From an uncultured Trueperaceae bacterium (GTDB lineage: Bacteria > Deinococcota > Deinococci > Deinococcales > Trueperaceae): a stretch of DNA of 64,000 bases. A program made the translations under genes and the position numbers. The DNA is taken from positions 640,001 through 704,000 of the forward strand of contig CAVSGP010000009.1 in NCBI GenBank assembly GCA_963727505.1, written 5' to 3'. How positions within the stretch are numbered: the stretch's first letter is position 1; every line of letters starts with the position of its first letter. The notes beneath the pieces were generated by a model. That model did not search any database. It saw nothing but the letters and a program-made list of their open reading frames with translations, and was not told the origin of the DNA. Shown piece by piece: positions 1 to 64,000 of this stretch.

Positions 1-1
1 G

Positions 2-811
2 CTCGGCGTGCCGCACGTCCCCTTCGCCGAAGTCGCTGCAGGAGGGGACCTGGACGCTGCGATCGCCGAGGTGGGGAGCCCTTGCGTGGTGAAGACGGCG
101 GGTTTCGGCTACGACGGCAAGGGGCAGGTGCGCGTGGACGGAGAGCGGGGGCGCACGGAGGCGCGGGCGCTGGCGGTCGAGCAGGCCGTGGTGGTCGAGC
201 GCTTCCTGGAACTGCAGGCGGAGCTGTCGGTGGTCGCCGCTCGCGGGCTCGACGGCGAAGTGGCCACCTTCGCGCCGGCCTTGAACCGGCACGAGCGCCA
301 CATCCTGGACCTCTCGAGCGCGCCCGCGCCGGTGCCGCGCGCGGTCGCCGAGCGAGCGAGCGAGATCACCCTCGCCGTCCTTGAAGGGCTCGAGCTCGTC
401 GGTGTCGCCTGCGTCGAGTTCTTCCTGGAGCGAGGGGGCCGCCTGTCGGTCAACGAGGTCGCCCCCCGACCCCACAACTCCGGTCATCTCACCATCGAGG
501 GCGCGGAGACCAGCCAGTTCGAGCAGCAGCTCCGGGCCGTGACCGGGCTGCCGCTGGGCTCGTGCGCGCCGCTCCGTCCCGCGGCGATGGCGAACCTGCT
601 GGGCGATCTGTGGCCGGGCGTCGAGCCGGACTGGGCGTCCGCGCTGAGCGTCCCGGGGGTTGAGCTCCACCTCTACGGCAAGGACGCCGCGCGCCCGGGC
701 CGCAAGATGGGCCATCTGACCGCCACCGGCGAGCGCCTGGAGGAGGCGGAGGCGCGCGTGCTGCGGGCCCGCGAGCGAGCGGCGCGCGGGCCTGGGAGCT
801 CACCGGCCTGA
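2..811 (+). CDS. purK: N5-carboxyaminoimidazole ribonucleotide synthase (5'-truncated by window edge)
   Basis: ATP-grasp motifs GYDGKGQ, NEVAPRPHNSGH, SQFEQQLRA, LYGK..RPGRKMGH. Confidence 0.93.
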   Translation, partial: LGVPHVPFAEVAAGGDLDAAIAEVGSPCVVKTAGFGYDGKGQVRVDGERGRTEARALAVEQAVVVERFLELQAELSVVAARGLDGEVATFAPALNRHERHILDLSSAPAPVPRAVAERASEITLAVLEGLELVGVACVEFFLERGGRLSVNEVAPRPHNSGHLTIEGAETSQFEQQLRAVTGLPLGSCAPLRPAAMANLLGDLWPGVEPDWASALSVPGVELHLYGKDAARPGRKMGHLTATGERLEEAEARVLRARERAARGPGSSPA

Positions 812-897
812 GGAACCCGGGGGCGCCGCCCGGTCGGCGTCCCTGGCGCGGCGTCGCGGCGCTCGGTGACTGTCGGGGACGCTGGTATAACGGGGGG

Positions 898-2853
898 GTG
901 CACAACGCCGCCCTCCTCGCCCCGGACGTGCGGCGCCGCCTCGAGCTCTCGCTCGCGGCCGCCGCCTCCGAACTCGAAGCCCTGCCCACGCGCGACCGGC
1001 AGCTCTTCCAGCTGCGTTGCGAACGCTTCTTCCAGAACCTCCATGACGGGCTGTCGCCCGTCTACGGCCGCCGCCCCGACTTCGATGCCTTCCTGCAGCG
1101 GCTGGTCGCGGGCATGGCGCGCCACTTCCGCGACCGTCCGGAGCCGCTCAAGGTGCTCGACATCGAGCGCGACCTCACGCCCGACTGGTTCCAGCACGAG
1201 TCGATGCTGGGTTACGTGTTCTACGTCGAGCGCTTCGCCGGCGATCTGCGGGGGGTGCTCGAGCACCTCGACTACCTCGAGGAGCTGGGGGTCAATTACG
1301 TCCACCTGATGTACACCCTGCGGCCTCGCGAGGGGGAGAACGACGGCGGTTACGCCATCCGGGACTACCGGGACGTCGATCCCCGGCTGGGAACGATCGA
1401 CGACCTCGAGTACCTGTGCGGGGAGCTCCGTGAACGACGCATCAGTGCCTGCGTCGATCTGGTCCTCAACCACTGCGCCGACGATCACGCCTGGGCGCGC
1501 AAGGCGAGCGAAGGGGACGAGCACTACCAGGACTACTTCTTCATGTACGACGATCGCGCCGTCCCCGACGCGTACGAGAAGACCCTGCCGGAGGTGTTCC
1601 CGGACTTCGCGCCGGGGAACTTCACCTACGATTCCGCCATCGGCAAGTGGATCTGGACGACCTTCAACGACTACCAGTGGGACCTCAACTGGACGAACCC
1701 GGAGGTCTTCCTGGAGATCGTCGACATCATGTTCTTCCTGGCCAACAAGGGGGTCGAGGTCTTCCGGCTGGATGCCGTCGCGTTCCTGTGGAAGCGCCTG
1801 GGCACGGACTGCCAGAACCAGCCGGAGGTGCACGACGTGTTGCAGGCGCTGCGCGCGTGCTCACGCATCGCCTCGCCCGCTGTCGCCCACAAGGCCGAGG
1901 CCATCGTGTCGCCCGACGATCTCATCCACTACTTCGGCACCGGCCGGCACTACGGCAAGGTCAGCAACATCGCGTACCACAACTCGCTGATGGTGCAGTT
2001 CTGGTCCTCGCTGGCGAGCCGCGACACGCGGCTGATGGTCCACACGCTGCGGGAGTTCCCACGCACGCCGGCCTCGATCGCGTGGGGAACGTACGTCCGC
2101 TGTCACGACGATATCGGCTGGGCGGTCACCGAGGACGACGCGGCCGCCGTCGGCCTGTCGGGCCCGGGCCACCGGGACTTCCTGTCGGACTACTACTCGG
2201 GCCAGTTCCCGGGCTCGCACGCACGCGGCGCGGTGTTCCAGCACAATCGCCGCACGGGGGACCGCAGGATCTCGGGCAGCTTCGCGAGCCTGGCCGGGCT
2301 GGAGTTCGCCGTCGAACGGGCCGACGACCGGCTGGTGGCGCTCAGCATCGAGCGCATCCTGCTGGGGCACGCGCTCATCTGCGGTTTCGGCGGCATCCCG
2401 CTGATCTACATGGGCGACGAGATCGGCATGACGAACGACTACCGCTACACCAGCCTGCCCGAGCACGCCGGCGACAACCGCTGGATGCACCGCCCGTTCA
2501 TGGACTGGGAGAAGGCGGAGCGGCGCCGTGACGAGGCCAGCATCGAGGGGCGCATCTTCCACGGGCTGCGCCGGATCGTGCGCGCGCGCAGCCACACGCC
2601 GCAACTCAACTCTGCGTACGCCACCGAGGTGCTCGACGTCGATCACCCCCACCTGCTGGTGCTGTCGCGCCCTCACCCCCTGGGCGAGCTGGTCGAGATC
2701 TACAACTTCAGCGAGTCGTCGCAGTGGCTCGATGCCGCCGTGCTGGTCGGCCGGAACCTCTACCAGCCGTTCGACCAGCTCAGCCAGGCGTTCGTCGACG
2801 TCTCGCGGGGCGCCCTGTCGGTGCCGCCCTACGGCCGCTACTGGCTGATCTGA
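898..2853 (+). CDS. GH13 amylosucrase/sucrose hydrolase-like glycosidase
   Basis: DGGYAIRDY, DLVLNH, FRLDAVAF (nucleophile), KAEAIV (acid/base), RCHDDIGW, DNRWMHRP; TATAAC 6 nt before the GTG start. Confidence 0.85.
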   Translation: MHNAALLAPDVRRRLELSLAAAASELEALPTRDRQLFQLRCERFFQNLHDGLSPVYGRRPDFDAFLQRLVAGMARHFRDRPEPLKVLDIERDLTPDWFQHESMLGYVFYVERFAGDLRGVLEHLDYLEELGVNYVHLMYTLRPREGENDGGYAIRDYRDVDPRLGTIDDLEYLCGELRERRISACVDLVLNHCADDHAWARKASEGDEHYQDYFFMYDDRAVPDAYEKTLPEVFPDFAPGNFTYDSAIGKWIWTTFNDYQWDLNWTNPEVFLEIVDIMFFLANKGVEVFRLDAVAFLWKRLGTDCQNQPEVHDVLQALRACSRIASPAVAHKAEAIVSPDDLIHYFGTGRHYGKVSNIAYHNSLMVQFWSSLASRDTRLMVHTLREFPRTPASIAWGTYVRCHDDIGWAVTEDDAAAVGLSGPGHRDFLSDYYSGQFPGSHARGAVFQHNRRTGDRRISGSFASLAGLEFAVERADDRLVALSIERILLGHALICGFGGIPLIYMGDEIGMTNDYRYTSLPEHAGDNRWMHRPFMDWEKAERRRDEASIEGRIFHGLRRIVRARSHTPQLNSAYATEVLDVDHPHLLVLSRPHPLGELVEIYNFSESSQWLDAAVLVGRNLYQPFDQLSQAFVDVSRGALSVPPYGRYWLI

Positions 2854-2878
2854 GCGACGCGTGCTCGCAAGGCAAGAA

Positions 2879-2912
2879 GAACGCCCCCGGCCGTTGCGGG
2901 CCGGGGGCGTTC
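2879..2912 (-). terminator. Intrinsic terminator hairpin between convergent genes
   Basis: GAACGCCCCCGGCC-GTTGCG-GGCCGGGGGCGTTC perfect stem; T-rich tail on the minus strand. Confidence 0.75.
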
Positions 2913-2934
2913 CAGGTTGCAGGTGGCGCGAACG

Positions 2935-4413
2935 TTACTGGATGGTGATGCGCCCGTCGGTCTTCGGGGCGATGGTGCCGTCCGCGGCCACGGCGTTCGC
3001 CACCACCTCGGCCAAGAGCGGCCCCTCGGCCGGCGACACGGTGGTCGGCAGCCCCTTGAACGCGGTGTAGCCGTCGCCGCCACTGTACATGTAGTCGTTG
3101 ATCGCCACGACGTAGGTGGCGTTGGGGTCGAGCGGCTTGCCGCCGACCATGATGTCGCTGACGCGCTGGCCGGCGGGCTGGCCCGGGCGCACGGTGAACG
3201 AGACACCCGATACCTGCGGGAACCGCCCCGCCAGGTCCTGCATCTGGGATACGCCGTTCTCCAGTGCCGCCGCCAGGGCGCTGCCCTTGGCCTTCACCGC
3301 GACGATGCTGTTGCCGAACGGCAGGATGGCGTAGACGTCCTTCTTGGTGACCGGGCCCGCCGGGTACATGCGGTCGGTGCGGATGCCGCCACCGTTCATG
3401 ATCGCGACATCGGCGCGCGTGGCCTGGCGGGTGGCGTCGGCGATGTAGTCCCCGAGGTTGGTCTCCTTGGCGCGGACGTCCTTCTCGACGGCGTCCAGGG
3501 CCACCACGGACTTGCCGAGCACCTTGGCGAAGCTGGCGTCGAGTTGGGTGGCGTAGCCCTGCACGAACGCCTGCATGCCCGGGTCCTTGGGCGTGAGGTT
3601 GCTCACGGGGATGTTGCGGTAGCTGGTCACGGGGTTCTTGCCGGAGAAGTCGACGTTGACGTCCCACACGTTGCGCCAGTCGCTCGTCGCCTTGACGAAC
3701 GGGGCGTGGCCGCACTGGGTGTCCATCATGGCGGCGTGGTCGTGCCCGCCGACGATGAGGTCGATGCCCGACACCTTCGAGGAGAGCTCGCAGTCCTGCG
3801 CCTTGGCCTCGTGGGTGAGTGCGACGATGTACTGGGCGCCCTCGCCCTGGAGCTTCTTGACCTCGGCCTGGGCCGTGGCGATGGGATCCTTGAAGGTGAC
3901 CGCCGAGGCGTTGGCGAGGATCGACGAGAAGTCGTAGGCGATCCCGAAGAGGCCGATCTTGACGCCACCCACGTCTACGACGGCGTCGGCCTGGGTGCCG
4001 GCGATCGGCTCACCGGTCGAGCTGTCCAGGATGTTGGCCGTGAGCCAGGTGAAGTTGGACTCCTGGATGCGCTGCTTCAACACGTCGAGCCCGAAGTCGA
4101 ACTCGTGATTGCCGAGGGTGGCGTAGTCGACGCCCAGGCGGTTGAGGGCCTCCACCATCTGCTTGCCCTGGAAGGCGTTGGACATCACCGAGGGGGAGAG
4201 CAGGTCGCCGGCGAAGAGCACCAGCGTGTTGGGGTCGAAGGCCTTGACCTGGTGGACGACCGTGGCGACCGCGGCCGCCCCGCCCCGCGTACCGCTGTCG
4301 ACGCCCTGCAGCTCGTAGACGTCGTTGAAGGTCAGGAAGCCGACGCGCTGCGCCTGGGCGAATGCTCCCAGCATGATCAGAGCGACGAAGAGCCAACGGA
4401 ATCTGCGCATCAT
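2935..4413 (-). CDS. Secreted bifunctional 5'-nucleotidase/metallophosphoesterase (UshA family)
   Basis: N-terminal signal peptide; motifs [38 protein letters not shown]. Confidence 0.88.
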
Positions 4414-4655
4414 ACGGGTACCACCTTTCGGAATCGCGAGCCGGGGCCGCCGAACCGGCCCCGCCGGGCGGGAACGTGCCGGCCGCGCCAGGGGCCGGCA
4501 CGGGCCGTTCGTCCCCCATCTACGGTCGTCACCTTCCGGCGGTTACCAGTACACCACACCGCAGCGAAGGCATGGCGGCCCGGACGGGGCGATGCGGAGC
4601 GCTCCGGTTCCGTCGGGGCGGTGGGCGCGCCGGCGTCGGGAAGGTGGCCGAGCAC

Positions 4656-4685
4656 TTGAAAAGAGGTCCGTGTGCGGAGTATACT
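4656..4685 (+). promoter_or_regulatory. Sigma70-type promoter of the str/S10 superoperon
   Basis: TTGAAA (4656-4661), 18-nt spacer, TATACT (4680-4685). Confidence 0.65.
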
Positions 4686-4840
4686 CACGAGGTTTGACTC
4701 CCCCTGGCCCGCAGCGATGGGTCCGGGGGAAGGTTTGTCGTGTGCTGCACGGCACCTGGCATCTCGCCGATCCCGCCTCTGCGATCAGGGTCGAGTCCGC
4801 TCGCCGAAAAGCGAGCGCCACGCTTAAGGGAGTGATTGCT

Positions 4841-5230
4841 CTGCCGACCGTTAACCAGCTCCTCAGGAAGGGCCGCAAGAAGCTGCCCAAGAAGAACAAG
4901 ACCCCGGCGCTCAAGGGGTCTCCGCAGCGTCGCGGCGTGTGCACGGCGGTGAAGACCCAGACCCCGAAGAAGCCGAACTCCGCGCTGCGGAAGATCGCGC
5001 GCGTGCGGCTGTCGAGCGGGTACGAGGTGACCGCCTACATCCCGGGTGAGAAGCACAATCTCCAGGAGCACTCGGTCGTGTTGATCCGTGGTGGCCGCGT
5101 GAAGGACCTGCCGGGGGTCCGTTATCACATCGTCAGAGGTGCGCTCGACGCCCAGGGCGTCGGCGTGGGCCGCTACGTGCAGCGCAACCAAGGGCGCAGC
5201 AAGTACGGCACGAAGAAGCCGAAGGGCTAG
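4841..5230 (+). CDS. rpsL: 30S ribosomal protein S12 (probable CTG start)
   Basis: [11 protein letters not shown]...[11 protein letters not shown]...[20 protein letters not shown] 8 nt before CTG 4841. Confidence 0.97.
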
Positions 5231-5243
5231 GTCGAGGTAGAGG

Positions 5244-5714
5244 ATGGGACGCAGGAGACGAGCACAGGTCCGCAAACTCGAGCCTGATCTGGTGTACAGC
5301 GACACCACGGTCACGGCGTTCGTGAACAAGCTGATGCGTGATGGCAAGAAGAACCTCGCCAGCCGTATCTTCTATGGTTCGTGCCGGCTGATCCAGGAGC
5401 GCAGCGGCCAGGAGCCCCTGAAGGTGTTCCGGCAGGCGCTCGATAACGTCAAGCCGCGCATCGAGGTCAAGAGCCGCCGTGTCGGTGGTGCCACGTACCA
5501 GGTTCCCGTGGAGGTCAACCCGCGCCGGTCGCAATCGCTCAGCTTGCGGTGGCTGGTGGCGGCGTCCGACTCGCGCCCCGAAAGGACCGCCGTGGAGCGT
5601 GTCGCGGGCGAGTTGCTGGATGCCGCGGCGGGTCGTGGCGGGGCCGTCAAGAAGAAGGATGATGTCGAGCGCATGGCGGAGGCGAACCGCGCCTACGCCC
5701 ACTACCGCTGGTAG
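5244..5714 (+). CDS. rpsG: 30S ribosomal protein S7
   Basis: EVKSRRVGGATYQVP, MAEANRAYAHYRW; str operon position. Confidence 0.98.
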   Translation: MGRRRRAQVRKLEPDLVYSDTTVTAFVNKLMRDGKKNLASRIFYGSCRLIQERSGQEPLKVFRQALDNVKPRIEVKSRRVGGATYQVPVEVNPRRSQSLSLRWLVAASDSRPERTAVERVAGELLDAAAGRGGAVKKKDDVERMAEANRAYAHYRW

Positions 5715-5744
5715 CCGGCGCGCTTCCGACCCGACAGGTGGAGT

Positions 5745-7817
5745 ATGACTACCCAGACGAAGATTGACCTGCACAAGACCCGCAATATCGGCATCGCCGC
5801 CCACATCGACGCGGGCAAGACGACGCTGACGGAGCGGATCCTGTTCTATGCGGGGCGCATCCACAAGATGGGGGAGACCCACGAGGGCGCCTCCCAGATG
5901 GACTGGATGGAGCAGGAGCGCGAGCGTGGCATCACGATCACTTCGGCCGTGACGCAGTGCTTCTGGCTCGACACCCGCATCAATATCATCGACACTCCAG
6001 GGCACGTCGACTTCACCATGGAGGTCGAGCGCAGCATGCGCGTGCTCGACGGCGCCGTGGCGGTGTTCGACGCCAGCCAGGGCGTGGAGCCGCAGAGCGA
6101 GACGGTGTGGCGTCAGGCCGACAAGTACCGCGTGCCGCGCCTCGCCTTCGCCAACAAGATGGACAAGACCGGGGCGGACTTCCAGCTCGTGCTCGACAGC
6201 ATGGAGGAGCGCCTCGCGGCGAACGCCGTGGCGATCCAGTGGCCGATGGGGGCCGAGGACAAGTTCGCCGGCATCCTCGACCTGGTGGACATGAAGGCGG
6301 TCATCTACGGTGACGATCTGGGCAAGGACATCCAGTTCGTGGACATCCCCGCCGAGTGGCAGGACACCGCCGAGGAGAAGCGCAACCTCATGATCGAGCG
6401 CCTGGCGGACGTCGACGACGATGTAGCGCTGCTGTTCCTGGAGGGCGAGGAGATCCCGACCGAGACGATCAAGTCCGCCATCCGGCAGGCGACCATCGCC
6501 CAGAAGATCTTCCCGGTCCTGTGCGGCTCGGCCCTCAAGAACAAGGGCGTGCAGCGTGTCCTCGACGCCGTTGCCTGGTATCTGCCCAGCCCGCTCGACG
6601 TGCCGCCCGTGCGCGGCGTGATCCCCGACACCGGTGAGGAGCAGACGCGCCCGGCCGAGGAGGACGCGCCTACCGCGGCGCTGGCGTACAAGGTCATGAC
6701 CGACCCCTACGTGGGCCGGCTGGTGTTCGTGCGGGTCTACTCGGGTGCGTTCGTCTCCGGCTCCTACATCTACAACGTGTCCAAGGGCAAGCGCGAGCGC
6801 ATCGGACGCCTGCTGAAGATGCACGCCAACTCCCGCGAGGAGGTGGAGCGCATCGGCGCCGGCGACGTGGGCGCCGTGATCGGGCTCAAGGACACCAGCA
6901 CCGGCGACACGCTCGCCGACCCGGATCACCCCATCGAGCTCGAGTCGATCGAGATCCCCGAGCCGGTCATCACGGTAGCCATCGAGCCGGCGTCGAAGGC
7001 CGACCAGGACAAGCTGTCCAACGGTCTTGTGAAGCTGGCCGAGGAGGACCCGACCTTCCGCGTGGAGACCGATGCCGAGACCGGGCAGACCAAGATCTCG
7101 GGCATGGGTGAGCTCCACCTGGAGATCATCGTGGACCGGCTCAAGCGCGAGTTCAACGTCAATGCCCACGTCGGCGCGCCGCAGGTGGCGTACCGCGAGA
7201 CCATCACGCGGAAGGTCGACGTCGAGGGCAAGTTCGTGCGCCAGACGGGCGGTCGCGGTCAGTACGGCCATGTCAAGCTGCAGGCCGAGCCGCGCGCCCG
7301 GGGCGAGGGCTTCGAGTTCGAGAACGGCATCGTCGGCGGCGTCATCCCCCGTGAGTACATCCCGGCCGTGCAGAAGGGCGTCGAGGAGGCCATGCAGAAC
7401 GGGCCGCTACTCGGTTTCCCCATCGTCGACATGAAGGTGAAGCTCTACGACGGGTCGTACCACGAGGTGGACTCGTCGGAGATGGCCTTCAAGATCGCCG
7501 CCTCGATGGGGTTGCGCGAGATCATGAAGCAGGGTGGGGCCGCAGTGCTCGAGCCGGTCATGCGGGTCGAGGTGGTCACTCCTGACCAGTACATGGGTGA
7601 CGTCATCGGGAACCTGAACTCGCGTCGCGGCCAGATCCAGGGCATGGAGCCCCGCGGCAACGCCCAGGTCGTCACCGCCCACGTGCCGCTTGCCGAGATG
7701 TTCGGCTACGCGACCGACCTCCGTAGCCTGTCGCAGGGCCGGGCCGTCTTCACGATGATGCTCGATCACTACGACCAGGTCCCGCGCAGCATTCAAGAAG
7801 AGCTCGTCAAGAGCTGA
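5745..7817 (+). CDS. fusA: Elongation factor G
   Basis: [35 protein letters not shown]. Confidence 0.98.
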
Positions 7818-7857
7818 GAATCGTCCGACCTCGTTTCGGAGTCGAAGGAGAACAACG

Positions 7858-9077
7858 ATGGCTAAGGGTGTGTTTGAGCGTACGAAGCCGCATGTGAATG
7901 TGGGGACGATTGGGCATGTGGATCATGGGAAGACGACGTTGACGGCTGCGATTACGTTTGCGGCTGCGGCGGCGGATCCGAGTGTGGAGATTCAGGATTA
8001 CGATCAGATTGATAAGGCGCCGGAGGAGAAGGCGCGGGGGATTACGATTAATACGGCGCATGTGGAGTATCAGACGGTTGCGCGGCATTATTCGCATGTG
8101 GATTGTCCGGGGCATGCGGATTATGTGAAGAACATGATTACGGGTGCTGCGCAGATGGATGGTGCGGTGTTGGTGGTGTCGGCTGCGGATGGGCCGATGC
8201 CGCAGACGCGTGAGCATATTTTGTTGGCGCGTCAGGTGGGGGTGCCGTCGATTGTGGTGTTTTTGAACAAGGTGGATATGGTGGATGATGAGGAGTTGTT
8301 GGAGTTGGTGGAGATGGAGGTGCGGGAGCTTTTGTCTTCGTATGAGTTTCCGGGGGATGAGATTCCGGTGGTGTCGGGGTCTGCGTTGAGGGCGTTGGAG
8401 GCGTTGCATGGGAATCCGAATATGCAGCGTGGTGAGGATGGGTGGGTGGATAAGATTTGGGAGTTGTTGGATGCGGTGGATTCGTATGTTCCGACGCCGG
8501 TTCGGGATACGGAGAAGCCGTTTTTGATGCCGGTGGAGGATGTGTTTACGATTACGGGTCGTGGGACGGTGGCTACGGGTCGTATTGAGCGTGGTGGGGT
8601 GAAGACGGGGGATGAGGTTGAGATTGTTGGGTCTGGGGGATACGCGGAAGACGGTGGTGACTGGGTGTGGAGATGCATCGGAAGACGTTGTCGTCGGGGA
8701 TGGCTGGGGATAATGTGGGGGTTTTGTTGCGGGGTGTGGGGCGTGAGGAGATTGAGCGGGGTCAGGTGTTGGCGAAGCCTGGTTCGATTACGCCGCATAC
8801 GGTGTTTCGGGGGTCGGTGTATGTGTTGAAGAAGGAGGAGGGGGGGCGGCATTCGGCGTTTTTTTCTGGGTATCGGCCGCAGTTTTACTTTCGGACGACG
8901 GATGTGACGGGGGTGGTGTCGTTGCCGGAGGGTGTGGAGATGGTGATGCCTGGGGATAATGTGGAGCTTGCGGTGGAGTTGATTAAGCCGATTGCGATGG
9001 AGGAGGGGTTGCGGTTTGCGATTCGTGAGGGGGGTCGGACGGTCGGTGCGGGTGTCGTGACGGCCGTGACGAAGTAA
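7858..9077 (+). CDS. tuf: Elongation factor Tu (two apparent +1 G insertions near 8630 and 8664, probably sequence errors)
   Basis: [29 protein letters not shown]-terminal half [15 protein letters not shown] in another frame; removing one G from each GGGT restores [21 protein letters not shown]. Confidence 0.95.
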
Positions 9078-9079
9078 CC

Positions 9080-9400
9080 ATGGCAGCCCCCAAGATCCGA
9101 ATCAAGCTCAAGGCGTTCGATCACCGAAGCCTGGACAGTTCCGCCACCAAGATCGTAGAGACGGTCCGGCGCACGGGCGCCAAGGTCGCCGGCCCGGTGC
9201 CGCTCCCGACCCGCATCCGGCGGTTCTGCGTGCTGCGTTCGCCGTTCGTCGACAAGGACAGCCGGGAACACTTCGAGATCCGTACCCACAACCGGCTGAT
9301 CGACATCAAGTCGCCGACGAAGAGCACCATCGATTCCCTCATGCACCTCGATCTGCCGACCGGGGTGGACATCGAGATCAAGACCGTCGGAGGACGATGA
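9080..9400 (+). CDS. rpsJ: 30S ribosomal protein S10
   Basis: [25 protein letters not shown]. Confidence 0.98.
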
Positions 9401-10023
9401 GCGTGAAAGGCATTCTCGGCACCAAGGTGGGCATGACCCAGGTGTGGTTCGGCGACCGGCTCGTGCCGGTGACCGTCGTCCTCGCCGGGCCCTGCCCCGT
9501 GGTGCAGCGCAAGACGCCGGAGCGTGACGGCTATTCCGCCGTGCAGCTCGGCTGGGTGGAGAAGCGCGAGAAGCTCGCGAACAAACCCCAGCTCGGGCAC
9601 TTCCGCAAGGCGGGGGTCGCGCCGCAGCGTCACCTGGTGGAGTTCAGGGACTACACGCCCGACGACGACAACGTCACGGTCGAGATCTTCGAGCCGGGCG
9701 AGACGGTCGACGTCACCGGCACCAGCAAGGGACGAGGGACCGCCGGCGTGATCAAGCGCTGGGGGTTCAGCGGCATGCCTGCCAGCCACGGCACCAAGAA
9801 GAAGCACCGCCACGGCGGGTCCATCGGCAACCGCAAGTCCCCGGGCCGCGTCTACAAGGGCAAGCGCATGGCGGGCCGCCACGGTGCGGCTCCCGTGACG
9901 ACGGTCGGCCTCGAGGTCGTGGACGTTCGCAAGGACGACAACCTGATCCTCATCAAGGGTGCATTGCCCGGCGCGAACGGCTCGATGCTGGTAGTCAAGC
10001 AATCGAACAGGAGGGCGCGCTGA
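9397..10023 (+). CDS. rplC: 50S ribosomal protein L3
   Basis: [25 protein letters not shown]. Confidence 0.97.
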
Positions 10024-10619
10024 TGCCGGTCACGCTCGACGTCGTCGGTAGCGAACGGAAGCTCACGCTCGACCTGCCCGAGCCGAAGGAGTCGGTGCTG
10101 CACGAGGTCGTTGCCTGGCAGCTCTCGAAGCGCAGGCGCGGCACGGCGGCGACCAAGACCCGCGGCATGATGACGGGCTCCACCGCCAAGATCTACGCGC
10201 AGAAGGGTACCGGCCGTGCACGGCACGGTGACCGGAAGGCCCCGATCTTCGTGGGCGGCGGGACGGTCTTCGGTCCGCAACCACGCAACTACGGCTACAC
10301 GTTGCCCAAGCGCGTACGCCGGCTCGGCCTGGCCATGGCCGTCGCAGCCAGGGCGCAGGCCGGGAAGCTGACGCTGGTGGAGTCGTTCGACATCGACGGC
10401 AAGACCAAGGCGTTCGTGAGCTGGGCCCGCGACCACGGGTTCGACGGTAGCGAGCGGGTACTGCTCGTCACCGACGACGAGATGGCCCGCCGTGCAGCAC
10501 GCAACCTTCCCTGGGTCGACGTGCTGCCCGCGCGCGGCCTGAACGCCTACGACATCTTGCGCAGCGACCACGTGATCGCCGACGCCAAGATCTTCGACAC
10601 CGCGGAGGTGGGATCGTGA
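10023..10619 (+). CDS. rplD: 50S ribosomal protein L4
   Basis: [21 protein letters not shown]. Confidence 0.97.
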
Positions 10620-10903
10620 ACCCGCACGACGTGATCCTCTCCCCGGTCCTCAGCGAGAAGGCCATCGGCACCATCGAAGCGGGCAAGTATGCCTTCTACG
10701 TGCACCCGGACGCGAACCGCAGCCAGGTCAAGGACGCCGTCGAGATCGTGTTCAAGGTCGATGTCGTCAAGATCAACATGCTGAAGGTCCGCGGCAAGAT
10801 CAAGACGCAAGGACGCTACCCGGGCCGGTCCTCGCTCCGCAAGAAGGCGATCGTCACCCTGCAGGCCGGGCAGCGCATCCAGCAGCTCGAAGGCCTGACG
10901 TAA
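10616..10903 (+). CDS. rplW: 50S ribosomal protein L23
   Basis: PVLSEKA, KKAIVTL; operon order. Confidence 0.96.
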
Positions 10904-10919
10904 GGAAGGGAGGGAACGC

Positions 10920-11753
10920 ATGCCAACCAAGAAATACAGACCGTACACGCCCTCCCGCCGGACGATGACGACTTCCGAGTTCGCCGACATCACGGTGCGC
11001 AAGCCGGAGAGGTCGCTGCTCGGGGGGAAGCCCAGGAAGGGCGGGCGCAACGCCCACGGGCGCGTCACGTCACGCTTCCGCGGCGGCGGCCACAAGCGGC
11101 GCTACCGCCAGATCGACTTCCGTCGACGCGACAAGGAGGGCGTGCCCGCCAAGGTTGCGACCGTCGAGTACGATCCCAACCGTAGCGCGCGCATCGCGCT
11201 GCTGCACTACCTCGACGGGGAGAAGCGCTACATCCTGGCCCCGGACCGCCTGGCGGTCGGCACGCGCATCGTGTGCGGGCCGGAGGCCGAGCCGGTGGTC
11301 GGTAACGCGCTGCCGCTCCGCTTCATCCCGGTCGGCGCGGTCGTGCACAACGTCGAGATGGTCCCCGGCAAGGGCGCGCAGCTCGCTCGCGCGGCCGGCA
11401 CCAGCGTGCAGATCCAGGGTCGTGACGGCAACTACGTCACCATCCGCCTGCCGTCTGGGGAGCTGCGCCGCATCCATGGCGAGTGCTACGCCACCGTCGG
11501 CTCCGTCGGCAACAGCGAACACAAGAACATCGTCATGGGCAAGGCGGGCCGCAAGCGCTGGCTTGGCCGCAAGCCGCACCAGCGCGGACGCGCCATGAAC
11601 CCGGTCGACCACCCTCATGGTGGCGGCGAGGGCCGTTCGACGGGCGGCCGGCCGCCCGTCAGCCCCTGGGGCCAACAGGCCAAGGGCCTGAAGACGCGCA
11701 ACAAGCGCAAGGTGTCGAGCCGGTTCATCGTGCGCCGTCGGAAGGGGAAGTAG
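10920..11753 (+). CDS. rplB: 50S ribosomal protein L2
   Basis: [27 protein letters not shown]. Confidence 0.98.
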
Positions 11754-11756
11754 ATC

Positions 11757-12026
11757 ATGGCTCGCAGTCTGAAGAAGGGCCCGTTCGTCGACGGACACCT
11801 GCTCAAGAAGATCGACACTGCCAACGCCTCGGGCGAACGCCGCGTCATCAAGACCTGGAGCCGGCGCAGCACCATCGTCCCCGAGATGGTCGGGCACACC
11901 ATCGGCGTCTACAACGGGCGCCAGCACGTGCCCGTGTTCGTCCAGGAGAACATGGTCGGGCACAAGCTCGGCGAGTTCTCTCCGACGCGCACGTTCCGCG
12001 GCCATAGCGGGAACAGGAAGGACTGA
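11757..12026 (+). CDS. rpsS: 30S ribosomal protein S19
   Basis: [23 protein letters not shown]. Confidence 0.98.
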
Positions 12027-12028
12027 CG

Positions 12029-12370
12029 ATGCAGGCCAAGGCTTCCTTGCGCATGCTGCGCGTCACCCCTCAGAAGACGCGGCTCGTCGCGGACCTGATC
12101 CGCGGCCAGAACGTGACGCGCGCGGAGGACATCCTGCGCTACACCAACAAGCGTTCCGCGAAGCCGATCCTCAAGTTGCTGCAGAGCGCGCGGGCGAACG
12201 CCGTCAACAACCACGACATGTTCGAAGACAGCCTCTTCGTCAAAGAGATCCAGGTCGGGGACGGCCCCACGTTCAAGCGCTACCTGCCGCGGGCGCGTGG
12301 TCGGGCTGATCTCTTGCGGAAACGCACCTGCAACATCACGATCACGCTGGAGGAACGCAGTGGGCAATAA
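12029..12370 (+). CDS. rplV: 50S ribosomal protein L22
   Basis: KTRLVADLIRG, PRARGRA. Confidence 0.97.
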   Translation: MQAKASLRMLRVTPQKTRLVADLIRGQNVTRAEDILRYTNKRSAKPILKLLQSARANAVNNHDMFEDSLFVKEIQVGDGPTFKRYLPRARGRADLLRKRTCNITITLEERSGQ

Positions 12371-13124
12371 GATCAATCCGATCGGCTTCCGGCTGGGCGT
12401 CAACAAGGAACCTTCCGCCCGCTGGTATGCCGATACCAAGAACTATCCGCGCCTCCTGACGGAGGACGAGAAGATCCGCAAGGCCATCTTCCAGGATGTC
12501 GGGCATGCCGGCATCTCTCGCATCGACATCGAGCGCGCCGCGCACAACATCAACATCACGATCCACACGGCCAAGCCGGGCGTTGTGATCGGGCGCGGCG
12601 GGGAGTCGATCAAGGCGCTCCGGGCGCGGCTCGACCGCACCATCCCGGGCACCATCGCCGTGAACGTGCAGGAAGTGCCCAATCCCAACACCAACGGTGC
12701 ACTGGTGGCCAAGCGCATCTCGGAGCAGCTGGAGCGTCGTTTCGCGTTCCGGCGGGCCATGAAGCAGGCGGTCCAGCGCACCATGGAATCGGGAGCGCAG
12801 GGCGTCAAGATCCGTTGCTCGGGGCGTCTGGGTGGCTCGGAGCAGTCCCGCGCGGAGTGGTACTCCGATGGACGTGTCCCGCTGCAGACGCTGCGGGCCG
12901 ACATCGACTACGGCACCGCCGAGGCGCGCACCACCTACGGCATCATCGGCGTGAAGGCCTGGGTGTTCCACGGCGAGATCGTCGGGCATAAGACCCGCCG
13001 CGCCGCGGTGCTCCCGCGTCCGCGCGAGGAGGACGACAAGCGCCGCCGTCGCCGTCCGCAGGCACGGCGTCGGGACGGCCCCAAGCGCGAGGGACGCGCC
13101 CGGGTCAAGAAGGAAAGGTCCTAG
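12360..13124 (+). CDS. rpsC: 30S ribosomal protein S3
   Basis: GTG start; GNKINPIGFRLG, GRVPLQTLRADIDYG; Arg-rich tail. Confidence 0.97.
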   Translation: MGNKINPIGFRLGVNKEPSARWYADTKNYPRLLTEDEKIRKAIFQDVGHAGISRIDIERAAHNINITIHTAKPGVVIGRGGESIKALRARLDRTIPGTIAVNVQEVPNPNTNGALVAKRISEQLERRFAFRRAMKQAVQRTMESGAQGVKIRCSGRLGGSEQSRAEWYSDGRVPLQTLRADIDYGTAEARTTYGIIGVKAWVFHGEIVGHKTRRAAVLPRPREEDDKRRRRRPQARRRDGPKREGRARVKKERS

Positions 13125-13127
13125 ACC

Positions 13128-13553
13128 ATGCTGCTTCCCAAGCGCGTCAAGTACCGCAAGCAGATGCGTGGCCGCATGAGAGGCGCCACCAAGGGCGGCG
13201 ACTACGTCGCGTTTGGCGACTTCGCCCTGGTGGCGCTGGAGCCGGCCTGGATCAAGTCGAACCAGATCGAGGCCTGCCGCGTCACCATGAGCCGCTATTT
13301 CAAGCGCGGCGGCAAGATCTACATCCGCATCTTCCCGGACAAGCCCGTGACCAAGAAGCCACAGGAAGTCCGCATGGGGAAGGGAAAAGGCGCCGTGGAG
13401 TACTGGGTCTCGGTCGTCAAGCCGGGGCGCGTGCTCTTCGAGGTCGCCAACGTCACGGAGGAGCAGGCGAAGGAGGCTTTCCGCCTCGCCAGCCACAAGC
13501 TCCCCATCAAGGTCAAGATGGTCCACCGGGAGATCTACGATGAAGCCCAATGA
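13128..13553 (+). CDS. rplP: 50S ribosomal protein L16
   Basis: [18 protein letters not shown]. Confidence 0.98.
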
Positions 13554-13740
13554 GGTCCGCAACCTGACGTCGGACGAGGTCCACCTCGAGGTGGACAAGC
13601 TCCGCCAGGAGCTTCTCGACTTGCGGATCCAGGCGGCCGTGGGCCACGCCTCCAACCCGAGGCGCATCCGCACGGCGAAGCGGGAGATCGCCCGGCTGCT
13701 GACCATCGCCGGCGAGAAGGTCGAGGAGACGACGCGATGA
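13540..13740 (+). CDS. rpmC: 50S ribosomal protein L29
   Basis: KREIARLLT; operon order. Confidence 0.94.
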
Positions 13741-13982
13741 AGAGAGCCATGCATGGGCGCGTCGTGAGCGACGGTGCCGACAAGACGGTGACGGTGGACG
13801 TGGAGCGGCGGCTCAAGCACCCGCTCTACGGCAAGGTCGTCACGCTGTCGAAGCGCTACCTCGCCCACGATGAGCGCAACGAGTACAAAGTGGGCGACGT
13901 GGTGGAGATCACCTCAAGTCGCCCGATCAGCAAGCGCAAGCGCTTCGTCGTGACGCGCCTGCTCGAGAAGGCCCGGGGCTAA
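13737..13982 (+). CDS. rpsQ: 30S ribosomal protein S17
   Basis: GRVVSD..DKT, HPLYGK, RPISKRK. Confidence 0.96.
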
Positions 13983-14005
13983 GGGCAGGGCAGGAGCATT
14001 CCGTC

Positions 14006-14374
14006 ATGATCCAGCAGGAGACCTACCTCGATGTGGCCGACAATTCCGGCGCCCGGCGGATCCAGTGCATCCGGGTCCTGGGCACCGGTCAACAGTTCGT
14101 CGGCTCGGTCGGCGATGTGGTCGTGGCGGCCGTCAAGGACGCCATCCCCCACGCGCAGATCAAGAAGGGCGATGTGGTGAAGGCGGTCATCGTCAGGACC
14201 AAGAAGGAGATCAACCGCAAGGACGGCTCCTCCATCAGGTTCGACAGCAACGCCGCCGTCATCATCAACAACCTGAACGAGCCGCGCGGTACCCGCGTGT
14301 TCGGCCCCGTCGCCCGGGAGTTGCGCGAGAAGCGCTTCATGCGCATCGTCTCGCTCGCACCGGAGGTGCTGTAG
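14006..14374 (+). CDS. rplN: 50S ribosomal protein L14
   Basis: [26 protein letters not shown]. Confidence 0.98.
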
Positions 14375-14375
14375 T

Positions 14376-14705
14376 ATGTCGAGGCCGAAGATCCGCATCC
14401 GCCGGGGCGACCAGGTCCGGGTGATCGCGGGCAAGCACAAGGGCGCTGAAGGCGAAGTCCTCACCGTCTTCCGTGACACCAATCGTGTGCTCGTGAAGAA
14501 CGTCAACGTCATCAAGAAGGCGCAGCGGCCGACGCAAGACAACCCGCGCGGCGGTTTCCTCGAGCAAGAAGCGCCCATCCACCTGAGCAACGTGCAGCTC
14601 CTCGACCCCCAGTCCGGCGAGCTCACGCGCGTGGGCTACGACGTCGACGAGAGCGGTCACAAGCACCGTGTCGCCCGCAAGTCCGGCGCCCGATTGGACG
14701 AATAG
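14376..14705 (+). CDS. rplX: 50S ribosomal protein L24
   Basis: KOW motif [22 protein letters not shown]. Confidence 0.97.
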
Positions 14706-14712
14706 GAAGAGC

Positions 14713-15261
14713 ATGGAGAAGGTAACGTTACCCATCAAGGAACGCTACGAGCAGGTCAAGAGCCAGCTCGTCGAGCGCCACGGCTACAGCAATCCCATGG
14801 CCGTCCCGCGGGTCGAGAAGATCGTCATCAACATGGGGTTGGGTGAGGCCCGGGAGGACTCGAAGGTCCTCGAGCGTGCCTCCAGGGATCTGGCGCAGAT
14901 CGCGTTGCAGCGCCCGGTCGTGACCAAGGCCAAGAAGTCGGTGTCGAACTTCAAGGTGCGCGCCGGCATGGCGATCGGTCTCAAGGTGACGCTGCGCGGG
15001 ACGCGCATGTGGGCGTTCCTCGATAAGCTGATCAATGTCGCTCTGCCCAGGGTGCGGGATTTCCGCGGCATCAGCGCCAACAGCTTCGACGGTCGGGGCA
15101 ACTACAGCCTCGGGGTCCGGGAGCAGCTGGTGTTCCCTGAGATCAACTACGACCAGGTCGATGCCACCCGAGGCATGGATATCACCATCGTGACGACGGC
15201 GGAGAGCGACGAGGAAGCGCGCAGCTTGCTCGAGTTCCTCGGCATGCCGTTCAGGAAGTAG
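14713..15261 (+). CDS. rplE: 50S ribosomal protein L5
   Basis: [25 protein letters not shown]. Confidence 0.97.
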
Positions 15262-15270
15262 GGAGGACAC

Positions 15271-15456
15271 GTGGCAACGAAAGCCCAGATCGCCAAGTCC
15301 AATCGCAAGCCCAAGTACGAGGCCCGGCACGTCAACCGCTGCAGCCGCTGCGGGCGCTCGCGTGCGTACCTGCGCGACTTCGGCCTGTGCCGCATCTGCG
15401 TCCGGGAGATGGCGCACAAGGGCTACCTGCCCGGAGTCGTCAAGGCCAGCTGGTGA
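15271..15456 (+). CDS. rpsZ: 30S ribosomal protein S14 type Z (zinc-binding)
   Basis: CSRCGR...[13 protein letters not shown]. Confidence 0.96.
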
Positions 15457-15545
15457 TTCGCGGCGCAACAAGCGAGAAGCGTTACTAGCGGGGCAAAGGT
15501 CAACGCGCTTTGCGTTGAAACCGGCCCCAGGAGGACCCACAAACG

Positions 15546-15941
15546 ATGCAAACGGATCCCATTGCTGACATGCTCACCCGCATTCGGAACGCCCAGGCCG
15601 TTCACATGGCCAGCGTCGACGTTCCGGCGAGCAAGTTCAAGAAGTCCCTGGCGGACGTACTGGTCCGCGAAGGTTACCTGAAGTCGGTCGAGGAGACCGA
15701 GGTCGGCGGCCACCCCGTGCTGAAGATCGCGTTGAAGTACGGTCCCAGGCGCGCGCCCGTCATCCACCAGATCACCCGCGTTTCCACGCCCGGGCGTCGT
15801 GCCTACGCCAAAGGGAAGCACGTCCCGGTGGTGCGCGGTGGTCTCGGCGTGGCGGTCGTGTCGACCTCCCACGGCCTCATGATCGACTCGGAGGCACGCC
15901 GCAAGAACGTCGGCGGCGAGATCGTCTGCGAGGTGTGGTGA
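15546..15941 (+). CDS. rpsH: 30S ribosomal protein S8
   Basis: TDPIADMLTRIRNA, GGEIVCEVW. Confidence 0.98.
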   Translation: MQTDPIADMLTRIRNAQAVHMASVDVPASKFKKSLADVLVREGYLKSVEETEVGGHPVLKIALKYGPRRAPVIHQITRVSTPGRRAYAKGKHVPVVRGGLGVAVVSTSHGLMIDSEARRKNVGGEIVCEVW

Positions 15942-15942
15942 G

Positions 15943-16482
15943 ATGTCCCGCGTAGGTCGCGCGCCGATCACGCTCCCGAAGGGCGTCGAGCTGCAGGTGG
16001 CGGAGAACACGGTGAATGTGAAGGGCCCCATGGGTGCCCTTTCCGTCGATATCAGCCCACGCATCTCCGTGAAGATCGAGGATGGCGTCGTCACCATGGA
16101 ACGGCCCACGGACCATCGCAACGACCGCGCGCAGCACGGGCTGGCGCGCAGCCTGGTGGCCAATGCCGTCGCCGGCGTGTCGGGTGGCTTCCAGAAGAAC
16201 CTGGAGATCCAGGGCGTCGGCTTCCGTTGCCAGATGAAGGGCAGCGCGCTCGAGCTCACCGTGGGGTACTCCCACGCCGTGGTCATCACGCCGCCGGAGG
16301 GGGTCACCATCCAGGCGCCCGAAGCGACGAAGATCTCGGTGAGCGGCATCGACAAGCAGTTGGTGGGCCAGGTGGCTGCCAACATCCGCGCGGTCCGGCC
16401 GCCCGACCATTACCACGGCAAGGGCGTCCGGTACGCAGGCGAACAGGTACGGCTCAAGGCCGGCAAGGCGGCAGCCCGCTAG
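15943..16482 (+). CDS. rplF: 50S ribosomal protein L6
   Basis: MSRVGRAPI, RPPDHYHGKGVRY. Confidence 0.97.
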   Translation: MSRVGRAPITLPKGVELQVAENTVNVKGPMGALSVDISPRISVKIEDGVVTMERPTDHRNDRAQHGLARSLVANAVAGVSGGFQKNLEIQGVGFRCQMKGSALELTVGYSHAVVITPPEGVTIQAPEATKISVSGIDKQLVGQVAANIRAVRPPDHYHGKGVRYAGEQVRLKAGKAAAR

Positions 16483-16509
16483 CCGGCGGCTGCAACGAGG
16501 TAGCGCATC

Positions 16510-16857
16510 ATGAATGGACTGACACGTACGCAGCGCCGCACCTTCCGGACCCGTCGAAGCATCCGGCGTCCGGTCGACACGGGGAGGCTCCGCCTCTCGG
16601 TGTTCCGCAGTGCGCGCCATATCTACGCTCAGGTGATCGACGATCGCCGCGGCGTTACGGTGGCCGAGGCCAACAGCAAGGCCCTCGCGCCGAAGGGAAA
16701 CAAGACCGATCACGCCAAGGCCGTTGGGCAGGAACTCGCCAAGCGAGCCCAGGCCGCCGGCGTCAAGCGGGTCGTTTTCGACCGAGGTCCCTACCGGTAC
16801 CACGGTCGCGTCAAGGCGCTCGCCGACGGCGCGCGCGAGGGGGGCCTGGAGTTCTGA
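16510..16857 (+). CDS. rplR: 50S ribosomal protein L18
   Basis: [35 protein letters not shown]. Confidence 0.97.
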
Positions 16858-16900
16858 TGGCCGTCCTGAAGCTTCGCTACCAGAAAGGCCACGTGTCCTG

Positions 16901-17374
16901 ATGGCAGATTCCGACTTCGAAGACAAGGTCATCTTCATCCGCCGTACGGCGAAGACGTACAAGGGCGGCCGGCGCTTCCGCTTCGGCGCCATGGTGGTCA
17001 TAGGCGACCGCCATGGACGCGTGGGCGTGGGCCTGGGCAAGGCCAAGGAGGTGCCGCTGGCGGTCCAGAAGGGCCAGTATGTTGCGCGGCGCAACCTGGT
17101 GGACGTGCCCATCGAGGAACCCGGCACCATCCCGCACGAGGTGCTCGGCGAGCACGGCACCAGCCGCGTCATGCTCAAGCCTGCTGGAGCGGGCACGGGC
17201 GTTATCGCCGGCAGCGTGCCGCGCGCCATCGTGGAGTTGGCGGGCTACAGCAACCTGCTCACCAAGGAGCTCGGCTCGCGCAACCAGACCAACGTCGCGT
17301 ATGCGGTGATGCAAGGACTCAAGCAGCTCAAGACCTTCAGCGAGTCGAAGGCCGAGCGGGAGGCCGCGGAATGA
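16901..17374 (+). CDS. rpsE: 30S ribosomal protein S5
   Basis: [26 protein letters not shown]. Confidence 0.97.
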
Positions 17375-17550
17375 AACTCCGGCTGAGACGCAGCCTCATC
17401 GGCGTGCCGAAAGACCAGCGCGCGACGGTGCGTGCGCTCGGCCTGCGCAAGGTCGGTGACAGCCGTGACGTCGTCGACAACCTGAGCGTGCGCGGCATGG
17501 TCGACAAGGTCGCCTACTTGCTCGATATCGAAGGGCGGGAGCACAAGTGA
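17371..17550 (+). CDS. rpmD: 50S ribosomal protein L30
   Basis: Read by hand (below ORF-track cut-off): [27 protein letters not shown]...[11 protein letters not shown]. Confidence 0.95.
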
Positions 17551-18026
17551 AGCTCAACGAACTCAAGCCTGCGCGTGGCTCCAAGAAGCAACGCCGCCGC
17601 GTGGGACGGGGCCTGGGGAGCGGCCGAGGCAAGACTGCGGGCCGCGGACAGAAGGGGCAGAAGAGCCGCAGCGGGTTCAGTGGCGGCGCCGGCTGGGAAG
17701 GCGGACGCTCCAGGCTCATCATGCGGCTTCCGAAGCGCGGCTTCACGCGCCAGCGGGACCTCTACCAGATCGTCAACCTGTCGGCCCTCAACGCCTTCTC
17801 CGAAGGAGATCGGGTCGACGGCGAGAGCCTCAAGGCGCGGGGGCTGGTGCGCAAGGCCGATCGTCCCATCAAGCTGCTCGGAGACGGCGAGCTGGAAGTC
17901 AAGAAGTTGACCGTGGAAGTGGAAGCCGTTTCGCGTGCGGCCGCTGAGGCCGTGACCGCCGCCGGCGGAAGCGTCACAGCCCGTGATGTGCCTGGCCCCG
18001 CCGCAGACGCGGCCGAGGAGAGCTAG
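17547..18026 (+). CDS. rplO: 50S ribosomal protein L15
   Basis: RVGRGLGSGRGKTAGRGQKGQKSR, RLPKRGF. Confidence 0.97.
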   Translation: MKLNELKPARGSKKQRRRVGRGLGSGRGKTAGRGQKGQKSRSGFSGGAGWEGGRSRLIMRLPKRGFTRQRDLYQIVNLSALNAFSEGDRVDGESLKARGLVRKADRPIKLLGDGELEVKKLTVEVEAVSRAAAEAVTAAGGSVTARDVPGPAADAAEES

Positions 18027-18028
18027 GG

Positions 18029-19348
18029 ATGCTCCAGGCTTTTCGCAATGCGATGGTCATTGCGGACCTGCGCGCCAAGCTGCTCGTCACCATCGGGCTG
18101 CTCACGGTGTACCGGCTGCTCGTGTTCATCCCGACCCCCGGGATCGACATCGCCAGGCTCAAGGCCGGCGGTTTCGGCCAGGGGTCGATCTTCGGCCTGC
18201 TCAACTTCATCTCGGGCGGTAACTTCAAGGTCTTCTCGATCGCTGCGCTCGGGGTCATCCCCTACATCACGGCGAGCATCATCATCCAGCTGTTGCAGTC
18301 GACCTACCCGCCGCTCGAGAAGCTGAGCAAGGAGGGTGAGGAAGGCCGGCGCAAGATCACGCAGTACACCCGCTACGGCGCGACCGCGCTGGGTGCGGTC
18401 CAGGCTCTGTTCCTGGCCATCGCCCTGCTCGGGCCGAGCGGCTCGCTGCGCATCGGCTGGGCCAACGGGCCGTTCTTCTGGTTCGTCGTGCTGGTCACGC
18501 AGGTCGCCGGCATCTCGGTGGTGATGTGGCTCGGTGAGAAGATCACCGAGTATGGCGTTGGGAACGGGATCTCACTGATCATCTACGCGGGCATCGTGGC
18601 CGCCTTCCCGAACGCCCTGGCGCAAGAGTTCGCGCTCATCGGCAAGGGGCAGGCGAACGTGTTCGGGTTGATCTTCTACCTCGCGCTGCTCATCGTGGCG
18701 ATCGCGGGGATGGTGCTCGTCCAGCAGGCCGAGAGGCGCATCCCCGTGCAGTATGCGCGCAAGGTGGTGGGCCGGAAGGTGATGGGCGGCCAGACCACCT
18801 ACATCCCGCTCCGGCTCAACGCCGCGGGCGTGATCCCCATCATCTTCGCTGTCGCCATCCTGATCCTGCCGCAGACGATCATCGGGGCCTTCCCCAACAC
18901 CGTCTGGCTGCAGGCCATCGGTTCCTGGTTCAACCCGTCGCACTGGCAGGGGCTCACCCTGAGCACGCTGCTGATCGTCGGGTTCACCTACTTCTACACG
19001 CAGATCACCTTCGACCCGCGGCGTATCAGTGACAACCTGCGCGAGTACGGGGGCTTCGTGCCGGGAGTCCGGCCCGGGCAACCGACCACCGACCACCTCA
19101 CCCGCATCACCAATCGCATCACGCTCTGGGGAGCGCTCTTCCTCGGTGCGGTCAATGCGCTTCCCCAGATGTTCGCCTGGCTCACGGGCACGGGCCAGCT
19201 CTCGTTCGTGTTCTCCGGCACCGGCCTGTTGATCATGGTCGGCGTCGCGCTCGACACGCTGCGGCAGCTCGAGTCGCAGTTGATGATGCGGCACTACGAG
19301 GGCTTCGTGAGCAAGGGCCGCATCCGCGGGCGCGGGAGGCGCTTCTAG
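18029..19348 (+). CDS. secY: Preprotein translocase subunit SecY
   Basis: SIAALGVIPYITASII, GVGNGISLII, AGVIPIIFA, PGVRPG; multiple TM segments. Confidence 0.98.
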   Translation: MLQAFRNAMVIADLRAKLLVTIGLLTVYRLLVFIPTPGIDIARLKAGGFGQGSIFGLLNFISGGNFKVFSIAALGVIPYITASIIIQLLQSTYPPLEKLSKEGEEGRRKITQYTRYGATALGAVQALFLAIALLGPSGSLRIGWANGPFFWFVVLVTQVAGISVVMWLGEKITEYGVGNGISLIIYAGIVAAFPNALAQEFALIGKGQANVFGLIFYLALLIVAIAGMVLVQQAERRIPVQYARKVVGRKVMGGQTTYIPLRLNAAGVIPIIFAVAILILPQTIIGAFPNTVWLQAIGSWFNPSHWQGLTLSTLLIVGFTYFYTQITFDPRRISDNLREYGGFVPGVRPGQPTTDHLTRITNRITLWGALFLGAVNALPQMFAWLTGTGQLSFVFSGTGLLIMVGVALDTLRQLESQLMMRHYEGFVSKGRIRGRGRRF

Positions 19349-19930
19349 GTGCCTGCCGAAGCGTCCAAGGCCGAGGTCGTGCTGTTGATGGGCCCCCCGG
19401 GTGCGGGGAAGGGCACGCAGGCGGCGAAGCTGGCCGAGGCGCGGGACCTTCGTAAGCTCTCCACCGGGGACATGCTCCGCTCCCACGTGGCGCGGGCCAC
19501 CGAGCTCGGCCAGCAGGCGAAGCACATCATGGAAGCCGGGGAACTCGTTCCCGACGACCTGATCATCGCCATGGTGGAGTCCGAAGTCGACGCCATGCGC
19601 CCCGTGCGCGCGCTGTTCGACGGCTTCCCTCGCACGCCGGGGCAGGCGCAGGCGCTCGACGAGCTGTTGGCCAAGGAGGGCGCCTCGCTCACCGCAGCGG
19701 TCGCACTGCTGGTCGATGAGGACGAGCTGGTCAAGCGCCTGAGCGGCCGCGCCATCGAGGAGGGTCGCCCGGACGACAACGAAACGACCGTCCGCAACCG
19801 CATGGAGGTCTATCGGCGCCAGACGCAGCCGTTGCTCGACTACTACTCGGAGCGCGGCAAGCTGCACCGGGTCGACGGCATGGGTTCGATGGACGAAGTC
19901 TTCGAGCGCATCGACGAGGTCCTTCCGTGA
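19349..19930 (+). CDS. adk: Adenylate kinase (short-LID type)
   Basis: GPPGAGKGTQ, STGDMLR, DGFPRT, RPDD. Confidence 0.96.
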   Translation: MPAEASKAEVVLLMGPPGAGKGTQAAKLAEARDLRKLSTGDMLRSHVARATELGQQAKHIMEAGELVPDDLIIAMVESEVDAMRPVRALFDGFPRTPGQAQALDELLAKEGASLTAAVALLVDEDELVKRLSGRAIEEGRPDDNETTVRNRMEVYRRQTQPLLDYYSERGKLHRVDGMGSMDEVFERIDEVLP

Positions 19931-20700
19931 TCCTCAAGCGGGCCAGCGAGGTCGATATCATGGCCGAAGCCGGCGTCATCAACCGTGAGGCGCTCGCGGC
20001 GGTGGCGGCTGCGGTGCGGCCGGGTATGTCGACCCTCGAGTTGAACGCCATCGCCGAAGATGCTATCCTCTCGCGTGGTGGGAAGCCCGCCTTCAAGGGC
20101 TATCGCGGCTTCCCTGCGACACTGTGTACCTCCGTCAACGAAGTGGTCGTCCACGGGATTCCGGACGGCGTTCGTGTGGTGGAGGGTGACATCGTGTCGA
20201 TCGACATCGGGACCTTCTACCGGGGGTATGCCGCCGACATGGCCAGCACGTTCGCTGTCGGCACGATCTCCGCTGAGGCCCGGCGCCTTCTCGAGACCAC
20301 CGAGCGGTCGTTGACCGCCGGGATCGAGGCTGCGCTGGCAGGCAACCGGCTGGGCGACGTTTCCGCGGCCATTCAGGGCGTCGTCGAGGCCGAAGGGTTC
20401 TGGGTGATCCGGGAGTTCGTGGGGCACGGCATCGGCCGTGAGTTCCACGAGGGCCCCGAGGTCCCCAACTATGGGCGTGCCGGCACGGGACCCGTGCTCC
20501 GTCCGGGCCTTGTTCTCGCGATCGAGCCGATGGTCTCGCTGAAGCGGACCACGGTGAGCATCGCGGACGACGGCTGGACGGCTTCCACCGCAGACGGGAG
20601 CCTGGCGGCACACTTCGAACACACGGTGGCCATCACCGAAGAGGGGCCGCGCGTGTTGACAGGAACGACAGGCACCGGAGGAGGTGTGCATGGCGCGTAG
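19927..20700 (+). CDS. map: Methionine aminopeptidase type I
   Basis: [34 protein letters not shown]. Confidence 0.96.
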
Positions 20701-20980
20701 GCGATCAGGAGGCCGGCCAGGAAGGCGCGGCGGCAGAGGAAAGCCGCGTACTCCGCGCGAAGAGGAAACGACGCAGGACAGCATCCGCACCGAGGGGGTG
20801 GTGCTTGAGGCTCGTCCGAACACGACGTTCCTCGTCCAGCTGGATGCCGGACCCGAGATCCTTGCCCACGTTGGGGGCAAGATGCGCCGTCACTACATCC
20901 GCATCCTCCCAGGCGACCGTGTCGTGGTGGAGATCAGCACGTACGACCCCGAAAAGGGTCGCATCGTCTATCGGAAATAA
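20690..20980 (+). CDS. infA: Translation initiation factor IF-1 with Arg/Gly-rich N-terminal extension
   Basis: [36 protein letters not shown] before ATG 20690. Confidence 0.93.
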
Positions 20981-20992
20981 CAGGAGTTGAGC

Positions 20993-21109
20993 ATGAAAGT
21001 CCGGGCTTCCGTGAAACCCATGTGTGACAAGTGCAAGGTGATCCGCCGGCACGGCAAGGTCTACGTCATCTGCTCTTCGAACCCGAAGCACAAGCAAAGG
21101 CAGGGGTGA
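20993..21109 (+). CDS. rpmJ: 50S ribosomal protein L36
   Basis: Read by hand: [38 protein letters not shown]. Confidence 0.97.
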
Positions 21110-21112
21110 GGC

Positions 21113-21493
21113 ATGGCACGTATCGCTGGCATCGACTTGCCGCGTGAGAAGCGCATCGAGGCGGCGCTGCCGTACATCTACGGCATCGGCGCCAGCCGCT
21201 CGCGCGACATCCTACAGGCCGTCGGCGTCGAGCCCGACACGCGCGTCAAGGACCTCACCGAGGCCGAAGTCGGCCGTCTGCGTGAGGTCGTCGACCGCAC
21301 CTACAAGGTCGAGGGCGACCTGCGCCGCGAGGTGCAGCTCAACATCAAGCGGTTGATGGATATCGGTTGCTACCGGGGCCTGCGGCACCGCCGCGGTCTG
21401 CCGGTCCGAGGCCAGTCGACCAAGACCAACGCCCGCACCCGCAAGGGCCCGCGGCGCACGGTGGCCGGCAAGAAGCGGGCGCCGAGGAAGTAA
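21113..21493 (+). CDS. rpsM: 30S ribosomal protein S13
   Basis: [25 protein letters not shown]. Confidence 0.98.
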
Positions 21494-21503
21494 GGGGTAG
21501 AAC

Positions 21504-21896
21504 GTGGCCAAAGCGACCAAGTCCAGGACCAAGCGTCGCGTCAGGCGCAGCCTGACCGAAGGCAAGGCGTTCATCCACGCCAGCTACAACAACACCATCG
21601 TCACCATCACCGACATGGACGGCAACACCGTCACGTGGTCGTCGTCGGGATCGATCGGCTACAAGGGCTCGAAGAAGGGCACCCCGTACGCCGCGCAGCT
21701 CGCCGCTGCGGACGCCACCCGCAAGGCGCAGAACATGGGCGTCTCGCAGCTCGACATCATCATCCGGGGCACCGGCTCCGGGCGCGAGCAGGCGATCCGC
21801 TCCATCCAGTCCACCGGGGTGAACGTGCGCACCATCATCGACGACACCCCGTCCCCCCACAACGGCTGCCGTCCGCGCAAGCGGAAGCGCATGTGA
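21504..21896 (+). CDS. rpsK: 30S ribosomal protein S11
   Basis: ASYNNTIVTITD, TPYAAQLAA, PHNGCRP. Confidence 0.98.
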   Translation: MAKATKSRTKRRVRRSLTEGKAFIHASYNNTIVTITDMDGNTVTWSSSGSIGYKGSKKGTPYAAQLAAADATRKAQNMGVSQLDIIIRGTGSGREQAIRSIQSTGVNVRTIIDDTPSPHNGCRPRKRKRM

Positions 21897-21920
21897 GCGC
21901 AGTGGAGAGCTAGGAGAGCC

Positions 21921-22538
21921 ATGGGCCGATACAGAGGACCGATCGTCAAAATCTGCCGCCGCGAAGGCGTGAACCTGGTGGAGTCCCCGAAGGTGCAGCG
22001 CTTCATGGAGCGCCATCCCTATCCCCCGGGACAGCACGGCCAGCGTCGGCGCCGCAAGATCAGCGACTACGGCGTGCGTCTGCGTGAGAAGCAGAAGCTG
22101 CGCTTCTACTACAACATGAGTGAGAAGCAGTTCGCGAACCTGTTCGACGAGGCGTCGAAGAGGGTGGGCGCCACGGGCGAGGTGTTCCTGCAACTGCTCG
22201 AGTCGAGGCTCGACAACGTCGTGTACCGTCTGGGCATCGCTGCCACCCGCCGGCAGGCGCGCCAGTTCGTCGCGCACGGGCACATCCACGTCAACGGCCG
22301 GCGTATCGACGTCCCGTCCTACCGGCTGTCGCCCGGTGACGAGATCGAGGTCGCGCCCAACGCCAAGAAGAACGCGCACATCAAGGGCAACGTGGAGGAG
22401 CGCCGCCGTGGAAAGCTCAACCCGTGGCTCGAGTTCGACGCAGAAGCGCTCAAGGGCCGGTTCCTGCATCGCCCCGCCCGCGAGGACCTGACGGTGCCGG
22501 TCAACGAGCTGCAGGTCATCGAGTACTACTCGCGCTGA
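21921..22538 (+). CDS. rpsD: 30S ribosomal protein S4
   Basis: PPGQHG, LESRLDNVVYRLG, IEYYSR. Confidence 0.98.
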   Translation: MGRYRGPIVKICRREGVNLVESPKVQRFMERHPYPPGQHGQRRRRKISDYGVRLREKQKLRFYYNMSEKQFANLFDEASKRVGATGEVFLQLLESRLDNVVYRLGIAATRRQARQFVAHGHIHVNGRRIDVPSYRLSPGDEIEVAPNAKKNAHIKGNVEERRRGKLNPWLEFDAEALKGRFLHRPAREDLTVPVNELQVIEYYSR

Positions 22539-22576
22539 GGCCGTCGGGACAGCGGCCACGGCCGGAGGAGAGCACG

Positions 22577-23518
22577 GTGCAGATTATTCCAGAGTTCAAG
22601 TCGAAAACGACCGACCGCTACGGCGAGTTCGTGGTGGAACCGCTGCCGCGCGGGTACGGGGTCACGCTGGGGAACCCGCTACGGCGGATCCTGCTGTCGT
22701 CGATCCCCGGCACCGCGGTGACCAGCGTCTACATCGAGGACGTGCTCCACGAGTTCTCGACCATCGAAGGGGTCAAAGAGGATGTCATGCAGATCATCCT
22801 CAACCTCAAGGAGCTCGTCGTGAAGCTCTACGACGACGACCCCGTGACCCTGACGTTGCGCGCGGAGAGCGCGGGTGAGGTGACGGCGGCGCAGTTCGAC
22901 GTGCCCGCCAACGCCGAGCTGATGAACCCCGAGCTCCACATCGCAACGCTCACCAAGGGTGGGCGGCTCGTGATGGAGGTGCGCGTCGAACGCGGCGTGG
23001 GTTACGTGCCCGCCGAGATCCACGGCACCAAGGACCGCATCAACTCGATCCCTGTCGACGCGGTGTTCACGCCGGTGCGCCGGGTGGCGTACCGCGTGGA
23101 GGACACCCGCGTCGGGCAGAAGACCGACCTCGACCGGCTGGTGATCCGCGTGTGGACCGACGGCAGCGCCGATCCGCGCGATGCGCTCGACCAGGCCGTC
23201 GACATCATGCGCAACCAGCTCAACGTCTTCAGCGGTGAAGGTGCCGACGGGGACGAGGAGAAGGTGCCGGTCATGACGATCCCCACCAAGCCGGTGGAGG
23301 AAGTCGTGGCCCCGCCCGAGCAGGTCGTCATGAGCCTCGAGAGCCTGGAGCTGTCGAGCCGGGTCCTGCACTCGCTGCAGGAGGAAGGCATCGACTCGGT
23401 CAACGCCTTGCTGGCGCTGTCCGAGCGCGACCTCAAGAAGGTCGGCGGCGTGGGCGAGAAATCGCTCGAAGAGATCAAGGAGCGCCTCGCGGCGCGCGGA
23501 CTGAAGCTGAAGGAGTAA
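22577..23518 (+). CDS. rpoA: RNA polymerase subunit alpha
   Basis: EPLPRGYGVTLGNPLRRILLSSIPG, LHEFSTIEGVKEDV; GGAGGAG SD before GTG 22577. Confidence 0.97.
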   Translation: MQIIPEFKSKTTDRYGEFVVEPLPRGYGVTLGNPLRRILLSSIPGTAVTSVYIEDVLHEFSTIEGVKEDVMQIILNLKELVVKLYDDDPVTLTLRAESAGEVTAAQFDVPANAELMNPELHIATLTKGGRLVMEVRVERGVGYVPAEIHGTKDRINSIPVDAVFTPVRRVAYRVEDTRVGQKTDLDRLVIRVWTDGSADPRDALDQAVDIMRNQLNVFSGEGADGDEEKVPVMTIPTKPVEEVVAPPEQVVMSLESLELSSRVLHSLQEEGIDSVNALLALSERDLKKVGGVGEKSLEEIKERLAARGLKLKE

Positions 23519-23521
23519 GGC

Positions 23522-23878
23522 ATGCGTCATCTGCAGCGCGGTTACAAGCTGGGTCGCTCCAGCAGCCATCGCAGCGCCCTCGCCCGTTCCCAGGCGACGG
23601 CCCTGCTCCGGCACGGCCGCATCAAGACCACCCTCACCAAGGCCAAGAGCCTGCAGCCGTTCGTGGAGAAGCTCATCACCACGGCGCGCGGCGGGGACCT
23701 TCACGCGCGGCGATTGATCGCGCGCGATGTCCACGACCGCGAGGTGCAGCGCAAGCTCATGGACGAGATCGCCCCGCGCTACGCCGACCGGCAAGGCGGC
23801 TACACACGCATCTACCGCTTGCTCAACCGGCGCGGCGACAACGCGCAGGAAGCCTACATCGAGCTGGTTCAGGAGTAG
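23522..23878 (+). CDS. rplQ: 50S ribosomal protein L17
   Basis: [21 protein letters not shown]. Confidence 0.97.
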
Positions 23879-23914
23879 CGCGGAGCAGCCTCGCAGGCAA
23901 TTGCGTGAGCACCA

Positions 23915-23939
23915 ACGGCCGCCCCATCGGGGCGGCCGT
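23915..23939. terminator. Hairpin terminating rplQ/deoB convergent transcripts
   Basis: ACGGCCGCCCC-ATC-GGGGCGGCCGT; no strong U-tract. Confidence 0.55.
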
Positions 23940-23977
23940 CGTCGTGTCGGGGTGCGGGCCGCGAATGCGGCCGAGGC

Positions 23978-25144
23978 TCAACCTGAGGTCCGCAGGGCGG
24001 CGGCGAAGCTCGTGCCGCGTCCGCCCCAAGGCACGCCCAGCAGCTCGGCCACCGTGGCGCCCACGTCGGCGAAGCTGTCGCGGGTGCCCAGGTCGCTGCC
24101 GCCGCGGCCGGGAGTGTAGGCGAGCAGCAGCCCGTGCTCCCGGGTGTGATCGGTGCCCTGCCAGGTGGGGTCGTTGCCGTGGTCGCTGACGAACAGCAAC
24201 GCGTCCCCGGGGTGGGTCGCGGCCAGCAGGTCGGGTAGGCGGTCGTCGACGTCACGAAGGGCGGCTGCGTATCCGAGCGGGTCGCGCCGGTGGCCGTAGA
24301 GCGAGTCGAACTCGACCAGGTTGGTGAACACCAGTCCGTCCGGACGGTCGCGCATGGCGGCGAGGGTGCGTTCCACCCCGTCCAGGTTCGAGCTCGAACG
24401 CACCTCGGTCGTGAAACCGCGGTGACCGTAGATGTCGGGGATCTTGCCGATGCCAACGACCTCCCGTCCGTGCGCCACCAGGGCGTCGAGGACGGTGCGC
24501 TCGGGGGGTAGGAGCGAGTAGTCGTGGCGCGCCTCGCCGAGGCGCCGGAAGGCCCCGGGCGAACCCTCGAACGGGCGGGCGATGACCCGTGCAACCGCAT
24601 GATCGCCGGTCAGGATGGCGCGCGCCGCCTCGCACCAGGCGTAGAGCGTCTCGAGGGGAACGACGTCGACGTGGGTCGCGATCTGGAAGACGCTGTCGGC
24701 GCTGGTGTAGACGATCGGCTCCCCCGTCTCGAGATGTTGCGGGCCGAGCTCGTCGAGGATGACGGTGCCGGAGGCCGGCCGATTGCCGAGGTGGCCCCGA
24801 CCCGTGGCCGCATCGAAGGCGTCCATGACGGCGTCGGGGAAGTGCTCGAAGGTACGGAAGGGGTGCTCCAACACGATGCCCATGAACTCCCAGTGGCCGG
24901 TCGTGGTGTCCTTGCCGAGGGATCGTTCGGACAGTCGCCCGAAACTCGCCTGCGGGCGGGGAACCGCATCCAGGGACGCCACACCCTGGATGCTTCCGAG
25001 GCCCAGGCGAGTGAGATTGGGCAGGGAGGTGGGGGCGGCGGCGAGGGTGTGATCGAGCGTGTGCGCGCCCTCGTCTGCGAAGCGGCGCGCGTCAGGGAGT
25101 GCGCCCACGCCGACGGAGTCGAGAACGATGAGGGTGACGGTCAT
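23978..25144 (-). CDS. deoB: Phosphopentomutase
   Basis: [65 protein letters not shown] 5 nt before ATG. Confidence 0.95.
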
Positions 25145-25222
25145 GCGGCAGTATAAGGTCGCGTTCGCAGCAAGCCGGGGCGGCGCGCGTGCCGATCCCA
25201 CCCCCGGGGCATAATGCAGAGC

Positions 25223-26460
25223 GTGAGGGACGGCGGCGAGGCGCGAGATGGGGCTGGGCTGGCGGCGGAGGTGGCCGAGCGGCTGCGTGAGCTCGCCCCC
25301 GGGGCGTCCCGGGTGGCGCTCGGCGTATCCGGTGGGCCGGACAGCGTGGCAGCGCTGCACTTGTTGGTCGAGGCCGGCGTCGACGTCGTGGTCGCGCACT
25401 TCGACCACCAGTTGCGGGCCGCGTCCGCGGGCGATCGCGCGTTCGTCGAGGGTCTGTGCCAACGACTGGGGGTGCCGTTGCAGGCCGGCGGAGCGGACGT
25501 CGCGGCGGTGGTCCGCGAGCGGGGATGGAACCTCGAGGACGGGGCGCGACGCTTGCGCTACGCCTTCCTGCACAGCGCAGCGGCAGATGCCGGAGCGGCC
25601 GTGGTCACCGTCGCCCACACCCTCGACGACCAGGCCGAGACGGTGCTGCTGCAGCTCCTGAGGGGTGCCGCCTTCGTAAGCGGTATGCCGGCGCGGCGCG
25701 GCCGTCTCGTACGGCCGTTGCTCGGGGTGGAGCGTGCGCGCCTGCGGCGCTATCTCGAGGCGCGCGACCTGGCGTATCGTCATGACGCCAGCAACGACGA
25801 CGTCGCCCGCGCGCGAGCCTGGATCCGGGCCGACGTACTCCCCGTCCTCGAGGCCCGCATGCCCGGCGCGGCCGAGCGGCTGGCGCGCATCGCCGCCGTC
25901 CAAGGTGACGCCCGTGATGCCCTGGAGGCGATCTCCAGGGTGCGCTTCGGTGACGGGCCCCTGCGGCGCGCGGCGCTCGCCAGGGCGCCGGTGGGCCTCC
26001 AGCGCGTCGCGATCGCGCGTTTGCTCCGTGCGGCGGGCGCGGGCGTCTCGCTGGAGCGTATCGAGTCGATCCGCGCAGCGCTCACGAGGGAGGACCCCTG
26101 GCGCCTGGACGTCGGGAACGAAAGACTGGCGCGGGTCGCGTACGACCGCGTCGACGTGGCGCGGCGTGCGAGGGCCGTGGTCGAGCGGACCGTGAGGGAA
26201 GAGGCCGAGCTGCCACCCGGCGTCGATCCGGGCGTGCTGCGCGCCCACGGCGCCTTGGAGCTCCGGGGCAGGCGGCCGGGCGACCGCATCCGTCTGCCGG
26301 GTGGGACGCGGCTGGTCTCGGATCTCTTGACCGACCGCAAGGTCCCCCGCGAGGAACGGGACGGGCTGCGCCTGCTCGCCAGCGGCCAGGAGGTGCTCTG
26401 GGTGGAAGGCCTGGCGGCGGCGCCCGGCGTGCTGGCGGGGGAGAGGCGGACGAGGCAGCG
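25223..26460 (+). CDS. tilS: tRNA(Ile)-lysidine synthetase (probably fused to the downstream deaminase; frameshift near 26440)
   Basis: [38 protein letters not shown]; no stop at the domain end. Confidence 0.88.
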
Positions 26461-26471
26461 CGGACGAGGAC

Positions 26472-26909
26472 GTGGAGGCGATGCGGCGGGCCCTGGAGCT
26501 TGCCGCCGGGGCTTCGGCGGCGGGGGAGCTGCCGGTGGGGGCCGTGGTGGTGCTGGACGGTGCGGTGGTGGGGGAGGGGGCCAACCGCACGGAGCGCGAC
26601 CGCGATCCCACGGCCCACGCGGAGGTGCTGGCCCTGCGTGCGGCCGCGGCCGCACGGGGCGACTGGCGTCTTGCCGGCGCCACCCTCTACGTCACGCTAG
26701 AGCCCTGCCCGATGTGCCTCGGGGCCGTGCTGCAGACCCGCGTCGCGAGGGTGGTGTTCGGTGCCGATAACGTGCGGGAAGGGGCGCTGGGAGGCACGGT
26801 GGACCTTCTGGCCGGTGACCTCAAGCGCCGGCCGGAGGTGCGGGGAGGGGTGCTGGCGCGCGAGGGGGCTGAGCTGTTGACGGCCTTCTTCCGGGCGCGG
26901 CGGCCCTAG
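26472..26909 (+). CDS. tadA: tRNA adenosine(34) deaminase (TadA-like domain)
   Basis: [37 protein letters not shown]. Confidence 0.88.
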
Positions 26910-26985
26910 CGGTCCGGGAACGACCCGGGTCGCAGCGGCGTGCCAGGAGGGGGTGCCGGGCTCGCGGGCACGGTCGTGTCGGCGC

Positions 26986-27033
26986 GGCCGTGACAGCGAG
27001 CGTGGCGCTGGCCGTGGCACCGGCCGTGGCACC
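26986..27033. repeat. Short degenerate 12-nt tandem repeat (4 units)
   Basis: GGCCGTGACAGC GAGCGTGGCGCT GGCCGTGGCACC GGCCGTGGCACC. Confidence 0.5.
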
Positions 27034-27099
27034 CGCCGGGATGAAGGAAGCCCGCACTGGTGCAGCTTTTTCGCCACCTCGCTCCGGTATGATGCGGGC

Positions 27100-28883
<1,784 letters not shown>

Positions 28884-28887
<4 letters not shown>

Positions 28888-29939
28888 GCGCGGAGGACGG
28901 CCGGCGGGCGCGAGCCCACCGCAGCCTGCGCAGCCAGGTCGGGTGGGTGATCGCCGTGCTCTCGGGCCTGCCCAACCTCGTCCTGGTGGGGACCGTATTA
29001 CTGCCTGCCTACAACCGTACCGGCTCGCTGACGGCCGAGGTGTGGCTGTTCATCGGTGCCTGGCTGGTGGCGGTCGTGGGGATCTCGGTGTTCGTGGGGT
29101 ACGTGCTCTCCGGTCAGCTCCTGGCACCGCTCAGCGACGTGGCCGAAGACATCGAGGCGCTGCCGCGGGCGGTTCCCGGAGCGCGACTGGAGACCAACGG
29201 TCGCGAGCCGCGCGAGGTCCTGGCGGTCAAGCGCGCGTTCAACGCCATGCTGCAGGAGGTGCATCAGGAGCAGGCCCGTCGGAGCGCGTTCACCGCGGCG
29301 CTGATGCACGATCTCAAGACGCCGCTCATCGCGGCGAACCACCTTCTCAACGTGGTGCGCGACAACGAGGAGCTCACGCGCGAGCAGCGCATCGAGGTCG
29401 TGAGCCGGCTCTCGACCGAGAACCAGGCGCTCATCGAGCTGGTGCAGAAGATGGTGGACGCCCACCGGCTCGAGCTCGAGGACGTGCCGCTCAAGCGTGA
29501 GGCCACCGACCTGCGTGCGCTGGTTGCCGCCGTGCTGGAGCGTCTGCGCCCGCTGTCGCGGGAGCGTGGGGTGGCCGTCAGTGTGCAGGGCGAAGCGCAG
29601 GCGCGGGTCGACCCCAAGGAACTCGAGCGCGCGCTCTACAATCTGTTGAGCAACGCGGTGCGCTACGCCCGCTCGCGCATCGAGGTCGAGGTGTTCCCGG
29701 GGATGGTGCGCATCAGCGACGACGGACCGGGCCTGCCCGAGCCGCTCGAGCGCCTGGCGCAGCCCTTCAACGGACAGCCGGTGGAGATCGCCGGACGGCG
29801 CTATACGGCGGGAACCGGCGGGCTCGGCCTGTTCATCGCGCGCCGCGTGCTGGAGGCGCACGGAGGCAAGCTGGTGACCGAGGCGTCGGGGGAGCGGGGC
29901 ACCGTGCTGCTGGCGTACCTGGGCGGAGGCACGGTATGA
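28884..29939 (+). CDS. Membrane sensor histidine kinase (2 TM, HAMP, HisKA, HATPase)
   Basis: H-box [11 protein letters not shown]-box [23 protein letters not shown]. Confidence 0.9.
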
Positions 29940-29952
29940 GGAAGGCGCGCGC

Positions 29953-30534
29953 GTGCGGGTCCTGATCGCCGACGACCACCCGCTGTTCCGGATGGGTCTG
30001 GCGCTGGCGCTGGAAGCCGAGGGCTTCGACGTGGCCGGCGAGGTGGAGAACGGGCGGCAGGCGGTAGAGCGCTGCGCGCAGGGCGGCGTCGACGTGGTGC
30101 TCATGGACGTCAAGATGCCGGACATGGACGGGATCGAGGCGTGCCGGCAAACGGCCGGGGGGCCGCGGGCGCCCGTCATCGTGATGCTCACCACCTTCGA
30201 GGAGCCGGCCATCGTGCGGGCCGCCCGCGATGCCGGAGCGACCGCCTTCCTGTCCAAGGAGACCGAGCCGCGCGAGCTGGCGCGGCTGTTACGGGCCATC
30301 GTGGCCGATCCCGAGCGCGACTGGATGCCGCGCGTGGAGCTGCCCGACCTCACGCCGCGCGAGGAGCAGGTGCTGCGGCTGATGGCGCGCGGGCTCTCCA
30401 CCAAGGCCATCGCCAGGGAGCTGGGGCTGAGCCCCGAGACGGTGAAGGACTACCTGCTGGGGGCGTTCCGGAAGCTCGAGGTGCGCGACCGGGTGAGCGC
30501 GGTCCGGCGGGCGAGCGAGCTCGGACTTCTGTAG
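29953..30534 (+). CDS. NarL/LuxR-family response regulator
   Basis: IADDHPLFR, MDVKMPDMDG, LTPREEQVL, LGLSPETVK. Confidence 0.92.
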   Translation: MRVLIADDHPLFRMGLALALEAEGFDVAGEVENGRQAVERCAQGGVDVVLMDVKMPDMDGIEACRQTAGGPRAPVIVMLTTFEEPAIVRAARDAGATAFLSKETEPRELARLLRAIVADPERDWMPRVELPDLTPREEQVLRLMARGLSTKAIARELGLSPETVKDYLLGAFRKLEVRDRVSAVRRASELGLL

Positions 30535-30611
30535 GACCGAGGCCTAGAACGGACCGGCATGCACCCCGCGCGGTCGGAGCATGCGAGGCGGCGCGCCGCT
30601 ACCTTGGCGGC

Positions 30612-31109
30612 ATGCACGGCACGACCGGTCGATGGCTCGCGCGGCGGCGCGGACGCATGGGCTTCACGCTCCTCGAGATCGTGACCGTCCTCACCGTCGT
30701 CGGCGTGCTCGCCGGCGGCGCAGCGTTGCTGGCGCGGCCCGGCGGCGCGGTGCGCGCGGCGCAGGGCGCACGCGCCTTCCTGCTGTGGGCGCGCCTGGAG
30801 GCGCTGTGGACGGGTGAGGCGGTAGCGGTCGTGCCGGCGGGCGCTCCGGTGCTGTCCGCCCGGGCGGGCGCGGACGTCGCGTCGGCGTGCGCGGGCACCG
30901 AGCGGAAGCGCTTCGAGCTCGCCCGTTACGGGCGCGCCCGGGTCGTGCAGCCGATGCGGGCCGGCATCGTATGGCTTCCCTACGGCGGCGCGCGCTCCTG
31001 CGAGGGTGGGGGTGTGATCAGCGGGCGCATGATCCTGGCGGATGGGGGAGGACGGGCCAGCGTCATCGTGTCGAGCCTGGGACGCGTACGCGTGGAGGTG
31101 GCGCGGTGA
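30612..31109 (+). CDS. Type IV minor pilin/pseudopilin (FimT/GspH-like)
   Basis: Prepilin site MG|FTLLEIVTVL; C-terminal VIVSSLGRVRV; TACCTT 6 nt before ATG. Confidence 0.75.
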   Translation: MHGTTGRWLARRRGRMGFTLLEIVTVLTVVGVLAGGAALLARPGGAVRAAQGARAFLLWARLEALWTGEAVAVVPAGAPVLSARAGADVASACAGTERKRFELARYGRARVVQPMRAGIVWLPYGGARSCEGGGVISGRMILADGGGRASVIVSSLGRVRVEVAR

Positions 31110-31503
31110 GACGGCGGCACCCGCGCGCCGCTGGAGCGGCGGCCTGACGCTGCTGGAGGTGGTGGTGGCGCTCGCCATCGTCGCAGTGGCATTGCTGGCC
31201 TGGACGCGGCTGGAAGGTCACGTGGCGCGCGTCGAGCGCTCGAGCCGCGTCCGCCGGGAGCTGGCGGCCTGGATGCGAAGCGAGCTCCGCTTCCAGCGCA
31301 ACGTGCGGGCGTTCGACTGCCGTTCGCAGCCCGCGCCGGCGGGATGGTCGTGTGGCGTCGAGCGGACGTGCCTGGACGGCTCGAGCCCGTGCGAGACGGA
31401 GAGCATCCGCGTGACCATCACACCCCCGGAAGGGCCCGCACTGACGGGGACGACCGCGGTGTGGTGGCCGCTGCAGCGGGCGCCGGTGGGAGCGGCGCCA
31501 TGA
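31106..31503 (+). CDS. Type IV minor pilin (PilV/GspI-like); indel near the 5' end
   Basis: G|LTLLEVVVALAIV; the only SD-supported start (GTG 31106) is out of frame with the pilin body; several Cys. Confidence 0.62.
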
Positions 31504-32274
31504 GTGAGGTGGCGCGTGAGGCTGTGCGCGCAGGCTGCGCAGCGAGGCTGTGCACGAGTCCATGCGCGGGTCCTGGCGCGCTCCCGTCGCGTCCCGGCCC
31601 TACCGCAGCGGGAGGCGTCCCGAGCGGTGGCGCGCCGGTCGCGACCGCCGGACAGGCGGGCTTCACGTTGCTCGAGGTGCTGCTCGCGCTGGCCCTCGCG
31701 GCCCTCGTGGGGCTGGCCGCGGCGCGCCTGCTCACGGGGTCGCACGCGTCGGAGACGGCGATCTCGCAGGGGTCCGACCGCGCGCGTGCGCTGGACCTCG
31801 CCGCCGATCTGCTGGCCGCCGAGCTTCGCCGGGCCGGCTCCGTGCCCTACCCGCCGCCGGCCGGCGGCGGTCTGGACGCGAGCCGACCCACCCTGGAGCT
31901 CACGCTCGGCGCGGGGCGACATGGCGACGCCCTCGTTGTGCGCTATCTCGACGACCGGGTACAGGGCGCGCCGGTGCTCCGGGATCTGCGCTTCGACGCT
32001 GCGCTGGACGGTCGTGGGCTTCGCTCAGCTCTACCGCGCGACGGCGAGCGGGAACCGGCAGCCGCTGGTGCAGGGCATCGACGCCGTTCGCGTGGTGGGG
32101 TGGGTGGACGCCGCGGGCGAGCATCCCCGGAGCGCCCTCGTTGCTGGGCCGTTGCGGCCGTGGCTGCTGCTCGTGGACCTCGAATCGGAGGGAGCCACGG
32201 CGCGGCGGGACACGCGGCGGGTCGCTGCGCCCTTGCCGAGCCGGCCTCGGGCGGAGGTGGTGATGGCGCCGTGA
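31500..32274 (+). CDS. Type IV minor pilin (GspJ-like); frameshift near 32022
   Basis: AG|FTLLEVLLALAL, ELRRAG; continues QLYRATASGNRQPLVQGI in another frame. Confidence 0.65.
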
Positions 32275-32723
32275 AGGGGAGAGGTCGCCGTTCGGACCCT
32301 CGTCAACGCAGCTTGCGTGTCCCGTCCGCGAGGCGCCGCGAGCGTGGCGCAGCCCTCGTGCTGGTGCTGGTGGTGGCCCTGCTGCTGGGACTGGCTGCGC
32401 TGTCGCTGACGTTCACCGTGACGCTGGACAGCCTGGCGGCACGCAACGCGCAGGAGGCGGCACTGGCGGAGGGGCAGGCGGAGGGGGGGTTGGAACTCGC
32501 CGCCAAGGCGGTCGTCGGGTCGACGGCCAGCACGGTCCCCGCGGGACCTTCCTCGCCGCCGCAAGAGCTGGGACCCTGGCCGGATGCCGGCGTTCCCGTC
32601 GTGGTGGTGGGTGTTGTTGCGGAAGCCGGGGGAGCCTTCAGGCTCGAGGACGCGTGCGCGGATCGTCAGCGCGACTCTGTGGACATCACCTGGTACACCG
32701 GCACGCCGGCGTACTGGATGTAG
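32271..32723 (+). CDS. PilX/GspK-like pilin (C-terminus runs antisense into comZ; possibly truncated)
   Basis: RG|AALVLVLVVALLL without Glu5, AEGQAEGGLE. Confidence 0.6.
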   Translation: MKGRGRRSDPRQRSLRVPSARRRERGAALVLVLVVALLLGLAALSLTFTVTLDSLAARNAQEAALAEGQAEGGLELAAKAVVGSTASTVPAGPSSPPQELGPWPDAGVPVVVVGVVAEAGGAFRLEDACADRQRDSVDITWYTGTPAYWM

Positions 32724-34476
32724 CGCATGATGGCCGGCTTGTTGTTGCCGGTGTTGACGTAGACCACCTCGGAGTTCTGGCCCGCGTTGCACTTGTCCGT
32801 CGCATCCTTGCTGTTCTTCTTCTTGTCCTGGTTCGTGGCCCCTCCCGCACCCGTGGTGCAGAAGTAGTCGGCGACGACCGATCCGATGAGCGTATTTCCT
32901 TGACGACGCGGTAGGTCCCGCCCGCGTAGATCGGCGCCATAACGCTGCTGCCGCCCTGGAAAACGTCGTTCTCGGCCACGAAGGCGAGCACGTGGTTAGG
33001 GTAGTAGTCATAGTTTCCGTTGACCCCGGTAAGCATCTCGTCGTTGAGGTCGATGTCCCCACCGGTGCCGTTGTCGGTCGCGGTCGGGTCGTCCTTCTCG
33101 GAGATGATGGTGCCGTTGAGCACCGTGCCGTCATCGGTGATGGTCTTGGCGAAGTACTCGGTCGGCTCGTTGAACTGCAGGTTGAAGCCCTGGAAGTCGA
33201 TGTTGCCATAGACGTGGAGCGATCCGGGGTTGCCGGGTTGGTACTTGAATCCGTAGCGGTCGCTGGTGCCGTCCTTGATGGTGCAGTCGATCGCCGAGGT
33301 GCCGAATGCGAGTGTGCGCGTCCCCGACGCCGTCAACGCATCCACGCAGGAGGCGGGCATGTCGCTTGCCGTTTCACCGTCCGGCCCACTGATGGTTGGT
33401 GAAGTCGGATCATAGTGCAGAATCAGCCCGCTGGTCGCAGCATCGGCCTGGATGCAATCGCGCCACGTGTCCGCGGTGCAACCCTGGTTCGCACTCGGCG
33501 GATCATCGAGGTGCGGGAACTCGGGTGCGACGGTGCGGTCGATGTCGAACGTGTTGGGACCGTCGTCAGTGCAGATCCCCTTGGTGTTGGTGCAATCGAG
33601 CAGAGTGGTATTCACGACCAGGTCCTGCGAGATGTCGTTGCCGATGTGGACGCCGAGGAGCTTGTTGTTCGGGTCGCCGAGCTTGACCGACCCGTTGAGC
33701 TCGACGCGCCCGTCCTCGACGCGCAGGGTGGCGCACAGCTCGTCCGCCGTGCGGTTGTCCGCGCTGACGCGGTTCACCATGTCGGCGTAGCGGGAGTCGC
33801 TGGTGAGGTCGTAATCGTTGAGCTGGGAGAAGTTCCCGTTCGAGTTGAACACGGTGGACGTGGAGTTGCTCGGGTCCCCCACGACATAGATCCCGCCTCG
33901 GATGGTGGTGCCCCCGTTGATGAACTTGTTGGCCTGCCCCGACCCGGAGAAGATGGCCTGCTCGAGCACGCCCGTGTTGTTGAGCTGCACCGCGGCGCGG
34001 ATGTTGGCCCGGGCGCGGTTGGAGGTCCCCTTCGACTCGATGGTGTAGATCTTCGGTGTGGCCGGGTCGCGCAGCAGCCAGACGTCGTAGGTCCCGATGA
34101 CGGTGCCGCTGACCGCATCGGTTACCTCCTCGCCGCTCGCGAGCTGGATCGCGTTACCGTTCCAAGTCTTCTCGATCGTGCCGTTCCGGTCCCAATCGAG
34201 GCCGTAGGCGAGGCGGCTGTAACAGGCCGTTCGGTCGGGGTTTCCGCCGGTGCCGTTGAGCTTGTCCTCGACGTAGCGGTAGTACTGGAACATGGCGGCC
34301 TTGTACTTCTCCAGGCCGGCCTCGGCCACGTACTTGGCCTGGACCGAGGTGGCGTCGTTGCGGCTGATGCCGAGCTCGAGCTGGGTCGTGAGGAAGCTTC
34401 CGGCCACGAGGATCCCGACCACCACCAGGATGGCGAGAGCCGTGACGAGTGCGATGCCTTGCCGGGGTTGTCTCAT
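32666..34476 (-). CDS. comZ: ComZ-like large PilX-type competence pilin (1-nt deletion near 32898)
   Basis: QG|IALVTALAILVVVG...RNDATSVQAKYVAEAGLEKYKA resembles the Thermus ComZ N-terminus; frame restored as NTLIGSVVADYFCTT...YQVMSTESR*. Confidence 0.75.
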
Positions 34477-34482
34477 GGTGCC

Positions 34483-35274
34483 CTACCTATCCTTGAGATT
34501 GGGGAGCAGGACTTCCTGCGTGAGCCCCGCGCATACGTAGTCCGGGCCGCAGGTGACGGTGGTCTTGGTCGTGATCGCATCGCTCATCGGCACGTCGTAG
34601 GAGACGGCGGGTTGGCCGGGTACGCTGACCTCAGAGCGCGCGACGACCGTCACGATGGCGGTGCGCAGGTACGCGTCCCCCGTCGGGCAGTTCGTGGCGT
34701 CCGGGACGTCCGAGAGGATCGCGCCGTCACTGCAGAGGTATCGGATGTCCAGGGTGAGGATCCCCGGCGCCAGCACATCGAATCCGGCCCCCGAGGCGCT
34801 GGTGTTGGTGAGGCCCGGCGCTCCGCTGCAGGCGGCGTCGGCGCGCTGAAGGGTGTCGCCACTGAACCGGTATCCGACCTCGCGGCACGCCTCGGAGAGC
34901 GACCGGAGCGTCGTGATGTAGGTCGCCGCCATGCGGTCGTGCACCCCCCCATCAATCCCGACCAGGCATGCGTCGAGTCCGGTGCCGGAGTCCGTGGGGC
35001 ATAGCGTCAGCGGCACGGTGGGGGCGAGGATGGCCCCGCTCGGATCGGCGTAGACGTCCGCCCCGGCGAGTTGGAGGTCGCCGGTCACGAGCTGCATGAC
35101 CATGCGTGCCTTGTCCTGCACCTCGCTGCCCGCCTGCGTGCGCCGGTTCAGACGAGTCTGCTGCACGAAGAAGGTCGCCACCATGGAGAGGATGATGACC
35201 AGCACGAAGGCCGCGACCAGCAGCTCGACCAGCGTGAAGCCTGAAGTGCGGCGCGGCCGCGCGGCGGGCCTCAC
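34483..35274 (-). CDS. Type IV minor pilin (Thermus PilA3 position)
   Basis: SG|FTLVELLVAAFVL; DLQLAG; Cys-rich; ends LPNLKDR. Confidence 0.8.
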   Translation of the reverse strand: MRPAARPRRTSGFTLVELLVAAFVLVIILSMVATFFVQQTRLNRRTQAGSEVQDKARMVMQLVTGDLQLAGADVYADPSGAILAPTVPLTLCPTDSGTGLDACLVGIDGGVHDRMAATYITTLRSLSEACREVGYRFSGDTLQRADAACSGAPGLTNTSASGAGFDVLAPGILTLDIRYLCSDGAILSDVPDATNCPTGDAYLRTAIVTVVARSEVSVPGQPAVSYDVPMSDAITTKTTVTCGPDYVCAGLTQEVLLPNLKDR

Positions 35275-35882
35275 GGCGTCTCCGGGTCCGGGCACGGTTT
35301 GGGTGTGCCCAGCTTCGGCGAGGGGTAGACGTCGTAGCAGGTGATGGCGTTGCCCACCGTGAGCGTGATGTTGTTCTGCGTCCCCGTCGCCACGATGTCG
35401 AGCACGCCCTCGGTGTCGTAGCTGGCGTAGGAGGTCGGGGGACTGATCTGCCAATCGACGGTGGTGTTGTCGACGGTCTCCGAGCCGCTGCACGCCCCGA
35501 TGTGGTTGGCACTGTCGGCCTGCGTAGCATCCTGGGTGCGGTAGTCGGTACGCAGGCCGCTCTCGTTGGCTCCGGTGGTGCAGTAGTGGTAGTAGTCCAC
35601 GAACTTGAAGCTGAGGCTGTCTCCGCCCGCCTGGACCAGATCCTCCCAGGAGGAGCCCGACGTGACCGACAGCGCCTTGAGCACGCGCGACGTCTGCTGC
35701 TCGAGCACCTGGTTCGCGGCTGTCTTCACGGTGGTCAGCACCTGCGAGCGCGAGCTGGCCCGCAGCTGGTTGACCTGGGAGAGCGCCAGCGCAAGGAACG
35801 CGATGCCGATGATGGCGAGGGCGATCAGCAGCTCGATGAGCGTGAGGCCACGCGTGCGCGCCCCGCGTTGCGGAGTGGTCAT
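35271..35882 (-). CDS. Type IV minor pilin (Thermus PilA2-like)
   Basis: RG|LTLIELLIALAIIGIAFLALALSQV; C-terminal ITCYDVYPSP...PCP. Confidence 0.8.
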   Translation of the reverse strand: MTTPQRGARTRGLTLIELLIALAIIGIAFLALALSQVNQLRASSRSQVLTTVKTAANQVLEQQTSRVLKALSVTSGSSWEDLVQAGGDSLSFKFVDYYHYCTTGANESGLRTDYRTQDATQADSANHIGACSGSETVDNTTVDWQISPPTSYASYDTEGVLDIVATGTQNNITLTVGNAITCYDVYPSPKLGTPKPCPDPETP

Positions 35883-36368
35883 TGGATGCTCGCCCTCCCT
35901 GTGGCGCTGATGTCGATCGTGCGGCTGTAGCTCCCGCTCGTCTGGCTCACCGTGAGGTCTTGCCAGAAACGCCCCCTCCATCGGGATGCCGCGGCGATCG
36001 AAGCGGATGCGCCCGTTGTTGAGGGTCGTGGCGCTCAGGCTCACCTTGGCGAGGTTGTCCGTCCCGAACGTCTGGGACTCCGTCACCTCGGTCGTGGCAA
36101 AGGTGCCGTCGTCGTCCTCGTCGACCGCGATGCTGTAGCTGCCGTTGCCCGTGGTGTCGAACACGATCTGCGCCGTGCGGTTCTGTCGGATCGCCTCGAA
36201 CCTGGCCTTGGTCACCGCGCCGGAGACGACCTGGGCGCCCTGGTTGACGGCGAAGCGCCCCGCGCCGAGCGCCACGGCGCCGACCGCGGTGAGGATGCCG
36301 ACCACCGCCACCACGATGATCAGCTCGATGAGTGTGAAGCCCGTGGATCTTCGCCTAGGAGCCTGCAT
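35879..36368 (-). CDS. Type IV minor pilin (FimT/PilA1-like); frameshift near 35960 falsely joins it to the next gene
   Basis: TG|FTLIELIIVVAVVGIL, KARFEAIRQN; true C-terminus LTVSQTSGSYSRTIDISATGRASIQ* in a shifted frame. Confidence 0.78.
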
Positions 36369-36444
36369 GCCATCACGCTACGCCGAGGGGGTACCCGGCC
36401 GGCACCACCGAATGGGGGGGAGGCCCACCGGGGGCGGGCGCCGC

Positions 36445-36473
36445 TTGACACGGCGGGCCGCGCTTGCGAGCAT
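36445..36473 (+). promoter_or_regulatory. Promoter for leaderless scpB
   Basis: TTGACA, 17 nt, GAGCAT, 6 nt, GTG 36480. Confidence 0.55.
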
Positions 36474-36479
36474 ACCCAG

Positions 36480-37004
36480 GTGCAAACGCGCGCCCTGCTG
36501 TGTGCCGCCCTGCTCGCCGCCGGCCGGCCCGTCCCCGTGCGGGACCTCAAGCGACTGCTCGAGCTCTCCGAGGAGGCCGTCGGGCGCGAGGTCGCGGCGC
36601 TGCGGCACGCCCTGGCCGAGGCTGACCTGGGCATCCAGGTCGAGGAGGTCGCCGGCGGCTACCGCCTGGTGGTGGCGCCGCGGCTGATCCCGGCGCTGGC
36701 GGACCTGCTCTCCCCGGCGCCACTCCCCAACCTCTCCAATGCCGCCCTGGAGACGCTCGCGCTGGTGGCGTATCACCAGCCGGTCACCCGCGGGGAGCTG
36801 GAGGCGGCGCGCGGCGCGTCCTGCTCCTCGACGCTGGACACCCTGCAGGAGCGCGAGCTGATCAAGGTCGTGGGGCGCAAGGAGGTGGTGGGCAAGCCGC
36901 TGCTGTACGGCACCACCGAGCGCTTCCTGATGGAGTTCGGGTTGCGCTCGCTCGAGGACCTCCCGAGCATCGACGGGCAGCCCGCGGAGTTCCTGCGGGG
37001 TTGA
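36480..37004 (+). CDS. scpB: SMC-Scp complex subunit ScpB
   Basis: LSNAALETLALVAYHQPVTRGE, GKPLLYGTTERFL..FGL.SLEDLP. Confidence 0.93.
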   Translation: MQTRALLCAALLAAGRPVPVRDLKRLLELSEEAVGREVAALRHALAEADLGIQVEEVAGGYRLVVAPRLIPALADLLSPAPLPNLSNAALETLALVAYHQPVTRGELEAARGASCSSTLDTLQERELIKVVGRKEVVGKPLLYGTTERFLMEFGLRSLEDLPSIDGQPAEFLRG

Positions 37005-37076
37005 GGCGCCCTGCCCGCCAGCGGGTGCGTCGCGTCGCACGTCGCGCGGGCACCGGCACGAGGCGTCCGGCTGCGC

Positions 37077-37505
37077 TCAGTGAGCCTCCGCCAGGTATCG
37101 GATGGCCAGCGCGTACCCCGCGGGGCCGAGCCCGGCGATGACGCCGACGCAGGCGGCCGCCGTCAGGCTCCGCCGCCGGAACCCCTCGCGCGCATGCACG
37201 TTGGACAGGTGCACCTCGACCACCGGCACGTCGATCCCGCGATCGCGTCGCGCAGCGCCACCGAGGTGTGCGTGTACCCGCCTGGGTTGAGCACGATGCC
37301 GGTGGCGCCCTCGTCCGCCGCGCCGTGCAGCCAGTCGATGAGCTGGCCTTCGTGGTTGCTCTGCCGGCACACGACGTCGCACGCCCAGCTCCCGCCCCGT
37401 CTCCACGCAGGCGGCCTCGAGATCGGCCAGCGTGGCTCGGCCGTAGACCTCCGGCTCGCGGCGGCCCAGCAGGTTCAGGTTCGGTCCGTTCAAGACCAGG
37501 ATCAT
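37077..37505 (-). CDS. aroQ: Type II 3-dehydroquinate dehydratase (two compensating indels near 37380 and 37238)
   Basis: [26 protein letters not shown] and [16 protein letters not shown] in a shifted frame; [12 protein letters not shown]. Confidence 0.9.
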
Positions 37506-37522
37506 GCTGCCCACCTCCTCGG

Positions 37523-38583
37523 TCAGCTCGTCCAGGCTCGCTCCTGCTCGCCCGGTGTGACATCGTCGACGACCACGGGCCTGCCGATGTCCTCGAGCAG
37601 TACGAAGCGCTGGCGGCCGCTGCGGTTCTTCTTGTCGCGCGCCATGAAGGTACGAAGCGCTCGAACGGCGCGTCCGGCAGGGGAGCGGGCCGCTCCCAGG
37701 TGACGAGCCTCCGCGTGCGAGCCGTGAGGTCCGTCAGGCCGCGGTTGCGGGCCAGCAGCGCCGCGTAGTGCAGCCCGTAGGCGACGGCGTCGCCGTGGGG
37801 GAGAGCATGGCCGCTCGCCGCCTCCAGCGCGTGTGCGAGCGTGTGACCGAGGTTCAGATGGGCCCGCACGTCGCCCTCCCGCTCGTCGAGCGCAACGATC
37901 TCGGCCTTGACGGCGACCGACCGAGCGATGGCCTCGGCCAGCGCCTGTTCCGGCGCGTCGGGCCCGAAGCCGTCCTCGAAGCGCTCCAGCAACGCCGGGT
38001 CCGCCAGCAGGCCATGCTTGAAGAGCTCCACCGCTCCCTGCCGGAACTCGGCGTCCGGCAGCGTGCGCAGCGTGCGGACGTCGGCGAAGACCGCGCGGGG
38101 CTGCCAGAACGCGCCCGTCAGGTTCTTGCCCTCCGGCAGGTCGATGGCCGTCTTGCCGCCCACGCTGGCATCGACCATGGCCAGCAGCGAGGTGGGCACC
38201 TGGTACCAGGCCACGCCGCGTTGGAAGGTGGCGGCAGCGAAGCCGGCGAGGTCGCCGACCACGCCTCCCCCCACGGCGACCACCGCCGAGGCCCGGTCGA
38301 GGCGCTCGCGCGCGAAGCCGCGCTGCAGCTCGAGCCAGCGCCCGGCGGACTTGCTGTCCTCGCCTGCCGGGACCTCGAAGCGCGTCACCTGCGCCCCGGA
38401 GGCGGCCAACACGCCCTGCACGGCGTCCCCGTAGAGCGGGCCGACGTGCGCGTCGCTGACGAGCGCCAGTCGCTCCTCGCGCACGCTTGCCGCCAGCGTC
38501 TCCAGCACGCCGGCGCCGACCGTGACCGTGTAGGCCGGCCGGACGCGGACGCGGATCAGGTGGGGTGTCGGGTGCTCGCCCAT
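37523..38583 (-). CDS. aroB: 3-dehydroquinate synthase (frameshift near 37650)
   Basis: GGGVVGDLAGFAAA, PTSLLAMVDASVGGKT, LNLGHTLAHALE; MARDKKNR in a shifted frame. Confidence 0.92.
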
Positions 38584-39119
38584 TCCTCCAACCTCTCCAC
38601 GATCTCGTCCACGACGTCCTCCGATTGGCGGGCCTCGGTCGAGACCGTGAAGCTCGCCACGTCCCCGTAGGCGGGACCGCGGGCCTCCATCAACTCCCGG
38701 ATGCGCTCCTCGGGATCTCCGAGCTCCAGCAGGGGACGGCGGTTGCGGCGGGTACGCCGGTAGATCGTCTCGGGGGTGGCGGTCAGGACCACCACGGGAC
38801 CCCGTTGTCTGAGCAGACGTCGGTTCACCTCGCGCTGGGCGGTCCCGCCGCCGGTCGACACCACGACCTCGTCGAGCCGCACGCAACGCCGGATCACCTC
38901 GGCCTCGTAGTCGCGGAACACCTCCTCGCCGTAGAGCTCGAAGATGTCGGCGATGCGCATGTTGCTCACGCGCTCGATCACGCGGTCGGTGTCGATGAAC
39001 GTCAGGCTGAGGCGCCGGGAGAGCTCCCACCCGATCCGGCTCTTGCCGGTGCCCATGAAGCCGGCCATGGCCACCCAGGTGACCGGCCGGTCGGGGGGGT
39101 AGTAGCGGAGGGCGGCCAT
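38556..39119 (-). CDS. aroK: Shikimate kinase
   Basis: GFMGTGKS, GEEVFRDYE, STGGG, RPLL. Confidence 0.93.
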   Translation of the reverse strand: MAALRYYPPDRPVTWVAMAGFMGTGKSRIGWELSRRLSLTFIDTDRVIERVSNMRIADIFELYGEEVFRDYEAEVIRRCVRLDEVVVSTGGGTAQREVNRRLLRQRGPVVVLTATPETIYRRTRRNRRPLLELGDPEERIRELMEARGPAYGDVASFTVSTEARQSEDVVDEIVERLEEWASTRHPT

Positions 39120-39129
39120 GGCACGGGAC

Positions 39130-40287
39130 TCAGAAGTCCGCGACGTAGCGTCGATGGGCGTCGAGGCGCTCCTGCAACTCCCGCACGCTGTCGCCGCCGA
39201 ACTTCTCCAGCACGGCGTTGGCGAGGGTCAGGGAGGTCATGGCGAGGACGACGATCGAGGCGGCCGGCACGGCCGTGTGGTCGGAGCGCTCGCGCGATGC
39301 GTCGGCCGTCTCGTGGGTCACCACGTCGACGGTCGGAAGCGGGCGCATGAGGGTCGCGATCGGCTTCATGGCGGCCCGCACCACCAGCTCGGATCCGGTG
39401 GTGATGCCGCCCTCGAGGCCGCCCGAGCGGTTGCTCTCGCGGAAGTAGCTGCGTTCCTGCTCCCGGAAGATGGCGTCGTGGATCTGGCTTCCCGGTAGCG
39501 TTGCGGCTTGCCAGCCGTCGCCGATCTCGACGCCCTTGATGGCCGGGATGCTCATGACGGCCTGGGCCAGCCTGCCGTCGAGCTTGCGGTCCCACTGCGT
39601 ATGGCTGCCTAGACCGATCGGTACGTTCCGGAAGCGTGACTCCACCACGCCCCCCAGCGTGTCGCCGTCGCGCTTGGCCTGATCGATCCGCTCGATGATG
39701 GCGTCGGCCGCGTCACGGTCGAAACACCGGACCGGGCTGGCCTCGAGGTCGTCGAGGCGATCCCAGTCCATGCCGCCGTCGCAGTCGATGCCCCCCAGGC
39801 TCACCACGCGTGTGCAGGCCCGCATGCCGAGCTCCTCGAGAAGGCGCAGGGCCACCGCTCCGGCCGCCACGCGGCTCGCGGTCTCGCGCGCCGACGCCCG
39901 CTCCAGCACGTCACGCAGGTCCTTGTGGCCGTACTTGATGCCGCCCGCGAGGTCAGCGTGTCCGGGCCGTGGCTCGGTGACGGCGCGCTTGCGGGGCTCG
40001 TTGCCGGGCGCCGGGTCCATGACGGCCTGCCAGTTCTCCCAATCCCGGTTCCGGATCTGCAGCGCCACCGGCGCCCCCGTGGTGCGACCCGCTCGGACGC
40101 CGCCCACCAGCTCGGCGTGGTCGCTCTCGATGAGCTGACGGCGCCCGCGTCCGTAGCCGCCCTGGCGCCTGCGGAGCCAGGGGTCGATGTGAGCGGCTGC
40201 GTCGAGCGCCAGCCCGGCCGGCATGCCATCCAGGATCACGCTCAGGCTCGGGCCATGCGACTCGCCAGCGGAGAAGTACCTCAACAT
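39130..40287 (-). CDS. aroC: Chorismate synthase
   Basis: AGESHG, RRRQGGYGRG, PRPGHADL, ERASARETA, MKPIATL. Confidence 0.96.
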   Translation of the reverse strand: MLRYFSAGESHGPSLSVILDGMPAGLALDAAAHIDPWLRRRQGGYGRGRRQLIESDHAELVGGVRAGRTTGAPVALQIRNRDWENWQAVMDPAPGNEPRKRAVTEPRPGHADLAGGIKYGHKDLRDVLERASARETASRVAAGAVALRLLEELGMRACTRVVSLGGIDCDGGMDWDRLDDLEASPVRCFDRDAADAIIERIDQAKRDGDTLGGVVESRFRNVPIGLGSHTQWDRKLDGRLAQAVMSIPAIKGVEIGDGWQAATLPGSQIHDAIFREQERSYFRESNRSGGLEGGITTGSELVVRAAMKPIATLMRPLPTVDVVTHETADASRERSDHTAVPAASIVVLAMTSLTLANAVLEKFGGDSVRELQERLDAHRRYVADF

Positions 40288-40366
40288 TCCGGTAATGTAT
40301 CACGGCTCGCTCTCCCTACCGACCGTGCTGAACGCGTCTCGAACGCCGTCGGGGAGGAGGGGTCAA

Positions 40367-40402
40367 CGGAAGGTGCCCGACCTCGCGGCCGGGCACCTTC
40401 CG
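40367..40402 (-). terminator. Hairpin downstream of pilQ
   Basis: CGGAAGGTGCCCGACC-TCGC-GGCCGGGCACCTTCCG. Confidence 0.6.
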
Positions 40403-40424
40403 GGATCTTCGGCGGTCGAGCGCT

Positions 40425-41930
40425 CTACTCGATGGTCTGCGCGTTCACGACCAGGATGAGGTCGGCGCTCTTGTTCTGCGTCGAGGTGCTGCCCAGCAGG
40501 TCGCCGATGATGGGGATCGCACCGATGACCGGCAGCCGCTTCTTGTCCACGGTCAGGCTGTTCTGGAGCAGCCCGCCCAGGAGCGCGGTCTGGCCGGGAG
40601 CCAGCGTGACCGTCGAGGTCACCGCGCGCGTGGAGAGGTTCAGGAAGCTCGGGTCGTTGGTGGTGGAGAGCACGTCCTCGATCTTGGCGCTGATCAACAA
40701 CGTGACGCGCCCGTCGTTCGCGATGCGCGGAGTGACGTCCACCTGCACCCCGTAGGGGATGGTGCGCTCGATGTTCTGGTTCGAGCCGGGGATGCTGATG
40801 TAGATGGTGCCGCCCGACTGGATGGTGCCGGTCTCGTTGTCGAGCACGGTGATGTTGCTGTCATCCACGGTGCGCGACAGCCCCTGCTTCTCCAGCGCGT
40901 TGAGCACGGCGTTGATGTTGAGCGGGGACACCGTGTTCATGTCGAAGACGAACTTCAGGCCGGTGTCCAGGATGGAGGCGGCCAGGTTGCCGAAGCTGGC
41001 GTTGGTGATGTCCAGGCCGAGGTCGTAGGCCGTCGAGTTGGTGACCTCCTGGATGCGGACCTGGATGTTGACCTGCTTCTGCGGCAGGTCGAGCTTGGGG
41101 ATCAACTCGGCGATCCGCGCCTGCACCGCCGCCGTCGCCGTCACGATGAGGCTGTTGGTGCGCTTGTCGGCCACGACCTTGAAGTCCTGGCTGCTGGTGC
41201 CCGTCTGCCCACCCGACGCCTGCCCGCTCGTGCCGGCGGCCGGTTGCGTTACAACCCCGCTGTCCTGAAGCGTCTTGGCCAGGTCGGTAGCGTTGGCGTT
41301 GGAGAGCTGGTAGGTGCGCTGCTCGAGCGGTTCGGCCTGCGTGACGGTGTCGAACTGCTGCAGCAGCGACTGGACCTTGTCCTGCGTCTGCTGGGTCGCG
41401 ACCACGACGATGCTCTTCACGCCCGGCAGGGCCTGCACATCGAGGCTGGGGATGGAGCGCTGCAGGATCTGTACGACCTGCGCAGGGTCATTGTTGACCT
41501 TGTAGAACTTCTGCACCGTGTTCGGCGGCGGGGGCGTCTGGGCCTGTGTGGTCTCGGTGCTGGCCGGCTTCTGCTGCAACTTGCTGATCGTCGAGGGTGG
41601 GCCCACCACGACCACGTCGTTGGGGAGCAGGGCGTAGTCGAGATCGTTGAGCTGCAGCACGATGTTCCAGACCTGTCGGAACGGCTTCGGTGAGCCGATG
41701 TCGTACGTGATGGTCTTGTCCGGGACGTCGTTGACGATGGCGGTCAGGCCGATGGACTGCGCCAACGCCGACACCATGGCCCGGAGGGACTCGCCGTTGG
41801 TCCCGGTGGTGAGCTCGACCGTCTGATCGAACTTGGGGTTGTCCGGCAGGGGAGTCAGCTGGGACTGGGCCGACGCGAGCCCCACCAGGGCGAGGAACGT
41901 GAGGAGGACCAGGATACGTTGCATGATCAC
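40425..41930 (-). CDS. pilQ: Type IV pilus secretin
   Basis: Signal peptide; N3 repeats (VADKRTNSLIV); secretin domain LPVIGAIPIIGDLL; last gene of the pilMNO operon. Confidence 0.85.
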   Translation of the reverse strand: MIMQRILVLLTFLALVGLASAQSQLTPLPDNPKFDQTVELTTGTNGESLRAMVSALAQSIGLTAIVNDVPDKTITYDIGSPKPFRQVWNIVLQLNDLDYALLPNDVVVVGPPSTISKLQQKPASTETTQAQTPPPPNTVQKFYKVNNDPAQVVQILQRSIPSLDVQALPGVKSIVVVATQQTQDKVQSLLQQFDTVTQAEPLEQRTYQLSNANATDLAKTLQDSGVVTQPAAGTSGQASGGQTGTSSQDFKVVADKRTNSLIVTATAAVQARIAELIPKLDLPQKQVNIQVRIQEVTNSTAYDLGLDITNASFGNLAASILDTGLKFVFDMNTVSPLNINAVLNALEKQGLSRTVDDSNITVLDNETGTIQSGGTIYISIPGSNQNIERTIPYGVQVDVTPRIANDGRVTLLISAKIEDVLSTTNDPSFLNLSTRAVTSTVTLAPGQTALLGGLLQNSLTVDKKRLPVIGAIPIIGDLLGSTSTQNKSADLILVVNAQTIE

Positions 41931-43063
41931 CGCCTGAGATCCAAGGAGAGGCTCTGCGTGGAGTCGTTGAGCGTGAACACGGCCTCATGGCCGCGGAGGT
42001 CGGTCAGCGTGATCTTGGTGTCGGGGAGGTCCTGTCCCAGCGGCACGACCACGGGCATCTTGTACTGGTTCGAGCGGAAGACGCCGACGCTGACGGGCCC
42101 GAGAACGGTGCCCGTGAATTGGACGTTGTTGTCGCGGAGGTAGCGACTCAGGGAGTCGGTCCCGGCCTGGAGAGGCGCGTTGCCGTTGCCCGTGCCCGCC
42201 TGAGCGGCGGTCTGAGCCGCGTTCGCCTGCCCAGGACCGAGGACGCCGGGCACCGACGGACCCGTGGTGAGGGAGCCGACCTGCGAGATGGTGCCGAGCG
42301 ATGCGGATTCTGCGCCCGTGGGTTCGCGGACGGCCGCGACGGCGCCGAGGTCCTTGGGCGCCGACGAGCTCGCCTGCGCGCGTGTCGACTGCAGCACGCT
42401 CGGCGTGGTGGGCAGCATGCCGGAGGGGAGCGCATGGGGAAGACCACTCGCCTGCGGCGGCGGCGGCGACACCGGCTGCGGTGCCGGCGCCTCGGCCAGC
42501 TTCGGTGGGCTGGCGGCCTGGTTCGAGGGCGCGGCCGCCGTCGTGACCTGCTGCGAGGCCGGCGGCTGAGCCGAAGCCTGCGTCGGGGCCGGTGCCGCTG
42601 GTGGGGCCTGGACCACGATGGGCGAGAAGGGGTTGACGCTCATGCGCTGCGCCGAAGCGGAGCTCTGCGTGCTGCCGGTCGCGGTCGCGGTGCCGGCGCC
42701 GTTGGCGCTGCTGCCCGCGGCAGCCTGGCCCGAGGCGGGCGGCTGCGTCACGAGGAAGGGCAACTCGGAGACCTGGAGGTCGCGCGTGGCAACGGCCGGC
42801 TTGTTCGGCGCCACCACGGGGGCCGCGTTCTGGTTCGCGGGTGTAGCGGCCGTCTGGGCCTGCGAGTCGGGAGCCGATGCGGGGGCCGCTGACGAGGACG
42901 ACGTTGACGAAGGAGCTGCATTGGACGACGCCGGCGGCGTCGTGATCGCCGTCACCGGCGTCGCGGCCGGCTGCTCCTGGGAGAAGAAGTTCACCCAGAA
43001 GAACGCGGCGGCGGCGAGCAGCAGGACGGCGATGAGGATGCGCGCGGTTCTGGAGAGCGTCAT
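41927..43063 (-). CDS. pilW: Pro/Ala/Ser-rich membrane-anchored pilus assembly protein (Deinococcota PilW position, between pilO and pilQ)
   Basis: N-terminal TM, low-complexity linker with NPFSP, C-terminal beta domain FTGTVLGPVSVGVF; assignment relies on synteny. Confidence 0.6.
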   Translation of the reverse strand: MTLSRTARILIAVLLLAAAAFFWVNFFSQEQPAATPVTAITTPPASSNAAPSSTSSSSAAPASAPDSQAQTAATPANQNAAPVVAPNKPAVATRDLQVSELPFLVTQPPASGQAAAGSSANGAGTATATGSTQSSASAQRMSVNPFSPIVVQAPPAAPAPTQASAQPPASQQVTTAAAPSNQAASPPKLAEAPAPQPVSPPPPQASGLPHALPSGMLPTTPSVLQSTRAQASSSAPKDLGAVAAVREPTGAESASLGTISQVGSLTTGPSVPGVLGPGQANAAQTAAQAGTGNGNAPLQAGTDSLSRYLRDNNVQFTGTVLGPVSVGVFRSNQYKMPVVVPLGQDLPDTKITLTDLRGHEAVFTLNDSTQSLSLDLRR

Positions 43064-43653
43064 GGCGTCCCCGCCCCCGGATCCTTGCCCGTGTAGACGT
43101 AGACCGTGAACTGGAAGTTGGCGGTCAGATCGGGGTTGCTGGTGGCGTTGCCCTGGACGTTCAGGCCCACCTGGTGGATCTTGGTGAAGCGCTGCAGGGC
43201 CTCGAGCTTACCGAGGAAGTCCATGGTGTTCACGAACGTACCTGTCGTCGCGATCGTGAAGCCGATCGGCCGGACGTCTTGCACCGTGCCCTGGCCACCT
43301 CCCTGACCGAAGCTGTTGACCGTGACCTGGCTGTCGGCGGCCGAGGTCCTCAACTGGTCGATGAGGCCGGAGATGTCGCTCTCCTTGGGGAGCTGGGCCA
43401 GGAAGCTGCGCCGGTCCTGCTCGAGCTGCGCCACCGCCGCGCGCAGGTCGGGCAGGTTGCGCCTTGCCTGCTCGCCTCGCTGGATCTGGGTGTTGAGCTG
43501 GGCGATGTCGTTCTGCAGCGTCGTGATGTGGTCCTGCGTGGGGCGGTACATGTAGAAGTACCACAACAGGGCGACCGCGATGGAGAGCACGATCGCGAGG
43601 ATCGCGATGTCGCGCTGCCGCAGCTTGCGGAGGCTGAAGTTACCGAAGTTCAT
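43060..43653 (-). CDS. pilO: Type IV pilus assembly protein PilO
   Basis: TM plus coiled coil, LAQLPKE, GTFVNTMDFLGKLE; synteny. Confidence 0.82.
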   Translation of the reverse strand: MNFGNFSLRKLRQRDIAILAIVLSIAVALLWYFYMYRPTQDHITTLQNDIAQLNTQIQRGEQARRNLPDLRAAVAQLEQDRRSFLAQLPKESDISGLIDQLRTSAADSQVTVNSFGQGGGQGTVQDVRPIGFTIATTGTFVNTMDFLGKLEALQRFTKIHQVGLNVQGNATSNPDLTANFQFTVYVYTGKDPGAGTP

Positions 43654-44261
43654 GGCTGGCTCCCGGCCAGGGCGCCGACCGTCAGGCTGTAGCTATAGAG
43701 GTCGCTGGTGCCCTGACGAGACGCGTTCTGGAAGGAGACGCCGTAGCTGTTGGAGGTCTCGAGCGTGTGGATGAACCGCGCCAGCACCTCGGGATCGACC
43801 ACGTCCCCGCTGACGTTGAGCTCGGCGATCACGCTCTTGCCCTCGTACTTGTTGGGGTCGCTGCGCGGCGGATTGACAGCGCTCATACTCAGGCTCTTGA
43901 AGTCGATGTTGGGGCGGGCGCCGGTACCTCGGGGCGGAAGCGTCTCGAGCAGACCGGAGATCTCGCCGGTCCACAGGATGCGGTTCTGGTGGACCGCCTT
44001 CTCCACGGCGATGAGCTGGTTGAGATCGCGCTGCCGCTGCAACAGGCTCTGCTGCTCCTGGAGGTAGGGCTGCAGCAACGCCAGCTGGTCGGAGCGCGCC
44101 TGCTTCTCGGTCTGGAGGTTCTGCTGGGTCTGGTAGGCGAACGTCTGGAAGACGAACGCCAGTCCGAGCACCAGGAGCGGGAAGGCGATCGCCAGGATGC
44201 GCCAGTAGCCGGGCTCGCGGACGCGCCGCAGATTCTTGGGAAGCAGGTTGACATTAATCAA
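43650..44261 (-). CDS. pilN: Type IV pilus assembly protein PilN
   Basis: N-terminal INVNLLP motif, TM, coiled coil; TTG start. Confidence 0.85.
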   Translation of the reverse strand: MINVNLLPKNLRRVREPGYWRILAIAFPLLVLGLAFVFQTFAYQTQQNLQTEKQARSDQLALLQPYLQEQQSLLQRQRDLNQLIAVEKAVHQNRILWTGEISGLLETLPPRGTGARPNIDFKSLSMSAVNPPRSDPNKYEGKSVIAELNVSGDVVDPEVLARFIHTLETSNSYGVSFQNASRQGTSDLYSYSLTVGALAGSQP

Positions 44262-45441
44262 CGCCCGCCACCCCTCTCAATGCGAGCCCCAGGGGCACCG
44301 CGAACTCGGGACCCCACTTCTGGAGGTACTGGCTGTCGAAGCGGGTCTCGTCGTAATGGACGGTGAGCCACGGATCGCCGAGCTCCACGCGGAAGCCGAG
44401 GGCGTCGCCGATGGCCTCTGGCAGGCCGCGCAGCTTGGCGCCGCCGCCCGTCACCACCATGCGGCTGATGTTGGCGTCGCCGGTCTGGACCCGGAAGAAC
44501 TCGAGGCTGCGGCGGATCTCAGTGGTGAGATCGACCAGCACCGGGCGCAGCGATTCGTAGACCCGGCTGGGGCTGAACTGCTCGCGCTTGGCATCGAAGT
44601 TGAGGAGCTCTTCCTCGTCCTCGGTGGGGATGGTCGCCGTGCCGTAGTCGAGCTTGACCTCCTCGGCGCTGTCGAAGTCGAGGCCGAAGGAGCGTTGGAT
44701 GGCCGCGGTGAAGTCGTCGCCGCTGACCCCGATGTTGCGGTTCATCAGCACCCTCTCGCCGCGGACCAGGGTGATGGTGGTGTTGGAGGCGGCGATCTCG
44801 AGCACGACGCCGATCTCGTTGGCCTCCGTGTAGCCGGTGCCCGACAGGGTGGTCTTGGTGAGGTGCTCGCCAAGGAGCGAGCCCTTCAGCGAGCGCAGCA
44901 GCGTGAAGGGCTTGACGTCGAGCACCAGCGGCTCGAGCCCGGCCTGCTTGAGGTACTCGACCTGCTGCGTGACCTGGTCGAGCCGCGCCGCGGCGATGAC
45001 CACCTCGAGCTGCCCGCCCTCCTCGATGTCGTCGGGGTTGTCGAGCACGTAGTAGTCGAGCACGACCTCGTCGATCGGGAAGGGGATGTAGCGCTCCGCC
45101 TCCCACTTGATCGCTTCGTCGAGCTCCTGCATGGTCATCTTTGGAACGTGGATGTTACGGGTGATCGCTTGCCGGTTGCTCACGGCCGCCACCGCGAACC
45201 GCTTGTGGACGCCCGCTTCGTCCATCAGGGCCTTGATCTCGTCGGCCAGCCCACGCGCGTCGACCACCTGGTCGTCCTGGATGAGACCAGGGGGCATGGG
45301 GCGGACAGACATCGCGACCAGGGTCGGCGGGTTCCCTGGTCGAAGCTCCACCACCTTGAGCGCACTGGTGCCCACCTCTAGACCGACTGCCTCGATCCTC
45401 GGGCTGAGCATGCGCGCCAGGCGCTCGCGCATTGAGGGCAT
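44254..45441 (-). CDS. pilM: Type IV pilus assembly protein PilM
   Basis: GLEVGTSALKVVEL, EAERYIPFPIDEV, EIRRSLEFF, TGGGAKLRGL, GLALRG. Confidence 0.93.
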   Translation of the reverse strand: MPSMRERLARMLSPRIEAVGLEVGTSALKVVELRPGNPPTLVAMSVRPMPPGLIQDDQVVDARGLADEIKALMDEAGVHKRFAVAAVSNRQAITRNIHVPKMTMQELDEAIKWEAERYIPFPIDEVVLDYYVLDNPDDIEEGGQLEVVIAAARLDQVTQQVEYLKQAGLEPLVLDVKPFTLLRSLKGSLLGEHLTKTTLSGTGYTEANEIGVVLEIAASNTTITLVRGERVLMNRNIGVSGDDFTAAIQRSFGLDFDSAEEVKLDYGTATIPTEDEEELLNFDAKREQFSPSRVYESLRPVLVDLTTEIRRSLEFFRVQTGDANISRMVVTGGGAKLRGLPEAIGDALGFRVELGDPWLTVHYDETRFDSQYLQKWGPEFAVPLGLALRGVAGVD

Positions 45442-45548
45442 AACGTCTCCTCCTCGTAAATCAAGCGGAGTCTATCACGGTGCCCTCATAGCGCCGAGTG
45501 AAATATTCGCAAGCGTGTCGGGTTTCCTGCCCCTTGCTGGACGGCGAT

Positions 45549-47456
<1,908 letters not shown>

Positions 47457-47529
47457 AGGTCAGTCTACCTCCCGCGCCATGAGCCCCACGTTGGTGAGAC
47501 GATGGGGGTTCCTTCATGCTCGCTGCGGT

Positions 47530-48867
47530 TCAGGGGGCGCGAGCCAGATCGTTGAAGCGCACGTGCGCGTTGTGGAATTGCAGCTCAAGCGTTCCGGTCG
47601 GACCGTTGCGTTGCTTGCCGATGATGACCTCGGCGATACCGTGCTTCTCCGACTGCTGGTCGTAGTACTCGTCGCGGTAGATGAACATCACGAGGTCGGC
47701 GTCCTGCTCGATGGCACCACTTTCACGCAGGTCCGACAGCATCGGCCGCTTGTTGGGCCGGCTCTCGACGGCGCGCGATAGCTGCGAGAGCACCAGCACT
47801 GGGATGTCGAGCTCGCGGGCGAGCGCCTTGAGCCCGCGCGAGATGGCCGAGATCTCCTGCTGGCGGTTCTCACCGGTGCTGCGGGTCCCGGCAGACATGA
47901 GCTGCAGGTAGTCGACGACAAGCAGCCCCAGGTCGTGTTCGGCGGTCAGTCGACGAGCGCGGGAACGCAGCTCCATCACCGTCAGGTCGGGGTTGTCGTC
48001 GATGAAGATGCGCGCGTCCGACATACGCCCGGCGGTGTCGGCGAGGCGCTGGAAGTCGCGGTCGGAGAGCTGGCCGTTGCGCACCCGGCTCATGTCGACC
48101 CGCGCCTCCGAGCAGAGCATGCGGGTGACCAGCTGCACGGCCGACATCTCCAGCGAGAAGATGCCGACGCTGACCTCGTCGCGCAGCGCGGCGTTGAGCG
48201 CCATGCTGAGCGCGAGCGCCGTCTTGCCCATCGAAGGGCGCGCAGCGAGCACGTTCAGGCTCGACGGCTGGAGCCCCGCGGTCATGTTGTCGAGCTCTTT
48301 GAAGCCCGTGCGCATGCCCGAGACGGGATCGGGGTTCGCGAACAGCTCGTTGATGTGGGCGAAGGTCTCGGTGACGAGCGTCGTCATGCCCTCGAACTGC
48401 GTGCGGCGCTTCTTGGTGGCCAGGTCGAAGATGTTCTGCTCGGCCTGGTCCAACACCTCGTCGAGCGGCCCGGCCTGATCGTAGGCGAGTTGCATGATGC
48501 GCCCGCTGGCCGAGATGAGTTCGCGCAGCGTCGCCTTTTCCAGCACGATGCGCGCGTAGCTGTCGGCGTACGCCGCGGTCGGAACGCTGTCGGCGAGGCC
48601 GATGAGATAGGGGACGCTGCCCACGCTCTCGAGCTCGCCCGATTGCCGGAGCTCCTCCGTGAGCGTGACCAGGTCCATGGGTTCGCCGCTGCGGAACAGG
48701 CGCTCGATGGCGCGGAAGATCTTGCGGTGCCCCTCCTTGTAGAAGTGGCCGGCCGCTAGCACCCCTTCCAGCGACGCGTAGGTCTCGTTGTCCAGAAGGA
48801 TGCTGCCCAGAACGCTCTGTTCGGCCTCGAGATTATGGGGGGGTGTTCGGCTCTCCACGCCGGCCAT
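47530..48867 (-). CDS. dnaB: Replicative DNA helicase (no intein)
   Basis: AARPSMGKT, VDYLQLM, LSQLSR, SDLRESGAIEQDAD, KQRNGPTG. Confidence 0.97.
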   Translation of the reverse strand: MAGVESRTPPHNLEAEQSVLGSILLDNETYASLEGVLAAGHFYKEGHRKIFRAIERLFRSGEPMDLVTLTEELRQSGELESVGSVPYLIGLADSVPTAAYADSYARIVLEKATLRELISASGRIMQLAYDQAGPLDEVLDQAEQNIFDLATKKRRTQFEGMTTLVTETFAHINELFANPDPVSGMRTGFKELDNMTAGLQPSSLNVLAARPSMGKTALALSMALNAALRDEVSVGIFSLEMSAVQLVTRMLCSEARVDMSRVRNGQLSDRDFQRLADTAGRMSDARIFIDDNPDLTVMELRSRARRLTAEHDLGLLVVDYLQLMSAGTRSTGENRQQEISAISRGLKALARELDIPVLVLSQLSRAVESRPNKRPMLSDLRESGAIEQDADLVMFIYRDEYYDQQSEKHGIAEVIIGKQRNGPTGTLELQFHNAHVRFNDLARAP

Positions 48868-48980
48868 TGTACGTTGCGCCGCCGGCAGGCTCGACGGGTG
48901 AGGGGGGAAGAGGCCCGGTCGGCAGGGTGGAGGGCGGGACCGGTGCCGCGCAGACGGCCCGCGGCTAGAATGGTGAGCGC

Positions 48981-50693
48981 ATGGGCGGGATCTTCACAGC
49001 GGTCGCAGGGTTGGCGCTGGCGTGGCTGGTCGGCTCGGTGCCGCTGGGCTCCACGCTGGTCCGGTGGCTCTCCGGTACGGAGCCAGCGGAGGTCAACCCC
49101 CATCTCATCGGAGTGGAGAACGTCTACCGCATGGTCGGGGCGCCTGCGGCTCTGGCGGCCTTCGCGCTCGACGTGCTCAAGGGCGCCGTGGCCGTGGTGC
49201 TGGTGCCTGTGGCGCCGCTCGGTGCGCTGGGCGTCTACCTGGGTCATCTCTACCCGTTGGGCCTACCCGGCCGGGCCAGGCCCCCGCGGGGCCGCGGCAA
49301 CGGGGTGCTGTTGGGTGCGCTGGCCGCGCTCTCGATCACAGGAGGGCTGCCCTGGCTGGCGTTGGCGCTTCCGATCTGGACGTACGCCGGCGTGCTCGCG
49401 GCCCGCCGTTACGTGGCCCTCGCGACCGTGAGCGGGCTGGCGGTGCTGGCGGCGGCGTCCGTGATGGCCTGGGTCGCTGGAGCGGCCGGGTCGCTGGCTG
49501 CCCTCGCGGCGGTACTCGTCGCGGCTTCGGGGGCCTGGCGCCAGAAGGCCGCCCTGGCACGGGTGCGCGACGGAACCGAGGCGCGCCTCGGCGATCCGCC
49601 CGCGGTGCGGGGACTCGAACCGGACACTCTGCTGTGCGCCTTCCTCGTGCACCCCATGACGGTGGACGACCTGTGGCAGCCCCCGAGCCAGCGCTGGCTG
49701 CGGCACCTGGCGGCCCGCGGCCTGCTGCCAGAAAGGGCGCTGCGCCGCATCATGCTCCGCATGCGCCCCCAGAGCCAGGGGGTGATCGAGGGCGTCCGCT
49801 TGCCCGACGGCCGGCGCATGCGCGTGCTCCTGATCGGCGGCCCCATGCTGCCCGACCAGTTCGCCGCCCACCCCGACATCGCGCTGAGGATGGCCATCCA
49901 GGGCGCCCGGCTGGCGCACGAGCTCGGCGCCGAAGCGGTCGGGCTGGGCGCATTCTGGTCGACCGTCGGCGACAAGGGTCAGGACGTGCAGCGCGCAGTC
50001 CCCGAGATCGCGGTCACCAACGGCGGCGCCTACACGGCGGCGAGCGTGCGGGCGGCGGTCCCCGGCCTGCTCGAGCGCTTCGCGGCCGAAGGGGGCTCGC
50101 TGCGGCGCGCCACGGCAGCCGTCGTCGGCGCCAACGGTGTCGTGGCGTTCGGGGTGGCGCGCATGATCGCGCCCGAGGTGCGCGAGCTGGTGCTGGTCGG
50201 CCGCGACGCCCAACGGCTGCGGCGCAGCGCCCAGACGCTGCGCCGCAAGCATCCGGACACGGAGGTGCTCGCCACCACCGATCTCGCCGCGGTGGCCGGG
50301 GCCGATCTGGTATTCACCGCGACCTCCGATCCCGCACCCGTGTTGCGCCCCGAGCACATCCGGCCCGGAGCATGGGTCTTCGACCTGGGGCGGCCGGCCG
50401 ATGTACACCCCAGCGTGCGGGAGGTTCCCGGCGTGCAGATCGTCCCGGGCGGCGTGGTGCGCCCGCCCGGCGCGATGCGGTCGCAGATCGACATCCGCTT
50501 CGGGGACGGGCTGGTCCCCGCCTGCCTGGCCGAAACGATGATCATGACGGCCGCGCACGCCTTCGACCGCCGCAGCCTGGGGTCGGTCACGCGCACGGCG
50601 GATATCGCCTTCTACCTGCGCGAAGGGGAGCGGCTGGGCTTCGAGATCGTCACGCGCGACGAGCGGGTGGCGGAGTTGGAGGCCGCGCTGTGA
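48981..50693 (+). CDS. PlsY-like acyltransferase fused to an acyl-ACP-reductase-like NAD(P)-binding domain
   Basis: N-terminal membrane domain GSVPLG, DVLKG, GHLYP, GRGNGV; C-terminal AFLVHP, GLGAFWSTVG, VTNGGAYT, VVGANGVVA, ACLAETMI. Confidence 0.7.
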   Translation: MGGIFTAVAGLALAWLVGSVPLGSTLVRWLSGTEPAEVNPHLIGVENVYRMVGAPAALAAFALDVLKGAVAVVLVPVAPLGALGVYLGHLYPLGLPGRARPPRGRGNGVLLGALAALSITGGLPWLALALPIWTYAGVLAARRYVALATVSGLAVLAAASVMAWVAGAAGSLAALAAVLVAASGAWRQKAALARVRDGTEARLGDPPAVRGLEPDTLLCAFLVHPMTVDDLWQPPSQRWLRHLAARGLLPERALRRIMLRMRPQSQGVIEGVRLPDGRRMRVLLIGGPMLPDQFAAHPDIALRMAIQGARLAHELGAEAVGLGAFWSTVGDKGQDVQRAVPEIAVTNGGAYTAASVRAAVPGLLERFAAEGGSLRRATAAVVGANGVVAFGVARMIAPEVRELVLVGRDAQRLRRSAQTLRRKHPDTEVLATTDLAAVAGADLVFTATSDPAPVLRPEHIRPGAWVFDLGRPADVHPSVREVPGVQIVPGGVVRPPGAMRSQIDIRFGDGLVPACLAETMIMTAAHAFDRRSLGSVTRTADIAFYLREGERLGFEIVTRDERVAELEAAL

Positions 50694-50703
50694 GGCGCGC
50701 CCG

Positions 50704-51519
50704 GTGAAGGCGTTCCGCATGACGGGGCGGCTTGAGCCCGAGAGCCCCGCCGTGGCCCGGCTCTTCGAATGCGGATCGCTGGGCGCGGTGGAGGAGACCG
50801 GCGGGAGCGGTGTCGAGATCGTGGCGTACTTCGACCGCCAGGTCGAGCTGGGCCTCGAGGGGCGCTGGGAGGACGTCGAGACGTTCGATTACGTCGCCGC
50901 CTACCGGGCCGATCTGAAGGCGGTGCGGGTGGGCTCGCTGGTGGTCGCGCCCACCCACCGGCGCGCCGAGCTGGAGGCCGGCCAGCAGGTGGTATGGCTT
51001 GACCCCGGCACCGCCTTCGGGACCGGCCACCACGAGACGACGCGCCTGGCGCTGGGGACGCTGGTCAGTATCGACCTGGTCGGACGGAGCGTGCTCGACG
51101 TGGGCGCCGGGTCCGGCATCCTCACGGTGGCGGCCGACCGGCTCGGCGCGGGCCTGGCCCTCGGCGTCGATATCGATGCCGCCACCGTCGAGGTCGCGCG
51201 CCGCAACGCCGTGCTCAACCGCTCGCGGGCACGGTTCCTGACGGGTAGCGTCGACCATCCGGATCTTCCTGCGCGCTTCGACGTCATCGTCGCAAACCTC
51301 TACGCCGAGCTCCATGCCGCGCTGATGCCCGCCTACCTGGCCCGCCTGAACGCCGGCGGCGCGCTGCTGTTGACCGGCATCCTCACGCGGCTCGAGCCGA
51401 CCGTACGTCGTGCGCTCCCCGAGGGACTGCCGTTCCGGGTGGAGCGGGAGGGTGAGTGGTCGCTGTTCGCGGTGCGCATGGGGAGCCTCGAGGCGGGGCG
51501 ATCGAGGTGGACGCCATGA
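50704..51519 (+). CDS. prmA: Ribosomal protein L11 methyltransferase
   Basis: LDPGTAFGTGHHETT, VLDVGAGSGIL, VANLYAE. Confidence 0.92.
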   Translation: MKAFRMTGRLEPESPAVARLFECGSLGAVEETGGSGVEIVAYFDRQVELGLEGRWEDVETFDYVAAYRADLKAVRVGSLVVAPTHRRAELEAGQQVVWLDPGTAFGTGHHETTRLALGTLVSIDLVGRSVLDVGAGSGILTVAADRLGAGLALGVDIDAATVEVARRNAVLNRSRARFLTGSVDHPDLPARFDVIVANLYAELHAALMPAYLARLNAGGALLLTGILTRLEPTVRRALPEGLPFRVEREGEWSLFAVRMGSLEAGRSRWTP

Positions 51520-51529
51520 GGTGGACGCC

Positions 51530-51976
51530 GTGAGCAGGGCAAGGACGCCACGGGGTTCTGCGTGGCGCCCGCGGCCGTGGGTACCGCTGTTGGCACCGCT
51601 CCTGGCGCTTCTCCTGGGGCTGGGCGCGTGCACGCCGCTCTACGTGCCGCCGGTTCCGGAACGCGTCCCCGTGCACGAGGTCGCACAGCTCGGTGACGCA
51701 AGCGCGTTGCGCCTCCGGGACGGCGTCCTGACCCTGCACGTGGTGCTCGATCGCATCCCCGACGCGGGTTGGCTGGCGGTGCAGTGGTTCGCGCCGGACG
51801 GCACCGAAGTTGCCTCGGACAGCGTCTGGGTCGCCCCGGCGAACGTGGGAGAGGGCCGCACTCTGGTGTTGCCGCCGCGCGTGAGCCCGAGCGCGGGCGA
51901 GTGGCGGGCGGTCGTCTCGCTCCGGGGCGAAGTGCTGCGGCAGTTCCGCGCGACCGTCACGGCGAACGCGTTGTAG
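51530..51976 (+). CDS. Hypothetical lipoprotein
   Basis: Basic N-region, hydrophobic stretch, lipobox LGAC; beta-rich mature domain. Confidence 0.6.
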   Translation: MSRARTPRGSAWRPRPWVPLLAPLLALLLGLGACTPLYVPPVPERVPVHEVAQLGDASALRLRDGVLTLHVVLDRIPDAGWLAVQWFAPDGTEVASDSVWVAPANVGEGRTLVLPPRVSPSAGEWRAVVSLRGEVLRQFRATVTANAL

Positions 51977-52272
51977 GGACCCTCCTGTAGCCCGGAGCAA
52001 CGGGGCCCGGCGGAACGGGGCGTCCACGCCGGGAGGGATGGTAGGAAGCGTGATCGCCGGCAAGCTAGACCGGTCCGTCTACGCTCGGAACGGTAGCCGA
52101 TCGGCCGTTTTGAGCCACCGATCCATCGAACGAGGCGCCCACCCGCGTGCCGGGCGATGTGCGGTCCAGCAACAGGCACCGACCCCGATACGGGGCCGGT
52201 GCCTGGGCGACGGGTCGCCTGGAGAGCGTCCCGGGAGCGTCATGGCGGGGGCCGCGTCGTCGCGGCCGGCGG

Positions 52273-54465
52273 TCAGGCCGTGCGCCTCCGTGTGCGGCGG
52301 GCGCGCTTCTGCTGCTGCATCTTGAACCACACCACCATGGGCGACAGGATGAAGATGCTCGAGTAGGTGCCGAAGCCGATGCCGATGAGCAACGCGATGC
52401 TGAAGCCCCGGAGCACGCTGCCGCCGAACAGCAGCAGCGCGAGGACGGGCAGCAGCGTGGTGCCCGAGGTCGCCACGGTCCGCGACAGCGTCTGGTTCAC
52501 GGCCAGGTCGACGACCTCGGCGTAGCTGCGGTCGCGCACCTTGCGGAGGTTCTCGCGGATGCGGTCGGCGATGATGATGGAGTCGTTGAGAGAATAGCCG
52601 ACGACGAAGAGCACCGCGGCCAGCACCGGGATGCTGAAGGTCACGTTGAACAGGTCGAGCGCGCCCAGCACGATGCCGGCGTCGTGGATGGTGGCGATGA
52701 TGGCGGCCACCGCCACGATCCAGTTGGGCCAGAAGCGCCACGCCACATAGAGCAGGATCAGGCCAAGGGCGACGAGCACCGCCATGATGGCCGCCTGCCG
52801 CAGGTCCGCCCCGACGGCGGGGCCGACGTAATTGGCCTGCAGCAGCTGGCCGTTCAGCTTGGCGGTGAGATCGTTCGCGAACTGGTCGGCGCTCTGCTGA
52901 CCGGTCTCGTTCAGGCCGACGCGGATCGACATGGGGTTGCCCTGCAGGGTGTTGTCGATCACCTTGACGACGGTGGCGTTCTTGCCGGTGATGCCGGGAT
53001 AGTTCAGGTCGGTGATGGCCGAGCGCACGTCGGCAACGGTGGTCCCGTCGGGAACGTCGACGAGGACGTTGGTGCCGCCGGTGAAGTCGGTGGAGAGCTT
53101 CAGGCCTTCGATGGAGACGATGGCGATGGAGGCGATCGCGAGCAGCCCGGAGACGCTCATGATGACCGGCGCCTTGCTGACGAAGCGCACGCCCTCGACG
53201 AAGAAGCCCTTCCAGAGGTAGGTGCGCTTGCTCTTGCGGGCGGTGATGAGGTCGAGGATGAACGGCACCACCACGACGTTCACGAACACCGAGGCGATGA
53301 TGCCGATGGCCAGGGTGATGGCGAAACCGCGTACCGGCCCGGTCGTGTACTGGTAGAGCGCGGCGGCGGCCAGCAGCGTGGTGACGTTGGCGTCGATGAT
53401 GGCCGACAGCGAGTTGCCGAAGCCGGTCTTCATCGCCAGGCGGATCGACTTGCCCGCCCGCAGCTCCTCACGGATGCGCTCGAAGCTGATGACGTTGCCG
53501 TCGACCGCGGCGCCGATGGTGAGCACCAGGCCGGCCAGGCCCGGAAGCGTGAGCGCCGCATGGAGGGCGGCCAGGGTGCCGAAGATGAACAGCATGGCGA
53601 GCCCGAGGCCGAAGGTGAGGACGCCTCCGAAGACCAGGCCGTAATAGCCGATGACCGCCGCCACGACCGCAGCGCCGCCGATGAACGCGGCGATCTTGCC
53701 GGCGTTGATGCTGTCCTGACCGAGCGTCGGGCCGATGGAGCGGATCTCCTCGACGTGGAGGCTGATCGGGAGGCTCCCCGAGCGCAACACCAGCGAGATG
53801 TTGCTGGCTTCCTCCAGCGAGTTGATGCCGGTGATCTGCCCCGAGTCGGAGATGCGCGACTGTAGCGTGGGGGCCGTGATGATCTTTCCGTCCAGCACGA
53901 TCGCCATGCGCCGCCCGACGTTACCGCCGGTGAAGTCGCCGAACTTGCCGGCGTCCTTGGCCTTGATGTTGAAGAACACGGCGGGCCCCATGGTCGAGCC
54001 GCCCACGCGTTGGAAGTCGGCGCGGGCGGTGCTGATGATCTCGCCCGTGAACGCGGGCTTCTCGAGGTCGTCGAGCGTCATCTGGGCGGTGGTCTTGTTC
54101 TGCGCCGACGGTTTGACGAGCTGGAAGTAGAGCTTGGCCTGCTGGCCGATGAGTGAGAGGGCGCGCTTCTGGTCCGCCGCCGTCAGGCCGGGCAGCTCCA
54201 CCACGATGCGGTTCTTGCCCGAGGTGGTGATGAGCGGCTCCGAGACGCCGAACTGGTTGACGCGGTTCTCGATGACGTTGCGGGCGGTCGCCAGGTCTTG
54301 CGTGGAGGGGTTGGCGGTGTTCGACTGCAGCACCACGCGCAGGCCGCCCTGCAGGTCGAGGCCGAGCTTGAGCGGGGCCGTCGCGCTCCAAGGTTGCCAC
54401 AGGTACAAGATCGACGCGATGATCGCTGCCAGCACGACGGCGCCGGTGAAGGTCCTTCGGTTCAC
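52273..54465 (-). CDS. secDF: Fused protein translocase subunit SecDF
   Basis: LGLDLQGG, NQFGVSEP, LRSGSLP, IGAAVDGNV..FERIREE, DFTGG, GYSLNDSII..DRIREN. Confidence 0.96.
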   Translation of the reverse strand: MNRRTFTGAVVLAAIIASILYLWQPWSATAPLKLGLDLQGGLRVVLQSNTANPSTQDLATARNVIENRVNQFGVSEPLITTSGKNRIVVELPGLTAADQKRALSLIGQQAKLYFQLVKPSAQNKTTAQMTLDDLEKPAFTGEIISTARADFQRVGGSTMGPAVFFNIKAKDAGKFGDFTGGNVGRRMAIVLDGKIITAPTLQSRISDSGQITGINSLEEASNISLVLRSGSLPISLHVEEIRSIGPTLGQDSINAGKIAAFIGGAAVVAAVIGYYGLVFGGVLTFGLGLAMLFIFGTLAALHAALTLPGLAGLVLTIGAAVDGNVISFERIREELRAGKSIRLAMKTGFGNSLSAIIDANVTTLLAAAALYQYTTGPVRGFAITLAIGIIASVFVNVVVVPFILDLITARKSKRTYLWKGFFVEGVRFVSKAPVIMSVSGLLAIASIAIVSIEGLKLSTDFTGGTNVLVDVPDGTTVADVRSAITDLNYPGITGKNATVVKVIDNTLQGNPMSIRVGLNETGQQSADQFANDLTAKLNGQLLQANYVGPAVGADLRQAAIMAVLVALGLILLYVAWRFWPNWIVAVAAIIATIHDAGIVLGALDLFNVTFSIPVLAAVLFVVGYSLNDSIIIADRIRENLRKVRDRSYAEVVDLAVNQTLSRTVATSGTTLLPVLALLLFGGSVLRGFSIALLIGIGFGTYSSIFILSPMVVWFKMQQQKRARRTRRRTA

Positions 54466-54559
54466 GGGGGACTCCTAAGACGGGGTTTCGGGGGCTCGAA
54501 GGGGAGGGGCGCGGCGACGCATCGCTGCCGCGGCCCGCGGGGCACGGGGGATCCGGCCC

Positions 54560-54913
54560 TCATCCGCCTTCCAGCTGGAGCCGTCCGTACGCCGTCAACA
54601 GCGCCGTAGGGGCCGGTCCGGCGGTGTCACGACGCGCCGCGCGCAACGCCGCGTTCGGATCGGGGACCGGAAGCGCAGCGCGACCCGGCAGGACCGGCAG
54701 GCGCAGCGTTCCCGTGGCGCCACCGGGGGCGGTGAGACGGGCACCCGTCTCCAGCATGAGCGGGGCGCGGCTCCCCATCCCGGCACCGGCAGTCGACGGA
54801 TCGTGTGCGGCCGCCGCCAGACGCTGGAGGGGGATGGCCGCCAGCGTCACGGCGAGCGCCAGGCTCAATACGAGCCCGCGTCGGCGCCGGAGGGTCGTCA
54901 GGGCGGCCTGCAC
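54560..54913 (-). CDS. Signal-peptide-containing uORF of secDF (candidate translation-arrest/monitoring peptide)
   Basis: TAGAAT 7 nt before GTG; RRRR plus hydrophobic stretch plus AAA; Pro/Ala linker; ends YGRLQLEGG*. Confidence 0.6.
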   Translation of the reverse strand: MQAALTTLRRRRGLVLSLALAVTLAAIPLQRLAAAAHDPSTAGAGMGSRAPLMLETGARLTAPGGATGTLRLPVLPGRAALPVPDPNAALRAARRDTAGPAPTALLTAYGRLQLEGG

Positions 54914-55058
54914 GCCCGCTATTCTAGCGCGCGTCGCTGGGCGAGGTACCGGGCCCGCCGTGCGAGGCCAGGCCCCACGAGCGTCGCCCCGGGCGCATGC
55001 GGTTGCGCCCGGGGCGACGGCACCGGAAGGGTGGGTGGAGGCGGGTGGGGAGCCGAGC

Positions 55059-56879
55059 TCAGGCCGGCGTCACCTCGACCATCTCGTAGGCCACGATGAC
55101 GTCCCCCTCCTGGACGTTGTCGTAGTTCTGCAGGTTGATGCCGCACTCGAAGCCGGAGGCCACCTCGCGCACGTCGTCCTTGAAGCGCCGCAGCTGCGCG
55201 ACGGAGCCCTTGTAGACCTCCTTGCCACCACGCGTCAGGCGGGCCTTGGAGCCACGCCGGATCAGGCCGTCGGTGACGTAGGAGCCTGCGATGTTGCCGC
55301 TTCGGGGCACCCGGATGACGGCGCGCACCTCGGCGTGACCGATGACCCGCTCCTCGAATTCCGGCTCGATCTGGCCGCGGATCATGCGCTGCACGTCCTC
55401 GATGAGCTCGTAGATGATCTTGTAGCTCTTGATCGCGACCTTCTGCCGCTCGGCCGACTTCTTCACGCTACCGGGCGGATTCACGCCGAAGGTGATGACC
55501 GTGGCGTCGGCCGTGCTGGCCAGCAGCAGGTCGGACTCGGTGGGCGCGCCCACTTCGGCCAGCATGATCTCGAGCTCGACCTCGTCGGTGGCTTCCGCCT
55601 CCCGCGCGAGAACGCCCTTGATCGCCTCCAACGAACCCTGTGCATCCGCCCGCAGGACCAGGTTGATGACCTTCTTGGTGGGTTTGCCGAACAGGTCGGC
55701 GAGGGTCAGACCCTTGCGGCCGATGGACTCCAGCTCGGTTTCCTTGCGCTGGTCGCGCCGCTGGCCCGCGAGCTGCTTTGCCGTCTGTTCGTCCGCCGCC
55801 GCCTCCACCAGGTCCCCGGCGTTCGGCTGCTCGGAGAAGCCGAGGATCTGAACAGGGGCCGACGGCCCGGCCGCATCGACGATCGTGCCGGTGTGATCGG
55901 TGAGACGGCGGACCTTGGCCCACGCCTCGCCCGACACGATGTAGTCGGCGACGCGTAGGGTGCCTTCCTGCACCAGCACGGTCGCCAGCACACCTGCGCG
56001 CTTGTCGAGCACCGACTCGATCACGATCCCCTTGGCGGGCCCGTCCGAGGTCGCACGCAGCTCCTCGACTTCGGCAACCAGCGAGATCATCTCCAGCAGA
56101 TCGTCGACGCCGTCGCCCGTCTTGGCGCTGATCTCGACCACGATGGTGTCCCCTCCGAAGTCTTCGGGGACGAGCTCGACCTGCATCAGGTCCCGCTTGA
56201 CCTTCTCCGGGTCGGACTGGGGCAGGTCGCACTTGTTGATCGCCACGATGATCGGCACCTTGGCGGCCTTGGCGTGGGCGATGGCCTCGCGCGACTGCGG
56301 CATGATGCTGTCGTCGGCAGCAACCACGATCACGGCGATGTCGGTGGCGTTGGTACCGCGCTGTCGAATGGACGTGAAGGCTTCGTGCCCCGGTGTGTCC
56401 AGGAAGGTCACCAGCCCGCCCTTGGTCTCGGCCTGATAGGCGCCGATGTGCTGGGTGATGCCCCCGGCTTCACCTTCGGCCACTTTGGTGTGCCGGATGT
56501 AGTCGAGCAGAGTGGTCTTGCCGTGGTCGACATGACCCATCACCGTCACGACCGGCGCCCGCAGAGGAGCGTCGGCGGTCGCAGCCTTGGCCTCGTCGGC
56601 CTTCGGCTTGGGTTTGGGCTTCGTCGCCGTGGCCGTGGCGCCGCCGGACGCGGGCTCTGCGGCCTTCGCCGGAGCCGCGGGCCGGTCGGCGGTCACGGGG
56701 GCGGGCTCGTCACCGTGGTCGCTCTCGACCAGTTGCCGCACCGTGTCCGCTACGTCGTGCTCGAGAGTGCTCGAGTGCGACTTGTATTCCACGCCCATCT
56801 CGTCGAGGATCGCCAGCATCTCCTTGGTCTCGATGCCGAGGTCCTTCGCCAGCTGATAGATCCGTACCTTATCGGACAT
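55059..56879 (-). CDS. infB: Translation initiation factor IF-2 (short form)
   Basis: [42 protein letters not shown]. Confidence 0.97.
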
Positions 56880-57195
56880 TCATGCCTCCGTCCCGATGCC
56901 TAGCTCGAGGAGTGCCGCCGGCCGTCTCGGAGGCCAGAGCCTCGGAGACGGCTGCGAGCAGTGTGCGGACGTGCCCCGCCTGGCCTCGAAAGGCCTGCTT
57001 GAGGCGCTTCTCCGCAGGATCGCCGGCGCAGCGCCGGCACACCCAGGTGCCGCGCCCCCCGGCGCGGCCTTCCGGGTCGAGCGCGAACCGGCCGTCGACG
57101 TCCCGCACGAGGCGCACCAGCTCCGCCTTGGGCAGCGATGCGCGACACATCACGCAGCGCCTCAGGGGCACGTGTTTTCCGGTCGAGCCCGCCAT
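56869..57195 (-). CDS. ylxR: YlxR/DUF448 family RNA-binding protein
   Basis: HVPLRRCVMCR...GRGTWVC..C; between nusA and infB. Confidence 0.88.
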   Translation of the reverse strand: MAGSTGKHVPLRRCVMCRASLPKAELVRLVRDVDGRFALDPEGRAGGRGTWVCRRCAGDPAEKRLKQAFRGQAGHVRTLLAAVSEALASETAGGTPRARHRDGGMNVR

Positions 57196-57197
57196 GC

Positions 57198-58529
57198 CTA
57201 GGAGATCCGCTCCTCTTCCGTCGCTTCGTCGGCCTCGGGTTCGGAAGCCGTAGGCTCCGCGCCCCCGGCTTCGCCAGCGGCCGCGTCCGAGGTCTCGGCG
57301 TCGCCTTCCGTATCGGCGGAGGCGGCTTCGTCCTCGCCCGAAGCCGCGGCTTCGTCGCCGGACTCCGGGGCGGCCTCACTCGGCTCCGGATCGGGCGAGG
57401 CGCTGAACAACGCATCGAACGCCGCATGGCCGCGGTCGACGCCGCCAACATCGTCCATGCGGGAGGCGGCAGCTTGCATGGCGGCATCCAGATCGCTGAT
57501 CGACTCCGACGACACCAGATCGATCTTGAAGCCCGTGAGCTTGGCGGCCAGCCGCACGTTCTGGCCCCCCTTGCCGATCGCCAGCGAGAGTTGATCGCTG
57601 CCGACCGTAACGCGCGTCTGCTTCTCGTCGAGGTCGAGCTCGATCGTGCCGACCTTGGCGGGGGAGAGCGCGTTGCGGATGAACTCGCGCGCGTTGGGGT
57701 CCCACATGATGATATCGACGCGCTCGCGCTGCAGCTCCGCCGTGACGGCCTGGATGCGGCTCCCGCGGTGCCCGATACAGGCGCCGATGGGGTCGACGTT
57801 CGGATTGGTGCTGGTGACCGCCACCTTCGAGCGCTGTCCGGCCTCGCGCGCCACCGCCTTGATCTCGACCGTACCGTCGGCCACCTCGGGGATCTCCTGG
57901 CGCATCAGGTACTCGAGGAGCTGAGGTGCGGCACGGGACACCAGGATGCTGGGCCCGCGCGTGGAGAGCTCGACCTTCTCGACGTAGACCTTGACGCGCA
58001 TCCCGACCATGTAGCGCTCGCCGTGGATCTGTTCGCGTGGCGGCATGATGGCTTCCCCACGGCCGAGATCGACGAAGACGTTGCGCTTGTTGTCGGTGCG
58101 CGAGACCACGCCGGTGATGATGTCGCCGGCACGGTCCTTGTACTCCTCGAAGACGATGGCCCGCTCCGCTTCACGGATCTTCTGGGTGATGACCTGCTTG
58201 GTCGTCTGCACCGCGATGCGGGTGAACTTCTCGGGATCGGTGGGGAACTCCATCTCCATCCCGACCTCGACGCTGTCGTCGAGGTCCAACCCCTCGGTCA
58301 GCGCGATCTCCTTGTCCTCGTCCTCCACCTCTTCGACCACACGGCGGATGATCAGAACCTCCATCTCGCCGGAGTCGGGGTCCAAGCTGACCTCGATCTG
58401 CTTGCCCGGCATCACGTTGCGCTCGAAAGCCTGCTCGAGGGCCTCCTCGAGGCTCCCGAGCAACTGCTCCTTGTCCAGGTTCCGCTCCGCTGCAAGCATG
58501 TTCAGAGCGTCCACGAATTCCTTGTTCAT
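57198..58529 (-). CDS. nusA: Transcription termination/antitermination factor NusA (acidic C-terminal tail)
   Basis: AREAGQRSKVAV, DPIGACIG, LSLAIGKGGQNVRLAAKLTG. Confidence 0.96.
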   Translation of the reverse strand: MNKEFVDALNMLAAERNLDKEQLLGSLEEALEQAFERNVMPGKQIEVSLDPDSGEMEVLIIRRVVEEVEDEDKEIALTEGLDLDDSVEVGMEMEFPTDPEKFTRIAVQTTKQVITQKIREAERAIVFEEYKDRAGDIITGVVSRTDNKRNVFVDLGRGEAIMPPREQIHGERYMVGMRVKVYVEKVELSTRGPSILVSRAAPQLLEYLMRQEIPEVADGTVEIKAVAREAGQRSKVAVTSTNPNVDPIGACIGHRGSRIQAVTAELQRERVDIIMWDPNAREFIRNALSPAKVGTIELDLDEKQTRVTVGSDQLSLAIGKGGQNVRLAAKLTGFKIDLVSSESISDLDAAMQAAASRMDDVGGVDRGHAAFDALFSASPDPEPSEAAPESGDEAAASGEDEAASADTEGDAETSDAAAGEAGGAEPTASEPEADEATEEERIS

Positions 58530-58602
58530 CCCTAACCACCTCTATTCGGTTGTGGGTCGCCACCCGTGAGCGCCGTGCGCGACGGCTCGGCGACGACCTG
58601 CC

Positions 58603-59046
58603 CTAGCGCGGCTCGTCCGGCCATTCGGCCAGACGAGCGATGTGGATGCCATCGAGGCGCACCTCCCGACGCTCGCCGTCGATCTCGAAGACGACGGACG
58701 CATCGGAGACCTCCCGAATCCGGCCGGTGAAGGTCTCGCCCTCGACCCGCACTTTCGCCAGCAGGTCGTGGAAGCGCTCGAAGTGGCGCGCCCTCCGGAG
58801 CGGACGCTTGGGTCCCGGCGACTCGACGTCGAACCGGTAGGGACCGTCGAACGGATCGAGGCGGTCGAGCTCCAGCCCGAACACCTCCGCCGCCTTGGCG
58901 ACGTCGTCGACGGTGACCCCCTGCTCGTCGAGGCGATCGATGCGCAGCAGCACCCGCCGTTCGCGGCCGGTTCCGCTGACCTTGCACTCCAGGACCTCGA
59001 ACCCGAGTGGCGCCAGCACCTCTTCTGCCGCTTGCGCCAGTTCCAT
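58603..59046 (-). CDS. rimP: Ribosome maturation factor RimP
   Basis: LRIDR, LDRLDP, VESPGPKRPLRRARHFERF; GGAGG SD. Confidence 0.92.
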   Translation of the reverse strand: MELAQAAEEVLAPLGFEVLECKVSGTGRERRVLLRIDRLDEQGVTVDDVAKAAEVFGLELDRLDPFDGPYRFDVESPGPKRPLRRARHFERFHDLLAKVRVEGETFTGRIREVSDASVVFEIDGERREVRLDGIHIARLAEWPDEPR

Positions 59047-59067
59047 GCATCCTCCTGCCACCGTCCC

Positions 59068-59159
59068 AACAAAACCGGGTGGGCCCAGCGAACCCACCCG
59101 AGCAAACGCCGGGACGTTGTCCGGGCCGGAGTATACCCCGCCCGGCACCCCCACTTCAA
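59068..59159 (-). promoter_or_regulatory. rimP operon promoter and leader terminator-like hairpin
   Basis: TTGAAG, 18 nt, TATACT; leader hairpin CGGGTGGGTTC-GCTG-GGCCCACCCG followed by GTTTTGTT. Confidence 0.65.
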
Positions 59160-59214
59160 CCGGCGCCGAACGGGCGGAAGCGGCTGCCGGACGTTGGTCT
59201 GTGAAGCGCTCGAC

Positions 59215-59243
59215 TTTACAGTCGGGCAAGCCTCCTGTACACT
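59215..59243 (+). promoter_or_regulatory. Sigma70-type promoter of the aminotransferase
   Basis: TTTACA, 17 nt, TACACT. Confidence 0.6.
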
Positions 59244-59410
59244 CGCCCACGATGCGGACGGTACCCGCGCGAGCTTCCTGACGGCGACGATCGCCGGCCC
59301 TTCGCGGCCGGGGGGCGTCGCATGTACGAGACCCGCCAAGGCATGGTGAGGTCTCGTTCCTTGTGTTAGGGCAGGGAAGAGGAGCCGCCGCACCGCGTTG
59401 GAGGAGTGCC

Positions 59411-60571
59411 ATGATGCCGAACGACGACGTACTGCTGCTCACCCCCGGGCCCACCCCGATCCATCCGCGGGCCCAGGCCGCGTTGAGCTGGCCGATGCGG
59501 GGCCACATGGATCCCGAGGTCTTCGCCTACAACGATCGCATCGTGGCCGACCTTCGGCGTCTGTACGGCACCGCGCCCGGCGCGTTCACCAGCCTGCTGT
59601 CGGGGACCGGGTCGCTGGGCATGGAGGCGGGGCTCGCCAACCTGCTCGAGCCCGGCGAGCGCGTGCTCGTCCTGTCCAACGGCGCCTTCGGCGAACGCAT
59701 GATCGACATGGCGGCGCGTCTGTCGCTCGATGTACACGCCCTGCGCACGGAGCCCGGCACCCCCGTCGACGTGGAAGAGGCGGCGCGGGCGGCCCATGCG
59801 CTGCACCCGGCGCTCATCGCCGTCGTCCACGGCGAGACCAGTACCGGCGTACTCAACCCCGTGCCCGAGCTCGGCGCCGTGGCGCGCGACGCCGGCGCGC
59901 TGTTCAGCGTCGACGCCGTGACGACCGTTGGCATGATGCCGTTCGCCATGCAGGCGTGGGGGATCGACTACGCCTACACCGGTTCCCAGAAGTGCCTGTC
60001 GGCTCCTCCCGGAGTGGCGCCGGTTGCCTTCTCCGAGCGCGCCATGGAGCGCGTGGAGCGCCGCAGCGTCCCGGTTGCGACCTGGTATGCCGACGCCGTC
60101 GGCATGCGTCGCTACTGGGAGCCCGGCGAGTCCGGGCGTCAGTACCACCACACGGTCCCCGTCCAGCTCCACTGGGCTCTGGGGGAGGCCCTGTCGGCGG
60201 CTCTGGAAGAGGGCCTCGAGGTCCGCGCGGAGCGGGCCCGCCGGGTGGGCGAGGCTGCGCTGTCCGCGCTCGCGAGCGTCGGTTTCGAAGCATACGTTCC
60301 GGTCCGCCACCGTCTTCCCACGGTGCTGGCGGTCGTGCCGCCGGCAGGCATCGATGAGGCCGCGGTGCGCGCCACGCTGCGCCGGGACCACGGCGTCACG
60401 GTTGCCGGTGGTCTGGGGCCGACGGCAGGTCGGGTGTGGCGGCTGGGCCTCATGGGGGAGAACGCGCGCGACGAACACTACGAGCGCTTCTTCGGCGCCC
60501 TGGAAGCGGTGCTGGACGAACGCGGTCTGGCGGAGCGCTTCCGCGGAGCCCGGCAGCTCGCCGCCGCCTGA
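59411..60571 (+). CDS. Class V PLP aminotransferase (alanine-glyoxylate/serine-pyruvate type)
   Basis: [47 protein letters not shown]. Confidence 0.88.
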
Positions 60572-60612
60572 GGCGAGCGGGTGGCCGCCCGCCGGCGGGC
60601 TAGCCTGAAGGC

Positions 60613-61167
60613 ATGGACGAGCGACTGCGCAGACACACCCCGAGCGCCGCGCTGCGTCGGCGCGCCGAGGCCGAAGGCATCGACCTGGAGATCCTGAAAC
60701 GCGACGCGCCCGCTGACTACATGGCGCTTGCGGCCGGCGAGGTGCTGCGTGTCGACCCGGAGCTCGCGGAGCTGGCGGGCGGCATGTTGCTGATGGCCTT
60801 CCCGGAGCGCGAGGCGTTCCGCGCCCCCGACGGTCGCCGCGAGAGGCTGCTGGTCTTCCCGGCGCTTTCGGCCGAGGAGCTCGAACGACTCGATGGGCTT
60901 CTGGCTCCGCTGGTCGACCGACCTGCGTGGCGTCGGCGCCACGCGTTCTTCAGGCAGGTCGACGACGCTCGTGGGACCCGCCGGGAGCTCGACCTGCCCC
61001 AGCAGCCCGACGCCTACGAGAAGGGCGACGCCGTGGTCGGCCCTTTCGCCGACGAGGACGCAGCCGACGCCTGGGGCCGGGCGCAGGTGCGGCCCCCTCT
61101 CGTGCACGATCCCTTCTCCATGAACGGGCACTGGTTCTGCGACGTGTTCCGTGCCGACGAGGCGTGA
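60613..61167 (+). CDS. Hypothetical protein
   Basis: GC3-rich codon usage; TAGCCT 6 nt before ATG; no recognisable family. Confidence 0.7.
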   Translation: MDERLRRHTPSAALRRRAEAEGIDLEILKRDAPADYMALAAGEVLRVDPELAELAGGMLLMAFPEREAFRAPDGRRERLLVFPALSAEELERLDGLLAPLVDRPAWRRRHAFFRQVDDARGTRRELDLPQQPDAYEKGDAVVGPFADEDAADAWGRAQVRPPLVHDPFSMNGHWFCDVFRADEA

Positions 61168-61180
61168 AGCGGCGTTCGCG

Positions 61181-64000
<2,820 letters not shown>

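Follow-up and report, generated by a model that had tools for sequence, protein, structure and literature searches.

The gene for elongation factor Tu in the window, a stretch of 64,000 nucleotides (G000:C9:640001-704000) from a 3.26-Mb host genome of 15 contigs and ~70% GC (G000), has been recoded over nearly its whole length to codons ending in G or T. The recoding is confirmed as real and inherited. Its composition, limits and inheritance can be read directly from the genomes compared, as can its independence from replichore and, in several cases, from gene conversion. We tentatively favour the reading that the silent sites of tuf, and more weakly those of a recA core, are driven to keto bases by a selection-like fixation bias acting on the sense transcript, with insulation from Rho ranked first as its purpose. 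From these sequences we infer, tentatively, that selection is the cause and Rho a candidate agent.

The window copy of the gene, tufA (7858..9077, + strand), has 405 codons after two spurious bases are skipped. It lies 40 nt 3' of fusA (5745..7817, + strand), an open reading frame with the usual C-preferring codon usage; the two are presumably co-transcribed, because they share a strand and only 40 nt separate them. Two nucleotides past the tuf stop begins rpsJ (9080..9400, + strand), the codon usage of which is normal. The body of tuf in which the silent sites are taken up by G and T (7861..9041, + strand) lies inside a 1355-nt stretch where %C does not exceed %G in any 78-nt window. In the first 393 codons neither C nor A occurs at any of the 208 four-fold sites (G.80, T.20), T occupies 82 of the 86 C/T two-fold sites (.953) and G all 84 of the A/G two-fold sites. 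Leucine is encoded by TTG in 23 of 26 cases, and arginine by CGG or CGT in 23 of 24. The axis of the bias is amino versus keto: C and A have been cleared from positions at which one synonymous change gives T or G, and the synonymous C-to-A step of Arg is unused. The genome background is C.49, G.41, T.06 and A.05 at four-fold sites, with C at.91 of C/T two-fold and G at.89 of A/G two-fold sites. fusA (four-fold C.53, G.39; C/T two-fold C.92; A/G two-fold G.98; TTG for 1 of 47 Leu) is resembled in its site classes by rpsJ, rplC, rplD and rplB. The share of C at C/T two-fold sites is.92-1.0 in fusA, rplC, rplD and rplB and.875 in rpsJ, compared with T at.95 in tuf. These counts agree with the initial annotation, made from the letters alone, which had set tuf against a strongly C-ending fusA and rpsJ. 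It had also stated that no C-ending codon is found among the 24 after the ATG, that GTC and GCC reappear from 9042, and that the protein carries the insert [23 protein letters not shown]; rereading of the sequence and of the protein bears out all three statements.

The skew is as sharply bounded as had been described. In windows of 200 nt, GC skew rises from ~0 ahead of tuf to values of +0.34 to +0.59 across 7800-9099, and at ~9050 it is back to the level of the flanks, which stay within about +/-0.17. In the last 12 codons (9042..9077, + strand) C-ending codons are back, making up 3 of the 11 sense codons, and both copies of the gene are still identical there. Composition is normal in the 79-nt leader of the second copy, tufB (C 22, G 30), in the fusA-tufA spacer, and in fusA, rpsJ and rpmG. 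The recoding also yields long spurious antisense ORFs. Open frames of 200 and 206 aa (7807..8852, - strand) are a by-product of composition and not genes, and a further antisense frame of 289 aa (8232-9101, - strand) is C/A-rich and equally spurious.

As deposited, the tuf CDS is split into two ORFs by extra bases at ~8627-8633 and ~8662-8666. They belong to a low-quality assembly spot (8627..8666, + strand) with two frame-breaking extra bases and three substitutions relative to the second tuf copy, and all differences between the copies are confined to one 32-bp spot which holds both extra bases. Both bases are missing in metagenome contigs of 4/4 runs (X1, X2, X3 and X9, from three studies), and the frameshifts are therefore assembly errors. 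The G-rich repeats that come with the recoding mislead assemblers and polishers, to the extent of two frameshifts here. The junction of fusA with tuf is crossed by independent contigs (7736-7887 and 7464-7887, with 0 differences), and so is that of tuf with rpsJ (9047-9600); gaps between pieces of run contigs, eg 7888-7916, carry no information. The metagenome contigs end k-1 bases into the tuf repeat, and tuf depth is ~2-3x that of the flanks. The bridging contigs, the repeat-type ends and the raised depth together indicate that the junctions are real and that tuf is a two-copy repeat in nature.

The second copy expected by the initial annotation was found at G000:C9:397945-399162, behind tRNA-Thr/Tyr/Gly/Thr and ahead of rpmG-secE-nusG; tufA follows fusA. 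The shared tract is 1219 bp long and 99.7% identical, corresponding to 7858-9076, the flanks of the two copies are unrelated, and near-identity is confined to the CDS. The genome was scanned in 32,574 skew windows of 300 nt (SD 0.084; threshold for a long tract |skew| > 0.35). Apart from a few isolated windows, five long tracts were flagged genome-wide: two tuf, two recA and one sqdB-like tract of opposite polarity. The same genes stand out in a ranking of 3615 long frames, with z values of 8.8-10.4 for tuf and 6.5-7.0 for recA at the G/T end and -7.0 for the sqdB-like gene at the C/A end. The only tuf-like G/T-skewed tracts elsewhere in the genome are thus the two recA copies with their homogenised core, located by the skew scan at C2:79570-80658 and within C9:351351-352673. 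They are 100% identical across 943 bp (codons 16-329) and divergent at both ends. The skewed zone covers approximately codons 24-308 (four-fold G.89, C.04), and the gene ends have four-fold C of.65; the recA core shows the same G/T bias as tuf, more weakly. The sqdB-like epimerase gene (C9:387231-388442) is single-copy and has the mirror pattern of C/A-ending codons: four-fold C is.914, C fills 127/127 C/T two-fold sites, A outnumbers G by 39 to 29 at A/G two-fold sites, and CTC accounts for 40 of 42 Leu codons. The mirror pattern is lineage-specific, being strong in 5 of the 7 congeners sampled and in one other genus, and absent in the relatives G019 and G020.

Eleven pairs of repeats were counted in the genome (minimum length 200 bp, minimum identity 90%), with skew in tuf and recA only. 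The question raised at the outset, whether other multicopy sequences are skewed in the same way, is therefore answered in two parts: recA is, and a Crp-like pair (711 bp, 99.9% identical) is not, its skew being 0.02. Repeats of 1267 bp and 4.8 kb sit at contig ends and are possibly assembly overlaps; the assembly contains one 16S gene.

Congeners of the host have tuf genes of 92-98% nucleotide identity which are equally skewed, and in each relative the two copies give equal scores with the query tuf. Within the host family the share of A and C at third positions of tuf is.53-.57 in G021, G012 and G016,.32 in G011,.17-.19 in G014 and G017, and.02-.05 in G019, G020 and the host genus. Two other families have members with a moderate tuf skew (A/C.17-.34) beside unskewed ones (.73). 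In the EF-Tu tree the family labels are recovered, the species grouping being taken from those labels, and the strong skew is nested in one family. The skew is native and deepens stepwise along the family tree. Sharp boundaries and a GC content of.56-.59 against.63-.70 in the flanks might be expected of a foreign gene or of a chimeric mis-assembly; independent contigs, however, bridge both tuf junctions, and the tree and the identity of the relatives' gene run against such an origin. As the initial annotation had supposed, the gene is not foreign, and foreign or chimeric origin is refuted for practical purposes; we give it practically no credence.

Similar coding of tuf is widespread. A 13-codon motif of EF-Tu written in G/T-ending codons was used as a scan query and matched at least 117 stretches, in MAGs whose labels cover many phyla. 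Third-position G+T was at least.75 in 37 of 46 near-complete tuf loci, with unskewed flanks, in a sample ascertained by the G/T motif itself. Two tuf copies differing by 0-2 nt were present in 8/8 genomes checked, seven of them chromosome-level records. The site-class pattern was repeated in 9/9 genomes: four-fold C falls from.19-.47 in flanking genes to 0-.08 in tuf, G and TTR-Leu go up, and T/(G+T) goes down in 9/9. AGR-Arg is unchanged across the nine (41/214 in tuf versus 72/405 in flanking genes). Seven of the 8 two-copy genomes have 7-15 A/C-ending codons among the final 14-19 of tuf, where the copies are still identical. The 3' switch in composition falls, in two-copy genomes of other phyla, at the same position of the protein, after ...RFAIRE. 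A common layout therefore recurs across phyla, with G/T coding from codon 2 to ~16 codons short of the stop. A period-3 K pattern, scanned for in 41 genomes, returned thousands of matches and was useless for locating skewed genes, because codons starting with G fit the pattern too.

Ordinary translational codon choice, which had been set aside at the start, does not describe the bias of tuf, since fusA and the ribosomal-protein genes prefer C. A match of the tuf codons to the supply or modification of tRNAs can draw on the presence of G34, U34 and C34 tRNAs for the four-codon boxes, G-ending codons having tRNAs of their own. However, the preference of fusA and the ribosomal-protein genes is the opposite of that of tuf, and both codons of a C/T two-fold pair are read by the same tRNA, although the preference turns from 91% C to 95% T in tuf. 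Moreover, skewed and unskewed relatives have the same tRNA-Gly(CCC) 5' of tufB. Given the two-fold sites this explanation is close to refuted, and we regard it as highly improbable.

A mutational and a fixation-based origin of the bias predict different proportions of T and G. A rate matrix was derived from 892-1023 four-fold sites in nine neighbouring genes, compared with two congeners. A flux model, in which C>T and A>G are raised 200-fold, predicts T/(G+T) of.34-.35; a model of fixation bias towards keto bases predicts.15-.18 and a silent rate lowered 2-3-fold. The observed value in tuf is.20 in the host and.16-.21 in four further genomes, and four-fold divergence in tuf is 2-4 times below that of the neighbouring genes. 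Family by family, T/(G+T) in tuf equals the background value. The sixth genome, G020, has.37, as the mutational model predicts, and counts against fixation bias. The G:T ratio thus fits fixation bias better than a C-to-T flux in 5/6 genomes, which is moderate evidence and depends on the models.

Asymmetry linked to transcription classically shows itself as an excess of G+T on the coding strand. If the non-template strand of the heavily transcribed tuf, possibly exposed in R-loops, lost C and A by deamination, the polarity of the excess would follow transcription, as it does. Such mutation would reach beyond the gene body; however, composition is normal in the leader of tufB, in the spacer between fusA and tufA and in the tuf tail, and likewise in fusA and rpsJ, the neighbours on the same strand. 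The polarity of the sqdB-like gene is also opposite, and the flux model overpredicts T. We consider this source of the bias very improbable. Nor is there the relation to replichore for which the initial annotation had proposed to look. The leading strands throughout are + for C9 and - for C2; replication and transcription run the same way at tufA, tufB and recA1 and head-on at recA2, which is G/T-rich on the lagging strand of C9. Because recA2 is skewed in spite of its orientation, the skew follows the coding strand.

The initial annotation had attributed the skew to a process bound to the repeat, for example deamination in recombination intermediates or biased heteroduplex repair; such a process would strip C (and A) from the sense strand, and lesion-initiated conversion is a further candidate for it. 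A number of observations suit this proposal. The only G/T-skewed genes of the host are two that are duplicated and homogenised, tuf and recA, and recA is normal in composition outside its shared core. In the order of the host, recA is skewed only in the host genus and in G015, G018, G019 and G020. All five genera have a recA that is either duplicated or collapsed at the ends of contigs, and no skew of recA was seen in the families of the order with one copy. The eight further genomes with skewed tuf that were checked all have the two near-identical copies mentioned above, and many contigs with skewed tuf from other MAGs come to an end 31-46 codons into the gene, in the manner of repeats. The direction of the bias, from amino to keto, is that of deamination chemistry. 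Family-1 Ung was not found in any of the three skewed families and EndoV was not found in the strongly skewed genera, both absences being confounded with phylogeny; in the same search Ung was seen only in the two unskewed families, and EndoV in a single genome of the host family, the unskewed G012. The absence of Ung and EndoV was discarded as an explanation: the pattern, though suggestive, is phylogeny-confounded, it covers family 1 of the UDGs, and unskewed genomes without both exist.

The limits of the skew are less favourable to a repeat-bound cause. The expected coincidence of the skewed tract with the shared tract, 7858-9041, does not hold: in tuf the identity runs on to 9076 and the skew ends 36 nt earlier. 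The skewed zone of recA is likewise shorter than the identity tract, by eight codons at the 5' edge and by 20 at the 3' edge, so that it stops 24-60 nt within identical sequence. Homogenised yet unskewed sequence thus exists in the tuf tail and at both edges of the recA core, and the unskewed tail is found in two-copy genomes of other phyla as well. The limits of the recA skew are also constant (approximately codons 25-310) in G003, G019, G020 and the host, whereas the ends of identity vary (1-16 and 325-338). Homogenised pairs without skew occur: in G012 the tuf (1218 bp) and recA (972 bp) pairs are 100% identical and have ordinary codon usage, and in G026 the tuf copies are 99.9% identical and unskewed. 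Conversely, the sqdB-like mirror gene is single-copy, and protein and DNA searches of a Nitriliruptoraceae MAG (G046) with tuf third-position G+T of.96 gave one copy of tuf as assembled, on a contig that runs through fusA-tuf-rpsJ-rplC. The T/(G+T) ratio in tuf is also below the prediction of a C-to-T flux. We know of no glycosylase that would prefer T to C and G to A, and this on a single strand. In the portion of the literature on tuf conversion used here, events start uniformly and run in both directions within the gene (PMC5485169), which offers neither a 5'-3' asymmetry nor a strand polarity. A repeat-targeted C-to-T cause is poorly supported by these comparisons, and we judge the repeat-bound process to be improbable. 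The tie of the recA skew to duplication keeps the idea alive, at lower odds, and the initial interpretation as a whole is partly supported.

The restriction to the CDS, the polarity with the coding strand, the 5'-3' asymmetry, the gradation among relatives, the slow evolution and the mirror gene argue for a selection-like pressure on the translated transcript. Under a long-acting bias of this kind, silent sites in the translated body of tuf would move to G, or to T where G is not synonymous. The target would be a property of the sense transcript, or of its transcription-translation complex, and not mutation tied to duplication; gene conversion would merely keep the copies identical and spread whatever becomes fixed. 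If the property is exposure to Rho, a sense RNA that is poor in C, rich in G and without A/C-only triplets would offer no loading (rut) site, and the antisense RNA would be an ideal Rho substrate. The last 40-50 nt of tuf, being shorter than the Rho footprint, would need no protection, because Rho loading there would act only past the stop codon.

The composition of the host genes can be compared with the C>G bubbles used to describe Rho-dependent termination. The tufA bubble-free stretch is 1355 nt long (C9:647770-649124) with a mean C-G of -28% (78-nt windows, non-template strand); together with tufB and recA2 it is the most extreme of the genome. The sqdB-like gene is a C>G bubble of 1413 nt with a mean of +23%. 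In the part of the E. coli and Salmonella study drawn on here, Rho failed to terminate transcription in vitro in 28 of 32 bubble-free regions (PMC6144790). Among the descriptors that best separated the termination classes there are %C, %CA, %YC, %AAC, %ACA and %CAC, and likewise %G, %GG, %GT, %GTG and %GGT, with the G-rich motifs on the non-terminating side (PMC6144790); this agrees with the amino-keto axis of tuf. Rho was found in 41/41 relatives (38 of them over the family cut-off) and in 5/5 other genomes with G/T-coded tuf, the coding in these five being judged on the 5' 31-34 codons. The presence of Rho was discarded as a discriminator, since unskewed relatives carry it too, and so was the length of the Rho open frame, which does not track the skew.

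The coding of tuf might also serve other properties of the sense RNA, such as less self-pairing, fewer A/C-motif (ACA) targets for RNases or toxins, or less single-strand damage. Predicted folding is weaker than that of the same protein written in background codons for tuf (-0.293 versus -0.382 +/- 0.009 kcal/mol/nt), recA (-0.322 versus -0.408 +/- 0.012) and the sqdB-like gene (-0.186 versus -0.297 +/- 0.009). Runs of three or more bases consisting of A and C only occur in tuf at 1.6 per kb and in its neighbours at 61-75 per kb, the corresponding figures for ACA being 1.6 and 7-22 per kb, and the CDS limits and coding-strand polarity suit these properties as well as they suit Rho. On the other side, minimal pairing would be better served by C/A than by G/T coding, and tuf uses G/T; the unaffected ribosomal-protein genes and the exemption of the last ~16 codons of tuf are left unexplained. 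Weaker mRNA folding is, as modelled, a measured consequence of the coding which leaves the tail unaccounted for. Selection on a property of this kind is unlikely, in our view, if less so than the mutational readings.

The preferred reading, insulation from Rho, meets difficulties of its own. A change of Arg CGN to AGR would remove C and is seen in 1 of 24 cases in host tuf. T would be disfavoured relative to G under a pure rule of maximising G minus C, but in the host genus it is not. The first ~23 codons of recA are unskewed, contrary to what is expected of Rho-proofing. Furthermore, fusA and the ribosomal-protein genes are unaffected though highly expressed, so that the reading has to suppose something particular about tuf and recA. 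Finally, recA in the host order is skewed only where duplicated, and the single-copy recA of genomes from other phyla (5 of the 8 checked) is normal beside a skewed tuf, with G+T of.49-.54; this fits a duplication-linked cause.

As a much-used marker and model gene, tuf is here at the limit of synonymy in its silent sites and against the preferred codons of its genome, and its coding points to a strong, undescribed force on synonymous sites. Nucleotide-level phylogenies of tuf are distorted, because the coding converges across phyla. If avoidance of Rho is the cause, the coding would provide a read-out, at the level of sequence, of transcripts shielded from or exposed to termination. It is possible, although we think it rather doubtful, that the body of the EF-Tu gene in many phyla and recA in the host clade are Rho-unloadable and that mirror genes are continuous loading sites, which would amount to a regulatory layer in silent sites. 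A bolder alternative is that duplicated genes are subject to a strand-specific drive linked to conversion, which would be the bacterial counterpart of biased gene conversion on the amino/keto axis; if the skew is tied to conversion, this would be a new type of drive in bacterial gene families. Full-text literature searches gave no published description of G/T recoding in tuf.

Several known systems share some of these features. In fungal RIP duplicated sequences are depleted of C, coding capacity is destroyed and all sizeable repeats are affected. The skewed tuf and recA genes of the host are likewise C-depleted duplicates, but the changes are confined to synonymous sites, other repeats are untouched and unskewed duplicates exist. 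Asymmetry associated with transcription or replication takes the form of an excess of G+T on the non-template or leading strand, and is weak and transcript- or replichore-wide. Host tuf likewise favours keto over amino bases, but its bias is extreme, limited to the CDS, without effect on its neighbours and independent of replichore. The codon bias of highly expressed genes is similarly gene-specific and CDS-limited, and the bias here is strongest in tuf, but the codons are opposite to those preferred by the ribosomal-protein genes of the host. The conversion of tufA and tufB in Salmonella and E. coli (PMC5485169, PMC6053082) is matched in the canonical contexts, ie the str operon and tRNA-tufB-rpmG-secE-nusG, as far as these accounts were drawn upon. 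Such concerted evolution is reported from six phyla, Deinococcus-Thermus among them, and tuf is named as the case that has lasted longest (PMC6053082). As in that system, identity of the host pair ends at the CDS borders and copies are closer within than between genomes. In the sections of those accounts used here a strand-specific recoding of silent sites is not mentioned, nor is composition in those of PMC6053082, and in the present comparison conversion of tuf occurs both with and without skew. The closest likeness in composition is to the Rho-refractory regions free of C>G bubbles (Nadiras et al. 2018, PMC6144790). Unlike those regions, which as described in the part cited belong to ordinary E. 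coli and Salmonella, host tuf is purged to the limit of synonymy and its case is known from sequence alone; it nevertheless fits their definition by composition, and is enriched in the G/T motifs of the model and poor in its A/C motifs.

Window positions 8627-8666, within the tufA copy of the EF-Tu gene, carry two single-base insertions and three substitutions packed into 32 bp. The insertions are missing from the independent run contigs, and this stretch is probably an unpolished spot of the repeat.

Other repeated sequences were found in the same genome (G000). A Crp-family regulator gene is duplicated over 711 bp at 99.9% identity (L199; G000:C5:221088-221798 and G000:C9:357711-358421), and the composition of this pair is normal. 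Two contig ends, G000:C4:1073779-1078597 and G000:C14:130680-135498, share 4819 identical bp, one end being inverted relative to the other; they represent a repeat left unresolved or else an overlap in the assembly, and no Rfam family matched them. A tandem repeat at G000:C9:11318-12230 has units of about 135 bp, 90-93% identity and a GC skew of +0.2. It adjoins a KaiC-like gene (G000:C9:13419-15695), which has C-ending codons. The two recA copies, both on the minus strand (L031:1571-2659 and L032, G000:C9:351351-352673), differ at their N- and C-termini and share an identical core of 943 bp. Several of the family's genera have such a recA duplication with a homogenised core, among them that of the unskewed genome G012.

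The search for uracil-DNA glycosylases in G000 and its relatives (G000-G040) covered family 1 (TIGR00628) only, which was found only in families f2 and f5. Among the same genomes, endonuclease V (PF04493) was found in f3, f4 and G025, and within the family of G000 only in G012. At 674 aa, the open frame that contains the rho gene (G000:C4:260741-261970, minus strand) exceeds the 415 positions of the model, a difference suggestive of a long N-terminal extension in the predicted protein. Open-frame lengths across the family are comparable, at 519-837 aa.

A pyridine-nucleotide-disulphide oxidoreductase gene (L197, G000:C1:10344-11819, plus strand) has unusually C-ending codons (C3.71, G3.18, z -5.2). 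Genes near it on C1, and those on C2:7-13 kb, lean the opposite way, with third-position G+T of.63-.71.

About 10 kb from tufB lies a single-copy sqdB/SQD1-like epimerase gene (L034:1732-2943, G000:C9:387231-388442, minus strand; Pfam Epimerase, GDP_Man_Dehyd), whose codons are nearly all C- or A-ending. Of the seven congeners sampled, five show this pattern strongly, as does one further genus; G019 and G020 lack it. At its silent sites the four-fold C fraction is.914, and C occupies 127/127 of the C/T two-fold positions; its codon usage is the mirror image of that of tuf.

Follow-up and report, generated by a model that had tools for sequence, protein, structure and literature searches.

The DNA between infB and secDF in the genome of an uncultured Trueperaceae bacterium raises the question of whether a short open reading frame (ORF) at this site encodes a peptide that monitors protein secretion, as a first-pass annotation had proposed. 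We addressed this question in a window of 64,000 nucleotides, the whole stretch of DNA that was analyzed, and at the corresponding loci of related genomes. The ORF lies on the minus strand (54560..54913), starts with a GTG at 54913, encodes a candidate SecDF-monitoring arrest peptide of 117 aa followed by a TGA stop codon (54562-54560), and ends in PTALLTAYGRLQLEGG-stop. A gap of 94 nt separates it from secDF (52273..54465, minus strand), the putative regulated gene, which starts with a GTG at 54465, encodes a fused SecD/SecF protein of 730 aa assigned to SecDF by Pfam, and is present in one full-length copy in the window's genome. Upstream, infB (55059..56879, minus strand) is the last gene of a rimP-nusA-ylxR-infB run, in which nusA was called from its sequence and the matching gene order in D. 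deserti. The positions initially reported for the ORF, its promoter box, the gap, the secDF Shine-Dalgarno (SD) sequence and the tail all agree with the sequence.

Transcription start and distribution of the upstream ORF

The ORF is preceded by a -10 box, TAGAAT (54921..54926, minus strand), with a 7-nt spacer to the GTG, forming a probable leaderless promoter. A TAnnnT box 7 nt before the GTG is found at 10/10 loci of the window's genus, and since the box-overlapping ATG of relatives reads ATA in the window, GTG is the likely start. Within 54400-55100, a consensus promoter scanner found no promoter site, because a -35 box is absent, and no intrinsic terminator; the leaderless reading therefore rests on the conserved TAnnnT spacing and on data from D. 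deserti. The supplement of PMC4007540 lists the D. deserti gene Deide_10362 with 114 aa, a TTG start and a distance of 55 nt to secDF, and we equate it by position and length with ACO45925.1 (114 aa, ending in QQTDGG), an ortholog of the family by position. The dRNA-seq data of that source place its transcription start site (TSS) at -3, with a TATCCT box, making it leaderless, and its reads largely survive TEX (247 to 190); in the same data secDF has no primary TSS of its own, and in the consulted portion of this D. deserti proteome study Deide_10362 is absent from the detected proteins (PMC4007540). Thus, the leaderless start suggested earlier is probable. Across the family, leaderless-like starts were observed at 38/97 loci and starts overlapping the infB stop codon at 23/97. 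An RNA run (X1, 7% of words) covered only conserved infB and secDF parts of other organisms and is uninformative on expression.

secDF was located in 60/61 sampled relatives and in 117/128 genomes of the window's family, and the upstream DNA was examined at 130 Deinococcales loci, 107 of these 117 and 23 from four other families. Within a search span of 700 nt upstream of secDF, an ORF ending in [ED]GG-stop was present at 97/130 loci and in all five Deinococcales families (80/107 in the window's family and 4/5, 6/6, 6/6 and 1/6 in the others), compared to a chance rate of about 1% (2/130 on the reverse strand, 0.9% in shuffles). As related genomes are not independent, these locus counts serve as descriptions and not as tests. 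The 33 loci without [ED]GG-stop, sorted by eye, comprised 13 at which infB overlaps secDF and the ORF is absent, 9 with shortened or altered tails (including RLQL, QWRL, RWNE, QLEG and QIEGA before the stop), 5 with gaps of 63-175 nt, 4 without an ORF (three of them inspected and the fourth scored by the absent pattern alone), 1 at a contig edge and 1 uncertain case. In the Thermaceae, the motif was found at 27/30 further loci, 2 of which repeat earlier genomes; at the remaining three the last Gly is Cys, and two of the three read through. One narrow pattern matched 63/125 Deinococcaceae genomes, with 2 of the matches ending in TGG and not in a stop codon and 2 matches in the reversed control, and a motif ORF preceded secDF at 10/10 Deinococcus loci retrieved. 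Named records with the motif before secDF include Trueperaceae and Thermus. The T. thermophilus HB8 ortholog is Q5SKE5/BAD70521.1, and at one locus (L210) infB and secDF flank a gene of the Q5SKE5 cluster, the SecDF there differing from PDB 3AQP at two of its first 141 positions. Collecting the loci of relatives hence recovered across the order the pattern that the first-pass annotation had named as support for its proposal, an upstream ORF that is conserved and combines a signal-like N-terminus with a variable middle and a fixed C-terminal motif. The 117-codon ORF is confirmed as a real gene of an order-wide family.

The ORF stays next to secDF even in lineages where infB is not adjacent. In 15 genomes without the ORF before secDF, a family profile found no convincing copy elsewhere (best partial matches at E 0.02-0.04, or none); the same profile recovered 9/9 genomes with canonical copies (7 in the model, 2 not) and 2/6 variant loci, missing truncated variants in 4 genomes. 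Furthermore, when 185,579 genomes were scanned with a pattern that also admitted TGG (Trp) in place of the stop, 13/29 stop-ended matches lay before secDF compared to 0/20 Trp-ended matches, and the 36 matches located elsewhere look like chance; relatives outside Deinococcota with other tails are possible. In the window's genome the motif with its stop occurs once, and 21 matches to a looser pattern continue into sense codons.

Separately, three loci of one Thermaceae genus (L194, L195 and L201) carry Cys at the last Gly position, and at L195 the ORF continues for 27 codons across the secDF SD to a stop codon 3 nt before the secDF start. These Cys variants represent either decay or an elongation-type variant.

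Protein anatomy and the conserved C-terminus

Conservation, scored over genus-weighted columns, climbs steeply over the last 13 residues, which follow the proline-free consensus Lxx[LYF]GRLQL[ED]GG, with Leu at -12, Leu/Tyr/Phe at -9, Gly at -8, Arg at -7, Leu at -6, Gln at -5, Leu at -4, Glu/Asp at -3, and Gly, Gly. In the window, this motif and the stop codon occupy 54560..54598 (minus strand; residues 106-117) and constitute the candidate arrest sequence, characterized by column statistics and synonymous variation. Pro occurs within the last 13 residues of 3/97 orthologs and just upstream in 83/97, and the lack of a RAPP or RAGP motif, originally reported for the window ORF, holds across the 97 orthologs. 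All four Gly codons are used in the tail, all three stop codons occur (TGA 67, TAG 15, TAA 15), the motif is retained in AT-rich genomes, and the bases 3' of the stop are not conserved. Thus, selection on the tail acts on the protein. As the last three residues were our own search criterion, an independent profile check was needed: in a profile search of 1.84 billion proteins, 104/104 hits end exactly in [ED]GG. When 145 Thermaceae and Deinococcus profile hits were inspected (not counting 5 already in hand under other ids), 129 ended in [ED]GG and the other 16 in DGA (8), LEG (4), DGP (1), DGR (1), GGG (1) or as a fragment (1); 15 of the 145 have another residue or none in place of the last Gly, with the motif otherwise intact. 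These end variants indicate that the last Gly is less firmly fixed than the acidic residue and the first Gly.

A tail of this kind resembles ubiquitin-type C-termini, and its Gly-Gly could be a ubiquitin-like handle that is activated, conjugated or recognized after release, and not a stalling motif. The uniform GG end of the 104 profile hits would suit such a handle, as would the presence in Thermus of the ubiquitin-like protein TtuB, recorded in the portion of the literature consulted. However, ubiquitin-like sulfur carriers combine a beta-grasp fold with an invariant Gly-Gly, whereas no beta-grasp fold was predicted for the family, its model contains no strands, and its last Gly varies in the hits described above. 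Moreover, an export signal would part the tail from cytoplasmic activating enzymes, and the tie to secDF would be left unexplained, making this reading extremely improbable.

At its N-terminus, the window protein carries a signal-like segment (residues 1-35; 54809..54913, minus strand) with a basic n-region RRRR, a hydrophobic stretch, the conserved Pro28 and an Ala-rich possible cleavage site, the signal being judged by hydropathy and the cleavage putative. A hydrophobic 11-residue window with a score >=2.0 was found in 93/97 orthologs compared to 17/194 control frames, the n-region is net positive in 85/95 members, and Pro28, located after the hydrophobic segment, is present in 56/61. A Tat signal was considered and dropped, twin arginines being absent, by eye, from many orthologs. 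Members are 92-154 aa in length and lie 55-626 nt from secDF. The spacer from the hydrophobic segment to the C-terminus has a median of 88 residues (quartiles 87-93, range 79-123, all 97 orthologs) and holds a second conserved element 55-70 residues from the C-terminus. In the window this element spans residues 45-59 (54737..54781, minus strand) and includes Gly45, Met/Leu46, Leu54, Glu/Asp55 and Arg59; Gly45 is found in 53/61 members and Glu/Asp55 in 45/61, and in 61/61 the distance of position 46 to the C-terminus is 64-75 residues. AlphaFold predicted helices at residues 2-36, 86-95 and 102-114, with a loose middle, no packed domain and no strands (pTM 0.30). No Pfam or NCBIfam match was found among 61 members, searching the PDB sequences with the family profile yielded signal-peptide-level matches alone (E 0.27 or worse), and database records name family members as hypothetical only. 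In six orthologs the tail is directly preceded by a second hydrophobic stretch; this could anchor the peptide in the membrane or alter the way in which force acts on it.

In E. coli, the yajC gene, of similar size, lies before secD, and the ORF could by analogy encode a small membrane or exported accessory of the SecDF-translocon, YajC-like in position with an unrelated sequence, that acts in trans through binding of its C-terminal helix to SecDF or SecYEG. Besides gene size and position, the absence of a YajC match from the window's 97%-complete genome and the second conserved element in the spacer would be in keeping with such an accessory. However, YajC is defined by PF02699 and a folded soluble domain, and the family has neither; conservation is anchored to the stop codon, and displaced copies were not found in the 15 genomes without the ORF by a profile of limited sensitivity. 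Furthermore, T. thermophilus has this gene together with a YajC-like match, the score of which relative to the cut-off is not given. We consider a role as an accessory unlikely. The D. radiodurans control genome was likewise without a YajC match.

A candidate secretion monitor and its relation to known arrest peptides

The monitoring peptide proposed in the first-pass annotation is partly supported. In our interpretation, the ORF is likely a cis-acting secretion monitor of the SecM/VemP type with its own, new arrest motif; stalling, force-sensing and regulation of secDF are all three things that we infer from sequence. In terms of the features used in a published screen for such peptides (PMC10987492), the family consists of small ORFs without an assigned function located immediately 5' of a sec gene, with an N-terminal signal or transmembrane segment by hydropathy, a C-terminus conserved among homologs, and a spacer from signal to conserved end of more than 30 residues (79-123). 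Published spacers, in the portion of this source consulted, are 71 and 131.5 for SecM and 133 for VemP, and the family spacer falls within this range, the distances having been measured differently.

VemP of Vibrio and SecM of E. coli share with the family a signal peptide, a spacer, a C-terminal motif and a downstream sec gene, theirs being under feedback. However, neither matches the family in sequence, both act by unmasking an SD that is sequestered, of which folding of the family loci gave no sign, and VemP controls a secDF2 paralog whereas the window's genome has one secDF. A small-SecM cluster was a weak neighbour of the Thermus protein in a language-model search (score 0.88, below the lead threshold). 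ApdA, ApdP and RQH are likewise encoded upstream of secDF and have a layout in common with the family, but they depend on RAPP-like motifs, which the family lacks at its putative arrest site. The uDF_DGMK-stop, uDF_NAP-stop and uA_NSP-stop peptides resemble the family in gene position, ahead of secDF or secA, and in having a signal, a spacer and conserved residues right before the stop, and they stall with the stop codon in the A site; however, they come from Firmicutes and Bacteroidota and their motifs differ, according to the consulted part of PMC10987492. Compared by motif and not by profile, the family tail is [ED]GG-stop and neither DGMK-stop nor DGEK-E, and DGMK shares with it Asp-Gly alone, offset by one residue relative to the stop.

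LudP, as described in the consulted part of its preprint (bioRxiv 10.64898/2026.10.26.761930), is encoded upstream of secDF and has a proline-free, helical arrest element of ~15 residues with an acidic residue before Gly; its release is signal-dependent and it can arrest at termination. Unlike the family, it is confined to Lacrimispora, carries the motif DGEK-E and arrests elongation. CliM (uC_KYxIW) can arrest at termination by blocking the GGQ loop of the release factor, but the protein that it monitors is YidC, and its penultimate residue, Gly in the family, must be bulky; in CliM, changing the penultimate Leu to Gly abolishes stalling (PMC13183943, in the part consulted). A Gly-Gly end would require a block of the catalytic centre unlike those of CliM, LudP and the RAPP peptides. 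Judged by these comparisons, the family falls outside each named family tested. Atlas neighbours in Acidobacteriota and Binatota (0.93) carry no family assignment or context.

The concept of a Sec-monitoring arrest peptide is established; the family itself is new and apparently undescribed. About 20 Sec/YidC-linked arrest peptides are known, none found from Deinococcota, and the present family spans a whole order. The analysis scripts of Fujiwara 2024 contain six secDF classes (VemP, ApdA, ApdP, RQH, NAP-stop and DGMK-stop); its main text, as consulted, mentions no Deinococcota and no LEGG, and its secA table and part of its yidC table hold no Deinococcota rows, the secDF table and supplementary figures lying outside this comparison (PMC10987492). 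Neither Deinococcus nor Thermus is mentioned in the consulted portions of Sakiyama 2021 (PMC7897499), the LudP preprint (bioRxiv 10.64898/2026.10.26.761930) or the CliM paper (PMC13183943), and a search of the freely accessible literature by ortholog identifiers and topic found no description of the family. Going by the available parts of these sources, the family seems to have been overlooked by screens of 449 and of 30,000 genomes, the latter with Truepera and Deinococcus genomes.

If the ORF is a secretion monitor, its tail would be helical inside the ribosome exit tunnel and block the peptidyl-transferase centre on reaching the last one or two codons. The chance that arrest occurs at peptide release on the stop codon appears slightly better than even, and that it occurs at the last peptide bond, with the penultimate Gly in the P site, slightly below even; termination arrest is plausible without being certain, given that some members have Ala, Pro, Arg, Cys or no residue in place of the last Gly and that the ORF reads through at two loci. 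The signal would engage SecYEG, and pulling by SecA/SecDF would release the stall. Under weak export, the ribosome would remain on the Glu-Gly-Gly-stop codons, which would otherwise be paired with a C-rich tract preceding the ribosome-binding site of secDF. This would make initiation on secDF easier and raise SecDF, which is the weakest step of the proposal. Against a monitor stand the 9 loci with truncated tails and the 2 with altered tails and read-through, and the fact that Gly-Gly has no side chain to block a release factor. If the monitor is real, T. thermophilus, a standard model in structural work on the ribosome and SecDF, would gain a native one: with Q5SKE5 before the SecDF that matches 3AQP, native ribosome, translocon and monitor would be found in one organism.

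mRNA folding and a possible downstream effect on secDF

The SD of secDF, AGGAG (54472..54476, minus strand), is conserved in the genus alignment, and 5' of it lies a C-rich, G-poor tract (54481..54511, minus strand) whose 5' part is predicted to pair with the Glu-Gly-Gly-stop codons when these are ribosome-free. In the predicted ribosome-free ensemble, the stop region pairs with the CU-rich stretch 54511-54498 with a mean pairing probability of 0.54. The C/G skew of the tract, 0.5, is reached by 0.9% of 434 control genes of the same genome, and the 146-nt region folds modestly better than shuffles (z -1.94). Across loci, the stop region paired with the sequence 3' of it only slightly more than after shuffling (0.53 compared to 0.46; higher in 92/132). 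A GC-rich intergenic hairpin (54507..54536, minus strand) is predicted in both the ribosome-free and the ribosome-occupied folds; it was not recovered as a covarying conserved stem in the genus alignment. The consensus fold of 11 close relatives was weak (-4.7 kcal), with one pair showing two-sided change and no covarying stem, and Rfam gave no match at E up to 1 in 54300-55200.

The window CU tract showed no predicted pairing with the SD, ribosome-free or ribosome-occupied, and a folding test from SD to start codon with a footprint at the stop was null (19 lower and 15 higher of 86 loci, with 11/97 skipped for a long gap or lack of an SD, and one start, at L087, mis-assigned). A wider target, secDF -35..+5, was picked after this null test and sight of the C-rich tract. 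With a footprint at the stop, its opening cost fell by >1 kcal in 52/112 loci and rose in 6, with 20/132 loci skipped; control footprints gave 40 lower vs 20 higher at 30 nt upstream and 18 vs 30 at 60 nt upstream. For 52 GC-rich family loci the mean drop was 2.0 kcal, compared to 0.2 kcal for 110 of 174 ordinary gene pairs of the window genome, whose starts were crudely called and which were more structured (23 vs 14 kcal). The difference had a P of 0.0004, or 0.002 on 12 genus means, values that are inflated by kinship. The unmasking was small in the Thermaceae (median 0.24) and the window's genus (0.16) and gone at gaps >110 nt; as gaps reach 626 nt, simple occlusion is unlikely at the longest of them. 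Together, these models lend modest support, in the expected direction, to a stalled ribosome unmasking the wider secDF initiation region. The folds give weak support to the mRNA switch implied in the first-pass annotation: they show the pairing between the stop region and the CU-rich element and a modest unmasking of the wider region, but no switch at the SD itself. Tentatively, and with clearly less than even confidence, the family may represent an arrest peptide that is ancestral in Deinococcales and not patchy, stalls through a proline-free acidic-Gly-Gly end without a bulky residue at the catalytic centre, hence by a chemistry not seen before, and controls the single secDF of the cell, via an unmasked C-rich loading region upstream and not the SD.

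A peptide that stalls could also have an output or an input different from those of the proposed monitor. In TnaC, a ribosome at the stop codon controls the access of Rho, and a peptide that senses export could similarly act on transcription, with the ribosome at the stop controlling Rho access to the C-rich tract. A Rho gene is present, the tract is unusually C-rich in the window's genus and family, and the long gaps fit Rho better than SD occlusion. Furthermore, in the D. deserti data consulted the ORF has 247 reads in 345 nt and secDF 739 in 2307 nt, a ~2x difference per base; however, these counts favour 5' ends (PMC4007540). C-richness is also weak in the Thermaceae (0.05) and in family f3 (0.16), the tract is retained at 3/6 loci that lost the ORF, and a stall that frees the tract would aid Rho, the wrong sign for feedback, so that an output through Rho is distinctly improbable. 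Alternatively, the stalled peptide could serve to bring the secDF mRNA to the translocon, or what it senses could be a metabolite or stress in place of pulling force. The unusually constant spacer with its second element and the weakness of the RNA switch are compatible with such a function, but a signal, spacer and tail before a sec gene is the layout of force-released monitors, and some directional unmasking was seen; we regard a carrier or other sensor as very improbable.

In lineages lacking the leader gene, which was lost in at least four genera (13 loci), infB overlaps the secDF start by 4-7 nt, an arrangement that suggests a switch to translational coupling with infB. Ten Thermaceae genomes carry, ~1 kb upstream of secDF and in the same orientation, a separate ORF of ~250 codons similar to the SecD periplasmic region, and stand-alone SecD periplasmic-like matches are similarly present in family f1. 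In the window itself, an ORF without a Pfam match (51410-51976, plus strand), lipoprotein-like with a hydrophobic stretch followed by Cys, converges on secDF, and at 48981-50693 (plus strand) a 570-aa fusion joins a PlsY-like glycerol-3-phosphate acyltransferase domain to a shikimate-dehydrogenase-like NAD(P)-binding domain.
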